Assembly (NCBI GenBank): GCA_965204375.1
Contig: OZ241986.1
Span: 5,440,001-5,504,000, forward strand
Reading direction: 5' to 3'
DNA length: 64,000 nucleotides
Source: Candidatus Latescibacterota bacterium
GTDB lineage: Bacteria > Latescibacterota > UBA2968
The notes beneath the pieces were generated by a model. That model was given only the letters and a program-made list of their open reading frames with translations, was not told the DNA's origin and made no database searches. Numbering within the stretch: position 1 is the stretch's first letter; every line of letters starts with the position of its first letter. Position numbers and translations under genes: made by a program. Below are positions 1 through 64,000 of this stretch, one piece after another.

Positions 1-117
1 CATGAGTGCCAGAATCAATTCTGAAAGGGCAAATTCTTTATATTCCTTTTCGTATTCTTCTTTAAACTCCGGGTCTTGCATCAGTCGCTCATAAGTAGAT
101 ATCGGTTTTTTATTTAT
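1..117 (-). CDS. XRE/HigA-like HTH antitoxin, N-terminal part (runs off window; non-canonical or mutated ATA start)
   Basis: Manual translation gives INKKPISTYERLMQDPEFKEEYEKEYKEFALSELILALM, typical of HTH antitoxin N-termini. An SD-like GAGAGGGG precedes ATA and there is no in-frame ATG at the expected start. Confidence 0.55.
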   Translation of the reverse strand, partial: MNKKPISTYERLMQDPEFKEEYEKEYKEFALSELILALM

Positions 118-157
118 AATAGCATCCCCTCTCAACTTATTGCTCAAAGTGTCCGCG

Positions 158-997
158 TTACCCTCGCGATGGCTCGGGCATTTCTGTTCTTGCGCGGGCA
201 GAGAGTTCGGCGAGGTGACCGTCGTGCGCCATGACTTGTTCCAGATGTTTTTTGCGTTCGGGTCCAGCGGTGGCGAGCATGATTTTTCCGTAAGCGCGAT
301 CGTTCCAGAATCGCGCGCGTGCGGCAATCTGTGTTTTTAACAGGTCAATATGTTCTTCATCTTCAGGGAAGCGTTCGCTGCAGTTGATGGTGAACATCCG
401 CCGACGCGGACTGCCGCCAAAGGCCGCGTGTTTTAAGTTGTGATTGAATAAGACGACGTCGCCCGGATTGGTTTCCAGTGCTAATGCAGGTATGTCTGGT
501 CCGTGAATATCCCATTCATTTTGGGAATTTCGGACGGTGTTTTCAATATTATTTGCATATTGATCTTTGAGATGGTGACTTCCTGGGATGACGCGCAAAC
601 AACCCGTTTCGCGCGTTAAGGGGTCCAGGTACAGGGCGATTTTTACAAATCGAATTTCTTTGCCCCAGCCATCCGAATGCCATTGCGTGTCTCCGGCATA
701 ATAATTTCCGTCTGATCCCATGTAGTTGAAATTTTCACCGAGTAATCCGACCAGGATTTCTTTTATCCGCGGATCATCTAAGAGGGCGCACAGCCGTTCG
801 TGCTGGTCGATAAATGGCACAATGCACGATCGACGGATGCCGTCGTGCGGTTGCCCGTTGTGTCCACCACCCCGCTGGTCCCATATCGTTTCAAATGCAT
901 CGATAATTTCGTCGATGCAGTCTGCCAATAACCCCGGAAATGCGAGAAATCCAAAGGTGTCAAAAAACGCTTTTTTTTGTTCGTTGAGGATGCCCAT
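158..997 (-). CDS. Phytanoyl-CoA dioxygenase (PhyH) family Fe(II)/2OG oxygenase
   Basis: WHSD HxD motif, LRVIPGSH, PGDVVLFNHNLKH distal His, N-terminal FFDTFGFL; SD AAGGAG upstream. Confidence 0.9.
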   Translation of the reverse strand: MGILNEQKKAFFDTFGFLAFPGLLADCIDEIIDAFETIWDQRGGGHNGQPHDGIRRSCIVPFIDQHERLCALLDDPRIKEILVGLLGENFNYMGSDGNYYAGDTQWHSDGWGKEIRFVKIALYLDPLTRETGCLRVIPGSHHLKDQYANNIENTVRNSQNEWDIHGPDIPALALETNPGDVVLFNHNLKHAAFGGSPRRRMFTINCSERFPEDEEHIDLLKTQIAARARFWNDRAYGKIMLATAGPERKKHLEQVMAHDGHLAELSARARTEMPEPSRG

Positions 998-1071
998 CGC
1001 TCGCTCCTTGTGGTTGACCTGTGGAGAAACTTCTGTTAAATTGAAGCGTTGATACCTTTAGTACAGGAAAG

Positions 1072-1103
1072 CCGTCATCGCGGCGTGATTTTAGCCGCGA
1101 TCC
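1072..1103. repeat. REP-like palindrome family A (CGTCATCGCGGC-loop-GCCGCGATCC)
   Basis: Near-identical intergenic copies at 29516-29546, 30895-30927 and 30953-30984. Confidence 0.8.
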
Positions 1104-1151
1104 AGAGGTTTTGGTTGTCATTACTTCCACCAATATATAAGGATAAACACC

Positions 1152-2441
1152 ATGCGCCAATATCTATTGTCCATCCCGATGATTCTACTTTTGCTCGTTG
1201 GGTCTGTCTCTGCACAAACGGTTAATTTTTCTTTGCGGGACCTCGATGGCAATACACATAACGCCTCTGACTATCGCGGCAAAGTGCTCGTGCTTGCGAT
1301 CATCGGGTATAGCTGACCGTCCTGTAGAGCGGCGGGTCCGCGACTCGAAAGTTTCTGGCAAGATCAAAAGAAAAAGGACGGCAATGTTGTGATGCTCGGT
1401 CTCGATGTTTGGAATGGTAGTCGTACTGGGGTTGAGGGTTTTCGCAGTAGCGGAAACATCACCTTTCCCATGCTTCTAAGTGCGCGTGGTGCTGTTTCTT
1501 TTTCGCATGATAACCTCGTTGTGGTTGGTCCCGATGGGACTGTGGCATTGCCCCCCACAGGCAGTCTGAGTACAAGTTCTCTTACTCGAGTGGAAGGTGT
1601 GGTTGATGACCTTGTGTCCAAAATACCCGCGAATGTGCCGGCGATTGCTATTCAGGAACAAGCAATTAATTTTGGCACTATTGACGCAGGTCAAACAGGT
1701 GAACAAGCTATTACGATCACGAATACGGGTACTGCAACGCTGGAGATTACAGGTATAGAGAGTGATGTGTCAGGTCTGACGTTTGATACTACGATGTTCA
1801 CACTGGCGCCCAATGGTTCGCAGACGGTGACGGTGACGTTTCCGAGTTCGACAGAGGGCACATTTTCGGGGAATATCACGATTTCGAGTAATGATCCGAA
1901 TAGTGCAACACAGACATTATCCGTTTCTGTGATCGTTCAACCACCACCTGTGCCGATGATCGCTGTGCAGCAAACAGCAGTTAATTTCGGTACTGTTGTC
2001 GCAGGTCAAACGGGTCAACAGACGATTGCGATCAGGAATACTGGTACTGCGCCGTTGGAGATTACAGGTATTGAGAGCGATGTGTCGGGTTTGACGTTTG
2101 ATACTACGATGTTCACACTGGCGCCCAATGGTTCGCAGACGGTGACGGTGATGTTTCCGAGTTCTGCGGAGGGCACGTTTTCGGGGAGTATTACTATTTC
2201 GAGTAATGATCCGAATAGTGCAACGCAGACATTGTCCGTTTCTATCATAGTTAAGATTTCTTCTGCTAATCCCAAGACCGATTTTAATGGTGATAAACAA
2301 GTGAATATTGTCGATTTTCTTCTTTTTGTGCAGGCATTTGGGTCAACCAATGCCAAATTCGATATCGATGGCGATGGCGCGGTTGGTATTACCGATTTTC
2401 TCCTTTTTGTGGAGTCCTTTGGAAAGGTGGTTGACGGATAG
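1152..2441 (+). CDS. Secreted selenocysteine-containing redoxin (TlpA/AhpC-TSA fold, UxxC) fused to two Ig-like ASH/choice-of-anchor-D domains and a C-terminal dockerin/EF-hand-like pair
   Basis: ATG1152 MRQYLLSIPMILLLLVGSVSAQ (signal peptide), then FSLRDLDGNTHNASDYRGKVLVLAIIGYS-TGA(1314-1316)-PSCRAAGPRL. The frame continues into the 1389-2441 ORF. A SECIS-like hairpin follows the TGA. Confidence 0.8.
1317..1350 (+). promoter_or_regulatory. Putative bacterial SECIS element
   Basis: GCGG-CGGGT-CCGC stem-loop (extendable with GAG/CTC) begins about 12 nt after the in-frame UGA and has a G-rich loop. Confidence 0.55.
1660..2245 (+). repeat. Intragenic tandem duplication with 315-nt period (two ASH/Ig domains)
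   Basis: GGAGATTACAGGTAT at 1742 and 2057; long near-identical stretches. Confidence 0.9.
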
Positions 2442-2457
2442 ATTTGCGACTTTCAGC

Positions 2458-2486
2458 TTGACACCTGGAGCGCAAACCTCTATGTT
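2458..2486 (+). promoter_or_regulatory. Sigma70-type promoter for the T-box/pheST leader
   Basis: TTGACA-17 nt-TATGTT immediately before the T-box stem I. Confidence 0.65.
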
Positions 2487-2494
2487 TTGCCTTC

Positions 2495-2765
2495 AAAGCA
2501 ATGACGGAGGAAAGTAACCTGTTCCCAACTGGACAGAGAGGATGTGTCCCGGGCTGAGAACACATCTGCAGGATGCACAGGCGAAGTTCCCTCCCGAGCT
2601 GCAAAGCCGAATGGAAAGACAGTTTCCTATTAAGCCGAGCCGGTGGGTCCACCGACAATGGACAGGATGGTGATGGCCATCTGCTGAGTGGTGCTTTTAA
2701 GCGCAAATAGGGTGGTACCGCGGAGAAGCTCTTTCGTCCCTATGATGACGAAGGGGCTTTTTTGT
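2495..2765 (+). ncRNA. T-box riboswitch, Phe specifier, transcriptional type
   Basis: AGTA and GGCTGAGA stem I motifs; specifier TTC at 2587-2589; T-box AATAGGGTGGTACCGCG at 2706-2722; terminator AGCTCTTTCGTC...GACGAAGGGGCT plus T run at about 2727-2763; lies directly upstream of pheS. Confidence 0.93.
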
Positions 2766-2792
2766 TGTCTAATACTAACATTGGAGTTTCTC

Positions 2793-4334
2793 TTGATTGA
2801 TCTCGCATCTTTACATGCGCTCGAAATTCGCATTTTGCGTGTGTATCAAAACAATGCCAGTGCCGAGCAGTCCGATGCACAACTTCAAAGTGGTGCTGGT
2901 CTCGGCGAGGGACAGGTTCGGCGTGCGGTTGAGTGGCTGATTTCCAAACAATTGCTCGAGGTTACCGCAGAAAATACGCGCGTGACGGTTTCGCTTACGG
3001 AAGTGGGGCGGGATTTTGCCTCAAAGGGTGCGACGCCAGAGACGGCACTTTTGGCCCGGGTGAGTGCAGAGCGCGTCGGGATCCAGGACTTGCAAGCCGA
3101 CGAGCGCTTTGATAGAGGTGCCTGGGGCAGTGCATTTGGCGGTTTGAAAAAGGATGGGGTTGTCGATCTGGACAAGGGGGCGGTTGTTATTGTCGATGCA
3201 GATCGGGCTTCTTTTTTTGTTGATCGACTTATGTCAGAACTTTTTGAGAAATTTTCCGATACCGGAATTGAGATTGATGATTTTCCCGGTGATATTGTCC
3301 AGTATATCGAAGCCAATGCCCGCAAACGCGGGGGGAGTAGGGCACCTGTTCGCCTGGACGAGCGCACAGAGCGGGTTTATTGCCTTACGGATGAAGGGCA
3401 GCGCGTGCTTGTGGAGGTTGTTAAAGCCAATCTTACGGGTGATGAGATTTCTCGTCTTACGCCCGATATGATTCAGAAGGGCACATGGCAGGGTGCGTCT
3501 TTTCGCCGATATGATCTGTCGATTAAGCCGCCTCGCGTGCTTATTGGAAAGCACCATCCCTATCGGGCGTATCTCGATAATGTGCGGCGCAGGTTGATGG
3601 CGCTCGGTTTTGAAGAGATGAAGGGGTCGCTGGTCGAGACCGAGTTTTGGAATATGGATGCTCTTTTTATGCCGCAGTTCCACGCGGCACGCAATATTCA
3701 CGATGTGTATTATGTGACGGAGCCGACGCAATCCCGAGAGGCTGAAGAACCCCATTTTTCCAGGGTGGCTGAGGCGCATCAAAACGGGGGTGAGACGGGT
3801 TCGCGCGGGTGGCGATATGAGTTCAATCCCGAACAGTCTCGCCGCCTTATTTTGCGGAGTCAGGGTACTGCGCTTTCGGGGCGTACGCTCGCTTCAGAAC
3901 CGAATATTCCGGGTAAATATTTCGCGCTTGCGCGTTGCTTTCGACCGGATGATGTCGATGCCACACACGCGGCAGATTTTTTTCAGGCTGAGGGTATTGT
4001 TCTGGGCGAGGAGATAAATTTTCGCAGTTTGCTCGGTTTGCTCAAGTTGTTCGCCCTTGAGATCGCGCAGTCCGAAGATGTGCGCTATGTGCCCGATTAT
4101 TTTCCTTTTACCGAGCCTTCGGTAGAACTTCAGGCGAAGCATCCCGTTCTGGGATGGATTGAGCTTGGTGGTGCGGGTCTTTTCCGTCCTGAGCTTACTC
4201 AACCTCTGGGAGTGGATGTTCCGGTTATTGCCTGGGGTCTGGGGGTTGATCGAATGGCGATGGTCGCGCTGGGTATTAACGATATACGCGATTTGTTCAG
4301 TACGGATTTGGATCTGGTCAGGAATACGCGGTAG
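2793..4334 (+). CDS. pheS: Phenylalanine--tRNA ligase alpha subunit, long archaeal/eukaryote-like type
   Basis: EFWNMDALFMPQFHAAR, YFPFTEPS, WIELGGAGLFRPE and AWGLGVDR motifs, with an N-terminal extension of about 200 aa. The start was moved to TTG2793 (SD GGAG) because the called start 2688 lies inside the T-box. Confidence 0.95.
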   Translation: MIDLASLHALEIRILRVYQNNASAEQSDAQLQSGAGLGEGQVRRAVEWLISKQLLEVTAENTRVTVSLTEVGRDFASKGATPETALLARVSAERVGIQDLQADERFDRGAWGSAFGGLKKDGVVDLDKGAVVIVDADRASFFVDRLMSELFEKFSDTGIEIDDFPGDIVQYIEANARKRGGSRAPVRLDERTERVYCLTDEGQRVLVEVVKANLTGDEISRLTPDMIQKGTWQGASFRRYDLSIKPPRVLIGKHHPYRAYLDNVRRRLMALGFEEMKGSLVETEFWNMDALFMPQFHAARNIHDVYYVTEPTQSREAEEPHFSRVAEAHQNGGETGSRGWRYEFNPEQSRRLILRSQGTALSGRTLASEPNIPGKYFALARCFRPDDVDATHAADFFQAEGIVLGEEINFRSLLGLLKLFALEIAQSEDVRYVPDYFPFTEPSVELQAKHPVLGWIELGGAGLFRPELTQPLGVDVPVIAWGLGVDRMAMVALGINDIRDLFSTDLDLVRNTR

Positions 4335-4342
4335 GAGTAAAA

Positions 4343-6028
4343 ATGCCAACGATTACTGTTAATAAACCCGATTTTGAACGTCTTGCAGGGCGGGCTTATT
4401 CTTCGGAGAGTTTGGGTGTTGCTCTTGAAACGGCTAAGGCCGAGATTGATGCCGAAGAGGGCGATACGCTTCGCATTCAGCTCAAGGATACCAATCGTCC
4501 CGATTTGTGGTCGGCAGAAGGGCTTGCGCGGTTGCTCAAAAGCTATCGGGAGAATGTCCAACCCGATTATTCTTTTTTTGATGCGTCTGAAGTGTCGCAG
4601 GAACGAGAGGTTATTGTCGATCCCGGGTTGCGCTATGTCCGTCCCTATATTGCCGCTTTTGCGTGTGAGGGTATTGCGATTGACGAGGCGGCACTGGACG
4701 CGCTTATCGAGGCGCAGGAAAAACTCGCCGATGGGTATGGGCGCGGTCGTAGCATTGTTGCGATTGGGATTTACGATGCGTCCGATATTGTGTATCCGGT
4801 GCGATACGATGCGGTTGATCCCGATGAAACTGCTTTTGTTCCTCTGGAGTTTGAGTCTGAGATGTCTTTGCGACAGATTTTGTCCGATCATCCCACGGGC
4901 AGAACGTATGCACATCTTCTCGAAGGCAAGGATAAGTTTCCGCTGATACGCGATTCGCGCGGCGAGGTTCTTTCCATGCCTCCTGTGATTAATAGCCAGA
5001 GTCTGGGGCGCGTTGAAGTGGGGGATGCGTTTTTGTTTTGCGAGGCGACGGGGCCTGAACTCGATGCTATTCTTTTGTCTATGGCGATTATGGCGGTTAA
5101 TATGGCTGACCGGGGCGGCCGCATTTATCCCGTGACGGTGCGGTATCCATATCAGACGCCGAGAGGACAGGTTGTGACGTGTCCCTATGATCTGACCGAG
5201 CCATTGCAAGTTGATATAGATGAGATTTTCAAAGTGGTTGGATCACATATTTCGATGGGGCAGATTCAGACTGCGCTTACGGCAATGGGTTACCGGGATA
5301 TTGACGTGCGAGAGCGGAGTATTAAAGTGCGCCCTGCGCCTTATCGCGACGATATTTTACATCCCGTGGATGTTGTGGAAGATGTCGTGATCGGCGTGGG
5401 GTACGAGGCTTTTGAACCCGAGATGCCGCGGGATTTTACGGTTGGCAAAGCCGCGCCAGAAGAGGATCTTGCTGACCGATTTCGCAATCTCATGGTTGGA
5501 AGTGGATTTCAAGAGGTCTTTTTGCCGATTCTCTGTTCTCAAAAAGAACAGACTGTGGATATGAATAATCCGGATGCACAGATTATTTCGATTTCAAATC
5601 CTATGTCCGAAAATTACAGTGCGATTCGAGGGTCGTTGTTGCCCGGTTTGCTCAAGACCGAAGCCACAAGCCGCCGCGCGCTGTACCCGCATCGGATTTT
5701 TGAAGTGGGTGAGGTGGGGGTTCTCGCTCCAGGGGAAAATTACGGTACGCGCACGGATATTCATCTTTGCGCGCTCGAAGCGAGTGACGAAGCCAATTTG
5801 TCCGGTGTTCAGAGCTATCTGGAGGTGTTGTCCTATTATTTTGATTTTGAATACGCGATTGCGCCGATTGAGCATCCCACATTTTTGCCCGGTCGCAGTG
5901 GCGAGATCTGTATAGGCGAGCGCGTTTACGGGCTTATTGGCGAAGTTCATCCCAGCGTTCTCGAAATCTGGGGTATAAATTATCCCGTCAGTGCATTTGA
6001 GGTTGATATCCGCATTGTGTCTGATTAA
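4343..6028 (+). CDS. pheT: Phenylalanine--tRNA ligase beta subunit, short archaeal-type
   Basis: 561 aa; DTNRPDLWSAEGLAR, SMPPVINS, YRDDILHPVDVVED. Lacks the bacterial N-terminal OB fold and the C-terminal anticodon-binding domain. Confidence 0.95.
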   Translation: MPTITVNKPDFERLAGRAYSSESLGVALETAKAEIDAEEGDTLRIQLKDTNRPDLWSAEGLARLLKSYRENVQPDYSFFDASEVSQEREVIVDPGLRYVRPYIAAFACEGIAIDEAALDALIEAQEKLADGYGRGRSIVAIGIYDASDIVYPVRYDAVDPDETAFVPLEFESEMSLRQILSDHPTGRTYAHLLEGKDKFPLIRDSRGEVLSMPPVINSQSLGRVEVGDAFLFCEATGPELDAILLSMAIMAVNMADRGGRIYPVTVRYPYQTPRGQVVTCPYDLTEPLQVDIDEIFKVVGSHISMGQIQTALTAMGYRDIDVRERSIKVRPAPYRDDILHPVDVVEDVVIGVGYEAFEPEMPRDFTVGKAAPEEDLADRFRNLMVGSGFQEVFLPILCSQKEQTVDMNNPDAQIISISNPMSENYSAIRGSLLPGLLKTEATSRRALYPHRIFEVGEVGVLAPGENYGTRTDIHLCALEASDEANLSGVQSYLEVLSYYFDFEYAIAPIEHPTFLPGRSGEICIGERVYGLIGEVHPSVLEIWGINYPVSAFEVDIRIVSD

Positions 6029-6040
6029 TTGGGGGTAACT

Positions 6041-7231
6041 ATGGATAAACTCAAGGTTGGTATTCTCGGTCTCGGTCGCGGTTTTACGCATTTCAGAAAT
6101 TTCCTCGCTCTGGAAGAGGCTGAGGTTATTGGTGCTTGTGACCGCTTTCCTCGCTTGAGAGAACGCGCCGAGCAACATCTGGCGTCGGTTGGTGCAACGG
6201 CTCCGATTTTGCCCGAGTTTGACGATTTGCTCGATCTCAAGCCCGATGCTGTTGTGGTTGCGACGAATGGGAAATTGCAGGTGGAACACGGTTGCCAGGC
6301 TATGCGCGCGGGTTGTCATGTGCTTTCTGAAGTTCCCGGTGCTTATACGCAGGAAGAGTGTATGAATTTGCGGCAGACCGTTGAATATACGGGCAAAACC
6401 TATATGCTGGGAGAAAATACCTGTTATTGGGATTTTTTTCGCTATTTCCGCAAATGGGTTGCCGAAGATCGCTTTGGTCCCATTTCTATTGCCGAAGGCG
6501 AATATATTCACCATTTGCCGGGTACGCTTTTTCGCCCCGATAGTTCGCGGCATACGCCGACTCGAGCGCGGGCAGCCGGTTATGCGGATACAATGCCGAT
6601 CTGGCGTGCCGATCAACCGCCTATTCAATATCTGACGCATGACCTGGGGCCATTGCTCGAAGTGATTGACGACCGCTGTGTTTCTGTTTCTTGTCGCAGC
6701 GCGCCGTTCCGAAGTGCTGACGCGCCTCTGCGTTCCGACGGCCAGATCGCGGTGTTCGAGACAGCAAAGGGCGCACTTATTAAAATTATGGTTACGCTGA
6801 ATACAGCCCGCCCTTCTGAACACCGCTATCGCATTTTTGGCGTTGAGGGCGGTGCCGAGTGGTTTAGCTATGAAAAACACGCGCGTCGCTTTTCCCGAGG
6901 GGCGGATCATCGCAGTGGTTGGGAGGTTTTACCCGTTGGTCTGGGCGCACATGGCGATGATACTTCTGCAGGTCACGGCGGTGCGGACTTAAAACTCGCC
7001 CGACATTTTACACAGTCTATTCTCGCTGGCAAGCCGTCGCCGATTGATGTGTATCGCGCCATTGAATACTGTCTGCCGGGGATTTTGGCAAATAAATCCG
7101 CTGAGTTGGGCGGTGCGCCAGTTCCCATTCCGGATTTTCGCCTCACGCCATTTGAACACACAATTTTTTGGGATAGTTTGGGGCTTCCCGAACGCGATCC
7201 AGAATCCCGGCCGTATCAGCCGCTTGGGTAG
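6041..7231 (+). CDS. Gfo/Idh/MocA family oxidoreductase
   Basis: LKVGILGLGRG Rossmann motif, HVLSEVP, YLTHDLGP, GHGGAD. Confidence 0.9.
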   Translation: MDKLKVGILGLGRGFTHFRNFLALEEAEVIGACDRFPRLRERAEQHLASVGATAPILPEFDDLLDLKPDAVVVATNGKLQVEHGCQAMRAGCHVLSEVPGAYTQEECMNLRQTVEYTGKTYMLGENTCYWDFFRYFRKWVAEDRFGPISIAEGEYIHHLPGTLFRPDSSRHTPTRARAAGYADTMPIWRADQPPIQYLTHDLGPLLEVIDDRCVSVSCRSAPFRSADAPLRSDGQIAVFETAKGALIKIMVTLNTARPSEHRYRIFGVEGGAEWFSYEKHARRFSRGADHRSGWEVLPVGLGAHGDDTSAGHGGADLKLARHFTQSILAGKPSPIDVYRAIEYCLPGILANKSAELGGAPVPIPDFRLTPFEHTIFWDSLGLPERDPESRPYQPLG

Positions 7232-7761
7232 ATCAAAGCGGTTTTGGCATTTCTGAAAATAAAAATATCCGAATCGCAATAATCCGGATTTTTTGTTGAG
7301 CGGATGGAATCTTTATTATTTCTCGAAGCCTATGATCGAGACCGCAGAAATTCGCTATCTTATGGTCTTTCCCATAAAAAAGTTGAACATAGGAGTCAAG
7401 GTGCGGTTATGGTTGATGGGCAACCTAATTTAACTGACGTTACGCAAGAACCACTGCGACAGCCACCTAATCAAGTGGTACATATCTTTCACATAACCGC
7501 CCATTCATTGATCAAAATATACACTCTTTCCGCCAACGCTTGTGCTCCTCCACCTCCGCTTCAACAAACATTCCACAAATTCAAGTTGTGAACCACAGCG
7601 CAATACTGCATATTGAAGACATAATGAGGTGCCTGAACTTCTTTCGAGCCTTTTTATCGTTCAATTTTGTGATAATTTCATTTTTTGGCCTGATATTTGC
7701 TTGGGGTCTGACTGTTGCGTTTGTCCAAAATACGACCAACCTTCAGATCAGGGCATCTCAT

Positions 7762-8706
7762 ATGGCCGAATTTGATGCAATATCCAAACACCTCATTCAA
7801 ACTTATCCCGACGACTTTGCCAACTTCACCCTCGGACGTGAGGACGTTGAAGTTCTCGCAGTCATTGACACAGAGCAACTCACGATTGAAGCACACCAGA
7901 CGGATAGCCTGATTCGCGTGCGTATGGATGACGAAGAAGTATTGGTCCACAACGAGTTTCAAACGACTGACAGCACCAATCCACCCATGCCGCGCCGCAT
8001 GGCTGGCTATATTGGACATGCTATTCGGCAACACGGTCTGCCGATTTATTCCAACGTGATCTACCTGCGTCCCAATGCCGGGCGGCGCGATCCCGGATAT
8101 TATGTCCAGGAGCGTTCCGGCTACCTGTTCGCGGTTCAGTACAGGGTGATCAGGCTGATTGAGATAGAAGGCGAGCGCGTCCTCGAATCGGGGCAATCGG
8201 GTCTGATTCCTTTCACACCTTTGATGAAGCCACCTGAGGGGATGGCCTTAGATGCGTGGTTGCAACAGTGTATTCACACGGCTCGGACGCGCCCTATCGC
8301 TCGGACATATAGGGCGGATTATCTGGCTGGCATGGTGGCATTGAGCGAGTTGGTATATAAGTCTGAAACGATTTCTGATATCATATTGAAGGAGGGCATC
8401 ATGGATCTGATCCGCGAATCATCTCTTTTTCAACACCTTACCCAACAAAGTAGAGAGGAAGCCAGAGAGGAGGGCAGAGAGGAGGGCAGAGAGGAGGGTC
8501 TTGAGCAGGGCATTAAGCGAGGTGAAAGAGACCGCGCTATTGCAGATATTCTCGAAGTGCTGGAGATTCGATTTGACCTGAACGAAGCGCATCCCCTATC
8601 CACCCGCATTGCCGCCATCGACGATTTACAACGCCTCAAGCAGTTGCACCGCGCGGCGATACAGGTGCCCAATCTCGAGGCATTTCAGCGCGTGCTATAT
8701 GCGTGA
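7762..8706 (+). CDS. Rpn/YhgA-like PD-(D/E)XK nuclease (putative transposase family)
   Basis: MAEFDAISKHLI...TDSLIRV...VHNEFQT...MPRRMAGY, plus C-terminal EEGREEGREEGLEQG repeats. Start placed at ATG7762. Confidence 0.85.
   Translation: MAEFDAISKHLIQTYPDDFANFTLGREDVEVLAVIDTEQLTIEAHQTDSLIRVRMDDEEVLVHNEFQTTDSTNPPMPRRMAGYIGHAIRQHGLPIYSNVIYLRPNAGRRDPGYYVQERSGYLFAVQYRVIRLIEIEGERVLESGQSGLIPFTPLMKPPEGMALDAWLQQCIHTARTRPIARTYRADYLAGMVALSELVYKSETISDIILKEGIMDLIRESSLFQHLTQQSREEAREEGREEGREEGLEQGIKRGERDRAIADILEVLEIRFDLNEAHPLSTRIAAIDDLQRLKQLHRAAIQVPNLEAFQRVLYA
8401..8706 (+). CDS. Putative internally initiated RpnS antitoxin (gene within gene)
   Basis: Strong SD AAGGAGGG at 8389-8396 before an in-frame ATG8401, just ahead of the EGREEG repeats. 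Confidence 0.6.
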   Translation: MDLIRESSLFQHLTQQSREEAREEGREEGREEGLEQGIKRGERDRAIADILEVLEIRFDLNEAHPLSTRIAAIDDLQRLKQLHRAAIQVPNLEAFQRVLYA

Positions 8707-8793
8707 CGTGATTTCCATAAGCCTGACGAGAGATATTGGGACACCGCACATCAGAATATAATTCAAAAAAAATACCACGTAAATCTCTCAGGG

Positions 8794-9423
8794 TTAGTTT
8801 CTTAGTGCAATATCATGAATCATCTGCGGATTTTGTCTGACTTCTTTAAAGATCTGCAATCCTTCACGACACGCGGTTTCACACAATTTCTTGAATAGGA
8901 ACCCTCTGAGATTATAAGTTTCGGCTCCCTTAAGTTCACTCGCTAATTTAGCTCCTGCTTCAACAAAGTGGATATTCAGTGAAGAATTAGAAGGAAGATA
9001 CTTCCTGTAAGTTGGGGCAAGTAGAAAAATCCAGTCTGTTGTACTAAGATACCGAAAAGACCACTTTTCACGGAGTTGTAGAGCTTCCACATGTTGTCCA
9101 AATAATAAAAACAAAACGAGGTCATATTTATTATTTTTAATTATGTCCAACAGTTTTTTCGAAACACAGTCGGGGACTTGGTTCCAGATGGCATCTTCAT
9201 TTTCAACATTGTAACGATCAATAACACAGTGTTCGCTGATCAGTCCATGTTTGGTTGACACAATAAATAAATCAATAGCTATCTTTCCAGACTGATCGCG
9301 TTTCCTGATTTTTCTTAAGCCTTCCATCAACAGCATATGATCCGGTCCTCTATACAGTTTCGCGGCATTTGTTGTACTATCGCCTTGTTTTTCTGTACAA
9401 GAGCTAATTACCAATATCTTCAT
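8794..9423 (-). CDS. Hypothetical protein, DUF6884-like, AT-rich
   Basis: MKILVISSCTEKQ...AAKLYRG...LFIVSTKHGLI resembles the CxxxK...A..LY.G...ILSAKYGL signature. Confidence 0.5.
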   Translation of the reverse strand: MKILVISSCTEKQGDSTTNAAKLYRGPDHMLLMEGLRKIRKRDQSGKIAIDLFIVSTKHGLISEHCVIDRYNVENEDAIWNQVPDCVSKKLLDIIKNNKYDLVLFLLFGQHVEALQLREKWSFRYLSTTDWIFLLAPTYRKYLPSNSSLNIHFVEAGAKLASELKGAETYNLRGFLFKKLCETACREGLQIFKEVRQNPQMIHDIALRN

Positions 9424-9518
9424 AAAATTACGTTTCTCGTTGTTAATGTGTCTCAAGAACAGTAGGAAATCACTCCCGGCTTATCGGGCCAGGCATGGAT
9501 GTTGATCGCGGGCGATTT

Positions 9519-9857
9519 CTACGGAGAGTTCGTTATGTGGTGCGAAACGATGCTGGTCAATGCCTGCTCAAAGTTGGCACGCTGTGTTGAATCCTTACCT
9601 CCTGCGGCTCCCTTGCACCCAACTATCCAGCACTCTTTTTTTGATTCAGCCCTTATATCTGGTCCTTCCGTTTTTATATGAATATTCTTTTTAGGCACGC
9701 CAGCCTTTGTGAGTGCTTTACACAATTCGTCACCATTGTTCCGAAAAAGTCCCTTATTACGGCCGGGCACAGAAAAAAAGAGATTGCACTTACGTTCTTT
9801 TTTTAGCCAAAGTGCTGCGGTAATGAGTACCTTGTTATCTGAAATATTTCGGTTCAT
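9519..9857 (-). pseudogene. Short, degenerate restriction-endonuclease-like (PD-(D/E)xK) fragment
   Basis: GPDIRAE...WIVGCKG has Gly at the expected catalytic Glu; only 112 aa; AT-rich. Confidence 0.35.
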
Positions 9858-9936
9858 ATAAGTGGTCTTTCAAAAAAGTTTATTTTTTTATTTTATTGGA
9901 CACCTGCGCTCCCAGGATGAATTTTAAAACAGCTTC

Positions 9937-12798
9937 TTAGAATCGAACGTGCAAGCTGCTTGTAATCAGGCGTCCGATCCAGGGCGAACCGACAAATGAT
10001 CGATATCCCTGGTTTAGCAAATTGCTGGCATTTAGATTTAAGGAGGTCGTGAAGCGGTCATTTGAAAGTGGCAATTGATAGGTGAGATTCAAATCCAGAA
10101 CAGTATGAGAATCTACCTTGCCGACATATATACCCGATTGCATGGGGAAACCACCGCGATAGCGCAATTTCCCACTAATAGTAAGTGGTGTATTGGGCAG
10201 TTGACAATCGATACCGATGTTAAATTTGTGCCGGGGGGCATTGAGGGCTATGTCGCCGATGTTGTCTAAATTGGAGAACAAGTCCTTGCTGACGTAGGAG
10301 TAATTGCCGGTAAAAGCCCATATTTCGTTTGGATAATACGCAAACGATAGGTCAGCACCGTAGAGCGTTATATTGCCAAAATTGCGAGGTGCGACTATCA
10401 CTGCATTGGGGTCTGCTGCCTGTTCGGGCACTATGGTGCCAAAGGGGATCAGCGCGGCGTTGGCTACGAATAAATCCGTCAATTCATCCACGCCTGTGCC
10501 ATTGCCATTGCCAACCAGGCCGAATTCCGGTTCGTTGAGTTGATCTAAGAGACCGATGGCAATTGCGAGACTTATATTGGCCGGGTCTTTCAGGCTTTCG
10601 GTAATCGCGTCTGTTAGAGCCTCGTTCAAGGGACCGGGGGCGAGAAATACGTTGGGCGTTTCAATCCGCAACGGGCTGACGAAATTTTTGATTCTGGTTT
10701 GATAGACATCGGCTGCCAGGATCAGTTTGTTTTTGATGACGCCTTTGTATCCCAATTCAAAGGTTTCTGTTATGGTGGGTCCGAGTTTTTCTATGTCTGT
10801 CACTGCATTGGCGAGGTCGGGTATGGGATCGAAACCCTGCGTTTCTGCATTCAGTGTCGCAGCCGTATTTTGCAAGCCCGGTAGTTGTTCTGGGATAATT
10901 CCGGGAAAGATCTCGACGAGTTTTTCGACCAGTGCAATTGCTTGATCTGGCGGTAGCCCAAGCTCGACTGCGATAAGCTCTTTTGCGAGGGGTTCCAGTC
11001 CAGGTAGAAAGCCGTCCAGTATTACGCCTCTGGCAGCACCCCACATCAGATTGGTGGCCTGGGGATCGTGCAGAGAGAAGTAGTGGTCTTTTGACAATCC
11101 CGCTATGGGTGCGAAGGGCGTGCGAAACATGGGGAGCCCATTGTCGTCTCTGCGAAATGTGAACCCCGTGCCGGCATTACCCTGTGCGCGAAGGTCAATT
11201 GCTGGACTAAATCCCAATACCGGGCTAAAATTTGTCCTCAGCCTGAAGACATCGGGGACGCCGACTCGATCTACAAATAAGTCGGGGGTCAAGGGCGTGC
11301 TAAATGCGCGGTTATACGTCAATCGCAGGGTATTTTCCGGCGTGGGTTTGATGACCAGTGCTGCGCGGGGTGAGAAAAACAGATCTTCGATATGGCTGTG
11401 TTTGTCGATGCGCCCGGCCAATATCAGATCGATTTGATCGCTCAGGTTGGTTTCGCTTTGCAGGTAGATCCCGTATTCATCGATGTCGTCATTGTCTTCA
11501 TGCATGCCGTGTACTGTGCCCTGTGTTTTGGGCCGGGTCAGCAATACGTCAGCGCCATAAGCAAAGTGTTGTTTCTGTCCCAAACTGGCATTGTGTTGCA
11601 ATTGCAAGACCATCAAATGCGAATTATCTACAATTGGGTCTCCGGCTGTGATTAGTTCCGTATCACCTGCATCACTGGTGTTGTAGAAGACCTGTGCGAA
11701 CCATCCGCGATAGAGCAGGCGGCCTTGATAAAAACGATAGGTCCAGTCTTTGGCCTGGCCCGCGCCCAAATCCGTCTGTTGAAGGCCGCTCATTTTTGAA
11801 TAGCCCACCGATCCTATCAGTGTCAGGTCGTCTGTTGGTCGAAAATCGAGTCTGAACTCCCCATTTGTCCTTTCTGTGCTATAATCGCGTGGATTAAAAC
11901 CGCGTGATTCCACTTCCAGAGAATCGACATATTCCCAGTCATGGGTTGCAACATATCCACCCGAAATTTTGATCCCGATCTTGTTATTGAGGCTGCTGGC
12001 GTGTCGCAGTGATAATTTTCGCACACTGCGCTGGCCCCCAGATATGGAAATTGTATTGCCTTCGGATCCAAATGGTGAGCGGGTGATAATGTGCATCACG
12101 CCATTGGCGCTGTTGGGACCGTAAAGCGCGGATCCGGGTCCCAGAACGATTTCGATGCGCTCAATGTCGTCACTGGTAAGGGGGATCAAATCATAAGCAT
12201 TGAGGCGCAGGGAAGGGATGCGGGCAATGCGGTTGTCAACGAGTGTGAGCAATGCGCCAGAAAATACCTTGTTGAATCCGCGAACGACCATGCTGCCTTG
12301 CGATATGCCTGTTTGAGCATAGTCAACGCCGGGCAGGGTCTTGACATATTCACTCATGGTCAAGACTTCTCGGTTTCTGATTTCAGAGGCATCGACTATT
12401 GAAATTGAAGCGGGTGCGTCCAGAGCTTTTTCTTGTTTGCGGGATGCCGAGACGACGACTTGCTGACCAATGAGGGCTACAGCGGTCAACTTGAAATTTC
12501 GCGTCATACTTTCACCGGGGCGGATTTCTACGCCGGTTGCGACGATGGTTTCATATCCGATATAACTGATGGTGATTTCGTAAGTGCCCGGCGGCAAGTT
12601 GTCGATGCGATAGCTACCTCGTTCGTTGGTGATTGTACCCCGGGTACCTTTAATGGCCGGTCCTTTGACTACGATATTGGCCGCGAATAATGCTTCTCCG
12701 TCCTCGGTTTCCACTTTGCCCGTCAAGCTGCTGAAATCCTGAGCTACGACCGAGTAAGCATTCCACAGTACGAAAGCAAGGATATACAGTATGCGCAT
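9937..12798 (-). CDS. TonB-dependent receptor with N-terminal carboxypeptidase-regulatory-like domain (copy 2)
   Basis: Signal peptide, VVVSASRK TonB-box region, IERIEIVLGPGSALYG plug motif, C-terminal Phe (HVRF). Confidence 0.93.
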   Translation of the reverse strand: MRILYILAFVLWNAYSVVAQDFSSLTGKVETEDGEALFAANIVVKGPAIKGTRGTITNERGSYRIDNLPPGTYEITISYIGYETIVATGVEIRPGESMTRNFKLTAVALIGQQVVVSASRKQEKALDAPASISIVDASEIRNREVLTMSEYVKTLPGVDYAQTGISQGSMVVRGFNKVFSGALLTLVDNRIARIPSLRLNAYDLIPLTSDDIERIEIVLGPGSALYGPNSANGVMHIITRSPFGSEGNTISISGGQRSVRKLSLRHASSLNNKIGIKISGGYVATHDWEYVDSLEVESRGFNPRDYSTERTNGEFRLDFRPTDDLTLIGSVGYSKMSGLQQTDLGAGQAKDWTYRFYQGRLLYRGWFAQVFYNTSDAGDTELITAGDPIVDNSHLMVLQLQHNASLGQKQHFAYGADVLLTRPKTQGTVHGMHEDNDDIDEYGIYLQSETNLSDQIDLILAGRIDKHSHIEDLFFSPRAALVIKPTPENTLRLTYNRAFSTPLTPDLFVDRVGVPDVFRLRTNFSPVLGFSPAIDLRAQGNAGTGFTFRRDDNGLPMFRTPFAPIAGLSKDHYFSLHDPQATNLMWGAARGVILDGFLPGLEPLAKELIAVELGLPPDQAIALVEKLVEIFPGIIPEQLPGLQNTAATLNAETQGFDPIPDLANAVTDIEKLGPTITETFELGYKGVIKNKLILAADVYQTRIKNFVSPLRIETPNVFLAPGPLNEALTDAITESLKDPANISLAIAIGLLDQLNEPEFGLVGNGNGTGVDELTDLFVANAALIPFGTIVPEQAADPNAVIVAPRNFGNITLYGADLSFAYYPNEIWAFTGNYSYVSKDLFSNLDNIGDIALNAPRHKFNIGIDCQLPNTPLTISGKLRYRGGFPMQSGIYVGKVDSHTVLDLNLTYQLPLSNDRFTTSLNLNASNLLNQGYRSFVGSPWIGRLITSSLHVRF

Positions 12799-12852
12799 TA
12801 CACTCTCCTTACCGCAATGGTCCGGATTTTTTTAGATGGGAGAGAGATAGCT

Positions 12853-15711
12853 TTAGAACCGAATATTCAGGCCAGTTAAGATTAGGCGTCCAATAAATGG
12901 CGCACCGATAAATGATCGATATTCCTGGTTTAACACGTTGCTGACTTCCACATTCCAGGTGATTTTGAAGCGATCATTTGAGAGTGGTAACTGATATGCG
13001 GTATTCAGGTCCAAAACAGTATAAGCATCTACATCGCCGATATATACACCCGATCGCATGGGAAAACCACCGCGATAACTCAATTTCCCGCGGATGGTGA
13101 GCGGTGTATTGGGCAGTTGACAATCGATACCGATGTTAAATTTGTGTTTGGGTGCATTGAGGGCTATGTCGCCGATGTTGTCTAAATTGGGGAAAAAGTC
13201 ATCGCTGACATAGGAGTAATTGCCGGTAAAAGTCCACATTTCGTTTGGGTAATACGCAAAAGATAGGTCGGCACCGTAAAGCGTTATGCGACCAAAATTG
13301 CGATATGCGACCATGACCGCAGTGGGGTCTGATGCCTGTTCGGCAGACATGGTGCCAAAGGGGATCCCCGCGGCGTTGGATACAAATAACTGCGTCAATT
13401 CATCTATGCCCGTTCCATTGCCATTGCCAACCAGGCCCAAATCCGGCAGGTTGAGTTGATCTAAAAGTCCGATGGCAATTGCGAGGCTTGCATTGGCGGG
13501 GTCTTTCAAGTTCTCGGTAATTCCGTTTGACAGAGCCTCGTTCAAGGGACCGGCTGCGAGAAATACACTGGGTGTTACAATCCGCAACGGGCTGGTGAAA
13601 TTTCTTTTTCTGCTCAGGTAGGCATCGGCTGCCAGAATGAGTTTGTTATTGATGACGCTTTTGTATCCCACTTCAAAGGTTTCTGAGATGGTCGATTCGA
13701 TTTTGTTTATGTCTGCCACTGCATTGGCGAGGTCGGGCTCGGGATCAAAACTCGCCGTTGCTGTATTCAGTGTGCCGGCCGTATTTTGCAAGCCCTGCAG
13801 TTGTTCTGGAATAATCCCGGGAAAGTCTCCGACCAGTTGTGCGGCTACCGCAGCCGCTTGATCTTGTGGTAGCCCAAGCCGCTCGACGAAAAGTCCTGTT
13901 GCGAGAGGTTCCAGTTCCGCCAAAAGGATACTCATTATTATTTCTCTGGCAGCGCCCCACATCAAATTGGTACCCTGGGGACTGTGCAGAGAGAAGTAGT
14001 GATCTTTTGACAAGCCCGCTATGGGCGCAAAGGGCGTTCGATACATGGGTAGGCCATTGTCGTCTCTGCGAAATGTGAATCCGGTACCGGCGGTGCCCTG
14101 TGCGCGAACGTCAATTGCTGGATTAAATCCCAATGACGATTGCAATGCCCCGAACCCAAAGGGATCGGGGAGGCCGATCCGGTCCAAAAATAAGTTGGTG
14201 GTCGAAGGCGTGCTAAATGCGCGGTTATACGTCAATCGCAGGGTGTTGAGCGGTCTGGGTTTAATGACCAGCGCTGCGCGGGGTGAGAAAAACGGATCTT
14301 CAATATGACTGTGTTTGTCGATGCGCCCAGCCAATACCAGCTCGATTTGATCGCTCAGGCTGGTTTCACTTTGCAAATAGATCCCGTATTCATCGATGTT
14401 ATCAATGTCTTCATGTATGCCGTTTATTGTGCCCCCTGTTTTGGGTCGGGTTCGCAGCACGTCAGCACCATAAGCAAAGTGTTGTTTCTGTCCCAGGCTG
14501 GCATTGTGTTGCAATTGAAAGACCATCAAATGTGAATTATCTACAATTGGATCGTTGGGTGCGATCATTCTCGTTTGACCTGCATCACTGGTGTTGTAGA
14601 AGACTTGTGCAAACCACCCGCGATACAGCAGACGTCCTTGATAAAAATTATAGGTCCAGTCTTTCGCCTGACCCGCGCCCAAACCCGTCAATTCAATGCT
14701 GCTCGTTTTTGTATAGCCCGTTGATCCTATGATTGTCAGTTCATCTGTTGGTCGAAAATCGAGTCTGAGTTCTCCCAATGTCTTTTTTGAGTTGTAATCG
14801 CGTGGATTAAAACCGCGAGCTTCCACTTCCAGGGGGTCGATATACTCCCAGTCATGGGCTGAACTATGCACACCTGAGACTTTGATCCCGATCTTGTCGT
14901 TGAGGCTGCTGGCGTGCCGCAGTGATATTTTTCGCACACTGCGCTCTCCGCCAGATATAGAGATTGTATTGCCTTCCGATCCAAATGGCGAGCGGGTGAT
15001 AATGTGCATGACGCCACTGGAGGTGTTGGGCCCGTAAAGCGCGGATCCGGGTCCCAAAACCACTTCAATGCGCTCAATGTCGTCACCGGCAACGGGGATC
15101 ATGTCAAAGGCATTGAAACGCAGGGATGGGACGCGGGCTATGCGGTTGTCAACGAGTGTGAGCAATGCGCCAGAAAATACATTGTTGAATCCGCGAACCA
15201 CCACGTTGCTTTGTGAGATACCGGTTTTGGAGAAATCTACTCCGGGCAGGGTTTTGATATGCTCAGTCGGCGACAAAACTCCCCGATCTCTGATTTCGGC
15301 TGCTTCGATCGTTGCGATCGAAGCGGGTGCGTCCAGAGCTTTTTCTTGTTTGCGCGATGCCGAGACGACGACTTGTTGACCGATGAGGGCTACGGCGGTC
15401 AACTCGAAATTTCGCGTTGTACTTTCGCCAGCGCGGATTTCTACGCCGGATACAACTGTGGTTTCATAGCCGATATAACTGATGGTGATTTCGTAAATTC
15501 CCGGCGGCAAGCGGTCGATGCGATAGATCCCCTGTTCATCGGTGATTACGCCCCGTATGCCCTCAATGGCCGGTCCTTTGACTACGACATTAGCCGCGAA
15601 TAATGCTTCTCCCGTCTCATCTTCCACTTTGCCCGTCAAGCTGCCCATATCCTGAGCTATGACCGAGTAGGTACTCCACATTATGAGACAGATAACACAC
15701 AATGCACGCAT
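12853..15711 (-). CDS. TonB-dependent receptor (copy 1), tandem paralog
   Basis: Same architecture; long stretches identical to the neighbour; ends LNIRF. Confidence 0.93.
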   Translation of the reverse strand: MRALCVICLIMWSTYSVIAQDMGSLTGKVEDETGEALFAANVVVKGPAIEGIRGVITDEQGIYRIDRLPPGIYEITISYIGYETTVVSGVEIRAGESTTRNFELTAVALIGQQVVVSASRKQEKALDAPASIATIEAAEIRDRGVLSPTEHIKTLPGVDFSKTGISQSNVVVRGFNNVFSGALLTLVDNRIARVPSLRFNAFDMIPVAGDDIERIEVVLGPGSALYGPNTSSGVMHIITRSPFGSEGNTISISGGERSVRKISLRHASSLNDKIGIKVSGVHSSAHDWEYIDPLEVEARGFNPRDYNSKKTLGELRLDFRPTDELTIIGSTGYTKTSSIELTGLGAGQAKDWTYNFYQGRLLYRGWFAQVFYNTSDAGQTRMIAPNDPIVDNSHLMVFQLQHNASLGQKQHFAYGADVLRTRPKTGGTINGIHEDIDNIDEYGIYLQSETSLSDQIELVLAGRIDKHSHIEDPFFSPRAALVIKPRPLNTLRLTYNRAFSTPSTTNLFLDRIGLPDPFGFGALQSSLGFNPAIDVRAQGTAGTGFTFRRDDNGLPMYRTPFAPIAGLSKDHYFSLHSPQGTNLMWGAAREIIMSILLAELEPLATGLFVERLGLPQDQAAAVAAQLVGDFPGIIPEQLQGLQNTAGTLNTATASFDPEPDLANAVADINKIESTISETFEVGYKSVINNKLILAADAYLSRKRNFTSPLRIVTPSVFLAAGPLNEALSNGITENLKDPANASLAIAIGLLDQLNLPDLGLVGNGNGTGIDELTQLFVSNAAGIPFGTMSAEQASDPTAVMVAYRNFGRITLYGADLSFAYYPNEMWTFTGNYSYVSDDFFPNLDNIGDIALNAPKHKFNIGIDCQLPNTPLTIRGKLSYRGGFPMRSGVYIGDVDAYTVLDLNTAYQLPLSNDRFKITWNVEVSNVLNQEYRSFIGAPFIGRLILTGLNIRF

Positions 15712-15808
15712 AAAATCCTCCTTTAATATTTCTTATAGTTATTTTGAAATAATAGAGAAAAAAAATACAAATGTCACGAACAAAAGCAGGAGTCAGGCAT
15801 GAGACCTC

Positions 15809-17140
15809 TTACGCCATAAAGATATATTTGAGAATAAATATGATGGCCAGTACATCGATAAAAAAATGTACCTCGGAGTCTTTTTTGCTCAGTCGCTTGA
15901 TTATGGGATAGGCGACAAATCCGAGCGCCAGCCCATCGGCAATGCTGAATGTCAGGGGTATTGCAATCAGCGTTAAAAAAGCGGGTACGGCATCCGACAT
16001 ATCATCCCAGGCAATGCGCGCAGCCGGGGCCATCATCATGACGCCTACGACTATGAGCGCGGGTGCTGTGGCAAAGGACGGTATGGCCTGGACCAGAGGT
16101 GTGAGAAATAGGGCACAGACGAATAGTCCGCCGGTCACCAGGCTGGCAAAGCCCGTGCGTGCGCCCGATGATATGCCCGCGGCACTTTCGATATAGGTCG
16201 TCACGGTTGAGGAGCCCAATACGCTGCCGCATACGGTTCCAATAGAGTCTGATAGCAGTGCTTTGTTGGCGCGCGGCAATTGTCCTCGTTTATCCAGGAA
16301 TCCCACGCGTTCAGATAATCCCACCAGTGTGCCCATGGTGTCAAATAGATCGACAAAGAGAAAAGCAAAGACGAGTTCAATGACTGCCGTGTGAAATGCG
16401 AGAGGCAGATGGTAAATGGCTTCTCCAAAGAGATGGGTGGGCCAAACGGGCAGGCTTACGACGCCTGTTGGCCAGGGTGTAAGCCCGAGGATCATGGATA
16501 ATAAGGTGACGCCGATCACGCCGAGTAAAATCGCCCCGCGGATGCCGCGCGTTAGCATGATGGCCGTGCCCAAAAGCCCCACCAGTGCCAGCCCAACAGG
16601 TCCTGTGCGTACATCGCCCAGGCTGACCAATGTGGCCTGATTATCGACAATTAAACCCGCGTTTTTCAATCCGATAAACGCAATAAATAGTCCAATACCC
16701 GCGGCGGCGGCGAGTTTGAGGGGTTGGGGCACTGCTGTGATAATCGCCTCGCGCACTCGCAATACAGTTAATAATAAAAACAAGAGTCCGGAGGCGAGGA
16801 CCACGCCCAGAGCCAATTTCCAATGTACGCCCATGCCCAGTACAATTGTGTAGGTAAAAAACGCGTTGAGGCCCATGCCGGGCGCAAGGGCAAAGGGATA
16901 ATTTGCCAGGAGGCCCATTAGTATTGTTGCTATTGCTGCAGAAGCACACGTTGCAAATAACAGTTCGGGAAATAAATCCACGCCCAATGCGTCGGATAAG
17001 ATGCCCGGATTTACGGCTACGATATAAGCCATTGTCACAAATGTCGTCACCCCACCTGTTGTTTCTGTGCGCCAATCTGTGTTTTGGGCGTTAAAATTAA
17101 AGAACTCAGCGATTGTTCCTGTAATTTTTTCTGTTCCCAT
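15809..17140 (-). CDS. NCS2/AzgA-type purine nucleobase permease
   Basis: TTFVTMAYI.VNP.IL, ALAPGMGLNAFF, FVDLFDTMGTL, TTYIESAAG; start at ATG after SD AAGGAG. Confidence 0.93.
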   Translation of the reverse strand: MGTEKITGTIAEFFNFNAQNTDWRTETTGGVTTFVTMAYIVAVNPGILSDALGVDLFPELLFATCASAAIATILMGLLANYPFALAPGMGLNAFFTYTIVLGMGVHWKLALGVVLASGLLFLLLTVLRVREAIITAVPQPLKLAAAAGIGLFIAFIGLKNAGLIVDNQATLVSLGDVRTGPVGLALVGLLGTAIMLTRGIRGAILLGVIGVTLLSMILGLTPWPTGVVSLPVWPTHLFGEAIYHLPLAFHTAVIELVFAFLFVDLFDTMGTLVGLSERVGFLDKRGQLPRANKALLSDSIGTVCGSVLGSSTVTTYIESAAGISSGARTGFASLVTGGLFVCALFLTPLVQAIPSFATAPALIVVGVMMMAPAARIAWDDMSDAVPAFLTLIAIPLTFSIADGLALGFVAYPIIKRLSKKDSEVHFFIDVLAIIFILKYIFMA

Positions 17141-17367
17141 TTGTTTCTCCTTTTTTTGGTGAAACATTAAAGGCAGTGAGACGTAAAACGTGAGACGTGA
17201 AAATCAGCACCCGCCCTGGGGTGATGTTGGGTGGTCTTCACCCTTCACCCTTCACCCTTCACATGATACTTGCGTCTGCAATCAAATGCAATTAGATTGG
17301 AACCTATAGCGCGTTCAGGTATTAGCAGTCCAGGGGATGTCTCTCCCACATATCAGGAGAACTTGCC

Positions 17368-18138
17368 ATGACTGAAGATATTGGCCCTTTGCTGAAGCAC
17401 TGGCCCTATGATCCCAAAAACAGCATTCGCAAAATTTTCTCGTCCAAAGGCGTTGAAAAAATTCAGGTACGCATAGATCAAGGTCCATTTCAAGGTATTC
17501 TACAAATGGAACTCGACGGGCGTCCCGATGGACGCAAACCACACAATAGTGCGTTTGCTCTGGATCATTTTACCGATAGGCTTCATCATTTTATTGAAGA
17601 ACACGGTACATCGGATGGTTTTTCACTAAAAAAGACGCACTGTAGTGAACTGTTTGATGAAAGTCGCTTGCTCTACGAGCGATATGTTTTTTTGCTCCAA
17701 ATACGAGACTATGACCGCGTTATTCGCGATACACAGCGCAATATGGAGCTGTTCCGTTTTGTCAATCAATACGCTGCCGCGGAGAAAGATCGTCTCAATC
17801 TCGAAAAATGGTGGCCTTATGTTTTGCGAATCCACGCGATTGCACGCGTGATGATTGCATCGCAAGAGAACAATTTTACGAAGGGCATCCAAATTATTCG
17901 AGATGTGCTCGACAAGATCGAGAATCTGGAAGAGGTCGATGCAGAAGAATTTGGTGTTGAAAAAAAACGCTCTGTTGAGTCTTTGAACGAATTGCTCAAC
18001 GAGCTCGAGCAACAGCGCCCTCTCACGAAATCTGAACGCCTGAAAAAAGAATTGCTCGAAGCGATTGACAACGAAGAGTTTGAACGCGCTGCCGAGCTTC
18101 GAGACCGCATTAATATGATGGGTGAGAAGGATGGGTGA
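17368..18138 (+). CDS. UvrB/UvrC-motif-containing conserved protein
   Basis: GILQMELDGRPDG N-terminal motif and C-terminal LLEAIDNEEFERAAELRDRI UVR motif. Confidence 0.8.
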   Translation: MTEDIGPLLKHWPYDPKNSIRKIFSSKGVEKIQVRIDQGPFQGILQMELDGRPDGRKPHNSAFALDHFTDRLHHFIEEHGTSDGFSLKKTHCSELFDESRLLYERYVFLLQIRDYDRVIRDTQRNMELFRFVNQYAAAEKDRLNLEKWWPYVLRIHAIARVMIASQENNFTKGIQIIRDVLDKIENLEEVDAEEFGVEKKRSVESLNELLNELEQQRPLTKSERLKKELLEAIDNEEFERAAELRDRINMMGEKDG

Positions 18139-18219
18139 GAAGTGTGAAGTGTGAAGTAATCCAGTGGAGCGAGATAGGGAAGGGCCTCTTACCTTTTTTA
18201 AGTGTAAAACGGAGTTTTC

Positions 18220-18248
18220 TTGACAGAATTGGACTAAGCCTGTATCTT
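18220..18248 (+). promoter_or_regulatory. Sigma70-type promoter of the ilv leader
   Basis: TTGACA-17 nt-TATCTT. Confidence 0.65.
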
Positions 18249-18278
18249 CTCTTTCCCATTGAAAGAAAGCGCAAATTT

Positions 18279-18359
18279 ATGACACATCAGATCACCACAT
18301 CCCGCATTGCAATCACAACGGCTGTTGTAGGCCGTGTTGTAGTACTTGTACCTATGTGA
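18279..18359 (+). CDS. ilv operon leader peptide (Ile/Val/Thr/Leu-rich)
   Basis: MTHQITTSRIAITTAVVGRVVVLVPM*, directly upstream of a terminator and ilvB. Confidence 0.85.
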   Translation: MTHQITTSRIAITTAVVGRVVVLVPM

Positions 18360-18388
18360 TGATGGGATTGCATAAAAAACATCTTGTC

Positions 18389-18423
18389 CCGTCATCGCTA
18401 CAATGCAATGACGGTTTTTTTTT
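18389..18423 (+). terminator. ilv attenuator terminator
   Basis: CCGTCATCGC/GCAATGACGG stem plus T9. An alternative antiterminator pairs 18356-18367 with 18387-18398. Confidence 0.85.
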
Positions 18424-18446
18424 GTCTAACAAAGGAGATTGTTGCA

Positions 18447-20213
18447 ATGGCGAGCAAACCCCAGACTCCGGCATCTGGCTCCACCTCTGGCGAAATGAGG
18501 GGTGCCGATATTCTGGTTGAATGTCTCATCCGCGAGGGGGTCGAAGTGCTCTTTGGCTATCCCGGAGGGGCCAGTATGGAGATGCACCAGTCCCTCACGC
18601 GTTCCAATATCCAGGTTGTGTTGTGCCGGCACGAACAGGGCGAAATTTTTGCGGCTGAGGGATATGCCAAAGCTTCGGGCAAGGTTGGGGTGTGTATGGC
18701 AACTTCCGGACCGGGTGCTACCAATCTGGTCACGGGACTGGCCGATGCCAAGATGGACTCTGTGCCGCTTGTTGCTATCACGGGTCAGGTTCCCACTGCT
18801 GTTATTGGTCGTGATGCGTTTCAGGAAACTCCGATTATTGAGGTCACGCGGCAGATTACCAAGCACAATTATCTCGTAGATCGCATTGAAGATATTCCCC
18901 GCGTTGTCAAAGAGGCGTTTTATATTGCTTCTTCTGGACGGCCGGGTCCCGTGTTGATCGATATTCCCAAAAATGTGCAGCAAAGTGCTTGTGTGCCCGA
19001 TTTTCCAGAGACGATTTCTATTCGCAGTTATACCCCCAGCCATTTGCACGCCAGCCGCGCGCAAATGCAAGAGGTTGCGCAGGCGATTTTAGAATCCAAA
19101 CGCCCGCTTATTTATGCCGGCGGGGGTATTGTGACTGCCGAGGCGTCGGAAGAACTCCGCGAGTTTGCCCGAAAGACGCGTATTCCCGTGGCACAGACGC
19201 TGATGGGGCTGGGGGTTTTTCCACAAACTGATCCACAGTCTTTGCAAATGCTGGGTATGCACGGGTCGGTTTACGCCAATTACGCCATCAATCACGCCGA
19301 TTTGTTGCTGGCATTTGGCGTGCGTTTTGATGATCGGGTGACGGGCAAGCTCGAAGAGTTTTGCAAACACGGTCGCATTGTGCATATCGATATTGATCCT
19401 TCTGAGATTAATAAAAATAAGGTCGCCCATTTGCCGATTGTGAGCGATATTAAATATGCCCTGCAAGAGCTAAACAGTATTGTTGTGCCGGGCGATTATC
19501 AGACCTGGTGTGATGAGATTGAAACGTGGCGCGAAAAACATCCTTTTACATACAAAGATGTCGGAGATGTCATTTTGCCCCAGTATGCAATTGAGATGCT
19601 TTATAAGATGACGCAGGGTAAGGCCATTATTTCCACAGGGGTGGGGCAACACCAGATGTGGGCGGCGCAATTTTATCCTTTTGATGAGCCGCGCCGTTGG
19701 CTCACGTCGGGCGGTCTGGGGGCAATGGGTTTTGGTTTGCCCGCTGCGCTGGGGGCGCAATTGGCTTTTCCCGATGCGCTGGTTATTGATATTGATGGCG
19801 ATGGTAGTTTTGCGATGAATGTGCAGGAGTTGGCGACGCTTTATGCGGAGAAGATTCCCGTTAAGACGATGATTCTCAACAATCAGCATCTGGGTATGGT
19901 GGTGCAATGGGAGGATCGCTTTTACAAGAGCAACCGCGGGCATACGTTTATTGGGGATCCGGAAGCGGCGCAGGCGCATGAAGATATGAATATTCCGCCG
20001 AGTCACGCCATTTTCCCCGATTATGTGGCGATAGCAAAGGGTTTTCGCGTGCCTGCCGAACGGGCGGTACGCAAGGAGGATCTCGTGCCGGCTATTGATC
20101 GCATGATTTCTTCCAATGGTCCCTATTTGCTCGATGTGGTTGTTCCGTATCAAGAGCATGTGTTGCCTATGATTCCCTCGGGTATGACATTTGCCGATAT
20201 TATTACGGAGTGA
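18447..20213 (+). CDS. ilvB: Acetolactate synthase large subunit (biosynthetic)
   Basis: [26 protein letters not shown]...NN TPP motif, EHVLPMIP; SD AAGGAG before ATG18447. Confidence 0.96.
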
Positions 20214-20228
20214 ACATCTGTGCTGCCA

Positions 20229-20264
20229 GAAATGGACATTGCTTTGAGCGATGTCCATTTTTTT
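20229..20264 (+). terminator. Rho-independent terminator
   Basis: AAATGGACAT...ATGTCCATTT plus T run after ilvB. Confidence 0.75.
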
Positions 20265-20368
20265 GTTTTATAGGGAACGCGAGAATTGATCTGGTGGTCT
20301 AATCCTGCGAAACGGATAGACGCACAGGCGGAGCCTATAACGGATGGCTACTATAGGAAAAAGATAAA

Positions 20369-20962
20369 GTGGCTGATTTTGATGAACGAGACCTGATTCG
20401 TCTATGCCAAAAGGGCGATATGCAGGCTTTCCGCCATCTGGTTGAACATTATGAAGACCGAATTTACGGTCTGGCGTGTTCGATTCTCGGTGATCCGGAA
20501 GCGGCAAGGGATGCGGCGCAAGAGGCGTTTGTCAGAGTGTATAAAGCACTGGGGAATTTTGAGGGGCGGTCGAGTTTTTACACGTATTTGTATCGCATTG
20601 CCACCAATGTTTGTCTCACGTTTGCCCAGCGCGAGCAACGGCGGCCCGATAGGATTTCGATAGAAGGGATGCAAGAGGTGAATGAGATGACGCTGGATCG
20701 GTTTTTGGGTACGGATGAACCGCAAAATGATATTGAGCGCATTGGTTTGCGCGAGGAGATTCAAGAGGTGCTGGATCAGCTGTCGCCCGATCATCGCGCG
20801 GTGGTGATTATGAAAGATATAGAGGGTTTTTCTCAAGAGGAAATCGCCGATGTTTTGGATGTTTCTGTCGGCACTGTTAAGTCGAGACTTTCGCGGGCAC
20901 GGGCGCGTTTACGCGATTTGCTGATGCCGCTGTACCGCGAATGGCAAGGGGAGGATATATGA
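20369..20962 (+). CDS. ECF sigma-70 factor (RpoE/SigW-like)
   Basis: DAAQEAF...FYTYLYRIATN region 2; EEIADVLDVSVGTVKSRLSRAR region 4. Confidence 0.93.
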   Translation: MADFDERDLIRLCQKGDMQAFRHLVEHYEDRIYGLACSILGDPEAARDAAQEAFVRVYKALGNFEGRSSFYTYLYRIATNVCLTFAQREQRRPDRISIEGMQEVNEMTLDRFLGTDEPQNDIERIGLREEIQEVLDQLSPDHRAVVIMKDIEGFSQEEIADVLDVSVGTVKSRLSRARARLRDLLMPLYREWQGEDI

Positions 20963-21357
20963 CTGATCGCGATAAATTGTTGCTCTATGTTGACGGTAAT
21001 TTGTCTGCGGAGCACGCACGCGAGATTGAAGCGCGGATAGCAGAAGACGCTGAGTTTCGCGCCGAATACGATTTGCTTCGCCATGTGCAGAGACGGTTGA
21101 GTCAGCGTCCGATGGAGCCTTCGCCGGGATTGTGGGATGGCGTTCAGGCACAAATTCGGGAAGAGAGTTTATGGAATAGTCTGGTCTGGGCGGGCAAACG
21201 CCTCGTGCCTTTGGCCGCTGCCGCTGCTGTTATTTTTATGGTGCTGATAGATAATGGAGATACCGAGGCAAATACGGTGTCCGATTATTTTGATTCGCAA
21301 ACCGAGATGGTGCTGTCGGAGGTGCAAACCGATAGCCTGATTATCTATCCCGAGTAA
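20959..21357 (+). CDS. Membrane-bound anti-sigma factor
   Basis: ATGA overlap with the sigma gene; LLLYVDGNL...EIEARI anti-sigma-like N-terminus; one TM segment. Confidence 0.75.
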   Translation: MTDRDKLLLYVDGNLSAEHAREIEARIAEDAEFRAEYDLLRHVQRRLSQRPMEPSPGLWDGVQAQIREESLWNSLVWAGKRLVPLAAAAAVIFMVLIDNGDTEANTVSDYFDSQTEMVLSEVQTDSLIIYPE

Positions 21358-21371
21358 ACAAAGGGACTATC

Positions 21372-21818
21372 ATGTTTTCTTTTTCTCCTCGCACACAGGC
21401 CATTCTTTTATTTATGGGTATTTTTGCCCTGGGGCTGGTGTGTGGTACGATTGTCGAGCGCAAGTTTTTACGCTCACCCGGTTCTGGTTCACCTGGGGCG
21501 CGTGGTGGACGTCCTTATGACTACAACCGCATGATTGAGCGATTGAGCGATGATCTCGCTCTGTCGGATGAGCAAAAAAGCGCTGTGCGGACTGCATTTC
21601 AGGAACACCGGCGCGAGATCGAAACGATGCGCCGACAGATTGGCGAAGATATGCGCTCTCAGGAGCAAAAATTGCGCGAGAAGTTGAAGACGATTCTCAC
21701 GCCTGAGCAGTTTGTAAAATTTGAAGAAAGAAACAAACGTCGAGGATTTCGCGGCCGAGGTGGCGGTCGCAGAGGTCCTCCGGGAGACCGTCCACCCGGT
21801 TCCCGCAGAGGGCCATGA
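21372..21818 (+). CDS. Spy/CpxP-like periplasmic protein (heavy-metal sensor family)
   Basis: N-terminal TM; LALSDEQ and ILTPEQ LTxxQ motifs. Confidence 0.75.
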   Translation: MFSFSPRTQAILLFMGIFALGLVCGTIVERKFLRSPGSGSPGARGGRPYDYNRMIERLSDDLALSDEQKSAVRTAFQEHRREIETMRRQIGEDMRSQEQKLREKLKTILTPEQFVKFEERNKRRGFRGRGGGRRGPPGDRPPGSRRGP

Positions 21819-21934
21819 CCAGCGATCTTTCGCGTTGTGAACAGATGCCGGCCTGAACATAGCCGAGGGTTGTTCGATTTTTACCACAGGCAGCATGTTG
21901 GGAATCTGCTGTTTAACCATGAGGAGTTGGTATC

Positions 21935-22648
21935 ATGAAACGCAAAATTATCTACGCAGTTATCGGTGTTTTTGTTATTGGCATGATTGGAAATGTCAAT
22001 GCAGAAGATCATAGAGGCAATCGTCGCGGTATGCGCGGTATGGCGGCACTGGAACTGACGGATGAGCAGAAGGAAAAGATGTCTGATCTGCGTTCTGCCC
22101 ATCAAAAGGCGATGGTCGATTTGCGCGCGGTACATGCGAAAGCGCGGATTGATTTGGGCGCGATTCGCAGGCAGGACAATCCATCGGCTTCGGATATTCA
22201 GGCTAAGGTCGATGCGGTGACGGCGGCGCAGGGGAAAATTATGGTGCGCGAAATTCAGCACAATATGGATATTAGAAATGTGCTGACCGCTGAACAAAAG
22301 GAGAAGCTCAGTGAGATGCGCGGCAGACGAGGGGTGCGCGGTGGTCCGGATTTCAGAGGTCGTGGTGGTCCTGGGTTCAGAGGTGACGATGGTCCTCGGT
22401 TCAGAGGTCGTGGCGGGCCTGGATTCAGGGGGCGCGGTGGTCCGGGTTTCAGAGGCCGTGGTCCGGGTTTCAGAGGCCGTGGTCCGGGTTTCAGAGGTGA
22501 CGATGGTCCCCGATTCAGGGGCCGCGGCTGGTTTCGCGGACGCCGAGGTGGAGATCGCGATCAGATGAAAAAGGAATCTGAGGCTCAGGAGAAGTCCGAG
22601 ATGCAAGAGAAGTCCGAACATCACAGTGAAGAATCGTCAGAGATGTAG
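21935..22648 (+). CDS. Spy/CpxP family chaperone with long Gly/Arg/Phe repeat tail
   Basis: Signal peptide; LELTDEQ and VLTAEQ motifs; (GPGFRGR/D)n tail. Confidence 0.8.
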   Translation: MKRKIIYAVIGVFVIGMIGNVNAEDHRGNRRGMRGMAALELTDEQKEKMSDLRSAHQKAMVDLRAVHAKARIDLGAIRRQDNPSASDIQAKVDAVTAAQGKIMVREIQHNMDIRNVLTAEQKEKLSEMRGRRGVRGGPDFRGRGGPGFRGDDGPRFRGRGGPGFRGRGGPGFRGRGPGFRGRGPGFRGDDGPRFRGRGWFRGRRGGDRDQMKKESEAQEKSEMQEKSEHHSEESSEM

Positions 22649-22678
22649 AGCATCGCAACAACGCCAGTAATCCGGATT

Positions 22679-22705
22679 GTAGGGGCGAGGCATGCCTCGC
22701 CCTAC
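22679..22705. repeat. REP-like palindrome family B (GTAGGGGCG...)
   Basis: Related copies at 29460, 30867, 39409, 39442, 46384, 50456 and 53789; GTAG tetranucleotide plus GC palindrome. Confidence 0.8.
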
Positions 22706-22722
22706 TTTACCATTTGAACGCA

Positions 22723-22758
22723 TAAGCGCGGCGGGTTTTTTCCCGTCGCGCTTTTTTT
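22723..22758 (+). terminator. Rho-independent terminator
   Basis: AAGCGCGGCGGG...CCCGTCGCGCTT plus T run. Confidence 0.75.
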
Positions 22759-22912
22759 ATTGGTATGAAAATTGCATTTGTGCGTATAATGAATAAAATC
22801 CCCGCTAAAACCGCGCTTGCATGTGGTGTTTTCGCTACAGGTGTGAATTTGATTCACACAGCGCGTGATCGCGTCTCGCGCAGAGACAACCCAAATAGGA
22901 GGGAAAATAGCC

Positions 22913-23776
22913 ATGAGGACATGTTGCACCTTTTTTTGCTTGCTCGTTTTGAGTGTTTCAACTGTGCAGGGTCAGGCACCCAGTTTTGCTCCCCAGGCGC
23001 AGTCGTTTTCGTTGGACGGTCAGAGTGGCAATGCGTCATCAGTCTGGATTGGCGATGTGGAACGCTATGAGGGTGAAGATGCACGCAAAATGATTGTTGC
23101 CAAAGATCGCTATGTGCGCGTGACCTATCGCAAGGAGGATGGCAAGACGGAGATAGCAGAGGGATTTGTCCGTGCGATGGATGAGACCGAGTTGACGATT
23201 TATCAGGGCGGCTTACGTAAGCGTATCGCACGAGAAAAGATTGTGGTGCTGATGGTCTGCGATTATCCAAGCCAACTTCAGCGTGCCGAGACTTCCATTG
23301 TAACACCTGCTTCAGGTATCACACACCGTATAGGGATGATGGACCCCAACAGTCGGATAGCCATGAAGGCGGGTAGTGGTCTTACGGTAGGCGTCCTTTT
23401 ATCAATCTTGGGTTTCCATGCAGGGGTACATATCGTCGACGACAATTGCGAAACCTTAGCATGCGCTTATGGCAAGGGGGCCATAGGTCTGTTGGCTGGC
23501 TATACAATCGGCGTGGCTACCGGTGTGAGCATGGTGGATGCTTATGATCAGTTTACGAGTTCGTTTGTGGGCTCTTTCATAGGAGCCGGAGCAGGTATTG
23601 GACTGGCCTATGTTGATGTTGAATTGTCGGCGGTAGCCGTTTTAGCTTTTCCAATTATCGGTGCGTTAATCGGCTCTGAGTTATCGCGCAGACCGCCTGA
23701 CGCGAGCTATTTTTCTGTGGGTGTGGTGCCCCACAGCAATGATCGTATCGCAGTGGCTGCGACCCTGCGCTTTTAG
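22913..23776 (+). CDS. Hypothetical exported/membrane protein
   Basis: SD AGGAGG; signal peptide; Gly-rich hydrophobic helices; ends TLRF. Confidence 0.7.
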   Translation: MRTCCTFFCLLVLSVSTVQGQAPSFAPQAQSFSLDGQSGNASSVWIGDVERYEGEDARKMIVAKDRYVRVTYRKEDGKTEIAEGFVRAMDETELTIYQGGLRKRIAREKIVVLMVCDYPSQLQRAETSIVTPASGITHRIGMMDPNSRIAMKAGSGLTVGVLLSILGFHAGVHIVDDNCETLACAYGKGAIGLLAGYTIGVATGVSMVDAYDQFTSSFVGSFIGAGAGIGLAYVDVELSAVAVLAFPIIGALIGSELSRRPPDASYFSVGVVPHSNDRIAVAATLRF

Positions 23777-23805
23777 GCATGTTCAATATTTAACAAAAGG
23801 TAGCT

Positions 23806-24591
23806 ATGATTCACATTATTATTTTTATGATAGGCTTTTTTGTTTTTCCAGGTGTTGTGCAAGCGCAGGATCGCGTTGCCGTGGATATGGGGAGCGATTG
23901 GCTTCGGCGCGATTGGGACGATTGCGGCGAGAATGTTACAGGGCAATATCGAGATGGTGTGTTTGCGATTCGCAGCGATCATGCGGCGGCGCTTTTCTGG
24001 CAGGTGCCGACAAAGAATGGCACGGCGTTGGCTGTTGATCGCAGTCAGGATTGGATCAGGCGCTGTGACCGCCCGCCCAGGGGATTTGGGGAGGATGTCC
24101 GCAAACAGGCGCAGGGGCAGTATGATCTCATATCTGCAACTGAGTATCCATATCTTTCATGGCGGTGGCGGGTCAGCAATACGATTGATGATAGCGATAC
24201 GGCGGATCACAAAGGAAAAATTAAGAAGTCGGGCGATGATTTTGCAGCGAAGATCGGTATTTCGGTTCTCAATAATAGGGGGAAGTTGCGGGAGGTTGCC
24301 TATCTCTGGACGCGGACCATACCCGAGGAGACTTCGCTGACACAGGTGACGTCTGTTGCGCTGGGGATTGTCAAATATGAGTGGTACCGCATTGTTGCCG
24401 AGAGCGGGGATCAAAATGTGAATCAATGGGTTGGAGAATCGCGCAATTTTTACAGGGATTTCAAACGCTTTTATCCCGATGAAGAACCCGCAGAGGTTGT
24501 GCGCGTGTATCTTATGTCTGACTCAGATAATACGGGTAGTAAAGTGACGGGCGCGTTTGCGGATCTCGTTTTTCATCGGAAGCGACCTTAG
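23806..24591 (+). CDS. DUF3047-like secreted protein
   Basis: YPYLSWRWRV, GDDFAAK, WVGESRNFYRDFKRFY, MSDSDNT. Confidence 0.75.
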   Translation: MIHIIIFMIGFFVFPGVVQAQDRVAVDMGSDWLRRDWDDCGENVTGQYRDGVFAIRSDHAAALFWQVPTKNGTALAVDRSQDWIRRCDRPPRGFGEDVRKQAQGQYDLISATEYPYLSWRWRVSNTIDDSDTADHKGKIKKSGDDFAAKIGISVLNNRGKLREVAYLWTRTIPEETSLTQVTSVALGIVKYEWYRIVAESGDQNVNQWVGESRNFYRDFKRFYPDEEPAEVVRVYLMSDSDNTGSKVTGAFADLVFHRKRP

Positions 24592-24605
24592 CGCGAAAAA
24601 CCCGC

Positions 24606-24634
24606 TTGACTTTACTGTATCCCCGATATATCTT
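24606..24634 (+). promoter_or_regulatory. Sigma70-type promoter of the uORF-VOC leader
   Basis: TTGACT-17 nt-TATCTT. Confidence 0.6.
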
Positions 24635-24675
24635 CTGCACCATTCAGTTTTATTCGCAGATATAGTGAGAGTAAT

Positions 24676-24864
24676 ATGATTTTTGTAACCCACCAGAATA
24701 ATACCCAGCAAATGATGGATAACTGCGCCATCAGTGCAACCGTGCTGATGTCATTTATCCGTGCTACTGGCCATGCGTGCCCGGAAAGTGGCATTAATCT
24801 CGCGGTTTTCACGGGTAATGACAAAAATATTATTGGCGGGTTCAAAATGAGACGACAGACTTAA
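24676..24864 (+). CDS. Putative 62-aa regulatory uORF/leader peptide
   Basis: Lies between a promoter and a terminator; its 3' end contains a strand complementary to the terminator 5' arm. Confidence 0.5.
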   Translation: MIFVTHQNNTQQMMDNCAISATVLMSFIRATGHACPESGINLAVFTGNDKNIIGGFKMRRQT

Positions 24865-24888
24865 GTGCAAATGAGTCTTGCAAAAACG

Positions 24889-24920
24889 AACCCGCTGAAG
24901 ATGCTTCGGCGGGTTTTTTT
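24889..24920 (+). terminator. Attenuator-type terminator upstream of the VOC gene
   Basis: AACCCGCTGAAG-ATG-CTTCGGCGGGTT plus T run. Confidence 0.85.
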
Positions 24921-24962
24921 GTTGGTGGTTAGCTACCCCTTTGGGCAGAAAGGACATGCAAG

Positions 24963-25424
24963 GTGGAATCCGATTTCGACTACCAGATGCCGTCCTATAC
25001 AACTCTGATGGTTCACGATCTCAATATATCTACACGCTGGTATTGCGATACGCTCGGTTTTTCTCTGGTTTCACAGATGCCAGGTGCGAATGGCGATCCG
25101 ATTATGTCTCATTTGCGCTGGGCACCCCATGCGGATTTGATTCTGATGGAGGAGGGGCCAAACTCCTTGATAGCGTCCATAAGGGGTGCGGGCGTTACGC
25201 TCAATTTTACGGTGTTGCGCGAGTCGGTTGACGCGATTGCCGAACGGGTGCGACGCGATGGCAATGTCCAGGTTTCCGGTCCGCACGATCGCCCGTGGAA
25301 TGCGCGCGAGGTTATTGTGATAGATCCCAATGGGTATCGGCTGAATTTCACAGAGCCGCTACGCGCACCTGTTGATGGCGATGATTTGGTGGATGAGGTT
25401 AAAAAAGAAATCACTTTGAACTGA
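24963..25424 (+). CDS. VOC/glyoxalase/bleomycin-resistance family protein
   Basis: LMVHDLNISTRWYCDTLGF and PHDRPWNAREVIVIDPNGYRLNF. Confidence 0.88.
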   Translation: MESDFDYQMPSYTTLMVHDLNISTRWYCDTLGFSLVSQMPGANGDPIMSHLRWAPHADLILMEEGPNSLIASIRGAGVTLNFTVLRESVDAIAERVRRDGNVQVSGPHDRPWNAREVIVIDPNGYRLNFTEPLRAPVDGDDLVDEVKKEITLN

Positions 25425-25440
25425 TAGGAGACGACGATCC

Positions 25441-27021
25441 ATGCCCGAATTGTCCTGGTCTTTTCCGTATGCTTCCCAACGCATGCCGGTTATGGCGTGC
25501 AATGTGGTTGCGACATCTCAACCGCTGGCCGCTCAGGCTGGGTTGCGGATGTTGCTCAAGGGGGGCAATGCCGTAGATGCTGCTCTGGCGACAGCGATGG
25601 CGCTTACGGTTGTTGAACCCAATATGAATGGTATAGGTAGCGATGCGTTTTGCATTTTGTGGGATGGTGAGCAAATGTATGGTCTCAATGCATCGGGGCG
25701 TTCCCCAAAAGCGTGGTCGCCCGAATTGTTTGCAGCCCATGCTCAGATGCCCCAGCGCGGTTGGGATGCCGTGACTGTGCCTGGCTGTGTTTCGGCATGG
25801 GCCGAGGCTTCAGAGCGGTTTGGCGTGTTGCCGTTTGAGGCGTTGTTTGAACCCGCGATTCACTATGCCCGCGATGGTTTTGTTATTTCGCCTATTACCG
25901 GGCATAGTTGGGCACAGGCTGTGTATAATTATGGCGATATGCCCGATTGGATGGCGACTTTTGCACCCGGGGGGCGTGCGCCGAAAATTGGGGAGAAATT
26001 TGTGTGTGAAGCGCAGGCGCGTACGCTTGAGCGGATTGCGGAGACTAAAGGAGAGGCGTTCTATGCGGGTGATCTGGCAGAGAAGATCGCTGCGCATGCA
26101 AAACGCACTGGCGGTGCGATGACAGAAGAAGATCTGGCAGAGCATCGGGCAGATTGGATGGATACGATGACGATGGATTTCGGGGATTATACGCTGCACG
26201 AAATTCCTCCAAATGGTCAGGGTATTGCGGCACTGATTGCACTGGGGATACTGGAGAATTGGGATTTGTCCGGGTATGCCGTTGATTCGGCAGATAGTTT
26301 ACATCTTCAGATTGAGGCGATGAAGTTGGCGTATGCGGATACGCACAGGTATGTGTCTGATCCGGGTACGCGGGATATTGAGTTCGCGCAGTTGCTCGAT
26401 CCGGATTATCTGGCGCAACGCGCGAGGTTGATTGATCTGAAAAGGGCAGGGATGCCCACTTTTGGCATGCCGCGTGGCGATACGGTTTATCTTACGGCGG
26501 CAGATGAAGATGGGATGATGGTTTCGTTTATTCAGTCCAATTATATGGGTTTTGGATCTGGTATTGTGATTCCGGATACGGGTATTAGCATGCAGAACCG
26601 GGGCGCGGGTTTTGTTTTGACGGAGGGCCATCCCAATCGCGTGGATGGGGGCAAGCGACCGTATCATACGATTATTCCGGCGTTTGCGACCCGAGAGGGC
26701 CAACCTGTGATGTCTTTCGGCGTTATGGGCGGGCATATGCAGCCGCAAGGTCACGCGCAGATGATGATTCGGATTTTTGCTTATGGTCAAAATCCACAGG
26801 CTGCGTGCGATGCGCCCCGATGGCAGGTTTTTGGCGGTTTGAGTGTGGGTATTGAGCCAGGTGTGGATGCGGGTGTGCTGGACGATCTTCGCGCCCGCGG
26901 GCACGATATCGAAATTCCGTCGGCTATTGGATATGGTGGGGGTCAACTCATTTATAAATTGGACGATGGCTATTGCGCGGCTTCCGATCCTCGTAAGGAT
27001 GGCCTGGCAGTGGGGTATTGA
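25441..27021 (+). CDS. ggt: Gamma-glutamyltransferase family protein
   Basis: GGNAVDAA, NASGRSP, GDTVYL (Thr nucleophile), KRPYHTIIP, GVMGGHMQPQG, SDPRKDG. Confidence 0.93.
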   Translation: MPELSWSFPYASQRMPVMACNVVATSQPLAAQAGLRMLLKGGNAVDAALATAMALTVVEPNMNGIGSDAFCILWDGEQMYGLNASGRSPKAWSPELFAAHAQMPQRGWDAVTVPGCVSAWAEASERFGVLPFEALFEPAIHYARDGFVISPITGHSWAQAVYNYGDMPDWMATFAPGGRAPKIGEKFVCEAQARTLERIAETKGEAFYAGDLAEKIAAHAKRTGGAMTEEDLAEHRADWMDTMTMDFGDYTLHEIPPNGQGIAALIALGILENWDLSGYAVDSADSLHLQIEAMKLAYADTHRYVSDPGTRDIEFAQLLDPDYLAQRARLIDLKRAGMPTFGMPRGDTVYLTAADEDGMMVSFIQSNYMGFGSGIVIPDTGISMQNRGAGFVLTEGHPNRVDGGKRPYHTIIPAFATREGQPVMSFGVMGGHMQPQGHAQMMIRIFAYGQNPQAACDAPRWQVFGGLSVGIEPGVDAGVLDDLRARGHDIEIPSAIGYGGGQLIYKLDDGYCAASDPRKDGLAVGY

Positions 27022-27029
27022 AAACACTG

Positions 27030-27068
27030 TCAGAATCAGGATTTTCAGGATGAAAGGATGAGCAGGAT
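27030..27068. repeat. (CAGGAT)-type 9-nt periodic intergenic repeat
   Basis: TCAGAATCAGGATTTTCAGGATGAAAGGATGAGCAGGAT; an inverted relative lies at about 29690-29731. Confidence 0.6.
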
Positions 27069-27124
27069 ACCCCCAATCCCCTTAGACCAGGAGTCAGGTT
27101 CGACATCAAATAAATGGAATTCCA

Positions 27125-27859
27125 ATGAATAAACGCAAAGATACAGCCTGGCAGGCGCGGGATCTGGCGCAGAAATATCTGAAAAATATTCGGCAGGCAA
27201 TTCCGTTGTCCGATGAGCAGATTGCCGTTATGTGCCGGGTGATCAATGCGGATGGTCACAGGGTCGATACTGTGCTGGACCTGGGGTGTGGAGATGGCAT
27301 ACTCGGGGCTGCGGTTATTGAATATCATCCGGAGGCGCGCGGCGTGTTTGTAGATTTTTCTGAGGCTATGATTGAGGCTGCGCGGAAACGGTTTGGGGGA
27401 ACGGCTTCACAGCATCGTTTTGTTATTGGGGATTATGCGACATCCGATTGGCTCAGTCTGATTATAGATGACGCGCCGTATGATGCGATTGTGTCGGGTT
27501 TTTCAATTCATCACCAGAGCGATGAGCGCAAACGCGAGGTTTATGGCGAGATTTTTGATCTGCTATCGCCCAATGGCGTGTTTGTCAATGTCGAGCATGT
27601 TCGCTCTCCGTCGAAGTGGGTTGAGTCGCGTTTTGCAGATCGCTTTATTGATGCGCTTTACGATTCTGTCACGCGGAGAGACCCGAACGCATCTCGCGAT
27701 GAAATCGCGCGGGCTTATTATTATCGCGATGACAAACAGGCGAATATTCTCGCGTCTGTTGAAGATCAATGCGAATGGCTCAGAGCCATTGGGTTTTCAG
27801 ATGTAGATTGTTATTTCAAGCTGTTTGAACTCGCTGTTTTTGGCGGGAGAAAAGTTTAA
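27125..27859 (+). CDS. Class I SAM-dependent methyltransferase
   Basis: VLDLGCGDG motif I; YDAIVSGFSIHH; LSPNGVFV. Confidence 0.9.
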   Translation: MNKRKDTAWQARDLAQKYLKNIRQAIPLSDEQIAVMCRVINADGHRVDTVLDLGCGDGILGAAVIEYHPEARGVFVDFSEAMIEAARKRFGGTASQHRFVIGDYATSDWLSLIIDDAPYDAIVSGFSIHHQSDERKREVYGEIFDLLSPNGVFVNVEHVRSPSKWVESRFADRFIDALYDSVTRRDPNASRDEIARAYYYRDDKQANILASVEDQCEWLRAIGFSDVDCYFKLFELAVFGGRKV

Positions 27860-27866
27860 AAAAGCA

Positions 27867-27929
27867 CGAATCAACGGAACGGGGTACAACTGGCCGTCTC
27901 TCAGGCCAGTTCATCAACGAATCAACGAA
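27867..27929. repeat. About 60-bp hairpin-containing element with an inverted copy at 29781-29843
   Basis: ACGGAACGG(G/T)GTACAACTGGCCG(T/C)CTCTCAGGCCAGTTCATCAACGAA matches the reverse complement of 29781-29843. Confidence 0.85.
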
Positions 27930-27955
27930 AATGTAGTATTTACCGGGTGAATATC

Positions 27956-28045
27956 ATGTACATACACTATTTCCAAATCGCCCAATTCATTGGCAATAAT
28001 AATGACGATAATAATCCGATCCGGCGACGGGCTGGACCGGCATAG
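27956..28045 (+). CDS. aspS leader peptide with Asn/Asp codon cluster
   Basis: MYIHYFQIAQFIGNNNDDNNPIRRRAGPA*: seven consecutive Asn/Asp codons (AAT AAT AAT GAC GAT AAT AAT). Confidence 0.85.
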   Translation: MYIHYFQIAQFIGNNNDDNNPIRRRAGPA

Positions 28046-28075
28046 GTCGTCTTGTGCCAGCATGTAGAGTAAAGT

Positions 28076-28112
28076 GCCCGTTGTCAAAAAAATGTGACAA
28101 CGGGCTTTTTTT
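28076..28112 (+). terminator. aspS attenuator terminator
   Basis: GCCCGTTGTCA...TGACAACGGGC plus T7. The antiterminator strand GGCGACGGGC (28023-28032) pairs with 28076-28085. Confidence 0.88.
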
Positions 28113-28140
28113 GTGCCTGAAATTCAAAAAGGAGTCTGTC

Positions 28141-29448
28141 ATGAAATACATCGCAATATCTGAACTGTCCAAATACATCGGCCAAACCGTTACGCTTCAC
28201 GGATGGGTGCATGCCCTGCGCGACCAGAAGCATGTCCAGTTTCTCATTTTGAGAAATCGCACGGGAAGTGTACAGGTTGTTCACGAAAAGACAGGGGCGT
28301 TGGCAGAGCGGGTTTCTGCTCTCACGCGAGAATCGGCGGTGACTATAAGCGGATGTGTTGTAGAAAATTCAGGTGTTCGTCTGGGTGGTGTAGAGATTCA
28401 GCTTGAGGAACTGCGTGTTGTCAATGTAGCTGAATCTCCTTTACCCCTGGATCCGTTTTCCGAGAGTGCATCGGGTATCGACCATAGGCTGGATTGGCGG
28501 CATCTCGATCTTCGCGCTCCGCGCAATCGGTTGATTTTTGAGATACAGACCACTGTTGAAATAGCGATGCGCGAGTACTGGATGCAGAATCATTTTGTCG
28601 AGATCCACTCTCCCAAACTGATGGGTACAGCCAGTGAGTCGGGGGCTGAGTTGTTCGCGCTGCCGTATTTCAATTCCACAGCCTATTTGGCGCAATCGCC
28701 CCAGTTTTACAAACAGATGGCAATGGCGTCCGGTTTTGATCGCGTGTTTGAGATTGCGCCGGTTTTTCGCGCCGATCCCTCATTTACTTCGCGCCACACG
28801 ACAGAGTTTACCAGTGTGGATGTCGAGATCGCCTGGATTGATGGTCACGAGGATGTGATGGCATTTGAAGAAGCGTGGCTCCAGTATGTTATTCAAGTAG
28901 TGCGAGAAAGACACGGTGACGCTATTGCTGAAAATTACGGCGTTGAACTCACGGTGCCAGTGCTGCCTTTTCCGCGCGTCACGATGGCCGAGGCATTGAA
29001 GGTGTTGTCTGAACAGGGCCACGCGCCAGAGCGAGAAGGCGACCTCGATCCAAAGGGCGAGCGTTTGCTCGGTGAATATATTCGCGAAACCCGGGGATGC
29101 GATTATGTCTTTGTGATAGACTATCCAGTATCTGTGCGGCCATTTTACCACATGCGTCATCCAGAATATCCAGATTTGACCAGGAGTTTTGACCTGCTCT
29201 ATCGCGGTGTGGAAATTACCACAGGGGCGCAACGCGAACACCGTCCCGATGTTCTGAGGACTCAGGCAAGAGAGAAAGGGCTGGATTTAGAGGTTATCCA
29301 GTTTTATCTCGATTTTTTTAAGTACGGATGTCCTCCGCACGGGGGATTTGGTTTTGGCCTGTCGCGCCTGCTTATGGTTATGCTCGGGTTGTCCAATGTG
29401 CGCGAGACGACTTTTTTGTCCCGCACACCCAATAGGTTGCATCCATGA
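28141..29448 (+). CDS. aspS: Aspartate--tRNA(Asp/Asn) ligase, short archaeal-type non-discriminating AspRS
   Basis: About 435 aa; GWVHALRD, YLAQSPQFYKQ, FRADPSFTSRH, EITTGAQREH, PPHGGFGFGLSR; no GAD insertion; SD AAGGAG. Confidence 0.93.
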   Translation: MKYIAISELSKYIGQTVTLHGWVHALRDQKHVQFLILRNRTGSVQVVHEKTGALAERVSALTRESAVTISGCVVENSGVRLGGVEIQLEELRVVNVAESPLPLDPFSESASGIDHRLDWRHLDLRAPRNRLIFEIQTTVEIAMREYWMQNHFVEIHSPKLMGTASESGAELFALPYFNSTAYLAQSPQFYKQMAMASGFDRVFEIAPVFRADPSFTSRHTTEFTSVDVEIAWIDGHEDVMAFEEAWLQYVIQVVRERHGDAIAENYGVELTVPVLPFPRVTMAEALKVLSEQGHAPEREGDLDPKGERLLGEYIRETRGCDYVFVIDYPVSVRPFYHMRHPEYPDLTRSFDLLYRGVEITTGAQREHRPDVLRTQAREKGLDLEVIQFYLDFFKYGCPPHGGFGFGLSRLLMVMLGLSNVRETTFLSRTPNRLHP

Positions 29449-29856
29449 TATTGTGGTTTGTAGGGGCGACCCCCTGTGGTCGCCCGCTGACTGCTGCCCG
29501 CAGTCTCCGTGCCTTCGTCATCGCGGCATGCTTTAAGCCGCGATCCAGGAGGTTTTTGCTGACCAATATAATTTTAATGTTGCGGTACAACGACATATAG
29601 AGTTTTTTGTGATCGCGCCTTTTACTCTGTTCATCCCTGCTTACACCCGCAGGGACATGTCTGTGGTTGCTTTTATTGCTTTTGATTTTTATCCTGTAAA
29701 TCCTATAATCCTGTAAATCCTGATTCAGACAGTTTTTTGCCGTTTCATCTGTGGCTGCATTTTGGGGGGGCGGAGCGGGGTTCGTTGATGAACTGGCCTG
29801 AGAGGCGGCCAGTTGTACACCGTTCCGTCTATTCGTTGATTCGCCAAGGAGATCTC

Positions 29857-30852
29857 ATGCGTCAATACGATGTGTATGGGCTGGGCAATGCGCTGGTGGA
29901 TATTCAGTTTCGGGTCGATCCGTCGTTTTTTGAGGCGATGGAGATTGACAAGGGTGTGATGACGCTGATTGACGGAGACCGCCAGCGCGCGTTGATCGAT
30001 GCTTTGGGCGGGAAAGAGATGGCGCGTTCGTCGGGCGGTTCGGCAGCCAATACGATGATCGCGCTGGCCAATTGTGGTGGGAGGGGTTATTACGGGTGTA
30101 AGGTGGCTGAGGATGCAGATGGCGAGTTTTATCTTAGCGATCTCAATACTGCGGGGGTGGCGTGTAATCCATCACATCGCGGGCAAGGGGTTACGGGCAA
30201 GTGTCTGGTGATGATTACGGAGGATGCGGATCGCACGATGAATACATTTTTGGGGATTACGAGTACGTTTGGTGTGGCGCAGGTTGAGGATGCTGTGATT
30301 GCCGACAGCCAATTTATTTATATCGAGGGCTATCTAATTGCGGCAGACGATGGCTTTGAAGCGGCACAGGCGGCGCAAAAGGTGGCGCAGACGCACGGTA
30401 CAAAGGTCGCGCTTACCCTGAGTGATCCGTCTATTGTGGCTGCTTTTAAGGATAGGATGGCTGCGCTGGTGGATGCAGGCGTGGATATGCTGTTTTGCAA
30501 TGAAGATGAGGGTAGGATATTTACTGGTGCTGAGACGACAGAAGATGCTTTTGATGCGTTGCGACAACGAGTGGGCGGTTTGGCTTTGACGTATGGTGCT
30601 GAGGGTGCTCGGATTTGCGACGGTGGTGATGTGTTTCACGCGCCGGGTTTTGTGGTAGATGCTGTGGATACCAATGGCGCGGGCGACTCATTTGCCGGGG
30701 CGTATTTGTTTGCTGTGACCCGGGGGTATGACACGGCTCAGGCTGCGAGGCTCGCAACCTATGTTTCCTCGCGCGTTGTCGCCAAATACGGTCCGCGTTT
30801 TGAAAGGAAAATGAGTGGGACAGAGATCAACCGGATTTTGAAAATGCGTTAA
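29857..30852 (+). CDS. PfkB family kinase (adenosine kinase-like)
   Basis: GLGNALVD, SGGSAANT, DTNGAGDSFAGA; start ATG29857 after SD AAGGAG. Confidence 0.9.
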   Translation: MRQYDVYGLGNALVDIQFRVDPSFFEAMEIDKGVMTLIDGDRQRALIDALGGKEMARSSGGSAANTMIALANCGGRGYYGCKVAEDADGEFYLSDLNTAGVACNPSHRGQGVTGKCLVMITEDADRTMNTFLGITSTFGVAQVEDAVIADSQFIYIEGYLIAADDGFEAAQAAQKVAQTHGTKVALTLSDPSIVAAFKDRMAALVDAGVDMLFCNEDEGRIFTGAETTEDAFDALRQRVGGLALTYGAEGARICDGGDVFHAPGFVVDAVDTNGAGDSFAGAYLFAVTRGYDTAQAARLATYVSSRVVAKYGPRFERKMSGTEINRILKMR

Positions 30853-30866
30853 CCTTACACATCAAT

Positions 30867-31000
30867 GTAGGGGCGAGGCATGCCTCGCCCGTGTCCGTCA
30901 TCGCGGCGTGTTTTTGAGCCGCGATCCACATCAATCAAGCCCATTAATAGTGCCGTCATCGCGGCAAGGTTTTAGCCGCGATCCAGAAGGTTTTGGTTGT
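30867..31000. repeat. Composite REP cluster (one family B plus two family A units)
   Basis: GTAGGGGCGAGGCATGCCTCGCCC followed by two CGTCATCGCGGC...GCCGCGATCC units. Confidence 0.75.
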
Positions 31001-31386
31001 GATTTTTTTGAAGACCAGTGAGTTCTATAAATCAAAATATTTGTCCTGTTACAAATTTTAACAAACTTTTCCTTGACAAGGTTGTTTTAACTCTTTTATT
31101 CCTATTTGCTTACGCTTAATATCATATTTTAGAAGTTCTTATTTTTCGCATTGCATTTCATAAGATTTCGGAATCTGATATTTTCATAAATTATTGTTCT
31201 ATAATGAGATATATGTAGTTCCGTACACGAAAAATCAAAAAATTCTCGATTTTTAACACGGTTTTGGATACTTTTTGGGAAGAATAATTTGTCTTGCCAA
31301 GTGCTTTATAAATCGTTTGTTTTGCCTTTTATTTGGCATTATAATGTCCTCTCTGTTTTGCTCACCCCAAACCCAAGGAGGCACTT

Positions 31387-32202
31387 TTGAAAAGATTTTT
31401 AATTTTGTATGCCGGGGTATTCTTATTTGCTGTATCTTCCGTTGATGCCCGCGATGCAGACCTGTGGGCTATTGGCGGATTGGTGAACTATCACCAGCCG
31501 ACGGGTCCTTTAAATGGCTGGTATGCTGGTGATTTGAAGTTCGGCTTGAATGTGAGTTATGTGGTTTCTCCGCGTTTGACCACAGAGGTGGAGTATCACT
31601 ACTCGAAGTTTCGCAATTCAAATCTGCCCGGCCGCACGTTCGAATATAGAGGTCGTCAGGTTCCAAGTCCTCAGGCGGATTCGGAGATGACCTGGAATAG
31701 CGTGGCCTCGAACTGGCTGTGGTTTTTCAGGGAAAATGCCGAGACCATGTCCGAACGGAAGTGGTCGCCTTATCTGGGGTTGGGCCTGGGTTTTTACGAT
31801 TATAGCCACAGGGTGAAGCATGGCTTGATTATCCCAACCAATCCCAATATTCCAGAAGAAGTGGATCGCGGCGGCGTGCAAGTTCTGCTGGTGTATCCCG
31901 GGAGTCCGGACTTAGATGCTTCGACTATGACCGAAGCGCAAAAGAAAAGCATCGGTCTGCTTGTCAATGGTCAGGTGTTATTGTATGGGAAGGAACCCAC
32001 AGAGGATACGCGTACAGCCTGGACGATTCCCGTGAGTGCGGGTATTGAGGGATCGCTGGGTTCTTCTTATGGGCTTGATTTTCGCGTGCGCTACAATCTC
32101 GTCTTTGGCGAGATCAATCCATTGACCGCCTGGGGAATGCACAAGGCGTTTCCGATAGGTACAGTGGATGCTGGCGTGAGTTTTAAATATTATTTTGAGT
32201 AA
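31387..32202 (+). CDS. Small outer-membrane beta-barrel protein
   Basis: Signal peptide; SPYLGLGLG and alternating beta strands; C-terminal GVSFKYYFE; TTG start after SD AAGGAGG. Confidence 0.75.
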   Translation: MKRFLILYAGVFLFAVSSVDARDADLWAIGGLVNYHQPTGPLNGWYAGDLKFGLNVSYVVSPRLTTEVEYHYSKFRNSNLPGRTFEYRGRQVPSPQADSEMTWNSVASNWLWFFRENAETMSERKWSPYLGLGLGFYDYSHRVKHGLIIPTNPNIPEEVDRGGVQVLLVYPGSPDLDASTMTEAQKKSIGLLVNGQVLLYGKEPTEDTRTAWTIPVSAGIEGSLGSSYGLDFRVRYNLVFGEINPLTAWGMHKAFPIGTVDAGVSFKYYFE

Positions 32203-32280
32203 ATAGAGATTCAGTTTTTCACACGGGAGGGCGTGGGAAACTGGACTATCCCACTCACCATTTTTTATGGAGGGTCGTAC

Positions 32281-35200
32281 ATGAGTAAGCGATTATTGTG
32301 TTGTCTGGGTCTGTTGGTCGCGCTGGCGATCAGCACCGGATTGGCAGAAGCGGCCACAACGGGTAAAATCAGTGGACGGGTCACTGAGATTACAGGTGAT
32401 CCACTGCCCGGTGCCAATGTGGTGATCGATATCGATGGCGTGAAACGCGCCGGGATCACCGATGGGGAGGGCGAATACTTCATCATCAATATTCCTCCGG
32501 GAACCTATGATATTGAAACTGTGATGATGGGGTACACAAAGTCTGTTCGCACAGGTGTGGTGGTCAATGTTGACCATACCACGACGGTGAACTTCGTGAT
32601 GCAGGAAGAAACGCTCGAATTGGACGAGATGATTGTCGTTGCCGAGCGTCCGCCAGTGGAGCACGACAAGACGGAGAGCAAAGCGGTCATTACGGCAGAA
32701 GAAATCGAGTCTTTGCCAATTGTGCGCGAGATGTCGGACTTTGTGGAGTTGCAGGCGGGCGTGACCCCCGACGAGGCGGAGAGTGTTCGCGGTGGCAACT
32801 TCTGGGAGACGGCGTATATGGTCGATGGGGTGCGCGTAGTGAATAACGATGCGCGTGCCGGATTTACGCGTTTTCAGGGTGTGAACACGAGTGCCGTGCA
32901 AGAACTGACGGTGTTGACTGGTGGAATGAATGCGGAGTATGGCAATGCGGGTTCTGTCGTTTCGATCGTGACCAAAGAAGGTGGTCAGAGGTACACGGGT
33001 AGGGGCGAATATCGCATTACGCCGCCTGGACAGAAGCACTGGGGAGCAAATGTGTATGAAGCGCCCGTGCATCGCGGCAGAATGCAGTGGGGCAATGCCG
33101 AGTGGGAAAACTTGCAGGCGTGGTACCCCGGTCCCGATGGGATATTGGGGCGCGACAATCAGACGGGCGAGATAACTGATCCCCAGTTTGCCGCCGACGA
33201 TGTTCAGCGCAAGGTTCACGTACGTCAGGATTACACGGGTGTGTGGGGTGGTCGCGGCGAAGCCATGCTGGGCGGTCCGATTATGAGAAGGATTGGCTTC
33301 ACGGTGACATCTTCGACAAATCGCAATCCATCGGCTTTTCCCGCGCCCACGTCGGTATCACTGCCCAACAACCGCACGAACTTCAGGCTGACGTATCGCC
33401 CGGGTAACAACGTCAAATTTAACTATGGGTCTCTGTTCAATCAGCGTTCTCGGTACAATGCGGGCGTTATTCGGCGCATTGAACAGGGTGCGCGCAAGAA
33501 TATGAACTCTTCTGGTCGCAACCTCTTTGTGCCTGACGAATACTCGGGGGCGGGCAAGCGGCGCACGCGCGATTTTCTGAATTACGCGTCTTTGACGCAT
33601 ACGCTGTCGGCGCGCACTTTTTACGAAATTCGATTCTCGTATTCGCGCACATCTGAAATAAATACAGAAGTGCCGTTCAATACAGGCCAGCCTTATGTCG
33701 AGCCGGGTATTGGCAATAACTCTGGCTGGTTTTACGTTGGCCGCCCGGTGGTGAACTGGACAAATTCAAAGCGCGACCGCTATCAGCTCAAGGTCGATTA
33801 TTCGAGCCAGGTGACCAAGGGACACTTCATTAAAGCGGGTATTGACTTTTTGTTCTACGACAACTGGGGTTTCACCCGCAACAAAAACGACTTCAGGGGC
33901 CTGGTTGAGCAGTATTACAGCCAGTTTAACAATCCCGAGGTCGGCGTGGTACCGCGTCAGTATGCCGTGTATTTCCAGGACAAAATGGAGTTTGAGGGGA
34001 TTGTGGTGAATATGGGCTTGCGCGGCTTGCGCTGGAGCCCGAATACCGAGATGCCACAGGCAGAACATTTTATTCCGTTTTACAGATATCACGATCCGAC
34101 AAAGATCGAGAATATTCCGACCTATCGTCCGGGAGCAATCCATGTGCTGTCGCCGCGCGTGGGTGTGTCGCATCCGATTACGGAGAGCAGCGCGATGCAC
34201 TTCACCTTTGGCAAGTTTGAACAAATTGAGCAGTTCAGGTGGATCTTCTCTCACAGTTACCGCACCGAAGAGGAGTTTCTGGATTTGAACCAGAATGGTC
34301 GGATTGACCCGTCTGAGATAAACAACTCACTGGATGTTGTGGATGCGGGGCAGTGGGGTTGGCCGAAGATCAAGCCACTGGTGACCACGAGTTTTGAAGT
34401 GGGTGCAGACTGGAACTTCATCACGGATTACACGGCGGGTTTGACGGCGTATTACAAGCAACAGGTTTTCCGCCGTAGCGGTGGCGCTTACGGGATTCAG
34501 GAGCAGGGTTTGCAGCACAACCGAACCGTGCGGGCATCGGGTCAGACGAATAACCGGGACACGCGCGGCTTTGAGTTGTCGGTCAAAAAGAAATTCAACT
34601 ACATGACGGCGTTCACGATTGCCTACAATGTGCAGTGGGTTGAAAATGGCAACTCGGGCGTTCGCGGCAATCACTACATCTCTCCAGACAGACTGGCGAC
34701 CAAGAATCCGTCGAACTTTGGCAATTATGCCGGCTATATCGACAACGATGGCAACTTTTTGACGCATTACTGGTATGAGTGGACACACGATTCCAATGGC
34801 GATGGCGATTTTGTTGGCGATGGTGTTGCCGGTCTCGGTATCGTCAATGGCAGCGATACGGGCGAAGAGTTCCCGCGACCCATGGATGGTATTACGCGCT
34901 TTGAGCGGGCACGGGCTTTTGGCAACCAGGCGATCAACCGGGTTGAGCTACTCGAAATGGGGACAGGAGTGAATAACTGGTCGCTGGATGAAGAAAACAG
35001 CCTGATCAACTGGGACGGCAAAGGTGCCGCAACCTGGTTACAGCGCAACAACCAGTCTCAGGAGTTTCGGCCCGCCAATTTGAACCGAACCAATTTCGGC
35101 ACGGTGACCTTTATGTTTTCGTCGCCTGGAAAATTTGGTCCGCGGTTTGTGGGCTTCCACCCATTTGAAAATCTGCGTCTGAATGCGGTGTATCGCCTGT

Positions 35201-35556
35201 TCACGGGGCGCAGGTTTTTCTATTCACCGCCGGGAAGAGGCGGCGAAGGGTTCTACAATGGCCCGATTCACACGCGCACAGATATCAATTTTGAGAAGAC
35301 ATTTAGATTTAACAGGCGCGCGAGCGTGACGGCTTTCTTCGAAGCCTTTAATCTGTTCAATCAGAAAGACCCGCACATCAGCTATCGCGTGGATAATCAG
35401 CTGGTGGAAGTGGGGGCTGAATACGTGGAATGGGGTGTGATTTACACGCCACTGCCGGATAACCCCGAATATATCACTTATGGCGATGTGGGTGATTATC
35501 TGCGCCAGCAGGATTCACCTCGCGAGTTCCACTTTGGTTTGAGAGCGAGATTCTAA
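32281..35556 (+). CDS. TonB-dependent receptor with carboxypeptidase-regulatory-like N-domain
   Basis: TTGKISGRV, VRGG...YMVDG, VQELTVLTGGMNAEYGNA plug, SPRVGVSHPIT, ends LRARF. Confidence 0.9.
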   Translation: MSKRLLCCLGLLVALAISTGLAEAATTGKISGRVTEITGDPLPGANVVIDIDGVKRAGITDGEGEYFIINIPPGTYDIETVMMGYTKSVRTGVVVNVDHTTTVNFVMQEETLELDEMIVVAERPPVEHDKTESKAVITAEEIESLPIVREMSDFVELQAGVTPDEAESVRGGNFWETAYMVDGVRVVNNDARAGFTRFQGVNTSAVQELTVLTGGMNAEYGNAGSVVSIVTKEGGQRYTGRGEYRITPPGQKHWGANVYEAPVHRGRMQWGNAEWENLQAWYPGPDGILGRDNQTGEITDPQFAADDVQRKVHVRQDYTGVWGGRGEAMLGGPIMRRIGFTVTSSTNRNPSAFPAPTSVSLPNNRTNFRLTYRPGNNVKFNYGSLFNQRSRYNAGVIRRIEQGARKNMNSSGRNLFVPDEYSGAGKRRTRDFLNYASLTHTLSARTFYEIRFSYSRTSEINTEVPFNTGQPYVEPGIGNNSGWFYVGRPVVNWTNSKRDRYQLKVDYSSQVTKGHFIKAGIDFLFYDNWGFTRNKNDFRGLVEQYYSQFNNPEVGVVPRQYAVYFQDKMEFEGIVVNMGLRGLRWSPNTEMPQAEHFIPFYRYHDPTKIENIPTYRPGAIHVLSPRVGVSHPITESSAMHFTFGKFEQIEQFRWIFSHSYRTEEEFLDLNQNGRIDPSEINNSLDVVDAGQWGWPKIKPLVTTSFEVGADWNFITDYTAGLTAYYKQQVFRRSGGAYGIQEQGLQHNRTVRASGQTNNRDTRGFELSVKKKFNYMTAFTIAYNVQWVENGNSGVRGNHYISPDRLATKNPSNFGNYAGYIDNDGNFLTHYWYEWTHDSNGDGDFVGDGVAGLGIVNGSDTGEEFPRPMDGITRFERARAFGNQAINRVELLEMGTGVNNWSLDEENSLINWDGKGAATWLQRNNQSQEFRPANLNRTNFGTVTFMFSSPGKFGPRFVGFHPFENLRLNAVYRLFTGRRFFYSPPGRGGEGFYNGPIHTRTDINFEKTFRFNRRASVTAFFEAFNLFNQKDPHISYRVDNQLVEVGAEYVEWGVIYTPLPDNPEYITYGDVGDYLRQQDSPREFHFGLRARF

Positions 35557-35628
35557 AGCTTAGCTTTCAGCGGTCAGCAATCAGCGGAAAAGCCGATTGC
35601 TGACCGCTATTTAATAAGGAGTTAGCTT

Positions 35629-38370
35629 ATGCAACGGATATTCAAAAGTGTTACGCGGGTGTTGCTCGCCTTTGTGGTGTTTTGGGGTGCATCGGAATTG
35701 TATATGATTATCGATGCCGACGCGCAGCAACGCACGCGCCGCCGCACGACCAACCGCGGAAAACTCTGGTTGTCGATGCGCAATAATGGTACCCTGGGGC
35801 ACTCGCTGGATGGTGGCAGCACCTTTGGCGTCGAAGTGGGCATGTCTTATCCTGGGCGGTGGATATCGACCTATCGGGCGGGCCTTGTGAACCGCGTGAA
35901 TCGGCCGGACAATTCGCGGGGCAATGGCATGTGGGTGATGGCGCGCACAGACGATGGTCGCAAATTTGTATCTCAAGGAGGTCCCCGCCAGCCGTCCGCA
36001 GATATTTTCCCGATTCAGCACAATCCGCGCAATAATATCGAAAGCATTGCGTCGGTCTGGCGGTCTGTATGGCGCGGGGGACCATTTAATCTGTTCAATT
36101 ACGGACAGAGTGCCGCACGTTATTGGCCCCGCATGAGAAATATGAAGATCAAGTCCCACTTTGTGAATGGCGAGGCTGTGGAATTCCAGTATGGTCCCGC
36201 TACGGGGTTTGGTGGTCTGGGACAATACCGTTTTCCACCGGGACCAGACAAAGTGGAGCCAATGGATTATTACAACTGGGGCTATGGGTTTTATCCACTG
36301 AACAAAGAGGCGTTTAAGGAGATGCTGGTGTCGTCCTACAAAAGGGTGCGCGCCGGGTTGAATCAGATGCGGTCGAATGGGGTGAAGACCAATGATCCGC
36401 GTTTATCTCCCGAGTTGTTCAGTGAGAATACGATGGTGACGGGCTGGGCGCAGGCTTCGGGCATTACGGTGAAGCGGATGATCCATGCGTATTCCGCGCC
36501 GGGCACGGATAATGACGTGATGATCCCCGTGCCAACTCCCAAAGGCAAGCAGTCTTCGATTATGACCACGGGTGATTACGATGACTTTTTGCTCACGGAG
36601 ATCGAGTTCTGGAATAATGGCGATACAGATGGCGATGGCAAGGCCAATGCCGGATATCCCAAACAACTCGACGAAGTTTATATCGTGGTCAAGAACGGAT
36701 TTGTTCCCAACCAGACCGGTTCTGAGTGGGTGCCGGCTGGCGGTTCAAACTCGGCGGCGTGGAGGCTCATTCAGCCCTCGACGCAAGATGACTACTGGCG
36801 CTATACACAGGCGGATAATTACGATCATCCGGAATACGCTTTCAACTACAAGGGCGCGCCCATGCATCTGACTTATGTATATGATGGCGATGCCGTTGCC
36901 CGCCTGTGGAATGACTACGGGGAGCCTTATACCCGATCCCGCGCACAGCATCAGTATGTGTCATCGTCCAATATTAAAGATGGCACGTTGCTTTCTCCGC
37001 AGTATATCGGGATGATGCCGATTGCAACGGGCACATCTGACCATCCCTACAATGCACTGGATCGAAAAGGCGGTTATGTGAAGCCGCAGGGGCCACAGCC
37101 CCACACTGTGTTCAGGTGGCGCATGTATTCTTCGGCTCTGGGCGATGATCCGCATGGCGGTACGCACGGCGAGAATCAGTTGTTTGACATCTACAGCGAT
37201 GCTGCCGGTGTGCTCGGAGAGCATGAGACCGATCGCATGGTGCAGCACCACGACAATGACGAATTGGGTGCGTGGATCGATGCACAGGTTTACGGTCCCT
37301 ATACCCTGGGTCCCGGCGACAAGGCCAAAGTCGTGATCGCCTATGTGGCGGGGATGGGGTCCAATTCGGCGAAGTATCGCATGGATACCGCGACTTACGC
37401 GCGTCCCTACGAGTGGAACTGGCAGCAGCAGGGCCAGGTCAACGAATTGGAACTGGGTCTGGAAGCGATCTATGCACACGGCAATGAAGCGCAAAAGCTG
37501 TATGATCTGGGCTTTGACGGGCTTAACCAGCCGCCCGATGTGAAGGTCAACGCGCTGACGAATCTGGATGGAAATATCGAAGTGGACTGGTCGGGCGTTG
37601 CCGATACGGCGATCGATCCGGATCTGGGTCGTCCCGATGTGCTGGGTTATCGGGTCTATCGCTCTGATTTTATGCGGGTTGGACCGTGGAAATTGCTGGC
37701 GACGATTCCCAAGGCTGTGGGACCCGAAGGCGAACGACAGTTGCCCTCAGATGCACCCCCGGGTGCTTCTTTTGACAATCAACCCTGGGCAGAAGGTCTG
37801 GAGGAACCTCACAGTATTGAGATCGATGGTCCTTTCCGCTGGGGCACCTACAGGTTTACTGATTCAGAACCCGATCTCGGTTTTATTTACCACTATTCTG
37901 TACGCGCGTTTGATGAGCAGGGTTTGGAAACCGGACACTCGGATGAGCGCAATCAGTATCGGTGGCACCCCAATGGCATTGTGCCGCGTTTGACCTCTGC
38001 ATTGCTCAACCATGAAAATGAGTCTATGTCGCTGCCGATCAGGGTGGTGCCCAATCCCTGGGTACAGGGCAGGGATGAGCACAGCTATGGCGCGCCTCGC
38101 ATCCGGTGGATCAATGTGCCGAGCAGGTGTACGCTGTACATTTACACGCTGACGGGCGATCTGGCCTGGCGTGATACATTTGATACACTCGATCCGCAGC
38201 GGGGGCGCCCTGTGGCGCGCGGCGAGATTGAATGGGATACGCATACGGTGGGCTTGAATGCCAATACGCGCGGTCGTCTCAATGCCGGTACGTACATCTG
38301 GGCGATTGAGTCGCACCATCCCGAGAGTTTGGGGCAGATCCAGAAGGGTCTGTTTGTGATTGTCAATTGA
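35629..38370 (+). CDS. Large secreted protein with FN3-like module and T9SS/FlgD-type C-terminal domain
   Basis: Signal peptide; VLGYRVYRS...YHYSVRAFD FN3-like region; CTD IRVVPNPW...IYTLTGDL...WD...AGTYIW...GLFVIVN. Confidence 0.75.
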   Translation: MQRIFKSVTRVLLAFVVFWGASELYMIIDADAQQRTRRRTTNRGKLWLSMRNNGTLGHSLDGGSTFGVEVGMSYPGRWISTYRAGLVNRVNRPDNSRGNGMWVMARTDDGRKFVSQGGPRQPSADIFPIQHNPRNNIESIASVWRSVWRGGPFNLFNYGQSAARYWPRMRNMKIKSHFVNGEAVEFQYGPATGFGGLGQYRFPPGPDKVEPMDYYNWGYGFYPLNKEAFKEMLVSSYKRVRAGLNQMRSNGVKTNDPRLSPELFSENTMVTGWAQASGITVKRMIHAYSAPGTDNDVMIPVPTPKGKQSSIMTTGDYDDFLLTEIEFWNNGDTDGDGKANAGYPKQLDEVYIVVKNGFVPNQTGSEWVPAGGSNSAAWRLIQPSTQDDYWRYTQADNYDHPEYAFNYKGAPMHLTYVYDGDAVARLWNDYGEPYTRSRAQHQYVSSSNIKDGTLLSPQYIGMMPIATGTSDHPYNALDRKGGYVKPQGPQPHTVFRWRMYSSALGDDPHGGTHGENQLFDIYSDAAGVLGEHETDRMVQHHDNDELGAWIDAQVYGPYTLGPGDKAKVVIAYVAGMGSNSAKYRMDTATYARPYEWNWQQQGQVNELELGLEAIYAHGNEAQKLYDLGFDGLNQPPDVKVNALTNLDGNIEVDWSGVADTAIDPDLGRPDVLGYRVYRSDFMRVGPWKLLATIPKAVGPEGERQLPSDAPPGASFDNQPWAEGLEEPHSIEIDGPFRWGTYRFTDSEPDLGFIYHYSVRAFDEQGLETGHSDERNQYRWHPNGIVPRLTSALLNHENESMSLPIRVVPNPWVQGRDEHSYGAPRIRWINVPSRCTLYIYTLTGDLAWRDTFDTLDPQRGRPVARGEIEWDTHTVGLNANTRGRLNAGTYIWAIESHHPESLGQIQKGLFVIVN

Positions 38371-38397
38371 TCATTGGTCATTATTGAGGAGCAAATT

Positions 38398-39405
38398 ATG
38401 AAACGTATGATCTGGATAGCAGCTATCGCGCTTTTTCTCAGCCCTCAAAGTGCCATGGCTCAACAAGAGACAAGCCTTCAGAATCTGCCGCCCGTATTGA
38501 CAGAACCGCATTATCGCTCGGAAGGCGATAAGGGCAACCGCATTGCGCGCAGTGGCTTCGCGCTTTTGAAGATTTCGGCGTCTGCGCGCCTGGCGGGTAT
38601 GGCCGACGCCAATGTGGGCACGTCGCGAGATATTCACTCGATATTCCAGAATGCAGCCGGGCTGGTGCATATCGACAATATGGCATATCTGGCCTCTTAT
38701 AACGAGTGGCTGGTGGGCACCAAGATGGGGGCTGCGGGTTTTGCCTATCGCATTCCCGTGGGCGTTGTGGGTGTTGCTTTTCGCTCGTTTACCTATCCCG
38801 ATGTGGAAGAGACCACGCCCTTGCAACCCAATGGCACGGGGCGGAACATCAAGCTCGGCGATTTTTCCGTTGCGGCGTCTTTTGCCAAGCAACTGACCGA
38901 TAAGTTTTCGATGGGTTTCCGCCTGCGCTATGTGCGGTCTCAGATTCACATCGTCAATGTGAGTTCCACGACATTTGATGTTGGTACGCTCTTTTACACG
39001 GGTTTCAGGAGTCTGCGCGTGGGCATGACCATGAGCAACCTGGGTGGGAATAAGGAAGTGCTAACCGAGGATTATCGCCTGCCGTTTTACTACAATCTGG
39101 CTGTTGCGATGGAATTGCTGGGCAAGCAGGGCGATCCGCTTTATCTGACGACTGCTTATGAGCACGTGTTTTTCCGCGACTATGGTGAGCGCGATCACAT
39201 TGGCGGTGAGTTGTGGATACAAAATATGCTGGCACTCCGCGCTGGTTATAAGTTCAGGTACGATGTGGAGACCTGGAGCGTGGGGGCGGGTATAAATCTC
39301 AATGTGAGCGAAGAGCGCAAGATAAATGTGGATGTTTCGTATAGCGATATCGGCGGTGCAATTAAAGAGCGACCGCTGCGTTTGACGCTTTCGGGAACGT
39401 TCTAA
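38398..39405 (+). CDS. PorV/PorQ family outer-membrane protein
   Basis: LLKISASARLAGMADA...IFQNAAGL PorV-like signature; FDVGTLF; LALRAGY; C-terminal Phe. Confidence 0.85.
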   Translation: MKRMIWIAAIALFLSPQSAMAQQETSLQNLPPVLTEPHYRSEGDKGNRIARSGFALLKISASARLAGMADANVGTSRDIHSIFQNAAGLVHIDNMAYLASYNEWLVGTKMGAAGFAYRIPVGVVGVAFRSFTYPDVEETTPLQPNGTGRNIKLGDFSVAASFAKQLTDKFSMGFRLRYVRSQIHIVNVSSTTFDVGTLFYTGFRSLRVGMTMSNLGGNKEVLTEDYRLPFYYNLAVAMELLGKQGDPLYLTTAYEHVFFRDYGERDHIGGELWIQNMLALRAGYKFRYDVETWSVGAGINLNVSEERKINVDVSYSDIGGAIKERPLRLTLSGTF

Positions 39406-39487
39406 GGTGTAGGGGACGGCCCCTGTGCCGTCCCGACGCTTGTAGGGGCGACCCTTGTGGTCGCCCGCCGACAGGAGGAATCACAAA

Positions 39488-40825
39488 ATGCGTAAATTTT
39501 TATTACTTTGTCTCATTGGCGTGTTGGGTACAGCGGGATGTACTCGCGATATCCCGACTGAGCCTGCCGAGGAGTGGCGCGGCAGCTATCGACTGATTTC
39601 CGGGACGAGTGGCGGCAGTGCCATTGATGTCGGCGATCCGCCTCAGGGTACGCCCCGGCATATCATTTTTACGGCAGCGGCATCGGATTATGGCACGGTG
39701 GTATTTGTTTACAATCCACCGCTTGCAGCACCGCCAATGGCTTCTGTGACGTATGAAAAAACCGTGCGGCATTATTGGCGTACAGCACGGGCCACGCGCG
39801 ATCAACTTCGCGTTGAATTTGCTCGTAATCATCGAGAGCGTTCCAGGCTGTCATTCGGTTCGTTTTATATTTGGCAGAGCGGTCCCAGGTTGCCGCTGGC
39901 CGGTGAATTCCCCAATGATATACGCAACAACTACACGAGCCCGTTTCCCCTGAATGAGGCGACTGATGCATTGAACGAGCCTAACAGGCTGCTGCGTCTG
40001 TTGCCCGGGGCCGATGAGGATAGCCGTGTGAGGGTGCTGGGTAATGGGCGCGTTCGCATTAACATTCCAAACTCGGCAAGGCCAGACAACCGCTCGTTTC
40101 AAAACCGCAATAACCGATCAGCCATCTGTTTCCAGAGTCCATGGCCCTGGGAAGATCCTCGCCCCCATCGCATGATGATGTTCGTGGAGGACGGTAATGG
40201 CATACGCTATAGCATTTATGAACCTCCTGCCGATGTGGTTGCAGAACTGGCTCCCCATGATCCGCCGTATTCTGGTATATGGTCATTGCAAGATGCTCAC
40301 CTCAATGGCACGTGGATGGATGCCGAAGCACCATTCCCGAGTATTCCGGCTACACTGGACATCCAGTGGTTCCCTGTTCTGGAGCGTAGCAGCCCTCGCC
40401 ACCGCGCGCCATCTGGCCATGAGCATGCCGATGGCGTGGTGGATCCTCTGATTGAAAATGGCGTGATCATCGAACAGGGTCTGGTGGAGATCACGTTTGC
40501 CAGGCCGCTTGGGTTTTCCACGCACGCCGATGAATCCCGGTTTTTCAACAGACGTGCGGGATATGTGGTTCAAAATGGCGTGCCCGTGCTCAATGGCCAG
40601 TTGCGGGGTGGTGCACCGGATGGCGTGAATCTGACTTATGTGACGGCGTCCGATGTGGATTTCAGCAAAGAGGGCGATATTTTGACTGTGAATCTGATAC
40701 AGGGCGGCGCGTCTTATATCCTGCAGTACAGGCAAGCCCCACTGAATCCCCAGCAACTGGAAGGCTTTGGGGTTGACTCGACTGTTGTTAAGCCCGTTCC
40801 GGCAGATTTGTTCGATCAGGGGTAA
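39488..40825 (+). CDS. Hypothetical lipoprotein
   Basis: MRKFLLLCLIGVLGTAGC lipobox; SD AGGAGG. Confidence 0.75.
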   Translation: MRKFLLLCLIGVLGTAGCTRDIPTEPAEEWRGSYRLISGTSGGSAIDVGDPPQGTPRHIIFTAAASDYGTVVFVYNPPLAAPPMASVTYEKTVRHYWRTARATRDQLRVEFARNHRERSRLSFGSFYIWQSGPRLPLAGEFPNDIRNNYTSPFPLNEATDALNEPNRLLRLLPGADEDSRVRVLGNGRVRINIPNSARPDNRSFQNRNNRSAICFQSPWPWEDPRPHRMMMFVEDGNGIRYSIYEPPADVVAELAPHDPPYSGIWSLQDAHLNGTWMDAEAPFPSIPATLDIQWFPVLERSSPRHRAPSGHEHADGVVDPLIENGVIIEQGLVEITFARPLGFSTHADESRFFNRRAGYVVQNGVPVLNGQLRGGAPDGVNLTYVTASDVDFSKEGDILTVNLIQGGASYILQYRQAPLNPQQLEGFGVDSTVVKPVPADLFDQG

Positions 40826-40859
40826 TTGTTGAAGCCCGTTTTGTTCTGAGAAGAGAGAA

Positions 40860-40900
40860 TTGTATAAAATTGTATAATTGTTGTATAAAATTGTATAATT
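40860..40900. promoter_or_regulatory. Four phased TTGTATAA direct repeats (putative regulator sites)
   Basis: TTGTATAAAATTGTATAATT occurs twice upstream of the DUF1800 operon. Confidence 0.45.
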
Positions 40901-40988
40901 TTATTGATCCATTAGGTATTGTGATATATTTTATATGTAAATATTCACAGATGCCATTCCCGTTGGGAATTTTTCAAGGAGGTTTGCG

Positions 40989-42779
40989 ATGATATTGCGC
41001 TTTGCACTCGCTGTTTTGTGTTGCGGTGCGCTGCTTGCCGGAGCTACGGCGGAGGCCGGGTTGAAATTGCCCTATAAGAAAGAAGGGCTGAGCAAGGAGC
41101 AGGCGGCAGCGTATCTCTTAGAGCGTTTTGCCTTTGGTCCGCGTCCAGGTGAAGTGGAAAAAGTGGCAAAGATGGGTCCAGAGAAGTGGCTGGCTCTGCA
41201 ATTGAAGGGCAATTTGCCAGATGCCGAGTTGGACAAACGATTGGAAGCGTTCCCCGCACTGAAAATGACGCAGGAAAAGATGGCCGCAGTCTATGTGCAG
41301 AATGGGCGGATTCGCAGAATACTGCAGAGGCAGGGCGTGATTGATGCCGCGAAGATGGAACGCAAAGAGATGAATGAAAAGATAAGCGCGTATCGCAAAG
41401 AGCACGGGTTGCGTTCCTATGGCCTACTTTCCAATCAGGAACTGAAGGGTCAGAAGCTGATGCGGGCGGTGTATAGTGAGAATCAGCTCGCCGAGGTGAT
41501 GACGGATTTCTGGTTTAACCACTTTAACGTGACCACGCGCGATGGTGGGGCGCGCAGTCGTACGCTTTCTTATGAGCGGGATGCGATTCGTCCCAATGTG
41601 TTGGGCAAGTTCCGCGTGATTTTGGGTGCGACGGCGAAGCATCCTGCGATGTTGTATTATCTGGATAATGCGCAGTCGCGTATGGCACCGCCAGAGCAGC
41701 GGCAGCAGGCAAAGCCTGAGCCAAAGAAGGAGGTAGCATCGGGTGAGATGGGGATGGATGGTGGTATGGATGGCGATATGGGTGGTGAGATGGCGAAGGC
41801 TCCTGCAAAGGCTCCCGCTAAGGCGCAGACCCCTCCACAACGCAGGCGCAAGTACGGTTTGAATGAGAATTATGCCCGCGAGTTGATGGAGTTGCATACC
41901 CTGGGTGTAGATGGTGGATACACGCAGCAGGATGTTACGGAAGTCGCGCGTGTGTTGACGGGTTGGGCTGCGGCGCCTTATGGCAATGGGCGAAAAAATA
42001 TCGAAAAGGCAATGGCAAATGGGAATAATAACAACATTCTTCAGGGCGATTTTGTGTTCCGCAAATCCTGGCACGACGACAAGGCCAAGGTGGTGTTGGG
42101 CGAGAAGTTCCCGGCAGGGGGTGGCATAGAAGAGGGCGAGCGCGTTCTGGATATGCTGACCAGTCATCCTTCAACCGCGCGGTTTATTTCGACCAAGTTG
42201 GCGCGTCGGTTTGTAAACGACGCACCGTCAGATGATTTGATTGATGAGATGGCGGAAACCTTTACCAAAACCAATGGGGATATCGCCGCTGTGATGGCTA
42301 CGTTGGCACAATCCCGCGTGTTTTGGGCAGAGGCGAAGAAGCGCAGCAAGATGAAGTCGCCGTTTGAACTGGCGGTGAGTTCTCTTCGCGCATTGGAAGC
42401 CGATGTGAAGAATCCACAGCCGATGATGCGCTGGTTTGATCGCATGGGCGAGCCGCTGTATGGTTATTTGCCGCCTACGGGTTTTCCGGATTATGCCGAG
42501 TCCTGGGCAAATTCGGGTACTTTGATTGCGCGAATGAATTTTGGTATCCATCTGGCCACTGGCCGTATTAACGGGGTGACGTTGAAGCAATTGCCCGAAA
42601 ATAGCGGTTCTCTGACAACGGAAGAGGCATTGGCGATGTATAGCAAGTTGCTGTTGCCCGCGCAGGATACCAGTGCTATTGTGTCAGAGGTCAAAGAGAC
42701 GGTTCCCGCTGATGCCGAACGCAAAGACGTTCAGGTGATCAGTATGTTGCTGGGGTCGCCGGAATTTCAATACCGATAA
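40989..42779 (+). CDS. DUF1800 domain protein (copy 1)
   Basis: DFWFNHFNV, HPAMLYYLDN, NENYARELMELHTLG, SPEFQYR. Confidence 0.92.
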   Translation: MILRFALAVLCCGALLAGATAEAGLKLPYKKEGLSKEQAAAYLLERFAFGPRPGEVEKVAKMGPEKWLALQLKGNLPDAELDKRLEAFPALKMTQEKMAAVYVQNGRIRRILQRQGVIDAAKMERKEMNEKISAYRKEHGLRSYGLLSNQELKGQKLMRAVYSENQLAEVMTDFWFNHFNVTTRDGGARSRTLSYERDAIRPNVLGKFRVILGATAKHPAMLYYLDNAQSRMAPPEQRQQAKPEPKKEVASGEMGMDGGMDGDMGGEMAKAPAKAPAKAQTPPQRRRKYGLNENYARELMELHTLGVDGGYTQQDVTEVARVLTGWAAAPYGNGRKNIEKAMANGNNNNILQGDFVFRKSWHDDKAKVVLGEKFPAGGGIEEGERVLDMLTSHPSTARFISTKLARRFVNDAPSDDLIDEMAETFTKTNGDIAAVMATLAQSRVFWAEAKKRSKMKSPFELAVSSLRALEADVKNPQPMMRWFDRMGEPLYGYLPPTGFPDYAESWANSGTLIARMNFGIHLATGRINGVTLKQLPENSGSLTTEEALAMYSKLLLPAQDTSAIVSEVKETVPADAERKDVQVISMLLGSPEFQYR

Positions 42780-42799
42780 ATCGGAAAGGAGATAGAGTT

Positions 42800-44065
42800 A
42801 TGGAATGGACGCGAAGAGCATTTATGAAGGGCAGCGGATTGGCATTGTTTTCTGCCTCGTTTGGGGGCACGCCGCTGTTCTTGAGCCGCGCGGCTGATGC
42901 TGCGAATAATCCGCTGGCACACAGTCGTCGCAAAGTGCTGGTGACGATTTTCCAGCGCGGGGCTATGGATGGTTTGATGGCGGTGACGCCATTTAACGAT
43001 TCCGCGCTTTCCGAGGCGCGCCCCAATTTGTTTATGCACCTGACCGATCCGAAAAACGAGCTGACGGATCTGGATGGTCGCTTTGCATTGCATCCTTCTT
43101 TTGCGGAGCTGGCACCGCTATACAAGGAAGGTCGTTTGGCTATCGTACACGGCGTAGGCTCGCCGAATAAGACGCGGTCGCACTTTGACGCCCAGGATTA
43201 CATGGAAAATGGGACGCCTGGTGTGAAAGGTACGCGGACGGGTTGGCTCAATCGGGCTGTGGGTTTGCTCGGTCACGAGGGCACGCCCTTCCGGTCTGTG
43301 GCATTGACCAGAGCGTTGCCGCGCGCATTTTACGGGAAGGAGCCTTCGATTGCAGTGGATGATCTGCGTTCCTTTGGCATTCAGGTGCCGAATAATCCGC
43401 AGGCCGAACAGATGGAGGAAGGGTTTGAGTCGATGTATGCGCGGAGTGCCAAACGCCTGATGCAGAGGGTGAGCCAAGAGAGTTTTGATGCGATTGAGTT
43501 GTTGGAAAAGATCGGTGTGAGGGATTACAAGCCCGTTGAAGGCGCGAACTATCCCAATACGGCATTGGGCCGCAGGATGCAACAGATCGCGTTGTTGATC
43601 AAGTCGGATGTGGGTCTTGAGGTTGCCTTTACCGAGACTGGCGGTTGGGATACGCATGTGCAACAGGGCACAACGACGGGTTCTTTCCAGCGCAGAGCAG
43701 ATGAGATGTCCAAGTCTATCGCGGCATTCTGGACGGATCTGGGTACGTATCAGGACGATGTGGTGCTGATGACGATGACCGAATTTGGTCGCACAGTGCA
43801 TCAGAATGGTTCTCTGGGTACGGACCACGGTCGCGGATCGTGCTTGTTTGTGCTGGGGAATAACGTGGCTGGCGGAAAGGTCCACGGAAATGTGCCAGAG
43901 TTGCTGGTGAAAGATGCGCTCGAAGATCGGCGCGATTTGCCCGTGACGACGGATTTCCGTTCTGTGTTTGCCGATGTGGCGGGTAAGCATCTGAATATCG
44001 AGCGTGCCCACGATATCGCGATGTTCCCGGGTTGGGAAGGTGAGCGGTTTAAGGTGATGACGTAA
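42800..44065 (+). CDS. DUF1501 domain protein with Tat signal
   Basis: TRRAFMK twin-Arg; FQRGAMDGL, RSHFDAQ, GGWDTH, TEFGRT, GTDHG. Confidence 0.92.
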   Translation: MEWTRRAFMKGSGLALFSASFGGTPLFLSRAADAANNPLAHSRRKVLVTIFQRGAMDGLMAVTPFNDSALSEARPNLFMHLTDPKNELTDLDGRFALHPSFAELAPLYKEGRLAIVHGVGSPNKTRSHFDAQDYMENGTPGVKGTRTGWLNRAVGLLGHEGTPFRSVALTRALPRAFYGKEPSIAVDDLRSFGIQVPNNPQAEQMEEGFESMYARSAKRLMQRVSQESFDAIELLEKIGVRDYKPVEGANYPNTALGRRMQQIALLIKSDVGLEVAFTETGGWDTHVQQGTTTGSFQRRADEMSKSIAAFWTDLGTYQDDVVLMTMTEFGRTVHQNGSLGTDHGRGSCLFVLGNNVAGGKVHGNVPELLVKDALEDRRDLPVTTDFRSVFADVAGKHLNIERAHDIAMFPGWEGERFKVMT

Positions 44066-44145
44066 AGTCATTATTGACCACTCATTTGAACTGCTGTACT
44101 GACACGTTGTGTTGCGCGTGTGCAGTTTACACCGCTTTACAAAAG

Positions 44146-44184
44146 AAAACTCGAGTGTCGAAGTATGGCACTCGAGTTTTTTTA
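44146..44184 (+). terminator. Rho-independent terminator
   Basis: AAAACTCGAGTG...CACTCGAGTTTTTT. Confidence 0.7.
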
Positions 44185-44283
44185 GGATTGTTTTTCAATA
44201 TTTAGGACACTTTTTTAGCTACAAACGGCACAATCTGTGTCCATCTGCGTTCATCTGTGGATGCTTTTTCAAGGAGGTTTTCA

Positions 44284-46086
44284 ATGGTATTGCGTTTTTC
44301 ACTGATTGTTTTGTGCTGTGGTGCCCTGCTTGCAGGGGCTACGGCGGAGGCCGGGTTGAAATTGCCCTATAAAAAAGAAGGGCTGAGTAAGGAGCAGGCT
44401 GCAGCGTATCTCTTAGAGCGTTTTGCCTTTGGTGCGCGGCCAGGTGAGGTGGAAAGAGTGGCAAAGATGGGGCCAGAGAAGTGGCTGGCTCAGCAGTTGA
44501 AGGGCAATTTGCCGGATGCTGAGTTGGAAAAACGCCTGAAGACTTTTCCCGCGTTGTCGATGACGTTGCCCGAGATGTACGACGTTTATGTTCAAAATGG
44601 GCGGCTTCGCAATAGGATGGAAAAGGAAGGGGTGATCGATGACGAAAAGATGCCTCTGAAAGAGATAAATGAAAAAATGAAAGTGTATCGCGAGAAGCAC
44701 GGGTTGCGTGCTTATGGCCTACTTTCCAATCAGGAACTGAAGGGGCAGAAGGTGATGCGGGCTGTGTATAGCGAGAATCAGCTCGCCGAGGTGCTGACGG
44801 ATTTCTGGTTCAATCACTTTAATGTGACCACGCGCGATGGTGGGGCGCGCAGTCGCGTGCTCGCTTATGAGCGGGATGCGATTCGCCCCAATGTGCTGGG
44901 CAATTTCCGCACGATTTTGGGTGCGACGGCAAAGCATCCTGCGATGTTGTATTATCTGGATAATGCACAGTCGCGTATGCCGCCGCCACAGCAGCAGAAT
45001 CAACCCAAGCCTGAGCCTAAAAAGGAGATGGCATCGGGTGAGATGGGGATGGATGGTGGTATGGATGGTGGTATGGATGGCGGTATGATGGGTGGCGAGA
45101 TGGCAAAGGCCCCTCCGAAACCTGTTGCGAAGCCGAAGACGCCTCCAAGACGCAAGTATGGTTTGAATGAGAATTATGCCCGCGAGTTGATGGAGTTGCA
45201 CACCCTCGGTGTGGATGGTGGATACACGCAGCAGGATGTTACGGAGGTTGCGCGCGTGCTGACCGGATGGGGCGCGATGCCTTATGGGAATGGGCGCAAG
45301 AATGTCAATAAGGCAATTGCCAATGGCAATAAAAATCTCGTTCGCGAGGGCGAATTTCTGTTCCGCAATGCCTGGCACGACAAAAAAGCCAAAGTAGTGT
45401 TGGGTGAGAAGTTCCCTGCAGGTGGTGGTCTGGAAGAGGGTGAGCGCGTTCTGGATATGCTGACCAGGCATCCTTCAACCGCGCGGTTTATTTCGACCAA
45501 GCTGGCGCGTCGGTTTGTCAACGATGCACCGTCAGATGATGTGATTGATGAGATGGCCGCGACCTTTACCAAAACCAATGGGGATATCGCTGCTGTGATG
45601 GCTACGCTGGCGCAATCGCGCGTGTTTTGGGCAGAGGCGAAGAAGCGCAGTAAGATGAAGTCGCCGTTTGAACTGGCGGCGAGTTCTCTGCGCGCGCTGG
45701 AAGCGGATATAAGGAATCCACAGCCGATGATGTACTGGTTTGATCGCATGGGCGAGCCGCTGTATGGTTATTTGCCGCCTACGGGTTTTCCGGATTATGC
45801 CGAGTCCTGGGCAAATTCTGGTACGCTGATTGCGCGAATGAATTTCGGTGTGCGTCTGGCTACGAGCAGAATTAGAGGGATTGTGCTGAAGCGTTTGCCC
45901 AGAGAGAGCGAGCACTCGCCCACAACGGAGCAAGCATTGGCGATGTATGGCAAGTTGCTGTTGCCAGCGCAAGATACCAGTGCTATTGCGTCAGAGGTGA
46001 AAGAGACGATCCCAGCAGATGCTAAGCGCAAAGATATACAGGTGGTCAGTATGTTGATCGGATCGCCGGAGTTTCAATACCGGTAG
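44284..46086 (+). CDS. DUF1800 domain protein (copy 2, close paralog)
   Basis: Same motifs; upstream TTTTCAAGGAGGTTT is shared with copy 1. Confidence 0.92.
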   Translation: MVLRFSLIVLCCGALLAGATAEAGLKLPYKKEGLSKEQAAAYLLERFAFGARPGEVERVAKMGPEKWLAQQLKGNLPDAELEKRLKTFPALSMTLPEMYDVYVQNGRLRNRMEKEGVIDDEKMPLKEINEKMKVYREKHGLRAYGLLSNQELKGQKVMRAVYSENQLAEVLTDFWFNHFNVTTRDGGARSRVLAYERDAIRPNVLGNFRTILGATAKHPAMLYYLDNAQSRMPPPQQQNQPKPEPKKEMASGEMGMDGGMDGGMDGGMMGGEMAKAPPKPVAKPKTPPRRKYGLNENYARELMELHTLGVDGGYTQQDVTEVARVLTGWGAMPYGNGRKNVNKAIANGNKNLVREGEFLFRNAWHDKKAKVVLGEKFPAGGGLEEGERVLDMLTRHPSTARFISTKLARRFVNDAPSDDVIDEMAATFTKTNGDIAAVMATLAQSRVFWAEAKKRSKMKSPFELAASSLRALEADIRNPQPMMYWFDRMGEPLYGYLPPTGFPDYAESWANSGTLIARMNFGVRLATSRIRGIVLKRLPRESEHSPTTEQALAMYGKLLLPAQDTSAIASEVKETIPADAKRKDIQVVSMLIGSPEFQYR

Positions 46087-46108
46087 ATATATGCGCTGGT
46101 TTTTAGTG

Positions 46109-46145
46109 AAAAGACTCGAGTGCCCTTCGGCACCCGAGTCTTTTG
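46109..46145. terminator. Bidirectional terminator
   Basis: AAAAGACTCGAGTGCC-CTTC-GGCACCCGAGTCTTTT. Confidence 0.7.
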
Positions 46146-46194
46146 CGTTTGCAGGATTCTAAATCGGTTGCGCTATTTGTGCTGTAGTATTTGA

Positions 46195-46368
46195 TTATTC
46201 GTAGCGGAGAATATAATGTAGAGGCGTGTGTCCCTGTGTGAACATGACGCCTTCGGCTGCGAGGCGATCTGCATGAGGTGAATGTGCAAAGGAACTGCCC
46301 ATGCAGTTGAGTGTGTCCCATCGCTGGGTGTCTGTTGTGATAAGCAGGAGGTTGGGTTGTTTTGCCAT
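46195..46368 (-). pseudogene. Truncated sulfatase N-terminus
   Basis: MAKQPNLLLITTDTQRWDTLNCMG...ADRLAAEGVMFTQGHT, then unrelated sequence and a stop before the CxPxR motif; SD AAAGGA. Confidence 0.8.
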
Positions 46369-46408
46369 GTGTGTTCCTTTTCTGTAGGGGCGGGTTTAAA
46401 ACCCGCCC

Positions 46409-47731
46409 TCAGTACTGGCCCGACAGGTCTGGGACGGTGAATTCGAAGCGTTCCTGGGCGTCTGAAAGCCGTTTTTGCATGTCGGTCACGCGATGGGCAT
46501 AAGAGGGGTCGGCGATGGCGTTGGTGTATTCGTCGGGGTCGTTGACGAGGTCGTAATATTCGTCGCCTTCGCCTTCGCGGATGTAGTGGATGAGTTTTTC
46601 GGTTTGGGTTCTCAAGCAGACCATTGTTGGGAAATAGGGATAGGGCGGGTCTTCGAAGTATTCGAAGAAGAGGTCGTCTCGGGGTAATTCGCCTTCGTCG
46701 GTCAGGAGTGTCCGCAGGGAGTGTCCGTGGTAGTGATCGGGTACGCCTTGGCCCGATACGTCCATGATGGTTGCCGGGATGTCGAGGCTGATTACGTCGG
46801 TGTGTGCTACGCGCCCGGGGTTGGCGATGAGGTCGGGATAGCGCATGAGATAGGGTACGCGGATGGATGGGTCATACATCCAGCGTTTGTCGCCCAGGCC
46901 AAATTCGCCGTGGAAGTAGCCGTGGTCGCTGGTGTGTACGACGAGTGTATTATTGGTTTGTCCAATGGCGTCGATTTTGTCGAGTACCCGGCCCAGGGCA
47001 TCATCTACGCCGCGCACGGTGCGTACGTAGTTGCGCATAAAGGTGTCGTAGCGTTCGTTGTCTTCGAAGTTGTAAGGACGTTCGTGGAGAGTTCTGGCTT
47101 TGCCATCGCGAGACGCGCCCAGGGCATTGGGTTTGGGTAGTTCGTCATCGGAATAGGCATGGGCATGACGCGGTGGCGGGGTGAAGGGTCCGTGAGGGGC
47201 TTTGTACCACAGGCAGATTGCCCAGGGGCGGTCGTCGTCCTGGTCGAGAAATTGCTCGACATAGTCGGCGAGGAGGTCGGTGTTGTATCCCTGGTGTTTG
47301 ACTTCTTCACCGTCGATGATAAAGGTCGGGTCTTCGTAGTCTCCCTGGCCGCGAAAACTGACCCAGCGTTCAAAACCGGGTTTGGGGTCGCCGCCGGGCA
47401 GGTCAATGCCTTCGGTTCCGTAGTGTATTTTTCCACAGAAGCCCGTGCGATATCCCGCTTTTTGCAATTGTTCGGGCCAGGTTATGAGATCGGGGCGAAT
47501 CGGCGCGCGATTGTGTGCTGCCCGGTGGGTGTGAGCATAAACACCGGAAAGATGGCTGGCTCGGCTGGGCGCGCAAAGGGGTATGGCGGTGAAGCCATTG
47601 GCAAAGCGGATGCCTTCACGGGCGAGGCGGTCCATAGCAGGTGTGTCGATGAAGGGATGTCCCGCACATCCCATGCAGTCGTGTCGCTGGTCGTCGCACA
47701 TGGAAAAGAGGATGTTGGGTTGTCTGGTCAT
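46409..47731 (-). CDS. Sulfatase (formylglycine-dependent)
   Basis: PNILFSMCDDQR, LCAPSRAS, GKIH, TSDHG, GDKR. Confidence 0.93.
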   Translation of the reverse strand: MTRQPNILFSMCDDQRHDCMGCAGHPFIDTPAMDRLAREGIRFANGFTAIPLCAPSRASHLSGVYAHTHRAAHNRAPIRPDLITWPEQLQKAGYRTGFCGKIHYGTEGIDLPGGDPKPGFERWVSFRGQGDYEDPTFIIDGEEVKHQGYNTDLLADYVEQFLDQDDDRPWAICLWYKAPHGPFTPPPRHAHAYSDDELPKPNALGASRDGKARTLHERPYNFEDNERYDTFMRNYVRTVRGVDDALGRVLDKIDAIGQTNNTLVVHTSDHGYFHGEFGLGDKRWMYDPSIRVPYLMRYPDLIANPGRVAHTDVISLDIPATIMDVSGQGVPDHYHGHSLRTLLTDEGELPRDDLFFEYFEDPPYPYFPTMVCLRTQTEKLIHYIREGEGDEYYDLVNDPDEYTNAIADPSYAHRVTDMQKRLSDAQERFEFTVPDLSGQY

Positions 47732-47755
47732 TATGAGTCTCCGGAAAGGGTTGGT

Positions 47756-48496
47756 ATGTCACTTTTGACTACTGAAGATAAAGCTTTTTTTATGGAAAAT
47801 GGCTATCTCATTCGACACGATATGTTGAGTGAGGGTCAAATTCAAGGGGCGGTCGATACACTTTGGCGTTATATTGAAGCTGATCGTTATGATCCACAGA
47901 CCTGGGTGGATGCCGGGCCGCGGAGTCCAGAGTGTTGGGATCATCCCGCGATTCGCGCGACGCTTTACGAAACGGATTTGTTTGCGATGTGCAGAGAATT
48001 GGCTGGCGATTTGAGCGATGATGCAGATCCTTCGACGATTCTGGTGTATCCGAGTGGCAGCGATGAGTGGGCGATCAAGTTGCCACATCTGGATGGATAT
48101 AACAAGAGCGAGCAAGCAACCGTGGGTTTCGCGATTGGTGTGACGGTTTATCTGAGTGATGTGGCTCCGCGTGGCGGGGGTTTTACACTGTGGCCCGGTA
48201 GTCATAAGACTGTGGCAGAGTTTTTCAAGTCGCATTCCCTGCTGGGTTTCAATATGCATCATCCCGGCGGTATTGTCGAGCGGGATATGACCCGCATTTT
48301 TGATCTGAATGAACCTGTTGAGTTGATCGGGCGAGCCGGGACTGCCTGTATCTGGCACGGGTATATGGTTCACAGCGGTACGTCGAATTGCAGCGATCAG
48401 ATACGGATGGCTCTGGTGAGTCGCATGAGTACAAAAAATTGGGATCTGTTGCAGTTTGAGACGCCGGATGATATGTGGGAGTATTGGGAAGTGTGA
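47756..48496 (+). CDS. PhyH family dioxygenase
   Basis: FFMENGYL, HLD, GGFTLWPGSH, WHGYMVHS. Start ATG47756; the longer called ORF is the antisense shadow of the sulfatase. Confidence 0.88.
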   Translation: MSLLTTEDKAFFMENGYLIRHDMLSEGQIQGAVDTLWRYIEADRYDPQTWVDAGPRSPECWDHPAIRATLYETDLFAMCRELAGDLSDDADPSTILVYPSGSDEWAIKLPHLDGYNKSEQATVGFAIGVTVYLSDVAPRGGGFTLWPGSHKTVAEFFKSHSLLGFNMHHPGGIVERDMTRIFDLNEPVELIGRAGTACIWHGYMVHSGTSNCSDQIRMALVSRMSTKNWDLLQFETPDDMWEYWEV

Positions 48497-48498
48497 TC

Positions 48499-48626
48499 CG
48501 CAGATGAACGCAGATGAACGCAGATGAACGCAGATGAATGCAGATGAGGCAGATGAATGCAGATGAACGCAGATGAACGCAGATGAATGCAGATGAGGCA
48601 GATGAATGCAGATGAACGCAGATGAA
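48499..48626. repeat. Tandem 10-nt repeat (C/T/G)GCAGATGAA, 13 units
   Basis: Directly visible, with a higher-order 49-nt period; an inverted short relative lies at about 44231-44260. Confidence 0.95.
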
Positions 48627-48686
48627 AGGCGATAGGCAAGGGGCTGGGAGATGTAGAGGATCGCGTATCCGTTGAGGAGGAACGTC

Positions 48687-49523
48687 ATGGATTTTGTAAA
48701 ATTGAGCGATGAGCAGCGGGATTTTTTTGATGCGGAAGGGTATCTGGTGGTAGAGGATGTTCTGGGGGCTGAGGAAATTGTGCGGTTGACAGGGATGTGT
48801 GATGCGATGATGGCGTCTTATGATGATAGGGGTAGGGCGTATAAGCAGTTTCGAGACGGGATTGTGGAGGAGCCTGTATTTCGCTCTTTGATTGCACATT
48901 CGGGGACGGTGCCTCTGGTGATTCAGCTTTTGAGTCCAGATATTCATTTGCAGAATACGGCGATTATTTACAAGGATCCAGAGGATGCCGAGACGACGGA
49001 TCCGATGCGTTCCTGGCATCGGGATATTGGGATTACGCAGGAGATCGGGCATGCGTATCAGCCGCGTGTTGGGATTAAGGTGTGTTATTGTTTGACGGAT
49101 TTTCCTGAACCGGATTCGGGGATTACGCGGTTTGCGAGGAGGAGTCATGTGTTGAATGAACCGCTGGGTATTCCGAGAGGCGAGGTCGATCCGCTTGAGG
49201 TGGTGCAGCCCGTGTGTAAGGCGGGTGATGCGCTGTTTTTTGAGAATCGCATTTTTCATACCAAGTCGCCGAATTTGAGCCATCGCACGTCCAGGGTGGT
49301 TATTTTTGGGTATAGTTATAACTGGATTCGGAATGGTTTTTATTTGGGGAATTTAGATGATGACGTGATCGCAGATTTGAGCGATATTGAGAAGCAGCTT
49401 CTGGATGTGCCGTTGAGCGATAATCCCAACTTGAGCGCGAGGGCAAATACGTATCCGCTCACTGATTGGGCAGAGGAACACGGGGTGACGCCGGAGCAGG
49501 TTCCATGGACGGTTGAGGTTTAG
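48687..49523 (+). CDS. PhyH family dioxygenase (ectoine-hydroxylase-like)
   Basis: FFDAEGYL, WHRD, AGDALFFENRIFH, FGYSY. Confidence 0.88.
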   Translation: MDFVKLSDEQRDFFDAEGYLVVEDVLGAEEIVRLTGMCDAMMASYDDRGRAYKQFRDGIVEEPVFRSLIAHSGTVPLVIQLLSPDIHLQNTAIIYKDPEDAETTDPMRSWHRDIGITQEIGHAYQPRVGIKVCYCLTDFPEPDSGITRFARRSHVLNEPLGIPRGEVDPLEVVQPVCKAGDALFFENRIFHTKSPNLSHRTSRVVIFGYSYNWIRNGFYLGNLDDDVIADLSDIEKQLLDVPLSDNPNLSARANTYPLTDWAEEHGVTPEQVPWTVEV

Positions 49524-49538
49524 AAAGAGGAGGAAGCA

Positions 49539-50459
49539 ATGCGTGTTGGGAAATGGATTTTATGCTTTATTTTGATCGGGACAACAGGTGTATATGCCCA
49601 GGATGCTGAGAGAAAAGGGACGCCGCCTACACTGGAGAATGTGGCGTATGGACCTTATGAGCGCAATGTGCTGGATTTTTGGAGGGCAGAGTCGGATGTA
49701 CCAGCACCTGTTTTGATTTTTATTCACGGGGGTGGGTTTGTCGGTGGCAATAAGAGGAGTGTTCGCGGCAATGTGATTGTTGAGACTTGTTTGGAAAAGG
49801 GCGTTTCATTTGCGGCGATTAACTACAGGTTTAAAAATACCGCGCCCATACAGGATATTTTGCGCGATGCAGCGCGTGCGGTGCAGTTTATCAGGTACAA
49901 TGCCGAGGCGTGGCACGTCGATCCCAAACGCATCGCTTCTTATGGTGGCTCTGCCGGTGCGGGGACTTCGATGTGGCTGGCTTTTCACGATGATCTGGCC
50001 GATCCCGATAGTGAAGATCCCGTGCTTCGCCAGTCTTCGCGCATTGTGGCGGCGGGGTCTCGCAATGGTCAGTTTTCTTATGATATATTTCAATGGGAAT
50101 CTGTGCTCGGTTTGCCTGCTGAGAATTTTTATTCCAGGGATGTCTCGTTTTACGGTCTGGCTACGTTTGATGAGGCTGAGACCGAAAAGGGCAAACAGAT
50201 TCGGGCGGATGTGGATATGCGCGGGTTGATTACAAAAGACGACCCTCCTGTGTTTTTGTTTTGTAGTCAAAGGGGTGGCGTGCCCCAAAATCGCGGTCAT
50301 TATGTTCATCATCCCAAACATTCAATTGCGATCAAAGAGCGGTGCGAGGAGGCTGGTGTTGAGGTGGAGATGTATTTACCGAAGATGGGATCGCCACCGC
50401 CGGGGAATGCGAATCGGGCGATGTTGGCGTTCTTTTTTAAGCATCTGAAGGTTGAGTAG
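49539..50459 (+). CDS. Secreted alpha/beta hydrolase (esterase)
   Basis: Signal peptide; FIHGGGF; GGSAG nucleophile motif. Confidence 0.9.
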   Translation: MRVGKWILCFILIGTTGVYAQDAERKGTPPTLENVAYGPYERNVLDFWRAESDVPAPVLIFIHGGGFVGGNKRSVRGNVIVETCLEKGVSFAAINYRFKNTAPIQDILRDAARAVQFIRYNAEAWHVDPKRIASYGGSAGAGTSMWLAFHDDLADPDSEDPVLRQSSRIVAAGSRNGQFSYDIFQWESVLGLPAENFYSRDVSFYGLATFDEAETEKGKQIRADVDMRGLITKDDPPVFLFCSQRGGVPQNRGHYVHHPKHSIAIKERCEEAGVEVEMYLPKMGSPPPGNANRAMLAFFFKHLKVE

Positions 50460-50526
50460 GGGCGGGTTGAACTGCTATCGCAGTTGTACATCGCGCCCAA
50501 CCCGCCCATTTGCACAGGAGGTTGAT

Positions 50527-51417
50527 GTGGCGTTCAAGGTATTGACAGACGCGCAGGCAGCGCATTTTGTCGAGAAGGGTTATGTGAAGATAGAGGGGTG
50601 TTTTGAGAAGGCGGAGATTCAGGATTGGCTCGATCTGGCATATCTGCGGTTGGGGTATGATAAAGATGATCCCACGACCTGGGAAGAAGATCGCATTCAC
50701 ATGCCGTCGATGAATCGGCGGGCTGTTGCCGATCTCGCGCCAAAGGCATGGGATGGGATATGCGATGTGATGGGTGGGGCAGAGCGCATCGAGGGTGAGC
50801 CTTCGTGGGGGGATGGGTTTATTATTAATTTTCATAAAGATGCCGATGATCCATGGGTTCCGTCGGCAAAGCGCGGGGGATGGCACAAGGATGGGAATTT
50901 TTTTCGGCATTTTTTGGATAGTCCAGAGCAGGGTCTGTTGACGGTGGTTGTTTGGGATGATGTGTTGCCCAATAGCGGCGGTACGTATCTCGCGCCGGAT
51001 TCGGTTCCAAGAGTTGCGAGGTTTTTGTACGATCATCCCGAGGGTCTGGAACCGGGTTCGTTTGGAAAGGTGATTGAGGGTTGTGAGGCGTTTGTCGAGG
51101 CGACGGGTAATGCGGGCGATGTGTATCTGATTCATCCGTATATGTTGCATTCTGCTGCGCCAAATCCTTCGGGGCGTCCGCGGTTTATTACGAATCCTCC
51201 GGTTGCATTTAAAGAGCCTATGAATTTCAATCGAGAGAATCCCGATGATTTTTCACTGGTGGAGAGGGTGGTGTTGCGGGCGCTGGGTGTCGAGCGATTG
51301 GATTATCGTATTACGGGAAAACGAGAGCGGTATTACACGGAGTTCCGCCGCGAGCGAGAGCGCATGCTGGTGGAGCAGAAGGCGCGTTTGGCAGAGCTTG
51401 AAGAGGAGGTTGTATGA
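50527..51417 (+). CDS. PhyH family dioxygenase
   Basis: HFVEKGYV, WHKDG, AGDVYLIHPYMLHS; GTG start after SD AGGAGG. Confidence 0.85.
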   Translation: MAFKVLTDAQAAHFVEKGYVKIEGCFEKAEIQDWLDLAYLRLGYDKDDPTTWEEDRIHMPSMNRRAVADLAPKAWDGICDVMGGAERIEGEPSWGDGFIINFHKDADDPWVPSAKRGGWHKDGNFFRHFLDSPEQGLLTVVVWDDVLPNSGGTYLAPDSVPRVARFLYDHPEGLEPGSFGKVIEGCEAFVEATGNAGDVYLIHPYMLHSAAPNPSGRPRFITNPPVAFKEPMNFNRENPDDFSLVERVVLRALGVERLDYRITGKRERYYTEFRRERERMLVEQKARLAELEEEVV

Positions 51418-51493
51418 GTTGATGCGCAGGTTTGGGAGAATCGGGAGAGGGTTTTCCACTCACACGGAGTTTTGAAAAGAGGAGCGTGTTGTT

Positions 51494-52348
51494 ATGGACG
51501 CGAGATGTTTGGATTATTGCGTGACCGAAGAGGAGCGGTTGAAGTTTGAACGCGATGGGTTTTTTATTCTCGAGAGCGTGTTGCCAGAGGATCTGGTGGA
51601 TGAGCTGGTTCCCGTTGTAGATCGTGTGGATGGCGCGTATCGAGAGCGAGAGGGCATGGGGCCGAATCAGCGGTCCAATATGCTGGATTTTATCGGTCAA
51701 GACGATTTGTTTTTGGAGTTGCTCGATTGGTATAAGACTTTTCCGAAGGTATGGGGGTTGCTGAATTGGAATATTCAGCTTTATCATTCTCACATGATTG
51801 TGACGCCGCCTGTTGGTCCTGGAAAGTCGCTTGAGAAGGATGGGCCAGGGCTTGGGTTTCACCAGGATAGCGGTCGCCTCAATCTCGATATTGAGACGAA
51901 TCCACGGCCGAGGATTTCGCTGAAGGTGGCGTTCTTTTTGACGGATGCATCAGAACCCGGTCGCGGGAATTTTGTTGTGGTTCCCGGTTCGCATCTGGGC
52001 AATGTGTTTCCAGGCGAAAGTCGCTCGGAAATGCCCGAGGGCGGTATGCAGGTGTGTGTGCCGAAAGGTAGTGCGGTTATTTTTGATCGGCGTATCTGGC
52101 ATTCGAGCAGTACCAATTATTGGAATTCGCCCAGGCGTACGCTGTTTTATGGCTATAGCTATCGCTGGTTGCGGCCCCGGGATAATATGACGGTGGATCA
52201 TTTTTTGGAGCGTAGCGATCCCATTCGCAGGCAGTTGTTGGGGGCGAGTCCTTCGGGTGGTTTTGGATATACGTCACCCAAACCCGAAGATGTGCCTTTG
52301 AAGGCGTGGATTGAGGAGCATTTGGGTGAGAAAGCCGTTGCGGCTTAA
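51494..52348 (+). CDS. PhyH family dioxygenase
   Basis: FERDGFF, FHQDSG, VVPGSH, FDRRIWHS. Confidence 0.88.
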   Translation: MDARCLDYCVTEEERLKFERDGFFILESVLPEDLVDELVPVVDRVDGAYREREGMGPNQRSNMLDFIGQDDLFLELLDWYKTFPKVWGLLNWNIQLYHSHMIVTPPVGPGKSLEKDGPGLGFHQDSGRLNLDIETNPRPRISLKVAFFLTDASEPGRGNFVVVPGSHLGNVFPGESRSEMPEGGMQVCVPKGSAVIFDRRIWHSSSTNYWNSPRRTLFYGYSYRWLRPRDNMTVDHFLERSDPIRRQLLGASPSGGFGYTSPKPEDVPLKAWIEEHLGEKAVAA

Positions 52349-52686
52349 GATAATTGTGTCTGCAGGATATCGGCGAGTGTATCGGTTGTCCATTGATTGA
52401 TGCTTTTGCCACTGACTTCAGCAGCTGTAGCAATTGCTGCGTGAACTTCTGGGGGAAGGCGCAACATTAGATTGCCAGAATAAGGCTTTTGTGGAGGGCG
52501 ATTTAATTTTTCACAGGTTTCGAGATAATCCTCTACGGCTTCTTCAAATGCGGTACGCAGTTGTGCAACCGAATCGCCGTGAAAACCTATGATATCGTTG
52601 ATGCCCGCAATATGACCAATAAAGCAATGGTCTTCATCGCTGTATTCAATGCGAGCGGCATATCCTTTATGTGTCATAGTATTCAT
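52345..52686 (-). CDS. hicB: HicB family antitoxin
   Basis: YAARIEYS...FIGHIAGINDIIGFHG...FEEAVEDYL...KPYSGNLMLRLPPEVH. Confidence 0.93.
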   Translation of the reverse strand: MNTMTHKGYAARIEYSDEDHCFIGHIAGINDIIGFHGDSVAQLRTAFEEAVEDYLETCEKLNRPPQKPYSGNLMLRLPPEVHAAIATAAEVSGKSINQWTTDTLADILQTQLS

Positions 52687-52937
52687 GGTGTTATTCCCGC
52701 CTGTTGTAGAAAATGTTTGGCATCACGCACTTGATATGGCTTTGCTTCTTTTTGAGGATGAGGGCGATGAAAAGTAGCGACAACACGATTCAGTTCAAAT
52801 CTCACGCGCGAACCTCTGCCTTCAATAGTTCTGGCTCCAAGTGCTTTGAAAAGGGATTCGATACGGCGCCATTCCAATGTGGAGGGGACGGGCGTTCTGA
52901 AGATGTCGTTTAAGGTGTTCTGGTGTCGTCTGTTCAT
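52683..52937 (-). CDS. hicA: HicA family toxin
   Basis: EGRGSRVRF...FHRPHPQKE; overlaps hicB by ATGA. Confidence 0.93.
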   Translation of the reverse strand: MNRRHQNTLNDIFRTPVPSTLEWRRIESLFKALGARTIEGRGSRVRFELNRVVATFHRPHPQKEAKPYQVRDAKHFLQQAGITP

Positions 52938-52998
52938 TGTTTATATGATAGCATAATATGATATCATTGACAAGTGTTTTGTATAGAAGGATTAGATT

Positions 52999-53757
52999 AT
53001 GGGATTGCTCACTCAGGACGAGAAACAATTTTTCAAAGATAATGGGTATCTCATTAAGCGGGATGTTTTGCCCCAGACATTATTAGAACGCGCTGTGGAT
53101 GGCCTCTGGCACGGTGTTTGGGCAGATCGTAGCGATCCACAGACGTGGGTGAACGCGGAGCCGAAGAAGCCCGAGAGTAGTGATCCGAGTTTGCACCGAT
53201 CGATTGTGTACGATTATGGTGTGTTTGATATGGTCGAGGAGATGACGGGCAAAGGGCGGTTGACCGAGTGGGCTGAGCCGGCACCGTTGTTTCGCTATCC
53301 CACGGGTAAGGATCAGTGGTCAAAGCCTTCAGGCGGGCATGTAGATGGCTACGGGCAAAAGGATTTGACGGTGGCTGGTTTTACGATTGCCGCGACTGTG
53401 TATCTTTGTGATATCAAGCCCCGTTCGGGAGGATTTTGCGTGTGGCCCGGCACGCATGCAAAGATGGCGGATTATTTTAAGTCGCATTCTTTGCTGAGTG
53501 TGAATCGCCAGTTTTTAGATCCCCATGAACCAGCCACTCAGATTCATATGGGAACGATTATTGATTTGCCTGATCCAGTGGAGATCACAGGTCCCGCGGG
53601 GACGGTGATTTTCTGGCACGGTTTGATGGTTCACAGCGCGAGTAAGAATTGCAGTCGCAATATTCGTATGGGGCTGTTTACGCGATTTAAGTGGAAGAAT
53701 TGGAATGAGTTACAGTTCGAGACACCGGACGATATGTGGGAGTATTGGGAAGTGTGA
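52999..53757 (+). CDS. PhyH family dioxygenase (paralog of 47756-48496)
   Basis: HVD, GGFCVWPGTH, WHGLMVHS; identical C-terminus LQFETPDDMWEYWEV. Confidence 0.88.
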   Translation: MGLLTQDEKQFFKDNGYLIKRDVLPQTLLERAVDGLWHGVWADRSDPQTWVNAEPKKPESSDPSLHRSIVYDYGVFDMVEEMTGKGRLTEWAEPAPLFRYPTGKDQWSKPSGGHVDGYGQKDLTVAGFTIAATVYLCDIKPRSGGFCVWPGTHAKMADYFKSHSLLSVNRQFLDPHEPATQIHMGTIIDLPDPVEITGPAGTVIFWHGLMVHSASKNCSRNIRMGLFTRFKWKNWNELQFETPDDMWEYWEV

Positions 53758-53889
53758 AGTGTGAAGTAGGAAGTGTGAAAATTAAACCGTAGGAGCGGCA
53801 TCCCTGCCGCGAATGCCATGATGAAATGTGAAATGCAGATCGAAACGCGCAACAATTTTGGGTTGGGTGGGCTGATAGCTGACTGCTAA

Positions 53890-54171
53890 TTAAATGAATT
53901 TTTCGGGAGATACGCCGAAGATGGCGGCTAATTTGCGGGCGTTTTTCAAACTGATTGTTCGGATGCCCCGTTCCATGTTGGAAATATGCTGACGGGGTAT
54001 ATTGCCCAATTTTCGGCCCAATTCCGCCTGGGTCATATTGTGATTTTGGCGATAGATTCTGAGGTTGTCACCGGGGATGATTTTGGATTTGATGTTGCGA
54101 TACCAGTCGGTTTCAAAAATATCGACGGTCTCATGGTTTCCTTTTTCTGTGTAATTTTTCATATTAAACAA
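53890..54171 (-). CDS. XRE-family HTH protein (orphan antitoxin-like)
   Basis: PGDNLRIYR...MTQAELG...ISNMERG...ARKLA. Confidence 0.8.
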   Translation of the reverse strand: MFNMKNYTEKGNHETVDIFETDWYRNIKSKIIPGDNLRIYRQNHNMTQAELGRKLGNIPRQHISNMERGIRTISLKNARKLAAIFGVSPEKFI

Positions 54172-54209
54172 TAACCATTCAATGATTACAGGTCAAGTGG
54201 AGCGAGTGT

Positions 54210-55676
54210 ATGACAGATTCTCCTAATATTATTTTTATTCTGACTGATCAACATCGCCTGTCGGGTGTGGGGGCTTATGGCGAGACGCCGTGTCGTACGC
54301 CAAATATTGATCGCCTCGCGGCAGAGGGCGTGTTGTTTGAGAATGCCTATACGGTTTATCCGGTGTGTAGTCCGACGCGGGGTACGTTGCAGACCGGCGT
54401 GTATCCGCATACCCATGGCATTACGTCAAATATCCACGAGGTGGGGTGTAGTGTTCACGAGTTGGAGGATCGCCCCGAGCTTTTGTCGCGGCGCTTGCAA
54501 GCGGCGGGGTACGGGACGGGATATACGGGGAAATGGCATCTCGGTTCTGAGAAGGCGCAGACATTTCAGGGGTCGAATAGGCCATCTTCACCTTCGCGTA
54601 TCGGGTATGAAGGGCAAGATTTTGCCGGGCACGGCGGGGCGGGTTCGAGTTATTCGGATTATCAAGCCTGGGTGCGGGCAAAGGGTTATGAGCCGGGCGT
54701 GAAGCCCTGGGCTGAGGCGACTACGAGGGTCCGCAACGGGGTGGGTGAGTTGACTGTGCCAACGGAGGCGACGGTGCCAGCTTATCTGGTGGATAATGTG
54801 ATTGAGATGAGCAGGTCGTTTCGGGAGCGCGATTTGCCGTATTTTATCAGTTTGAATTTTTGGGGACCGCATGGGCCGTATCACGCGACGGGTGAGTTTT
54901 TGGACTGGTATCGGGATGTGGAGATTCCGCCGTGGGGAAATTACGAGTGGCCCTCGCGGGAGATTCCCGGTCCGCATCATTTGAAGATTCACTGGGATAA
55001 GGAAAATTTGACGTGGGAAGATTGGGCGATGGCGGTGCGCTATTATTATGCGCGGGTGTCGATGATCGATAGTCAGATTGGTCGGTTGTACGATTATTTG
55101 AAGGCGAGTGGGGAGTTGGACAATACGGTGCTGATTTTTACGGCGGATCACGGCGAGACGCTGGGCAGTCACGGGGGGTTGCTGGATAAGGGTTGGCATC
55201 ATTTTGAAGAGACACATCATGTTCCGATGATTATTCGGTTGCCGGATGGTTCGCATGCGGGAGCGCGCGTTTCAGAGTTTGTTTCGCTGGCGGATATGTA
55301 TCCCACGATTTTGGATCTGGCGGGCGGATCTTATGATGGGGATGCGATTCACGGTGAGTCGCTGTTGCCGCTTATTCGCGGTGAGGCGACGGACTGGCGG
55401 GATGCTGTGGTAACCGAGTTTTTGGGTTTGGGCAATGTGGCTACGTCGATGAAAATGCTGCGTATGGGGGATTTGAAATACGGGTGCAATTTGACGGGGC
55501 AGGACGAGTTGTACGATCTAAAAAATGATCCTTATGAGATGCACAATGTGATTGATGATCCCGGTTATGCCGATGATTTGGTGCAATTAAAGGCGCGGTT
55601 GCAGCAGTGGATGGTGGAGACCAATGATCCCGCGTTGCGGATGTACCGCTGGCGCGAGCGAGAGGCGATTGGATAG
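54210..55676 (+). CDS. Sulfatase (formylglycine-dependent)
   Basis: PNIIFILTDQHR, VCSPTRG, GKWHL, TADHGE, DKG. Confidence 0.93.
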   Translation: MTDSPNIIFILTDQHRLSGVGAYGETPCRTPNIDRLAAEGVLFENAYTVYPVCSPTRGTLQTGVYPHTHGITSNIHEVGCSVHELEDRPELLSRRLQAAGYGTGYTGKWHLGSEKAQTFQGSNRPSSPSRIGYEGQDFAGHGGAGSSYSDYQAWVRAKGYEPGVKPWAEATTRVRNGVGELTVPTEATVPAYLVDNVIEMSRSFRERDLPYFISLNFWGPHGPYHATGEFLDWYRDVEIPPWGNYEWPSREIPGPHHLKIHWDKENLTWEDWAMAVRYYYARVSMIDSQIGRLYDYLKASGELDNTVLIFTADHGETLGSHGGLLDKGWHHFEETHHVPMIIRLPDGSHAGARVSEFVSLADMYPTILDLAGGSYDGDAIHGESLLPLIRGEATDWRDAVVTEFLGLGNVATSMKMLRMGDLKYGCNLTGQDELYDLKNDPYEMHNVIDDPGYADDLVQLKARLQQWMVETNDPALRMYRWREREAIG

Positions 55677-55737
55677 GGCTTTTGATTCTCATCCGCTATC
55701 TGTCTATATTGTGGTATTAGACAAAGGAGAGATTCCC

Positions 55738-55968
55738 ATGCGAAAACAAATTATTCAATATACTTCGCCCATTGATGCACTGGTTGCAGTGACAAAGCGG
55801 TTGAGTACCTATGAGAGTCGGCAGCAGATGGACTCGGAGGAGTTCTTTGACCAGTACAGCCGGGGACAACTGTCAGATGATATTGTATTTGTAGAGTGGG
55901 CAAACGATTATCGCCACTATTTAGAACTCCGTCAAAAATTAGAGAAAATCCTGCCCGATGTTGCATGA
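55738..55968 (+). CDS. TumA-like antitoxin
   Basis: SPIDALVAVTKRLSTYE...MDSEEFF...FVEWANDY; SD AAGGAG. Confidence 0.65.
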   Translation: MRKQIIQYTSPIDALVAVTKRLSTYESRQQMDSEEFFDQYSRGQLSDDIVFVEWANDYRHYLELRQKLEKILPDVA

Positions 55969-56035
55969 GATTCTATCCGATTACTTAGAGAAGGTGACGC
56001 AGGCTATTCTTCAGTGCAGCGATGCTTATGTTGAT
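55958..56035 (+). pseudogene. Stub of the cognate toxin (DUF6516/TumE-like), truncated
   Basis: Overlapping ATG: MLHEILSDYLEKVTQAILQCSDAYV, then runs into the cupin RBS region. Confidence 0.5.
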
Positions 56036-56052
56036 AGCGCGATGGAGGTGTT

Positions 56053-56526
56053 ATGGCAAAAAATAAGGATTGGCGCAATCAGGGGGTGCGGGTGGTGACG
56101 GGTGACCAGTTGGATTTTAATACGCCGCAGACGCCGGGGATGACGCGGGCGGCTGCGATTAATCGCGCGAGTGCGGGGGCTGAGAAGTTGTGGGCGGGTA
56201 CGGTTGAGATTCATCCGAATGCAAAGACTGGCGCGCATCACCACGGGGCGCTGGAGAGTGTGATTTATGTGGTGAGCGGCAAGGCGCGCATGCGTTGGGG
56301 AGATCAGTTGGAGTATGTGGCAGAGGCGGGTCCGGGTGATTTTATTTATGTGCCGCCTTATGTGCCGCATCAGGAGATCAATGCCAGCGCAGATGAGCCT
56401 CTGGAGTGCGTGCTGGTGCGCAGCGATCAAGAGCCTGTGGTTGTGAATCTGGATATTCCGGTTGTTGAAGAGCCTGAGAAGGTGTATTGGGTCGATCCGA
56501 TACACTCGGATCCGAGAGATGATTGA
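56053..56526 (+). CDS. Cupin domain protein
   Basis: TGAHHHGALESVIYV and GPGDFIYVPPYVPHQE. Confidence 0.9.
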   Translation: MAKNKDWRNQGVRVVTGDQLDFNTPQTPGMTRAAAINRASAGAEKLWAGTVEIHPNAKTGAHHHGALESVIYVVSGKARMRWGDQLEYVAEAGPGDFIYVPPYVPHQEINASADEPLECVLVRSDQEPVVVNLDIPVVEEPEKVYWVDPIHSDPRDD

Positions 56527-56536
56527 GAGGTAGTTT

Positions 56537-59500
56537 ATGGAAGATCGATTTTTTGAACATCCCATTCTCAATTCTCCCTACGGCTATCCAATGCGACATT
56601 GGGAACTCGACGATCAGGGTCAGCCAACGCAGCGGATTGTTGAAAGCCGTCGGCGTGTAGATTTTATTACGCCTATTCCAAAGCCGAAGAGACGCGGGGC
56701 ATCGAAGCGGCAGCAGCAGATTGTCTTTAATGAGGGTAAGGGACTATCTACTGAGGATCAGCAGTACGATGTTACGGCGATGGTAAATGAGATTCGACGG
56801 CATGTTGATGGGTGGAGAAGTTTGCCCAATCCCAATGATTGGCGTGTGACGCCTGAAACCGCGCGTTTGCTCGAGCATTGGCGAAACCATCAATTTAGCG
56901 ATATTCGTCCGTTTTTCTGCCAGATTGAGGCGGTTGAGACAGCCATTTATCTGACTGAGGTTGCGCCGAATTTGGGGCAGTTGGGAAGGCGTTTAAGGGA
57001 TCACCTTGCCAATGCCAATAGTGACGCCAACCCGGAACTTATGCGCCTGGCCCTGAAGATGGCTACTGGCGCGGGCAAGACAACTGTTATGGCGATGATC
57101 ATTGCCTGGCAGACTATCAATGCGGTGAGGCATCCCAATAGCAGAAGGTTCTCGCGGGGGTTCTTGGTCATGACGCCCGGCATTACGATTAGAGATCGCC
57201 TGCGCGTGCTTTTGCCCAATGATCCGGATAGCTACTATGCGCATCGGGAATTGGTGCCGCAAGATATGCTCGGCGACCTCGACCGTGCCAAGATTGTCAT
57301 TACCAACTACCACGCGCTGAGAAGGCGCGAAAGAATAGAGATTTCCAGAGGGGGTAGAGGACTCCTGCAAGGGCGGGGACCCGCTCTCAATACGCTGGAG
57401 ACCGAGGGACAGATGATTCAGCGGGTTATGCCTGAGCTTATGGGCATCAGAAATATCAATGTGCTCAACGACGAGGGACACCACTGCTACCGGGAGAAGG
57501 TGGAAAAAGACGATGAAGGACGGTTAACAGGAGACGATCTGCAAGAGGCAAATAAGAATAACGAGGCCGCTCGTGTGTGGATTTCAGGGCTTGAGATGGT
57601 CAAGCGCAAGCTGGGTATCAGACAAGTTATAGATTTGTCAGCGACGCCCTTTTTTCTTCGTGGGTCGGGCTATGCCGAGGGGACGCTGTTCCCGTGGACG
57701 GTGAGCGATTTTTCGCTGATGGACGCGATTGAGTGTGGTATTGTCAAACTACCGCGTGTGCCCGTGGCTGACAATATACCCGGTGGAGATATGCCCAAGT
57801 TCCGCAATTTGTGGGAACACATTGGCACCGATATGCCCAGAGGAGGACGCCGCACAACAAATAATCTCGATCCTTTAAGCCTGCCCGTACCGTTGCAGAC
57901 CGCACTGGAAGCTCTCTATGGTCACTATGAGAAGACTGACGCATTGTGGGAAGAAGGCAAAGTGCCCGTTCCGCCCTGTTTCATTATAGTTTGTAATAAC
58001 ACCTCGTCCTCAAAGCTGGTCTATGATTACATATCGGGTTTTTACCGCGAGAATGAAGATGGTTCGAAGATGCTGGAGAATGGACGCTTGCCGCTGTTTC
58101 GCAACTTCGACGAGGTTGGTGACCGCCTCCCCATTCCCCCTACTTTGCTGATAGATAGCGAACAACTGGAATCTGGCGACGCTCTGGACAAGAATTTCCA
58201 CAAGATGGCTTCCGATGAGATCGAACGCTTTCGCAGAGAGATTGTCGAGCGCACTGGCGATGTTCGCCAGGCCGAGAATATTACGGATCAGGATTTGCTC
58301 AGAGAAGTGATGAATACGGTGGGCAAAGAAGGCCGACTTGGTGAGTCTATTCGCTGTGTTGTATCAGTTTCCATGCTCACCGAGGGTTGGGATGCTAATA
58401 ATGTCACTCACGTCCTTGGCGTGCGGGCGTTTGGCACGCAACTTTTGTGCGAGCAGGTTATTGGCCGTGCGTTGCGCCGCCAGTCTTATGATTTGAACAC
58501 GGATGGTCTGTTTGATGTCGAATATGCCGATGTGCTGGGCATTCCGTTCGACTTCACTGCGAAGCCGGTCGTTGCGCCGCCGCAGCCACCTCGGGAGACT
58601 GTCCAGGTGAAGGCGGTTACGCCAGAGCGCGATGAGTGCGAGATTCGCTTTCCGCGTGTGGCAGGTTATCGGGTTGAGCTTCCGAGGGAGAAACTCAGGG
58701 CGGATTTTACCGATGATTCGACATTGATACTTACGCCCGAACTCGTTGGGCCAACCAATACGAGAAACGAGGGTATCATTGGTGAGGGAATCAATCTGAA
58801 TCTTGAGCGTCTGGAGTCTATGCGTCCGGCTGCGCTGGCGTTTCGCCTCACTAAGCATCTGGTCTATACGAAGTGGCGCGATTCGGGTGAGGAGCCATCG
58901 TTGAATTTGTTCGGTCAGTTCAAACGGATAACGAGCGAATGGCTGGATACTTGTCTCGTTTGCAAGGGCGGAACGTACCCGGCGCAGCTTGTGTACCAAG
59001 AACTGGCAGATATGGCTTGCGAGCGTATCAAAGACGCCATCAACCGCACACACGTTGGCGAGCGTCCTATCAAGGTTCTACTCGATTCTTACAACCCAAT
59101 GGGGTCAAGCAGGCATGTGAATTTCAGCACCTCCAAAACGAGGCGATGGCAGACCGATTCTCGCAAGTGCCACGTCAATTGGGTCGTTCTGGACAGCGAT
59201 TGGGAGGCCGAGTTTTGCCGCGTGGCTGAGTCTCATCCGAAGGTGCGGGCCTATGTGAAGAATCACAATTTGGGACTGGAGGTTCCTTATCGCTACGGTT
59301 CCAATACGCGCACGTACATTCCCGATTTCATCGTTCTGGTGGATGATGGGCAGGATGACCCCCTGCACCTTGTCGTCGAAATCAAGGGCTATCGCGGCGA
59401 GGATGCGAAGATAAAAAAAAGCACGATGGAGACCTATTGGGTCCCCGGTGTGAATGCGCTTAGAGAATATGGACGCTGGGTCTTTGCCGAGTTTACAGAT

Positions 59501-59683
59501 GTATATGAGATTGAAAAGGAGTTTAACACATTCATTGATCGCTTCAGTGTCAGCGCAACAGGCACGCAGCCACGGGACGCTATGACTTCTAATTTCAAAG
59601 ATTTACTGGCATCCTGCCCGATTGACGAGATTGATGTTGATCAGCTTCGTACACGCGAATTGCCACGCGAGATTGAGTTGTGA
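56537..59683 (+). CDS. res: Type III restriction enzyme Res subunit (SF2 helicase plus PD-(D/E)xK nuclease)
   Basis: KMATGAGKT Walker A, NDEGHH, SATP, MLTEGWD, EQVIGRALRR, YIPDF...VVEIKG. Confidence 0.92.
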   Translation: MEDRFFEHPILNSPYGYPMRHWELDDQGQPTQRIVESRRRVDFITPIPKPKRRGASKRQQQIVFNEGKGLSTEDQQYDVTAMVNEIRRHVDGWRSLPNPNDWRVTPETARLLEHWRNHQFSDIRPFFCQIEAVETAIYLTEVAPNLGQLGRRLRDHLANANSDANPELMRLALKMATGAGKTTVMAMIIAWQTINAVRHPNSRRFSRGFLVMTPGITIRDRLRVLLPNDPDSYYAHRELVPQDMLGDLDRAKIVITNYHALRRRERIEISRGGRGLLQGRGPALNTLETEGQMIQRVMPELMGIRNINVLNDEGHHCYREKVEKDDEGRLTGDDLQEANKNNEAARVWISGLEMVKRKLGIRQVIDLSATPFFLRGSGYAEGTLFPWTVSDFSLMDAIECGIVKLPRVPVADNIPGGDMPKFRNLWEHIGTDMPRGGRRTTNNLDPLSLPVPLQTALEALYGHYEKTDALWEEGKVPVPPCFIIVCNNTSSSKLVYDYISGFYRENEDGSKMLENGRLPLFRNFDEVGDRLPIPPTLLIDSEQLESGDALDKNFHKMASDEIERFRREIVERTGDVRQAENITDQDLLREVMNTVGKEGRLGESIRCVVSVSMLTEGWDANNVTHVLGVRAFGTQLLCEQVIGRALRRQSYDLNTDGLFDVEYADVLGIPFDFTAKPVVAPPQPPRETVQVKAVTPERDECEIRFPRVAGYRVELPREKLRADFTDDSTLILTPELVGPTNTRNEGIIGEGINLNLERLESMRPAALAFRLTKHLVYTKWRDSGEEPSLNLFGQFKRITSEWLDTCLVCKGGTYPAQLVYQELADMACERIKDAINRTHVGERPIKVLLDSYNPMGSSRHVNFSTSKTRRWQTDSRKCHVNWVVLDSDWEAEFCRVAESHPKVRAYVKNHNLGLEVPYRYGSNTRTYIPDFIVLVDDGQDDPLHLVVEIKGYRGEDAKIKKSTMETYWVPGVNALREYGRWVFAEFTDVYEIEKEFNTFIDRFSVSATGTQPRDAMTSNFKDLLASCPIDEIDVDQLRTRELPREIEL

Positions 59684-59706
59684 TGTTCTTACAGCAGGAT
59701 AAATAG

Positions 59707-60819
59707 ATGCCAGCAGTAAAATACCATTATGGACACTTCCCACCCAAGAATCTCGATTGGTCGCGTTTGAGTCCGCTGATTGGCCCGGCCAGCTTAGCGT
59801 TGGGGGAGTTCAAAGGGCTTCTCGACGCGATACCGAATCCTCATGTTCTGCTTGCGCCGCTCACCGAGCAGGAAGCGGTATTGACCAGTCGGATAGAGGG
59901 TACGCAGGCGACGCTCAGTGAAGTTCTGCAGTACAAGGCAGAGGGAGATCGACCTGCTTTCTCAGAGCAGCGGGATGATATTCGGGAAATAGTGAACTAT
60001 CGTCAGGCAGTTCTACACGCTATTAATCGCATGGATACACTGCCTTTATGCGGTCGTTTGCTCAAGGAGGCGCACGCCATCTTGATGCGAAGTGTGCGGG
60101 GTAGAAACAAGGATCCCGGGAATTACAAAAGGACGCTCAATCTGATCGGAGCACCAGGCAGTACTGAGGAGACAGCTACCTTCATTCCGATTACGCCGGA
60201 TAAACTGGCGGATGGCATAACTGCCTGGGAGCAATTCCTTCACAGTAAGCAACCCGACCCCCTTGTTCAACTCGGACTGGTCCACGCGGAATTTGAGGCA
60301 TTGCATCCGTTTCTGGATGGGAATGGTCGTCTGGGCCGAATGCTGGTGCCGCTCTTTCTTTTTGAGCGAAAAATTCTCAACTCTCCGGATTTTTACATCA
60401 GCGAATATCTTGAGGCCCACCGGGAAGTGTATTACGAACGTCTGTTAGCCGTGTCGCGGGATGGCGACTGGACTGGTTGGTGCGTCTTTTTTCTGCAAGC
60501 ACTTGCTGCCCAGGCACTCGAAAACACGCGCAAGGCCCGTGCGATTATGAAGTTATACGAGGCGCGCAAGGTGTGGATTGCCGAAAAGGCCCGTTCCCGA
60601 TATGGCGTTGCTGCTCTCGATTTTATCTTTGGCCAACCTGTCTTCAGGGCATCCGATTTCGGCCAAATACAAGGTATTCCGAGATCGTCGGCTTCGAATA
60701 TATTGCGCAAAATTCGGGATGATCTATTAGTTGAAGTGATTCCCGCCTCGGGCCGGAAAGCCGCTATATACGCATATTCCGAGTTGCTTGATATTGCCGA
60801 AGGAAAGGGCGATTTTTAG
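59707..60819 (+). CDS. Fic family protein with N-terminal inhibitory motif
   Basis: HPFLDGNGRLGR Fic motif; TSRIEGT auto-inhibitory helix. Confidence 0.93.
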   Translation: MPAVKYHYGHFPPKNLDWSRLSPLIGPASLALGEFKGLLDAIPNPHVLLAPLTEQEAVLTSRIEGTQATLSEVLQYKAEGDRPAFSEQRDDIREIVNYRQAVLHAINRMDTLPLCGRLLKEAHAILMRSVRGRNKDPGNYKRTLNLIGAPGSTEETATFIPITPDKLADGITAWEQFLHSKQPDPLVQLGLVHAEFEALHPFLDGNGRLGRMLVPLFLFERKILNSPDFYISEYLEAHREVYYERLLAVSRDGDWTGWCVFFLQALAAQALENTRKARAIMKLYEARKVWIAEKARSRYGVAALDFIFGQPVFRASDFGQIQGIPRSSASNILRKIRDDLLVEVIPASGRKAAIYAYSELLDIAEGKGDF

Positions 60820-60825
60820 TGTGAA

Positions 60826-60897
60826 TATATTGGCAACAAAAAAGTTTGTTGCCAATATTGTTGGTTTTTTTAGCAACAAACTTTTTTGTTGCTAAAA
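60826..60897. repeat. Paired palindromes (GCAACAAA...TTTGTTGC)
   Basis: ATATTGGCAACAAA-AAAG-TTTGTTGCCAATAT and TTTTAGCAACAAA-CTTT-TTTGTTGCTAAAA. Confidence 0.75.
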
Positions 60898-61064
60898 TCT
60901 TAACCTCAAATAAGTACATCAGTATGGATTGACCACTTGATGGAATTGATGTTGAGCAACTTCGTATGTGCGCATTACCGCGCGATGACGAATAGATTTG
61001 ATCCGCAGCCGAGACCTACAGCAGATAGAGGCTTTGTAACTCCGACAATCAACGAGGAGACGGC

Positions 61065-62495
61065 ATGAAACTGAAAGGCGAGATCAATAAAGCGAAAGAA
61101 AGAGTTGCTGAGACGTTGAAAATAGGAAAACGAAAAGAAATAGAATGGGAAGAATTGTTGCAGATCTTGAAAGATATTTGTGAGACGTCTATAATAAGCG
61201 ATAGTAAATGGGATTTAGAATTAGGTCAAGAATTTATGTCAAAACATGAATTTAAAGACCATATTGGGGTTGAGTATAAACGTCCTAGAATACGCGACAA
61301 AAAAATTTTTCCAGGGCTTAACAATATTGTGTTCAAAAATCTGAACATAAAAAAAATAAACGATTCTTTCTTAAAAGAATACTTCGAAAATTGTACTCTT
61401 GTTCATGGAGGTCGTATATATTTTGGCTTGCGATTTGAAAGGTGTCATTTTGATCTACGTTTAAACGGACTTATCCTTCCTTTGGCTGGCAATTACAGTT
61501 TTTATAGAAACAAGTTTAAATATAAAAATAAAGGTATAATAGGTCGTTGGTTATTTTGTTTTGGTGCTGGCAGTAAGATTTTTTTTGAAAAAAATGATTT
61601 TGATGACAATAGTATAGATATCGCTTGCAATTTTAAATATTTTGACAAGCATTTTGTAAAAAGAAAAATGACTTGGCAGCATATAGAAGCACGTTGTTTA
61701 GATGACAGTGCTTATTACGAAGCCATGATTCGTAAAACTCATGATCTACCAGACAGCGTTCCTTTGTTACTTACAAACACAGGCTATTCACGACATTTTG
61801 GGTTTGATGAGATTTGGTTTGTAGGTAATAGAAGAATTGATAAATTGTCGCTCCGCGCCAGTGGGGAATACACTTTTTTTAATGGAATAAATAGGATAAA
61901 AGAGTTGAATCTCGATGATGAATATACTCATTCTATAAATGAAAATGTAAAATTCTATTTTGGTCTTAGAGAAAAAATAAATCCTCGATTTAGCCATCCT
62001 CTTAGGCATCGACAATTATTTTTGACGCTGAAGAATTTTGCCGTCAAGAAACAGGATACTGATTTGCAAAGAGCTATGGATGTGCAACTCAATCAAATTG
62101 AGCACCATTTAGTAAAAGAGCAGTGGCGTTCAATTCATTTTTGGGAAATAGGTAAATGGATTAAACATTTTCAAGATCGTGTGCTTTGGTTTTGGAGAAA
62201 GTGGTCGGCTGACTATTATAGGTCGTGGTTGCGCCCTTTAGTGTGGGGGATAGTGGTATATTTTTCGTTTATTGCTTTTTCACTATTTTTTGTTGGTGAT
62301 TGGTCACTCCGTGATTTTTTAAGGTTGTCTCGACATGGATATAATTTCTTTTTTGTAGCGGACTTGTTAAGCAACGAGAACAAAATATCTTTTTCTTTTG
62401 ATAAATGCTTGCTGTATTTTTTTGATCTATGCCGTTTGGTTTTGGTGGGTATGTTGGGCTTTTCTATCAGGAGAGTTATCAGCAAAAAAGGATAA
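61065..62495 (+). CDS. AT-rich hypothetical protein with C-terminal transmembrane helices
   Basis: Open 476-aa frame, SD GAGGAG, markedly low GC, YYRSWLRPLVW followed by hydrophobic segments. Confidence 0.7.
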   Translation: MKLKGEINKAKERVAETLKIGKRKEIEWEELLQILKDICETSIISDSKWDLELGQEFMSKHEFKDHIGVEYKRPRIRDKKIFPGLNNIVFKNLNIKKINDSFLKEYFENCTLVHGGRIYFGLRFERCHFDLRLNGLILPLAGNYSFYRNKFKYKNKGIIGRWLFCFGAGSKIFFEKNDFDDNSIDIACNFKYFDKHFVKRKMTWQHIEARCLDDSAYYEAMIRKTHDLPDSVPLLLTNTGYSRHFGFDEIWFVGNRRIDKLSLRASGEYTFFNGINRIKELNLDDEYTHSINENVKFYFGLREKINPRFSHPLRHRQLFLTLKNFAVKKQDTDLQRAMDVQLNQIEHHLVKEQWRSIHFWEIGKWIKHFQDRVLWFWRKWSADYYRSWLRPLVWGIVVYFSFIAFSLFFVGDWSLRDFLRLSRHGYNFFFVADLLSNENKISFSFDKCLLYFFDLCRLVLVGMLGFSIRRVISKKG

Positions 62496-62619
62496 GTCAT
62501 GAGGAATCAAAATCAAATAACGGTGTTCGATATACCTTGGTGCTTATTGATGTTCATACTCGTTTCGCTACGTAGTAGGCTGCGCCTGTACTGTGAATGC
62601 ATGGAGAAAGGATAGATAG

Positions 62620-64000
62620 ATGGCGAAACGAAGGATGCCCAAGCAGGTCGAAACGCTCACACACGACGAAGCAACTCGCCCGAATATCCCCACCGCTGAA
62701 CACCAGCCTCTCATGCGTGCAGAGGATCAGGCCCCTATCCCCTGTACCTATGCGCGACGCAACCGCGACCACGATCCCCAATTGGTGTGGCGCGGCAAGG
62801 ATGAGCAAGATTGGTCAGATTTGGTGGTGCAGGCACCGCCTCTGTACATTCAGGAGAAGGTCCATCCCAAGGTGCTGATTGACGATTTGGTGCGCCGAAG
62901 TGAGGAAGACGCTGCGGGTGAGTCAGGATTCCAGACGGACCTTTTCGCTGATTTCAATGGCTTGCCTTCGGAGGACGCCAGGACAGAGTTCTATCAGCAC
63001 GAGGCCAACTGGTCGAATCGCATGATTCTGGGCGATAGCTTGCAGGTGATGGCGTCGCTGGCTGAACGCGAAGGGTTACGGGGCAAGGTTCAGTGTATCT
63101 ACATCGATCCTCCCTACGGCATCAAGTTTAACTCTAACTTTCAGTGGTCAACCACCAGCCGCGATGTGAGAGATGGCAAGGCCGAGCATATTACCCGAGA
63201 TCCAGAGCAGGTGAAGGCGTTTCGGGATACATGGCGGGATGGGATTCATTCATACTTGACGTATCTGCGAGATAGACTGACAGTGGCCCGCGATCTGCTG
63301 ACGGAGAGCGGATCGGTCTTCGTGCAGATTGGGGATGAGAATGTGCATCGTGTGCGGGCTGTGATGGATGAGATGTTTGGGGAGGAGAATTTAGTTTCCT
63401 TCATTACAATTCAGAAGACCAGTAGCCAGACGGACAAGAACTTGTCTTCTGTGTCTGACTACCTGCTCTGGTTCGCTAAAGAAAAAGATTCGTTGAAGTT
63501 CAGAAGACCATTCCTGAAAAAAGGACCTAGCTTTTCAGCTGGAGGACAATATTCAAAACTGCAAATGCCTGACTTCAGCAGAATGCCAATGACCAAGGAA
63601 GAACGTGAAGATCGATCACAAATTCCTCCGAACGCACGAGTGTACCGACATGATACACTCACGTCGCAAAGTGGTAGCCAGACAACAGGGTTTAGGTTTT
63701 GTGATCAGGGTCGAGTATTCACTTCTGGTAGAGGATTTTGGAAGACCAATCTCTCTGGAATGACGCGGCTATCCCGGTCAATGAGGCTTGGACACGCGAG
63801 GAATAGTCTCAGCTACATTAGATTCATTGACGACTTCTCGGTTACACCAATTGGGAATCTTTGGACAGACACTTTGACTGGGTCATTTACTGAAGAAAAG
63901 GTATACGTTGTACAGACAGCCCAAAAGATTGTTCAACGCTGTATCCTCATGACCACCGATCCCGGCGACCTTGTTCTTGATCCCACATGTGGTTCTGGCA
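62620..64000 (+). CDS. mod: Type III R-M Mod subunit, N6-adenine DNA methyltransferase (runs off window)
   Basis: Manual translation from ATG62620: MAKRRMPKQVETLTHDEATRPNIPTAE...NRMILGDSLQVM...IYIDPPYG...VLDPTCGSG. Confidence 0.92.
   Translation, partial: MAKRRMPKQVETLTHDEATRPNIPTAEHQPLMRAEDQAPIPCTYARRNRDHDPQLVWRGKDEQDWSDLVVQAPPLYIQEKVHPKVLIDDLVRRSEEDAAGESGFQTDLFADFNGLPSEDARTEFYQHEANWSNRMILGDSLQVMASLAEREGLRGKVQCIYIDPPYGIKFNSNFQWSTTSRDVRDGKAEHITRDPEQVKAFRDTWRDGIHSYLTYLRDRLTVARDLLTESGSVFVQIGDENVHRVRAVMDEMFGEENLVSFITIQKTSSQTDKNLSSVSDYLLWFAKEKDSLKFRRPFLKKGPSFSAGGQYSKLQMPDFSRMPMTKEEREDRSQIPPNARVYRHDTLTSQSGSQTTGFRFCDQGRVFTSGRGFWKTNLSGMTRLSRSMRLGHARNSLSYIRFIDDFSVTPIGNLWTDTLTGSFTEEKVYVVQTAQKIVQRCILMTTDPGDLVLDPTCGSG

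Follow-up and report, generated by a model that had tools for sequence, protein, structure and literature searches.

The leaders trpL, hisL, pheL, thrL, and pheM are the classical attenuators, and pheST illustrates their principle on a tRNA synthetase gene. Other leader peptides, such as TnaC and SpeFL, respond to a free ligand and work through Rho, with the stalled ribosome turning the operon on. We know of no regulatory leader for the extra aspartyl-tRNA synthetase (AspRS2) of Deinococcus radiodurans or Thermus thermophilus. The AspRS2/GatCAB route itself is established in Deinococcus and Thermus, according to an excerpt of PMC4206432, through which Saad et al. (2012, 2013) are also cited for Clostridium acetobutylicum, where an Asn T-box controls ND-AspRS/GatCAB. 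Excerpts of PMC10987492 and PMC12992588 present RAGP as the arrest core of both SecM and YwcI; in YwcI, the ribosome stalls when Gly occupies the P site, and a Pro-to-Ala change abolishes this arrest. From the portions of the literature at hand, RAGP is not sufficient for arrest, and most RAPP-like sequences do not stall. In the excerpt of PMC12992588, RGPP/RAPP uORFs are described as absent from many Gram-positive groups, and the downstream-gene analysis covers RAPP and RGPP but not RAGP. An Asn-codon attenuator was not found in the literature searched; the RAPP-like uORF tables of PMC10987492 and PMC12992588 may hold cases.

We analyzed a window of 64,000 nt from a Latescibacterota genome, in which a candidate attenuator precedes aspS2, an archaeal-type aspartate--tRNA(Asn) ligase gene (28141–29448, 435 aa); all features given here lie on the forward (+) strand. 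An SD-like GGGTGA (27945–27950, read by eye from the sequence) is found 5 nt upstream of the ATG (27956) of a leader ORF of 29 codons plus stop (27956–28045), which translates as MYIHYFQIAQFIGNNNDDNNPIRRRAGPA. Codons 14–20 form the regulatory run NNNDDNN (27995–28015, AAT AAT AAT GAC GAT AAT AAT), followed by PIRRRAGP (28016–28039), an invariant peptide core with an RAGP arrest-type end (alignment A2). Largely the same bases hold a small conserved 1:2 hairpin (28015–28036; RNAalifold consensus, columns 45–66 of alignment A1) and, within the R-R-R-A codons, the antiterminator 5' strand GGCGACGGGC (region 2, 28023–28032). Its partner GCCCGUUGUC (region 3, 28076–28085) is the 5' arm of an intrinsic terminator (28076–28112) with arms at 28076–28086 and 28095–28105 and a T7 tract at 28106–28112. 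The AGGAG ribosome-binding site of aspS2 (28130–28134) lies 6 nt upstream of its ATG at 28141. An earlier note on this DNA had described the 29-codon N/D leader, the 10-bp helix between regions 2 and 3, and the 11-bp terminator with T7 located 28 nt before the gene, and all three were recovered, with two G-U pairs in the helix. As only these 28 nt separate the end of the T-tract from the aspS2 ATG, and as no promoter-like site lies between terminator and gene (the sole one in 27500–29800 is at 29682), transcription of aspS2 has to pass through the terminator.

The locus thus combines a leader ORF with its ribosome-binding site, a linked codon cluster, an intrinsic terminator, and an overlapping antiterminator. 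As in trpL, hisL, pheL, thrL, and pheM, a short leader with a run of cognate codons is associated with mutually exclusive 1:2, 2:3, and 3:4 helices and a terminator before the gene. It differs from these classical attenuators in its Asn/Asp codons (His in one family), its archaeal-type AspRS target, its uncultured Latescibacterota host, an arrest-type motif at its end rather than a stop codon alone, and the occurrence of tandem double units.

The aspS2 product matches the profiles NF003483 (507.4 bits, cut-off 353) and TIGR00458 (409.5 bits, cut-off 368.4), which agrees with the assignment in the earlier note and places it in the archaeal-type aspartate--tRNA(Asn) ligase family. It carries the Pfam tRNA-synt_2 and OB anticodon domains, is 435 aa long versus 594 aa for the frame of the bacterial paralog, and lacks the bacterial insertion domain. 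The product is likely a non-discriminating AspRS, a reading for which GatA/GatB and the U1-A72 tRNA-Asn of this genome provide context. A genome check for gat genes, asnS, and a second aspS, suggested at the same time, returned gatA/gatB, AsnRS, and a bacterial AspRS. Neither AsnA nor any AsnB scoring over its cut-off is encoded in the genome; a divergent AsnB-like protein reaches 117.7 bits, where the cut-off is 267.1. The tRNA-Asn carries U1-A72 and the tRNA-Asp G1-C72, and the Asn, Asp, His, and Tyr tRNA genes are each single-copy. This combination resembles that of D. radiodurans and T. thermophilus, as far as the excerpted source describes them: an archaeal-type AspRS beside AsnRS and bacterial AspRS, GatCAB, a U1-A72 tRNA-Asn, and neither AsnA nor an above-threshold AsnB. 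Unlike in these two species, which belong to other phyla, a divergent AsnB-like gene is present and aspS2 is dispensable in some congeners. No complementarity between aspS2 and asnB was seen in 41 relatives, of which 4 encode both, 14 only aspS2, 7 only asnB, and 16 neither.

The complete unit (a leader with RAGP, the antiterminator, and the terminator) was found in 25 of the 28 Latescibacterota genomes with an aspS2 match. A comparison of upstream regions between phyla had it at 11/11 Latescibacterota loci and at 0/69 aspS2 orthologs from other phyla. The expectation that orthologs would be preceded by N/D-rich uORFs and covarying helices was therefore borne out, with compensatory changes, within Latescibacterota (25/28). 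The genes flanking aspS2 vary (a methyltransferase here, a class-I aminoacyl-tRNA synthetase in G037, a GNAT protein in G036), so the leader unit travels with aspS2. The methyltransferase stop codon is followed, 5 nt downstream, by the leader ATG in most congeners. A GG(A/G)T(A/G)AATA box before the leader ATG recurs in congeners irrespective of the sequence upstream, and the chosen leader start is preceded by an SD-like motif in 10 of 13 variants. Several genomes carry two leader units in tandem, and the five gene-distal units are N/D-rich as well. One genome (G012) has lost aspS2 and retained the leader.

Other candidate leaders were discarded. A strict peptide scan for a second such leader in the same genome gave one match, located inside the frame of another gene and attributed to chance; a recurrent PIHRSAGP site in congeners lies within a longer coding region; and the phylum-scan matches of family f4, which have neither an N-run nor a terminator, were also judged to be chance. 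No leader was seen by eye in the 600 nt upstream of each of asnS, the bacterial aspS, and gatA. A metagenome scan with a degenerate core pattern matched at least 119 stretches, and the 80 loci read among them, mostly GC-rich frames, contained no leader; L194 and L230 map within the gene of a periplasmic protein. Contigs from 4 of 6 RNA runs were examined, bearing in mind that such contigs cannot show transcript ends and that DNA is possible in these libraries. Pieces covering the leader came from X18, X19, and X21, those covering the gene body from X18, X19, and X20, and record 11 of X19 links the end of the methyltransferase gene with the leader. None of the listed pieces bridges 28080–28105, and contigs cannot show termination.

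The terminator consists of 11 pairs, 7 of them G-C, with an 8-nt loop and the T7 tract. The segment 27940–28125 folds at −61.5 kcal/mol (z = −4.25), a value reached by 0/200 shuffles, and the antiterminator duplex has −19.9 kcal/mol (z = −3.9, from 200 shuffled versions of the 27-nt strand). The 1:2 hairpin, which within the genus extends to 27999–28055 (−23.7 kcal/mol), sequesters a portion of the antiterminator strand. In the alignment, 92.6% of the terminator cells are paired, with both-sided (compensatory) changes in 7 of 13 pairs; for the antiterminator, the values are 90.1% (21 sequences) and 3 of 12 pairs, and pairing falls to 27–56% when the alignment is slid out of register. It should be noted that the compensatory changes stem from few lineages and hence represent few independent events. 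Across 25 units, the antiterminator duplexes range from −14.4 to −25.2 kcal/mol, similar to the terminators; that of G001 has one G-G mismatch, and that of G026 is weak (−14.4 kcal/mol, z −1.6). An Rfam search gave no T-box or other known RNA family at the leader: no T-box covariance-model match was obtained in 27000–29000, even at E <= 10, and the only three family matches all had E >= 1.

The effect of ribosome position was examined by folding with masked segments. With the A site of the masked ribosome on codons 14–19, the nascent transcript forms the antiterminator, in line with the earlier proposal that a stall in the N/D run releases this strand. Masking 28022–28049 gives the terminator fold, as does a ribosome masked at the stop codon. 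When the full transcript is folded to equilibrium, the terminator is favored whichever segment is masked, so the attenuator model rests on kinetics.

The composition of the codon run is conserved rather than its positions. Within genus g1 only synonymous changes occur, and between genera the run takes forms such as NNNDDNN, NPDHNNNHHG, and NPNENPH. Among the 156 residues that make up the last 12 positions ahead of the core in each of 13 variants, N occurs 65 times, D 26, and H 15, that is, 42%, 17%, and 10% versus 3.7%, 6.3%, and 2.4% in the genome. All 13 variants are N-rich with at least one Asp, but the "dual" Asn/Asp sensing proposed in the earlier note is not supported: Asn dominates (65 versus 26), and in family f2 the number of His codons comes close to that of Asp codons, with one Tyr codon also present. 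These His codons are not predicted by an Asn/Asp logic. Pro and acidic residues are interspersed in the runs (for example NPNPNDDNNP and DPDHDRNPNENPHP). Nine related small proteins were found in a protein collection, one of them with a near-pure Asn run (NPNNNNNNHNP), and leader length ranges from 29 to 47 residues across the variants.

All gene-proximal leaders close with the invariant motif PI[R/Q]RRAGP, which the earlier note overlooked and which probably changes how the default-off state is set. I-x-R-R-A-G-P is invariant in the 12 aligned leaders (alignment A2) and in the 9 database peptides. P-I-[R/Q]-R, just N-terminal of the core, is conserved, and its bases also take part in RNA helices. 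The Ala and Gly of the core are each encoded by all four codons; the first two bases of these codons also lie within the antiterminator and the 1:2 hairpin, so RNA constraint alone could explain part of their invariance. The Pro28 codon is CCG or CCA in 21/21 sequences, yet it lies outside every consensus helix. Conservation stops abruptly past Pro28, and later residues are free in sequence and length: one to four codons separate RAGP from the stop in 12 of 13 variants, and G026 has no stop codon after RAGP. RAGP occurs in 25/25 proximal leaders at loci that have been retained together with the gene and in 0/5 distal units, and it has decayed in 2/2 loci whose aspS2 carries stops. No depletion of RAGP stood out in the long ORFs of the genome, a crude ORF set, where the 22 occurrences versus 51.8 expected (0.42) fall inside the range of 24 permutations (0.25–0.89).

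As in SecM (..GIRAGP) and YwcI, insofar as the excerpts describe them, a C-terminal R-A-G-P lies few codons from the stop and follows a conserved upstream segment, which in these leaders also takes part in RNA helices. By analogy, the ribosome is predicted to stall on the leader when Gly27 occupies the P site and Pro28 the A site. Unlike SecM, ApdA, ApdP, ApcA, YwcI, and CruR, the leaders, with 29–47 residues, have no signal or membrane segment to pull; no long hydrophobic segment was seen in them. They also differ from RAPP-like arrest peptides in not being located upstream of sec, yidC, TonB, or copper genes and in their predicted output, an intrinsic terminator instead of the unmasking of a ribosome-binding site. 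Neither a localization signal for release by pulling force nor a downstream Sec, YidC, or envelope gene was found; as the gene encodes a tRNA synthetase, the leader shares the arrest core only and does not appear to be a monitoring substrate.

Our preferred reading, to which we assign a probability of roughly 55%, is a ribosome-mediated Asn(/Asp) transcription attenuator of aspS2, in which RAGP arrest parks the unstarved ribosome on the antiterminator strand and makes termination the default. We infer leader translation, both stalls, and the response to Asn/Asp. Transcription would arrive from upstream, and the leader would be translated behind RNA polymerase. When Asn-tRNA-Asn (probably also Asp-tRNA-Asp) is scarce, the ribosome would stop in the NNNDDNN run, where its footprint would open the 1:2 hairpin and leave GGCGACGGGC free to pair with the 5' arm of the terminator once that is made, letting the polymerase enter aspS2. 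With charged tRNAs, the ribosome would proceed to R-A-G-P and arrest as in SecM/YwcI with Gly27 in the P site. The arrested footprint (about 28022–28049) would cover exactly the antiterminator strand, so the terminator would fold and transcription would end at 28106–28112. The aspS2 product, in turn, would supply GatCAB for Asn-tRNA-Asn synthesis.

The invariant core could also be a by-product of the RNA helices, in a purely classical Asn(/Asp) attenuator whose nearby stop codon holds the ribosome as in trpL. The R-R-R-A codons do make up the antiterminator strand, GG of the Gly codon and CC of the Pro21 codon form base pairs, masking at the stop codon also gives the terminator, and the distal units function without RAGP, if they function at all; in addition, most RAPP-like sequences fail to stall, according to the excerpts cited above. 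Such a by-product would not, however, be expected to include a Pro28 codon that is invariant outside the consensus helices, to end sharply past it, or to follow the distribution of RAGP (25/25 proximal leaders, 0/5 distal units, 0/2 decayed loci); G026, with no stop after RAGP, does not fit either, and the accidental origin of a rare known arrest core is improbable. We hold this alternative to be tentative and rather unlikely. A more doubtful one makes the arrest peptide itself the sensor: with the N/D/H segment and RAGP in the exit tunnel, a small molecule (free Asn, Asp, or other) or the state of the ribosome would set the strength of arrest, as for TnaC/SpeFL, and not codon starvation. The arrest core is invariant, the N/D/H segment lies 8–15 residues from the peptidyl-transferase center, where known arrest peptides have modulating residues in the partial sources at hand, and His in the run makes more sense in terms of peptide chemistry than of codon signaling. 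But only the composition of the run is conserved between genera, the distal units retain an N-rich run in the absence of the arrest core, and the geometry suits hungry-codon stalling.

The run may also report something other than the supply of Asn or Asp. The tRNAs reading NAY codons (Asn, Asp, His, Tyr) have a common G/Q34-U35 anticodon, which class-IIb synthetases read, and NAY decoding speed could thus reflect queuosine status; alternatively, D/E/N/P-rich nascent chains could destabilize the ribosome intrinsically, as in MgtL. By manual tally, D, H, or Y make up 21/23 of the non-N, non-P run residues in genera g6 and g8, the four tRNA genes are single-copy, and Pro and acidic residues are interspersed in the run. 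Asn nevertheless dominates in every variant, and to our knowledge no case links queuosine or Mg2+ to an extra AspRS; we consider an input of this kind extremely improbable. A bolder proposal, which we regard as very improbable, is a two-checkpoint nascent-chain device, with RAGP as a constitutive parking brake and the run timing NAY (Asn/Asp/His/Tyr) decoding, so that aspS2 follows charging and possibly queuosine status. Finally, a simple terminator belonging to the methyltransferase gene upstream, next to a chance small ORF, with no regulation, would account for the leader ATG 5 nt after the methyltransferase stop in most congeners. Comparative sequence data already contradict it and leave it barely credible, as the unit follows aspS2 into other neighborhoods, no room for a promoter exists between the T-tract and the ribosome-binding site, and conservation extends to ORF and antiterminator alike.

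The Asn(/Asp) attenuator that we prefer also has counterparts in systems that decide transcription in other ways. Like TnaC/SpeFL, it would let a ribosome stalled on a leader decide whether transcription continues; unlike them, the predicted arrest would be constitutive and keep the gene off by covering the antiterminator. With the Asn T-box of C. acetobutylicum, as outlined in the excerpt, it shares a terminator/antiterminator switch tying the tRNA-dependent asparagine route to tRNA-Asn status, with the difference that the proposed sensor is the translating ribosome and not an RNA that binds uncharged tRNA.

Taken together, the N/D-rich leader probably switches on a second AspRS when asparagine is short. 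If true, asparagine would for the first time be the signal of a leader-peptide attenuator, and the extra archaeal-type AspRS that enables asparagine synthesis on tRNA would have its first described regulatory element, in a phylum that lacks a cultured model. It would also put a SecM-type core to a new use, holding a ribosome on the antiterminator until the terminator forms instead of monitoring secretion, and might give a wider meaning to RAPP-like motifs in unannotated small ORFs. As a small module that can be assayed in extracts of E. coli or B. subtilis, the unit would lend itself to work on the interplay of arrest and hungry-codon stalling.

The leader of aspS2, the gene for an archaeal-type aspartate--tRNA(Asn) ligase (28141-29448, + strand), is a 29-codon ORF at 27956-28045 on the same strand that translates as MYIHYFQIAQFIGNNNDDNNPIRRRAGPA*; its ATG is preceded, at a distance of 5 nt, by an SD-like GGGTGA. 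Codons 14-20 (27995-28015; AAT AAT AAT GAC GAT AAT AAT) form an N/D run, after which GGCGACGGGC (28023-28032) can pair with GCCCGUUGUC (28076-28085) in a 10-bp antiterminator that includes 2 G-U pairs (-19.9 kcal/mol, z = -3.9 for the window sequence). The latter strand is also the 5' arm of an intrinsic terminator (28076-28105, + strand; 11 pairs, 7 of them G-C, an 8-nt loop and T7 after it), and 28 nt separate the T-tract from the aspS2 ATG (28141; RBS AGGAG at 28130-28134). The features described in an earlier note were all found in the sequence. The region 27940-28125 folds at -61.5 kcal/mol (z = -4.25), a value equalled by 0 of 200 shuffles. Neither a T-box nor another Rfam family was found at the locus, where the only 3 matches all had E >= 1. 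A single promoter-like site was detected in 27500-29800, at 29682; since none lies between the T-tract and the RBS, where a transcription start would have bypassed the terminator, aspS2 must be transcribed through it. RNA-library contigs from 4 of 6 RNA runs cover the leader and the gene, contigs being unable to show RNA ends.

A search of 132 genomes of the class (E <= 1e-70) returned an aspS2 match in 28, distributed over families f1 (17/30, plus the source genome), f2 (8/22) and f3 (2/3), with 0/76 in f4. Upstream of aspS2, 25 of the 28 carry a leader with a RAGP end and, after it, a terminator. The exceptions are G079, without a leader, where aspS2 abuts another ORF, and G022 and G089, where aspS2 has internal stops and the motif is degenerate (RRWRPP and RRRRHP). 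In G012 (L123), the leader and terminator are intact and aspS2 is deleted; the T-tract is followed by what looks like the last few aspS2 codons only. A species collection returned 80 loci. The leader is present in all 11 from Latescibacterota; for the 69 from other phyla (Anaerolineae, Solirubrobacterales and others), no N/D-rich ORF with this kind of end was found within 500 nt. The 9 small proteins recovered with a profile built from 12 leaders were all of leader type and included new variants such as NPNNNNNNHNPIQRRAGP.

The genes flanking aspS2 vary from genus to genus, which indicates that the leader-terminator unit belongs to aspS2. Its three neighbours in the window, a gamma-glutamyltranspeptidase (25441-27021), a class-I SAM methyltransferase (27125-27859) and a PfkB-family kinase (29737-30852), are not kept beside it in other genera. 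The leader is separated from the methyltransferase stop by a dispersed repeat of about 60 nt (27866-27929; 50 blastn-short matches in the genome with a 96-nt query, self-match counted), in which direct ACGAATCAACG ends flank a hairpin (ACTGGCC...GGCCAGT); its contig depth is very high in RNA libraries. The repeat is missing from this position in most congeners; in these, the leader ATG stands 5 nt past the methyltransferase stop, which suggests translational coupling. Two further dispersed repeats, at 27015-27080 and 29500-29570 (49 and 28 matches, self-matches counted), flank the methyltransferase-aspS2 block, and RNA-library contigs connect them on opposite strands. Three loci (L012, L016 and L018, in G004, G015 and G018) carry an insertion of about 90 nt (CTGACTGACGTTACGCATGTC...) between terminator and RBS, probably another small mobile repeat. 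Sequence related to 27700-28700 occurs in public runs labelled sponge or coral metagenome or metatranscriptome, at shares (DNA 0.22-0.31; RNA, n = 6, 0.07-0.14) too small for a habitat claim.

Both helices are conserved in an alignment of 21 sequences. The terminator is paired in 92.6% of cells, with 7/13 pairs altered on both sides, and the antiterminator in 90.1%, against 26.6-55.7% when slid, with 3/12 pairs so altered; each covariation score was reached by 0/500 shuffles. Since the sequences share ancestry and only a few lineages contributed the changes, these compensatory counts overstate independence. In one genome (G001), the antiterminator contains a G-G mismatch. According to RNAalifold, part of the antiterminator strand is also taken up by a small conserved hairpin, which spans 28015-28036 here and extends to 27999-28055 in the window's genus (-23.7 kcal/mol). 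Across 25 units, the duplex of the I-R-R-R-A codons with the terminator 5' arm amounts to -14.4 to -25.2 kcal/mol, comparable with the terminator energies; the leader stop lies 24-33 nt and the terminator 51-58 nt past the Ile codon. For G085, the fold at +42 includes an extra 5' hairpin, and the actual stem starts at +54.

The earlier note is confirmed in what it observed and partly supported in its interpretation: the elements are shown, as are the conservation and pairing found for them. It overlooked the invariant RAGP end, and its Asn/Asp logic does not predict the His codons that occur in the run in some relatives. All leaders next to aspS2 end in P-I-[R/Q]-R-R-A-G-P, then 1-4 free residues. 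The SecM arrest sequence has RAGP as its C-terminal core. Bacillus subtilis YwcI shares this core; there the ribosome stalls with Gly in the P site, and a Pro-to-Ala exchange abolishes the arrest, according to the portions available of PMC10987492 and PMC12992588, in which most RAPP-like sequences assayed did not stall. Several observations argue that the peptide itself matters: all four Ala and all four Gly codons are used in the core, with the caution that their first two bases are also paired in the RNA; the codon of Pro28, its last residue, lies outside every consensus helix, yet is Pro in all sequences; conservation stops directly after it; and the G026 leader has no stop codon after RAGP. 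Likewise, the five distal units of tandem leader-terminator pairs (L111, L270, L110, L024 and L272, in G036, G077, G026, G022 and G089) have N/D-rich runs, e.g., MLDNNRNNNDRNE and SNPNPNRDNS, and an antiterminator each, without A-G-P.

We propose a four-region attenuator. A starved ribosome would stop in the N/D run and open the small hairpin (1:2), and the freed region 2 would pair with region 3, allowing read-through into aspS2. An unstarved ribosome would continue and arrest at RAGP, its footprint covering exactly region 2, so that the terminator (3:4) would form and transcription would end; the arrest would hold the ribosome in place during the polymerase's next 60-80 nt. In constrained folds, placing the ribosomal A site on codons 14-19 gave the antiterminator in the nascent transcript, and a ribosome over 28022-28049 gave the terminator only. 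Translation of the leader, both stalls and the signal sensed are what we infer. The 12 residues before the core comprise N 65, D 26, H 15 and P 12 of 156 in 13 variants; the model is poorly fitted by f2, with its many His codons in the run, and by genera g6 and g8, whose fillers are nearly all D, H or Y, i.e., NAY codons. We put the full model, hungry-codon stall plus RAGP arrest, at roughly 0.55; the attenuator core alone is quite probable.

The architecture is that of classical attenuators (e.g., trpL, and pheM of pheST), and the arrest core that of SecM and YwcI as described in those portions, although, unlike these, the aspS2 leader has no localisation signal and another type of target gene. 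The earlier note knew of no characterised example for aspS; a full-text literature search, with most subscription journals outside its reach, found no Asn-codon attenuator, no AspRS2 leader and no arrest core within an amino-acid attenuator.

The 435-aa product passes both NCBIfam aspartate--tRNA(Asn) ligase models (NF003483, 507.4 bits, cut-off 353; TIGR00458, 409.5 bits, cut-off 368.4) and presumably charges both tRNA-Asp and tRNA-Asn. Of the partners for which that note had suggested looking (gatCAB, asnS and a second aspS), the 6.34-Mb genome holds gatA and gatB side by side, AsnRS (491.8 bits, cut-off 342.6) and a bacterial-type AspRS (594-aa frame). Directly upstream of the latter's gene lies hisS (C1:2019313-2022432, L003; partial ORF, TIGR00442 245.8 bits, profile positions 85-403), of interest because His codons occur in some aspS2 leaders. 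The genome has no asnA and no asnB over cut-off, a divergent AsnB-like protein scoring 117.7 bits against 267.1. Among 41 relatives, aspS2 and asnB are not complementary (both 4, aspS2 only 14, asnB only 7, neither 16). The single tRNA-Asn has U1-A72, cited as a requirement of bacterial GatCAB, and tRNA-Asp has G1-C72. This is the set described for Deinococcus and Thermus, where an extra archaeal-type AspRS and GatCAB make asparagine on tRNA, and the leader follows the same physiological logic as the Asn T-box on the Clostridium acetobutylicum ND-AspRS/GatCAB operon (all from the part available of PMC4206432).
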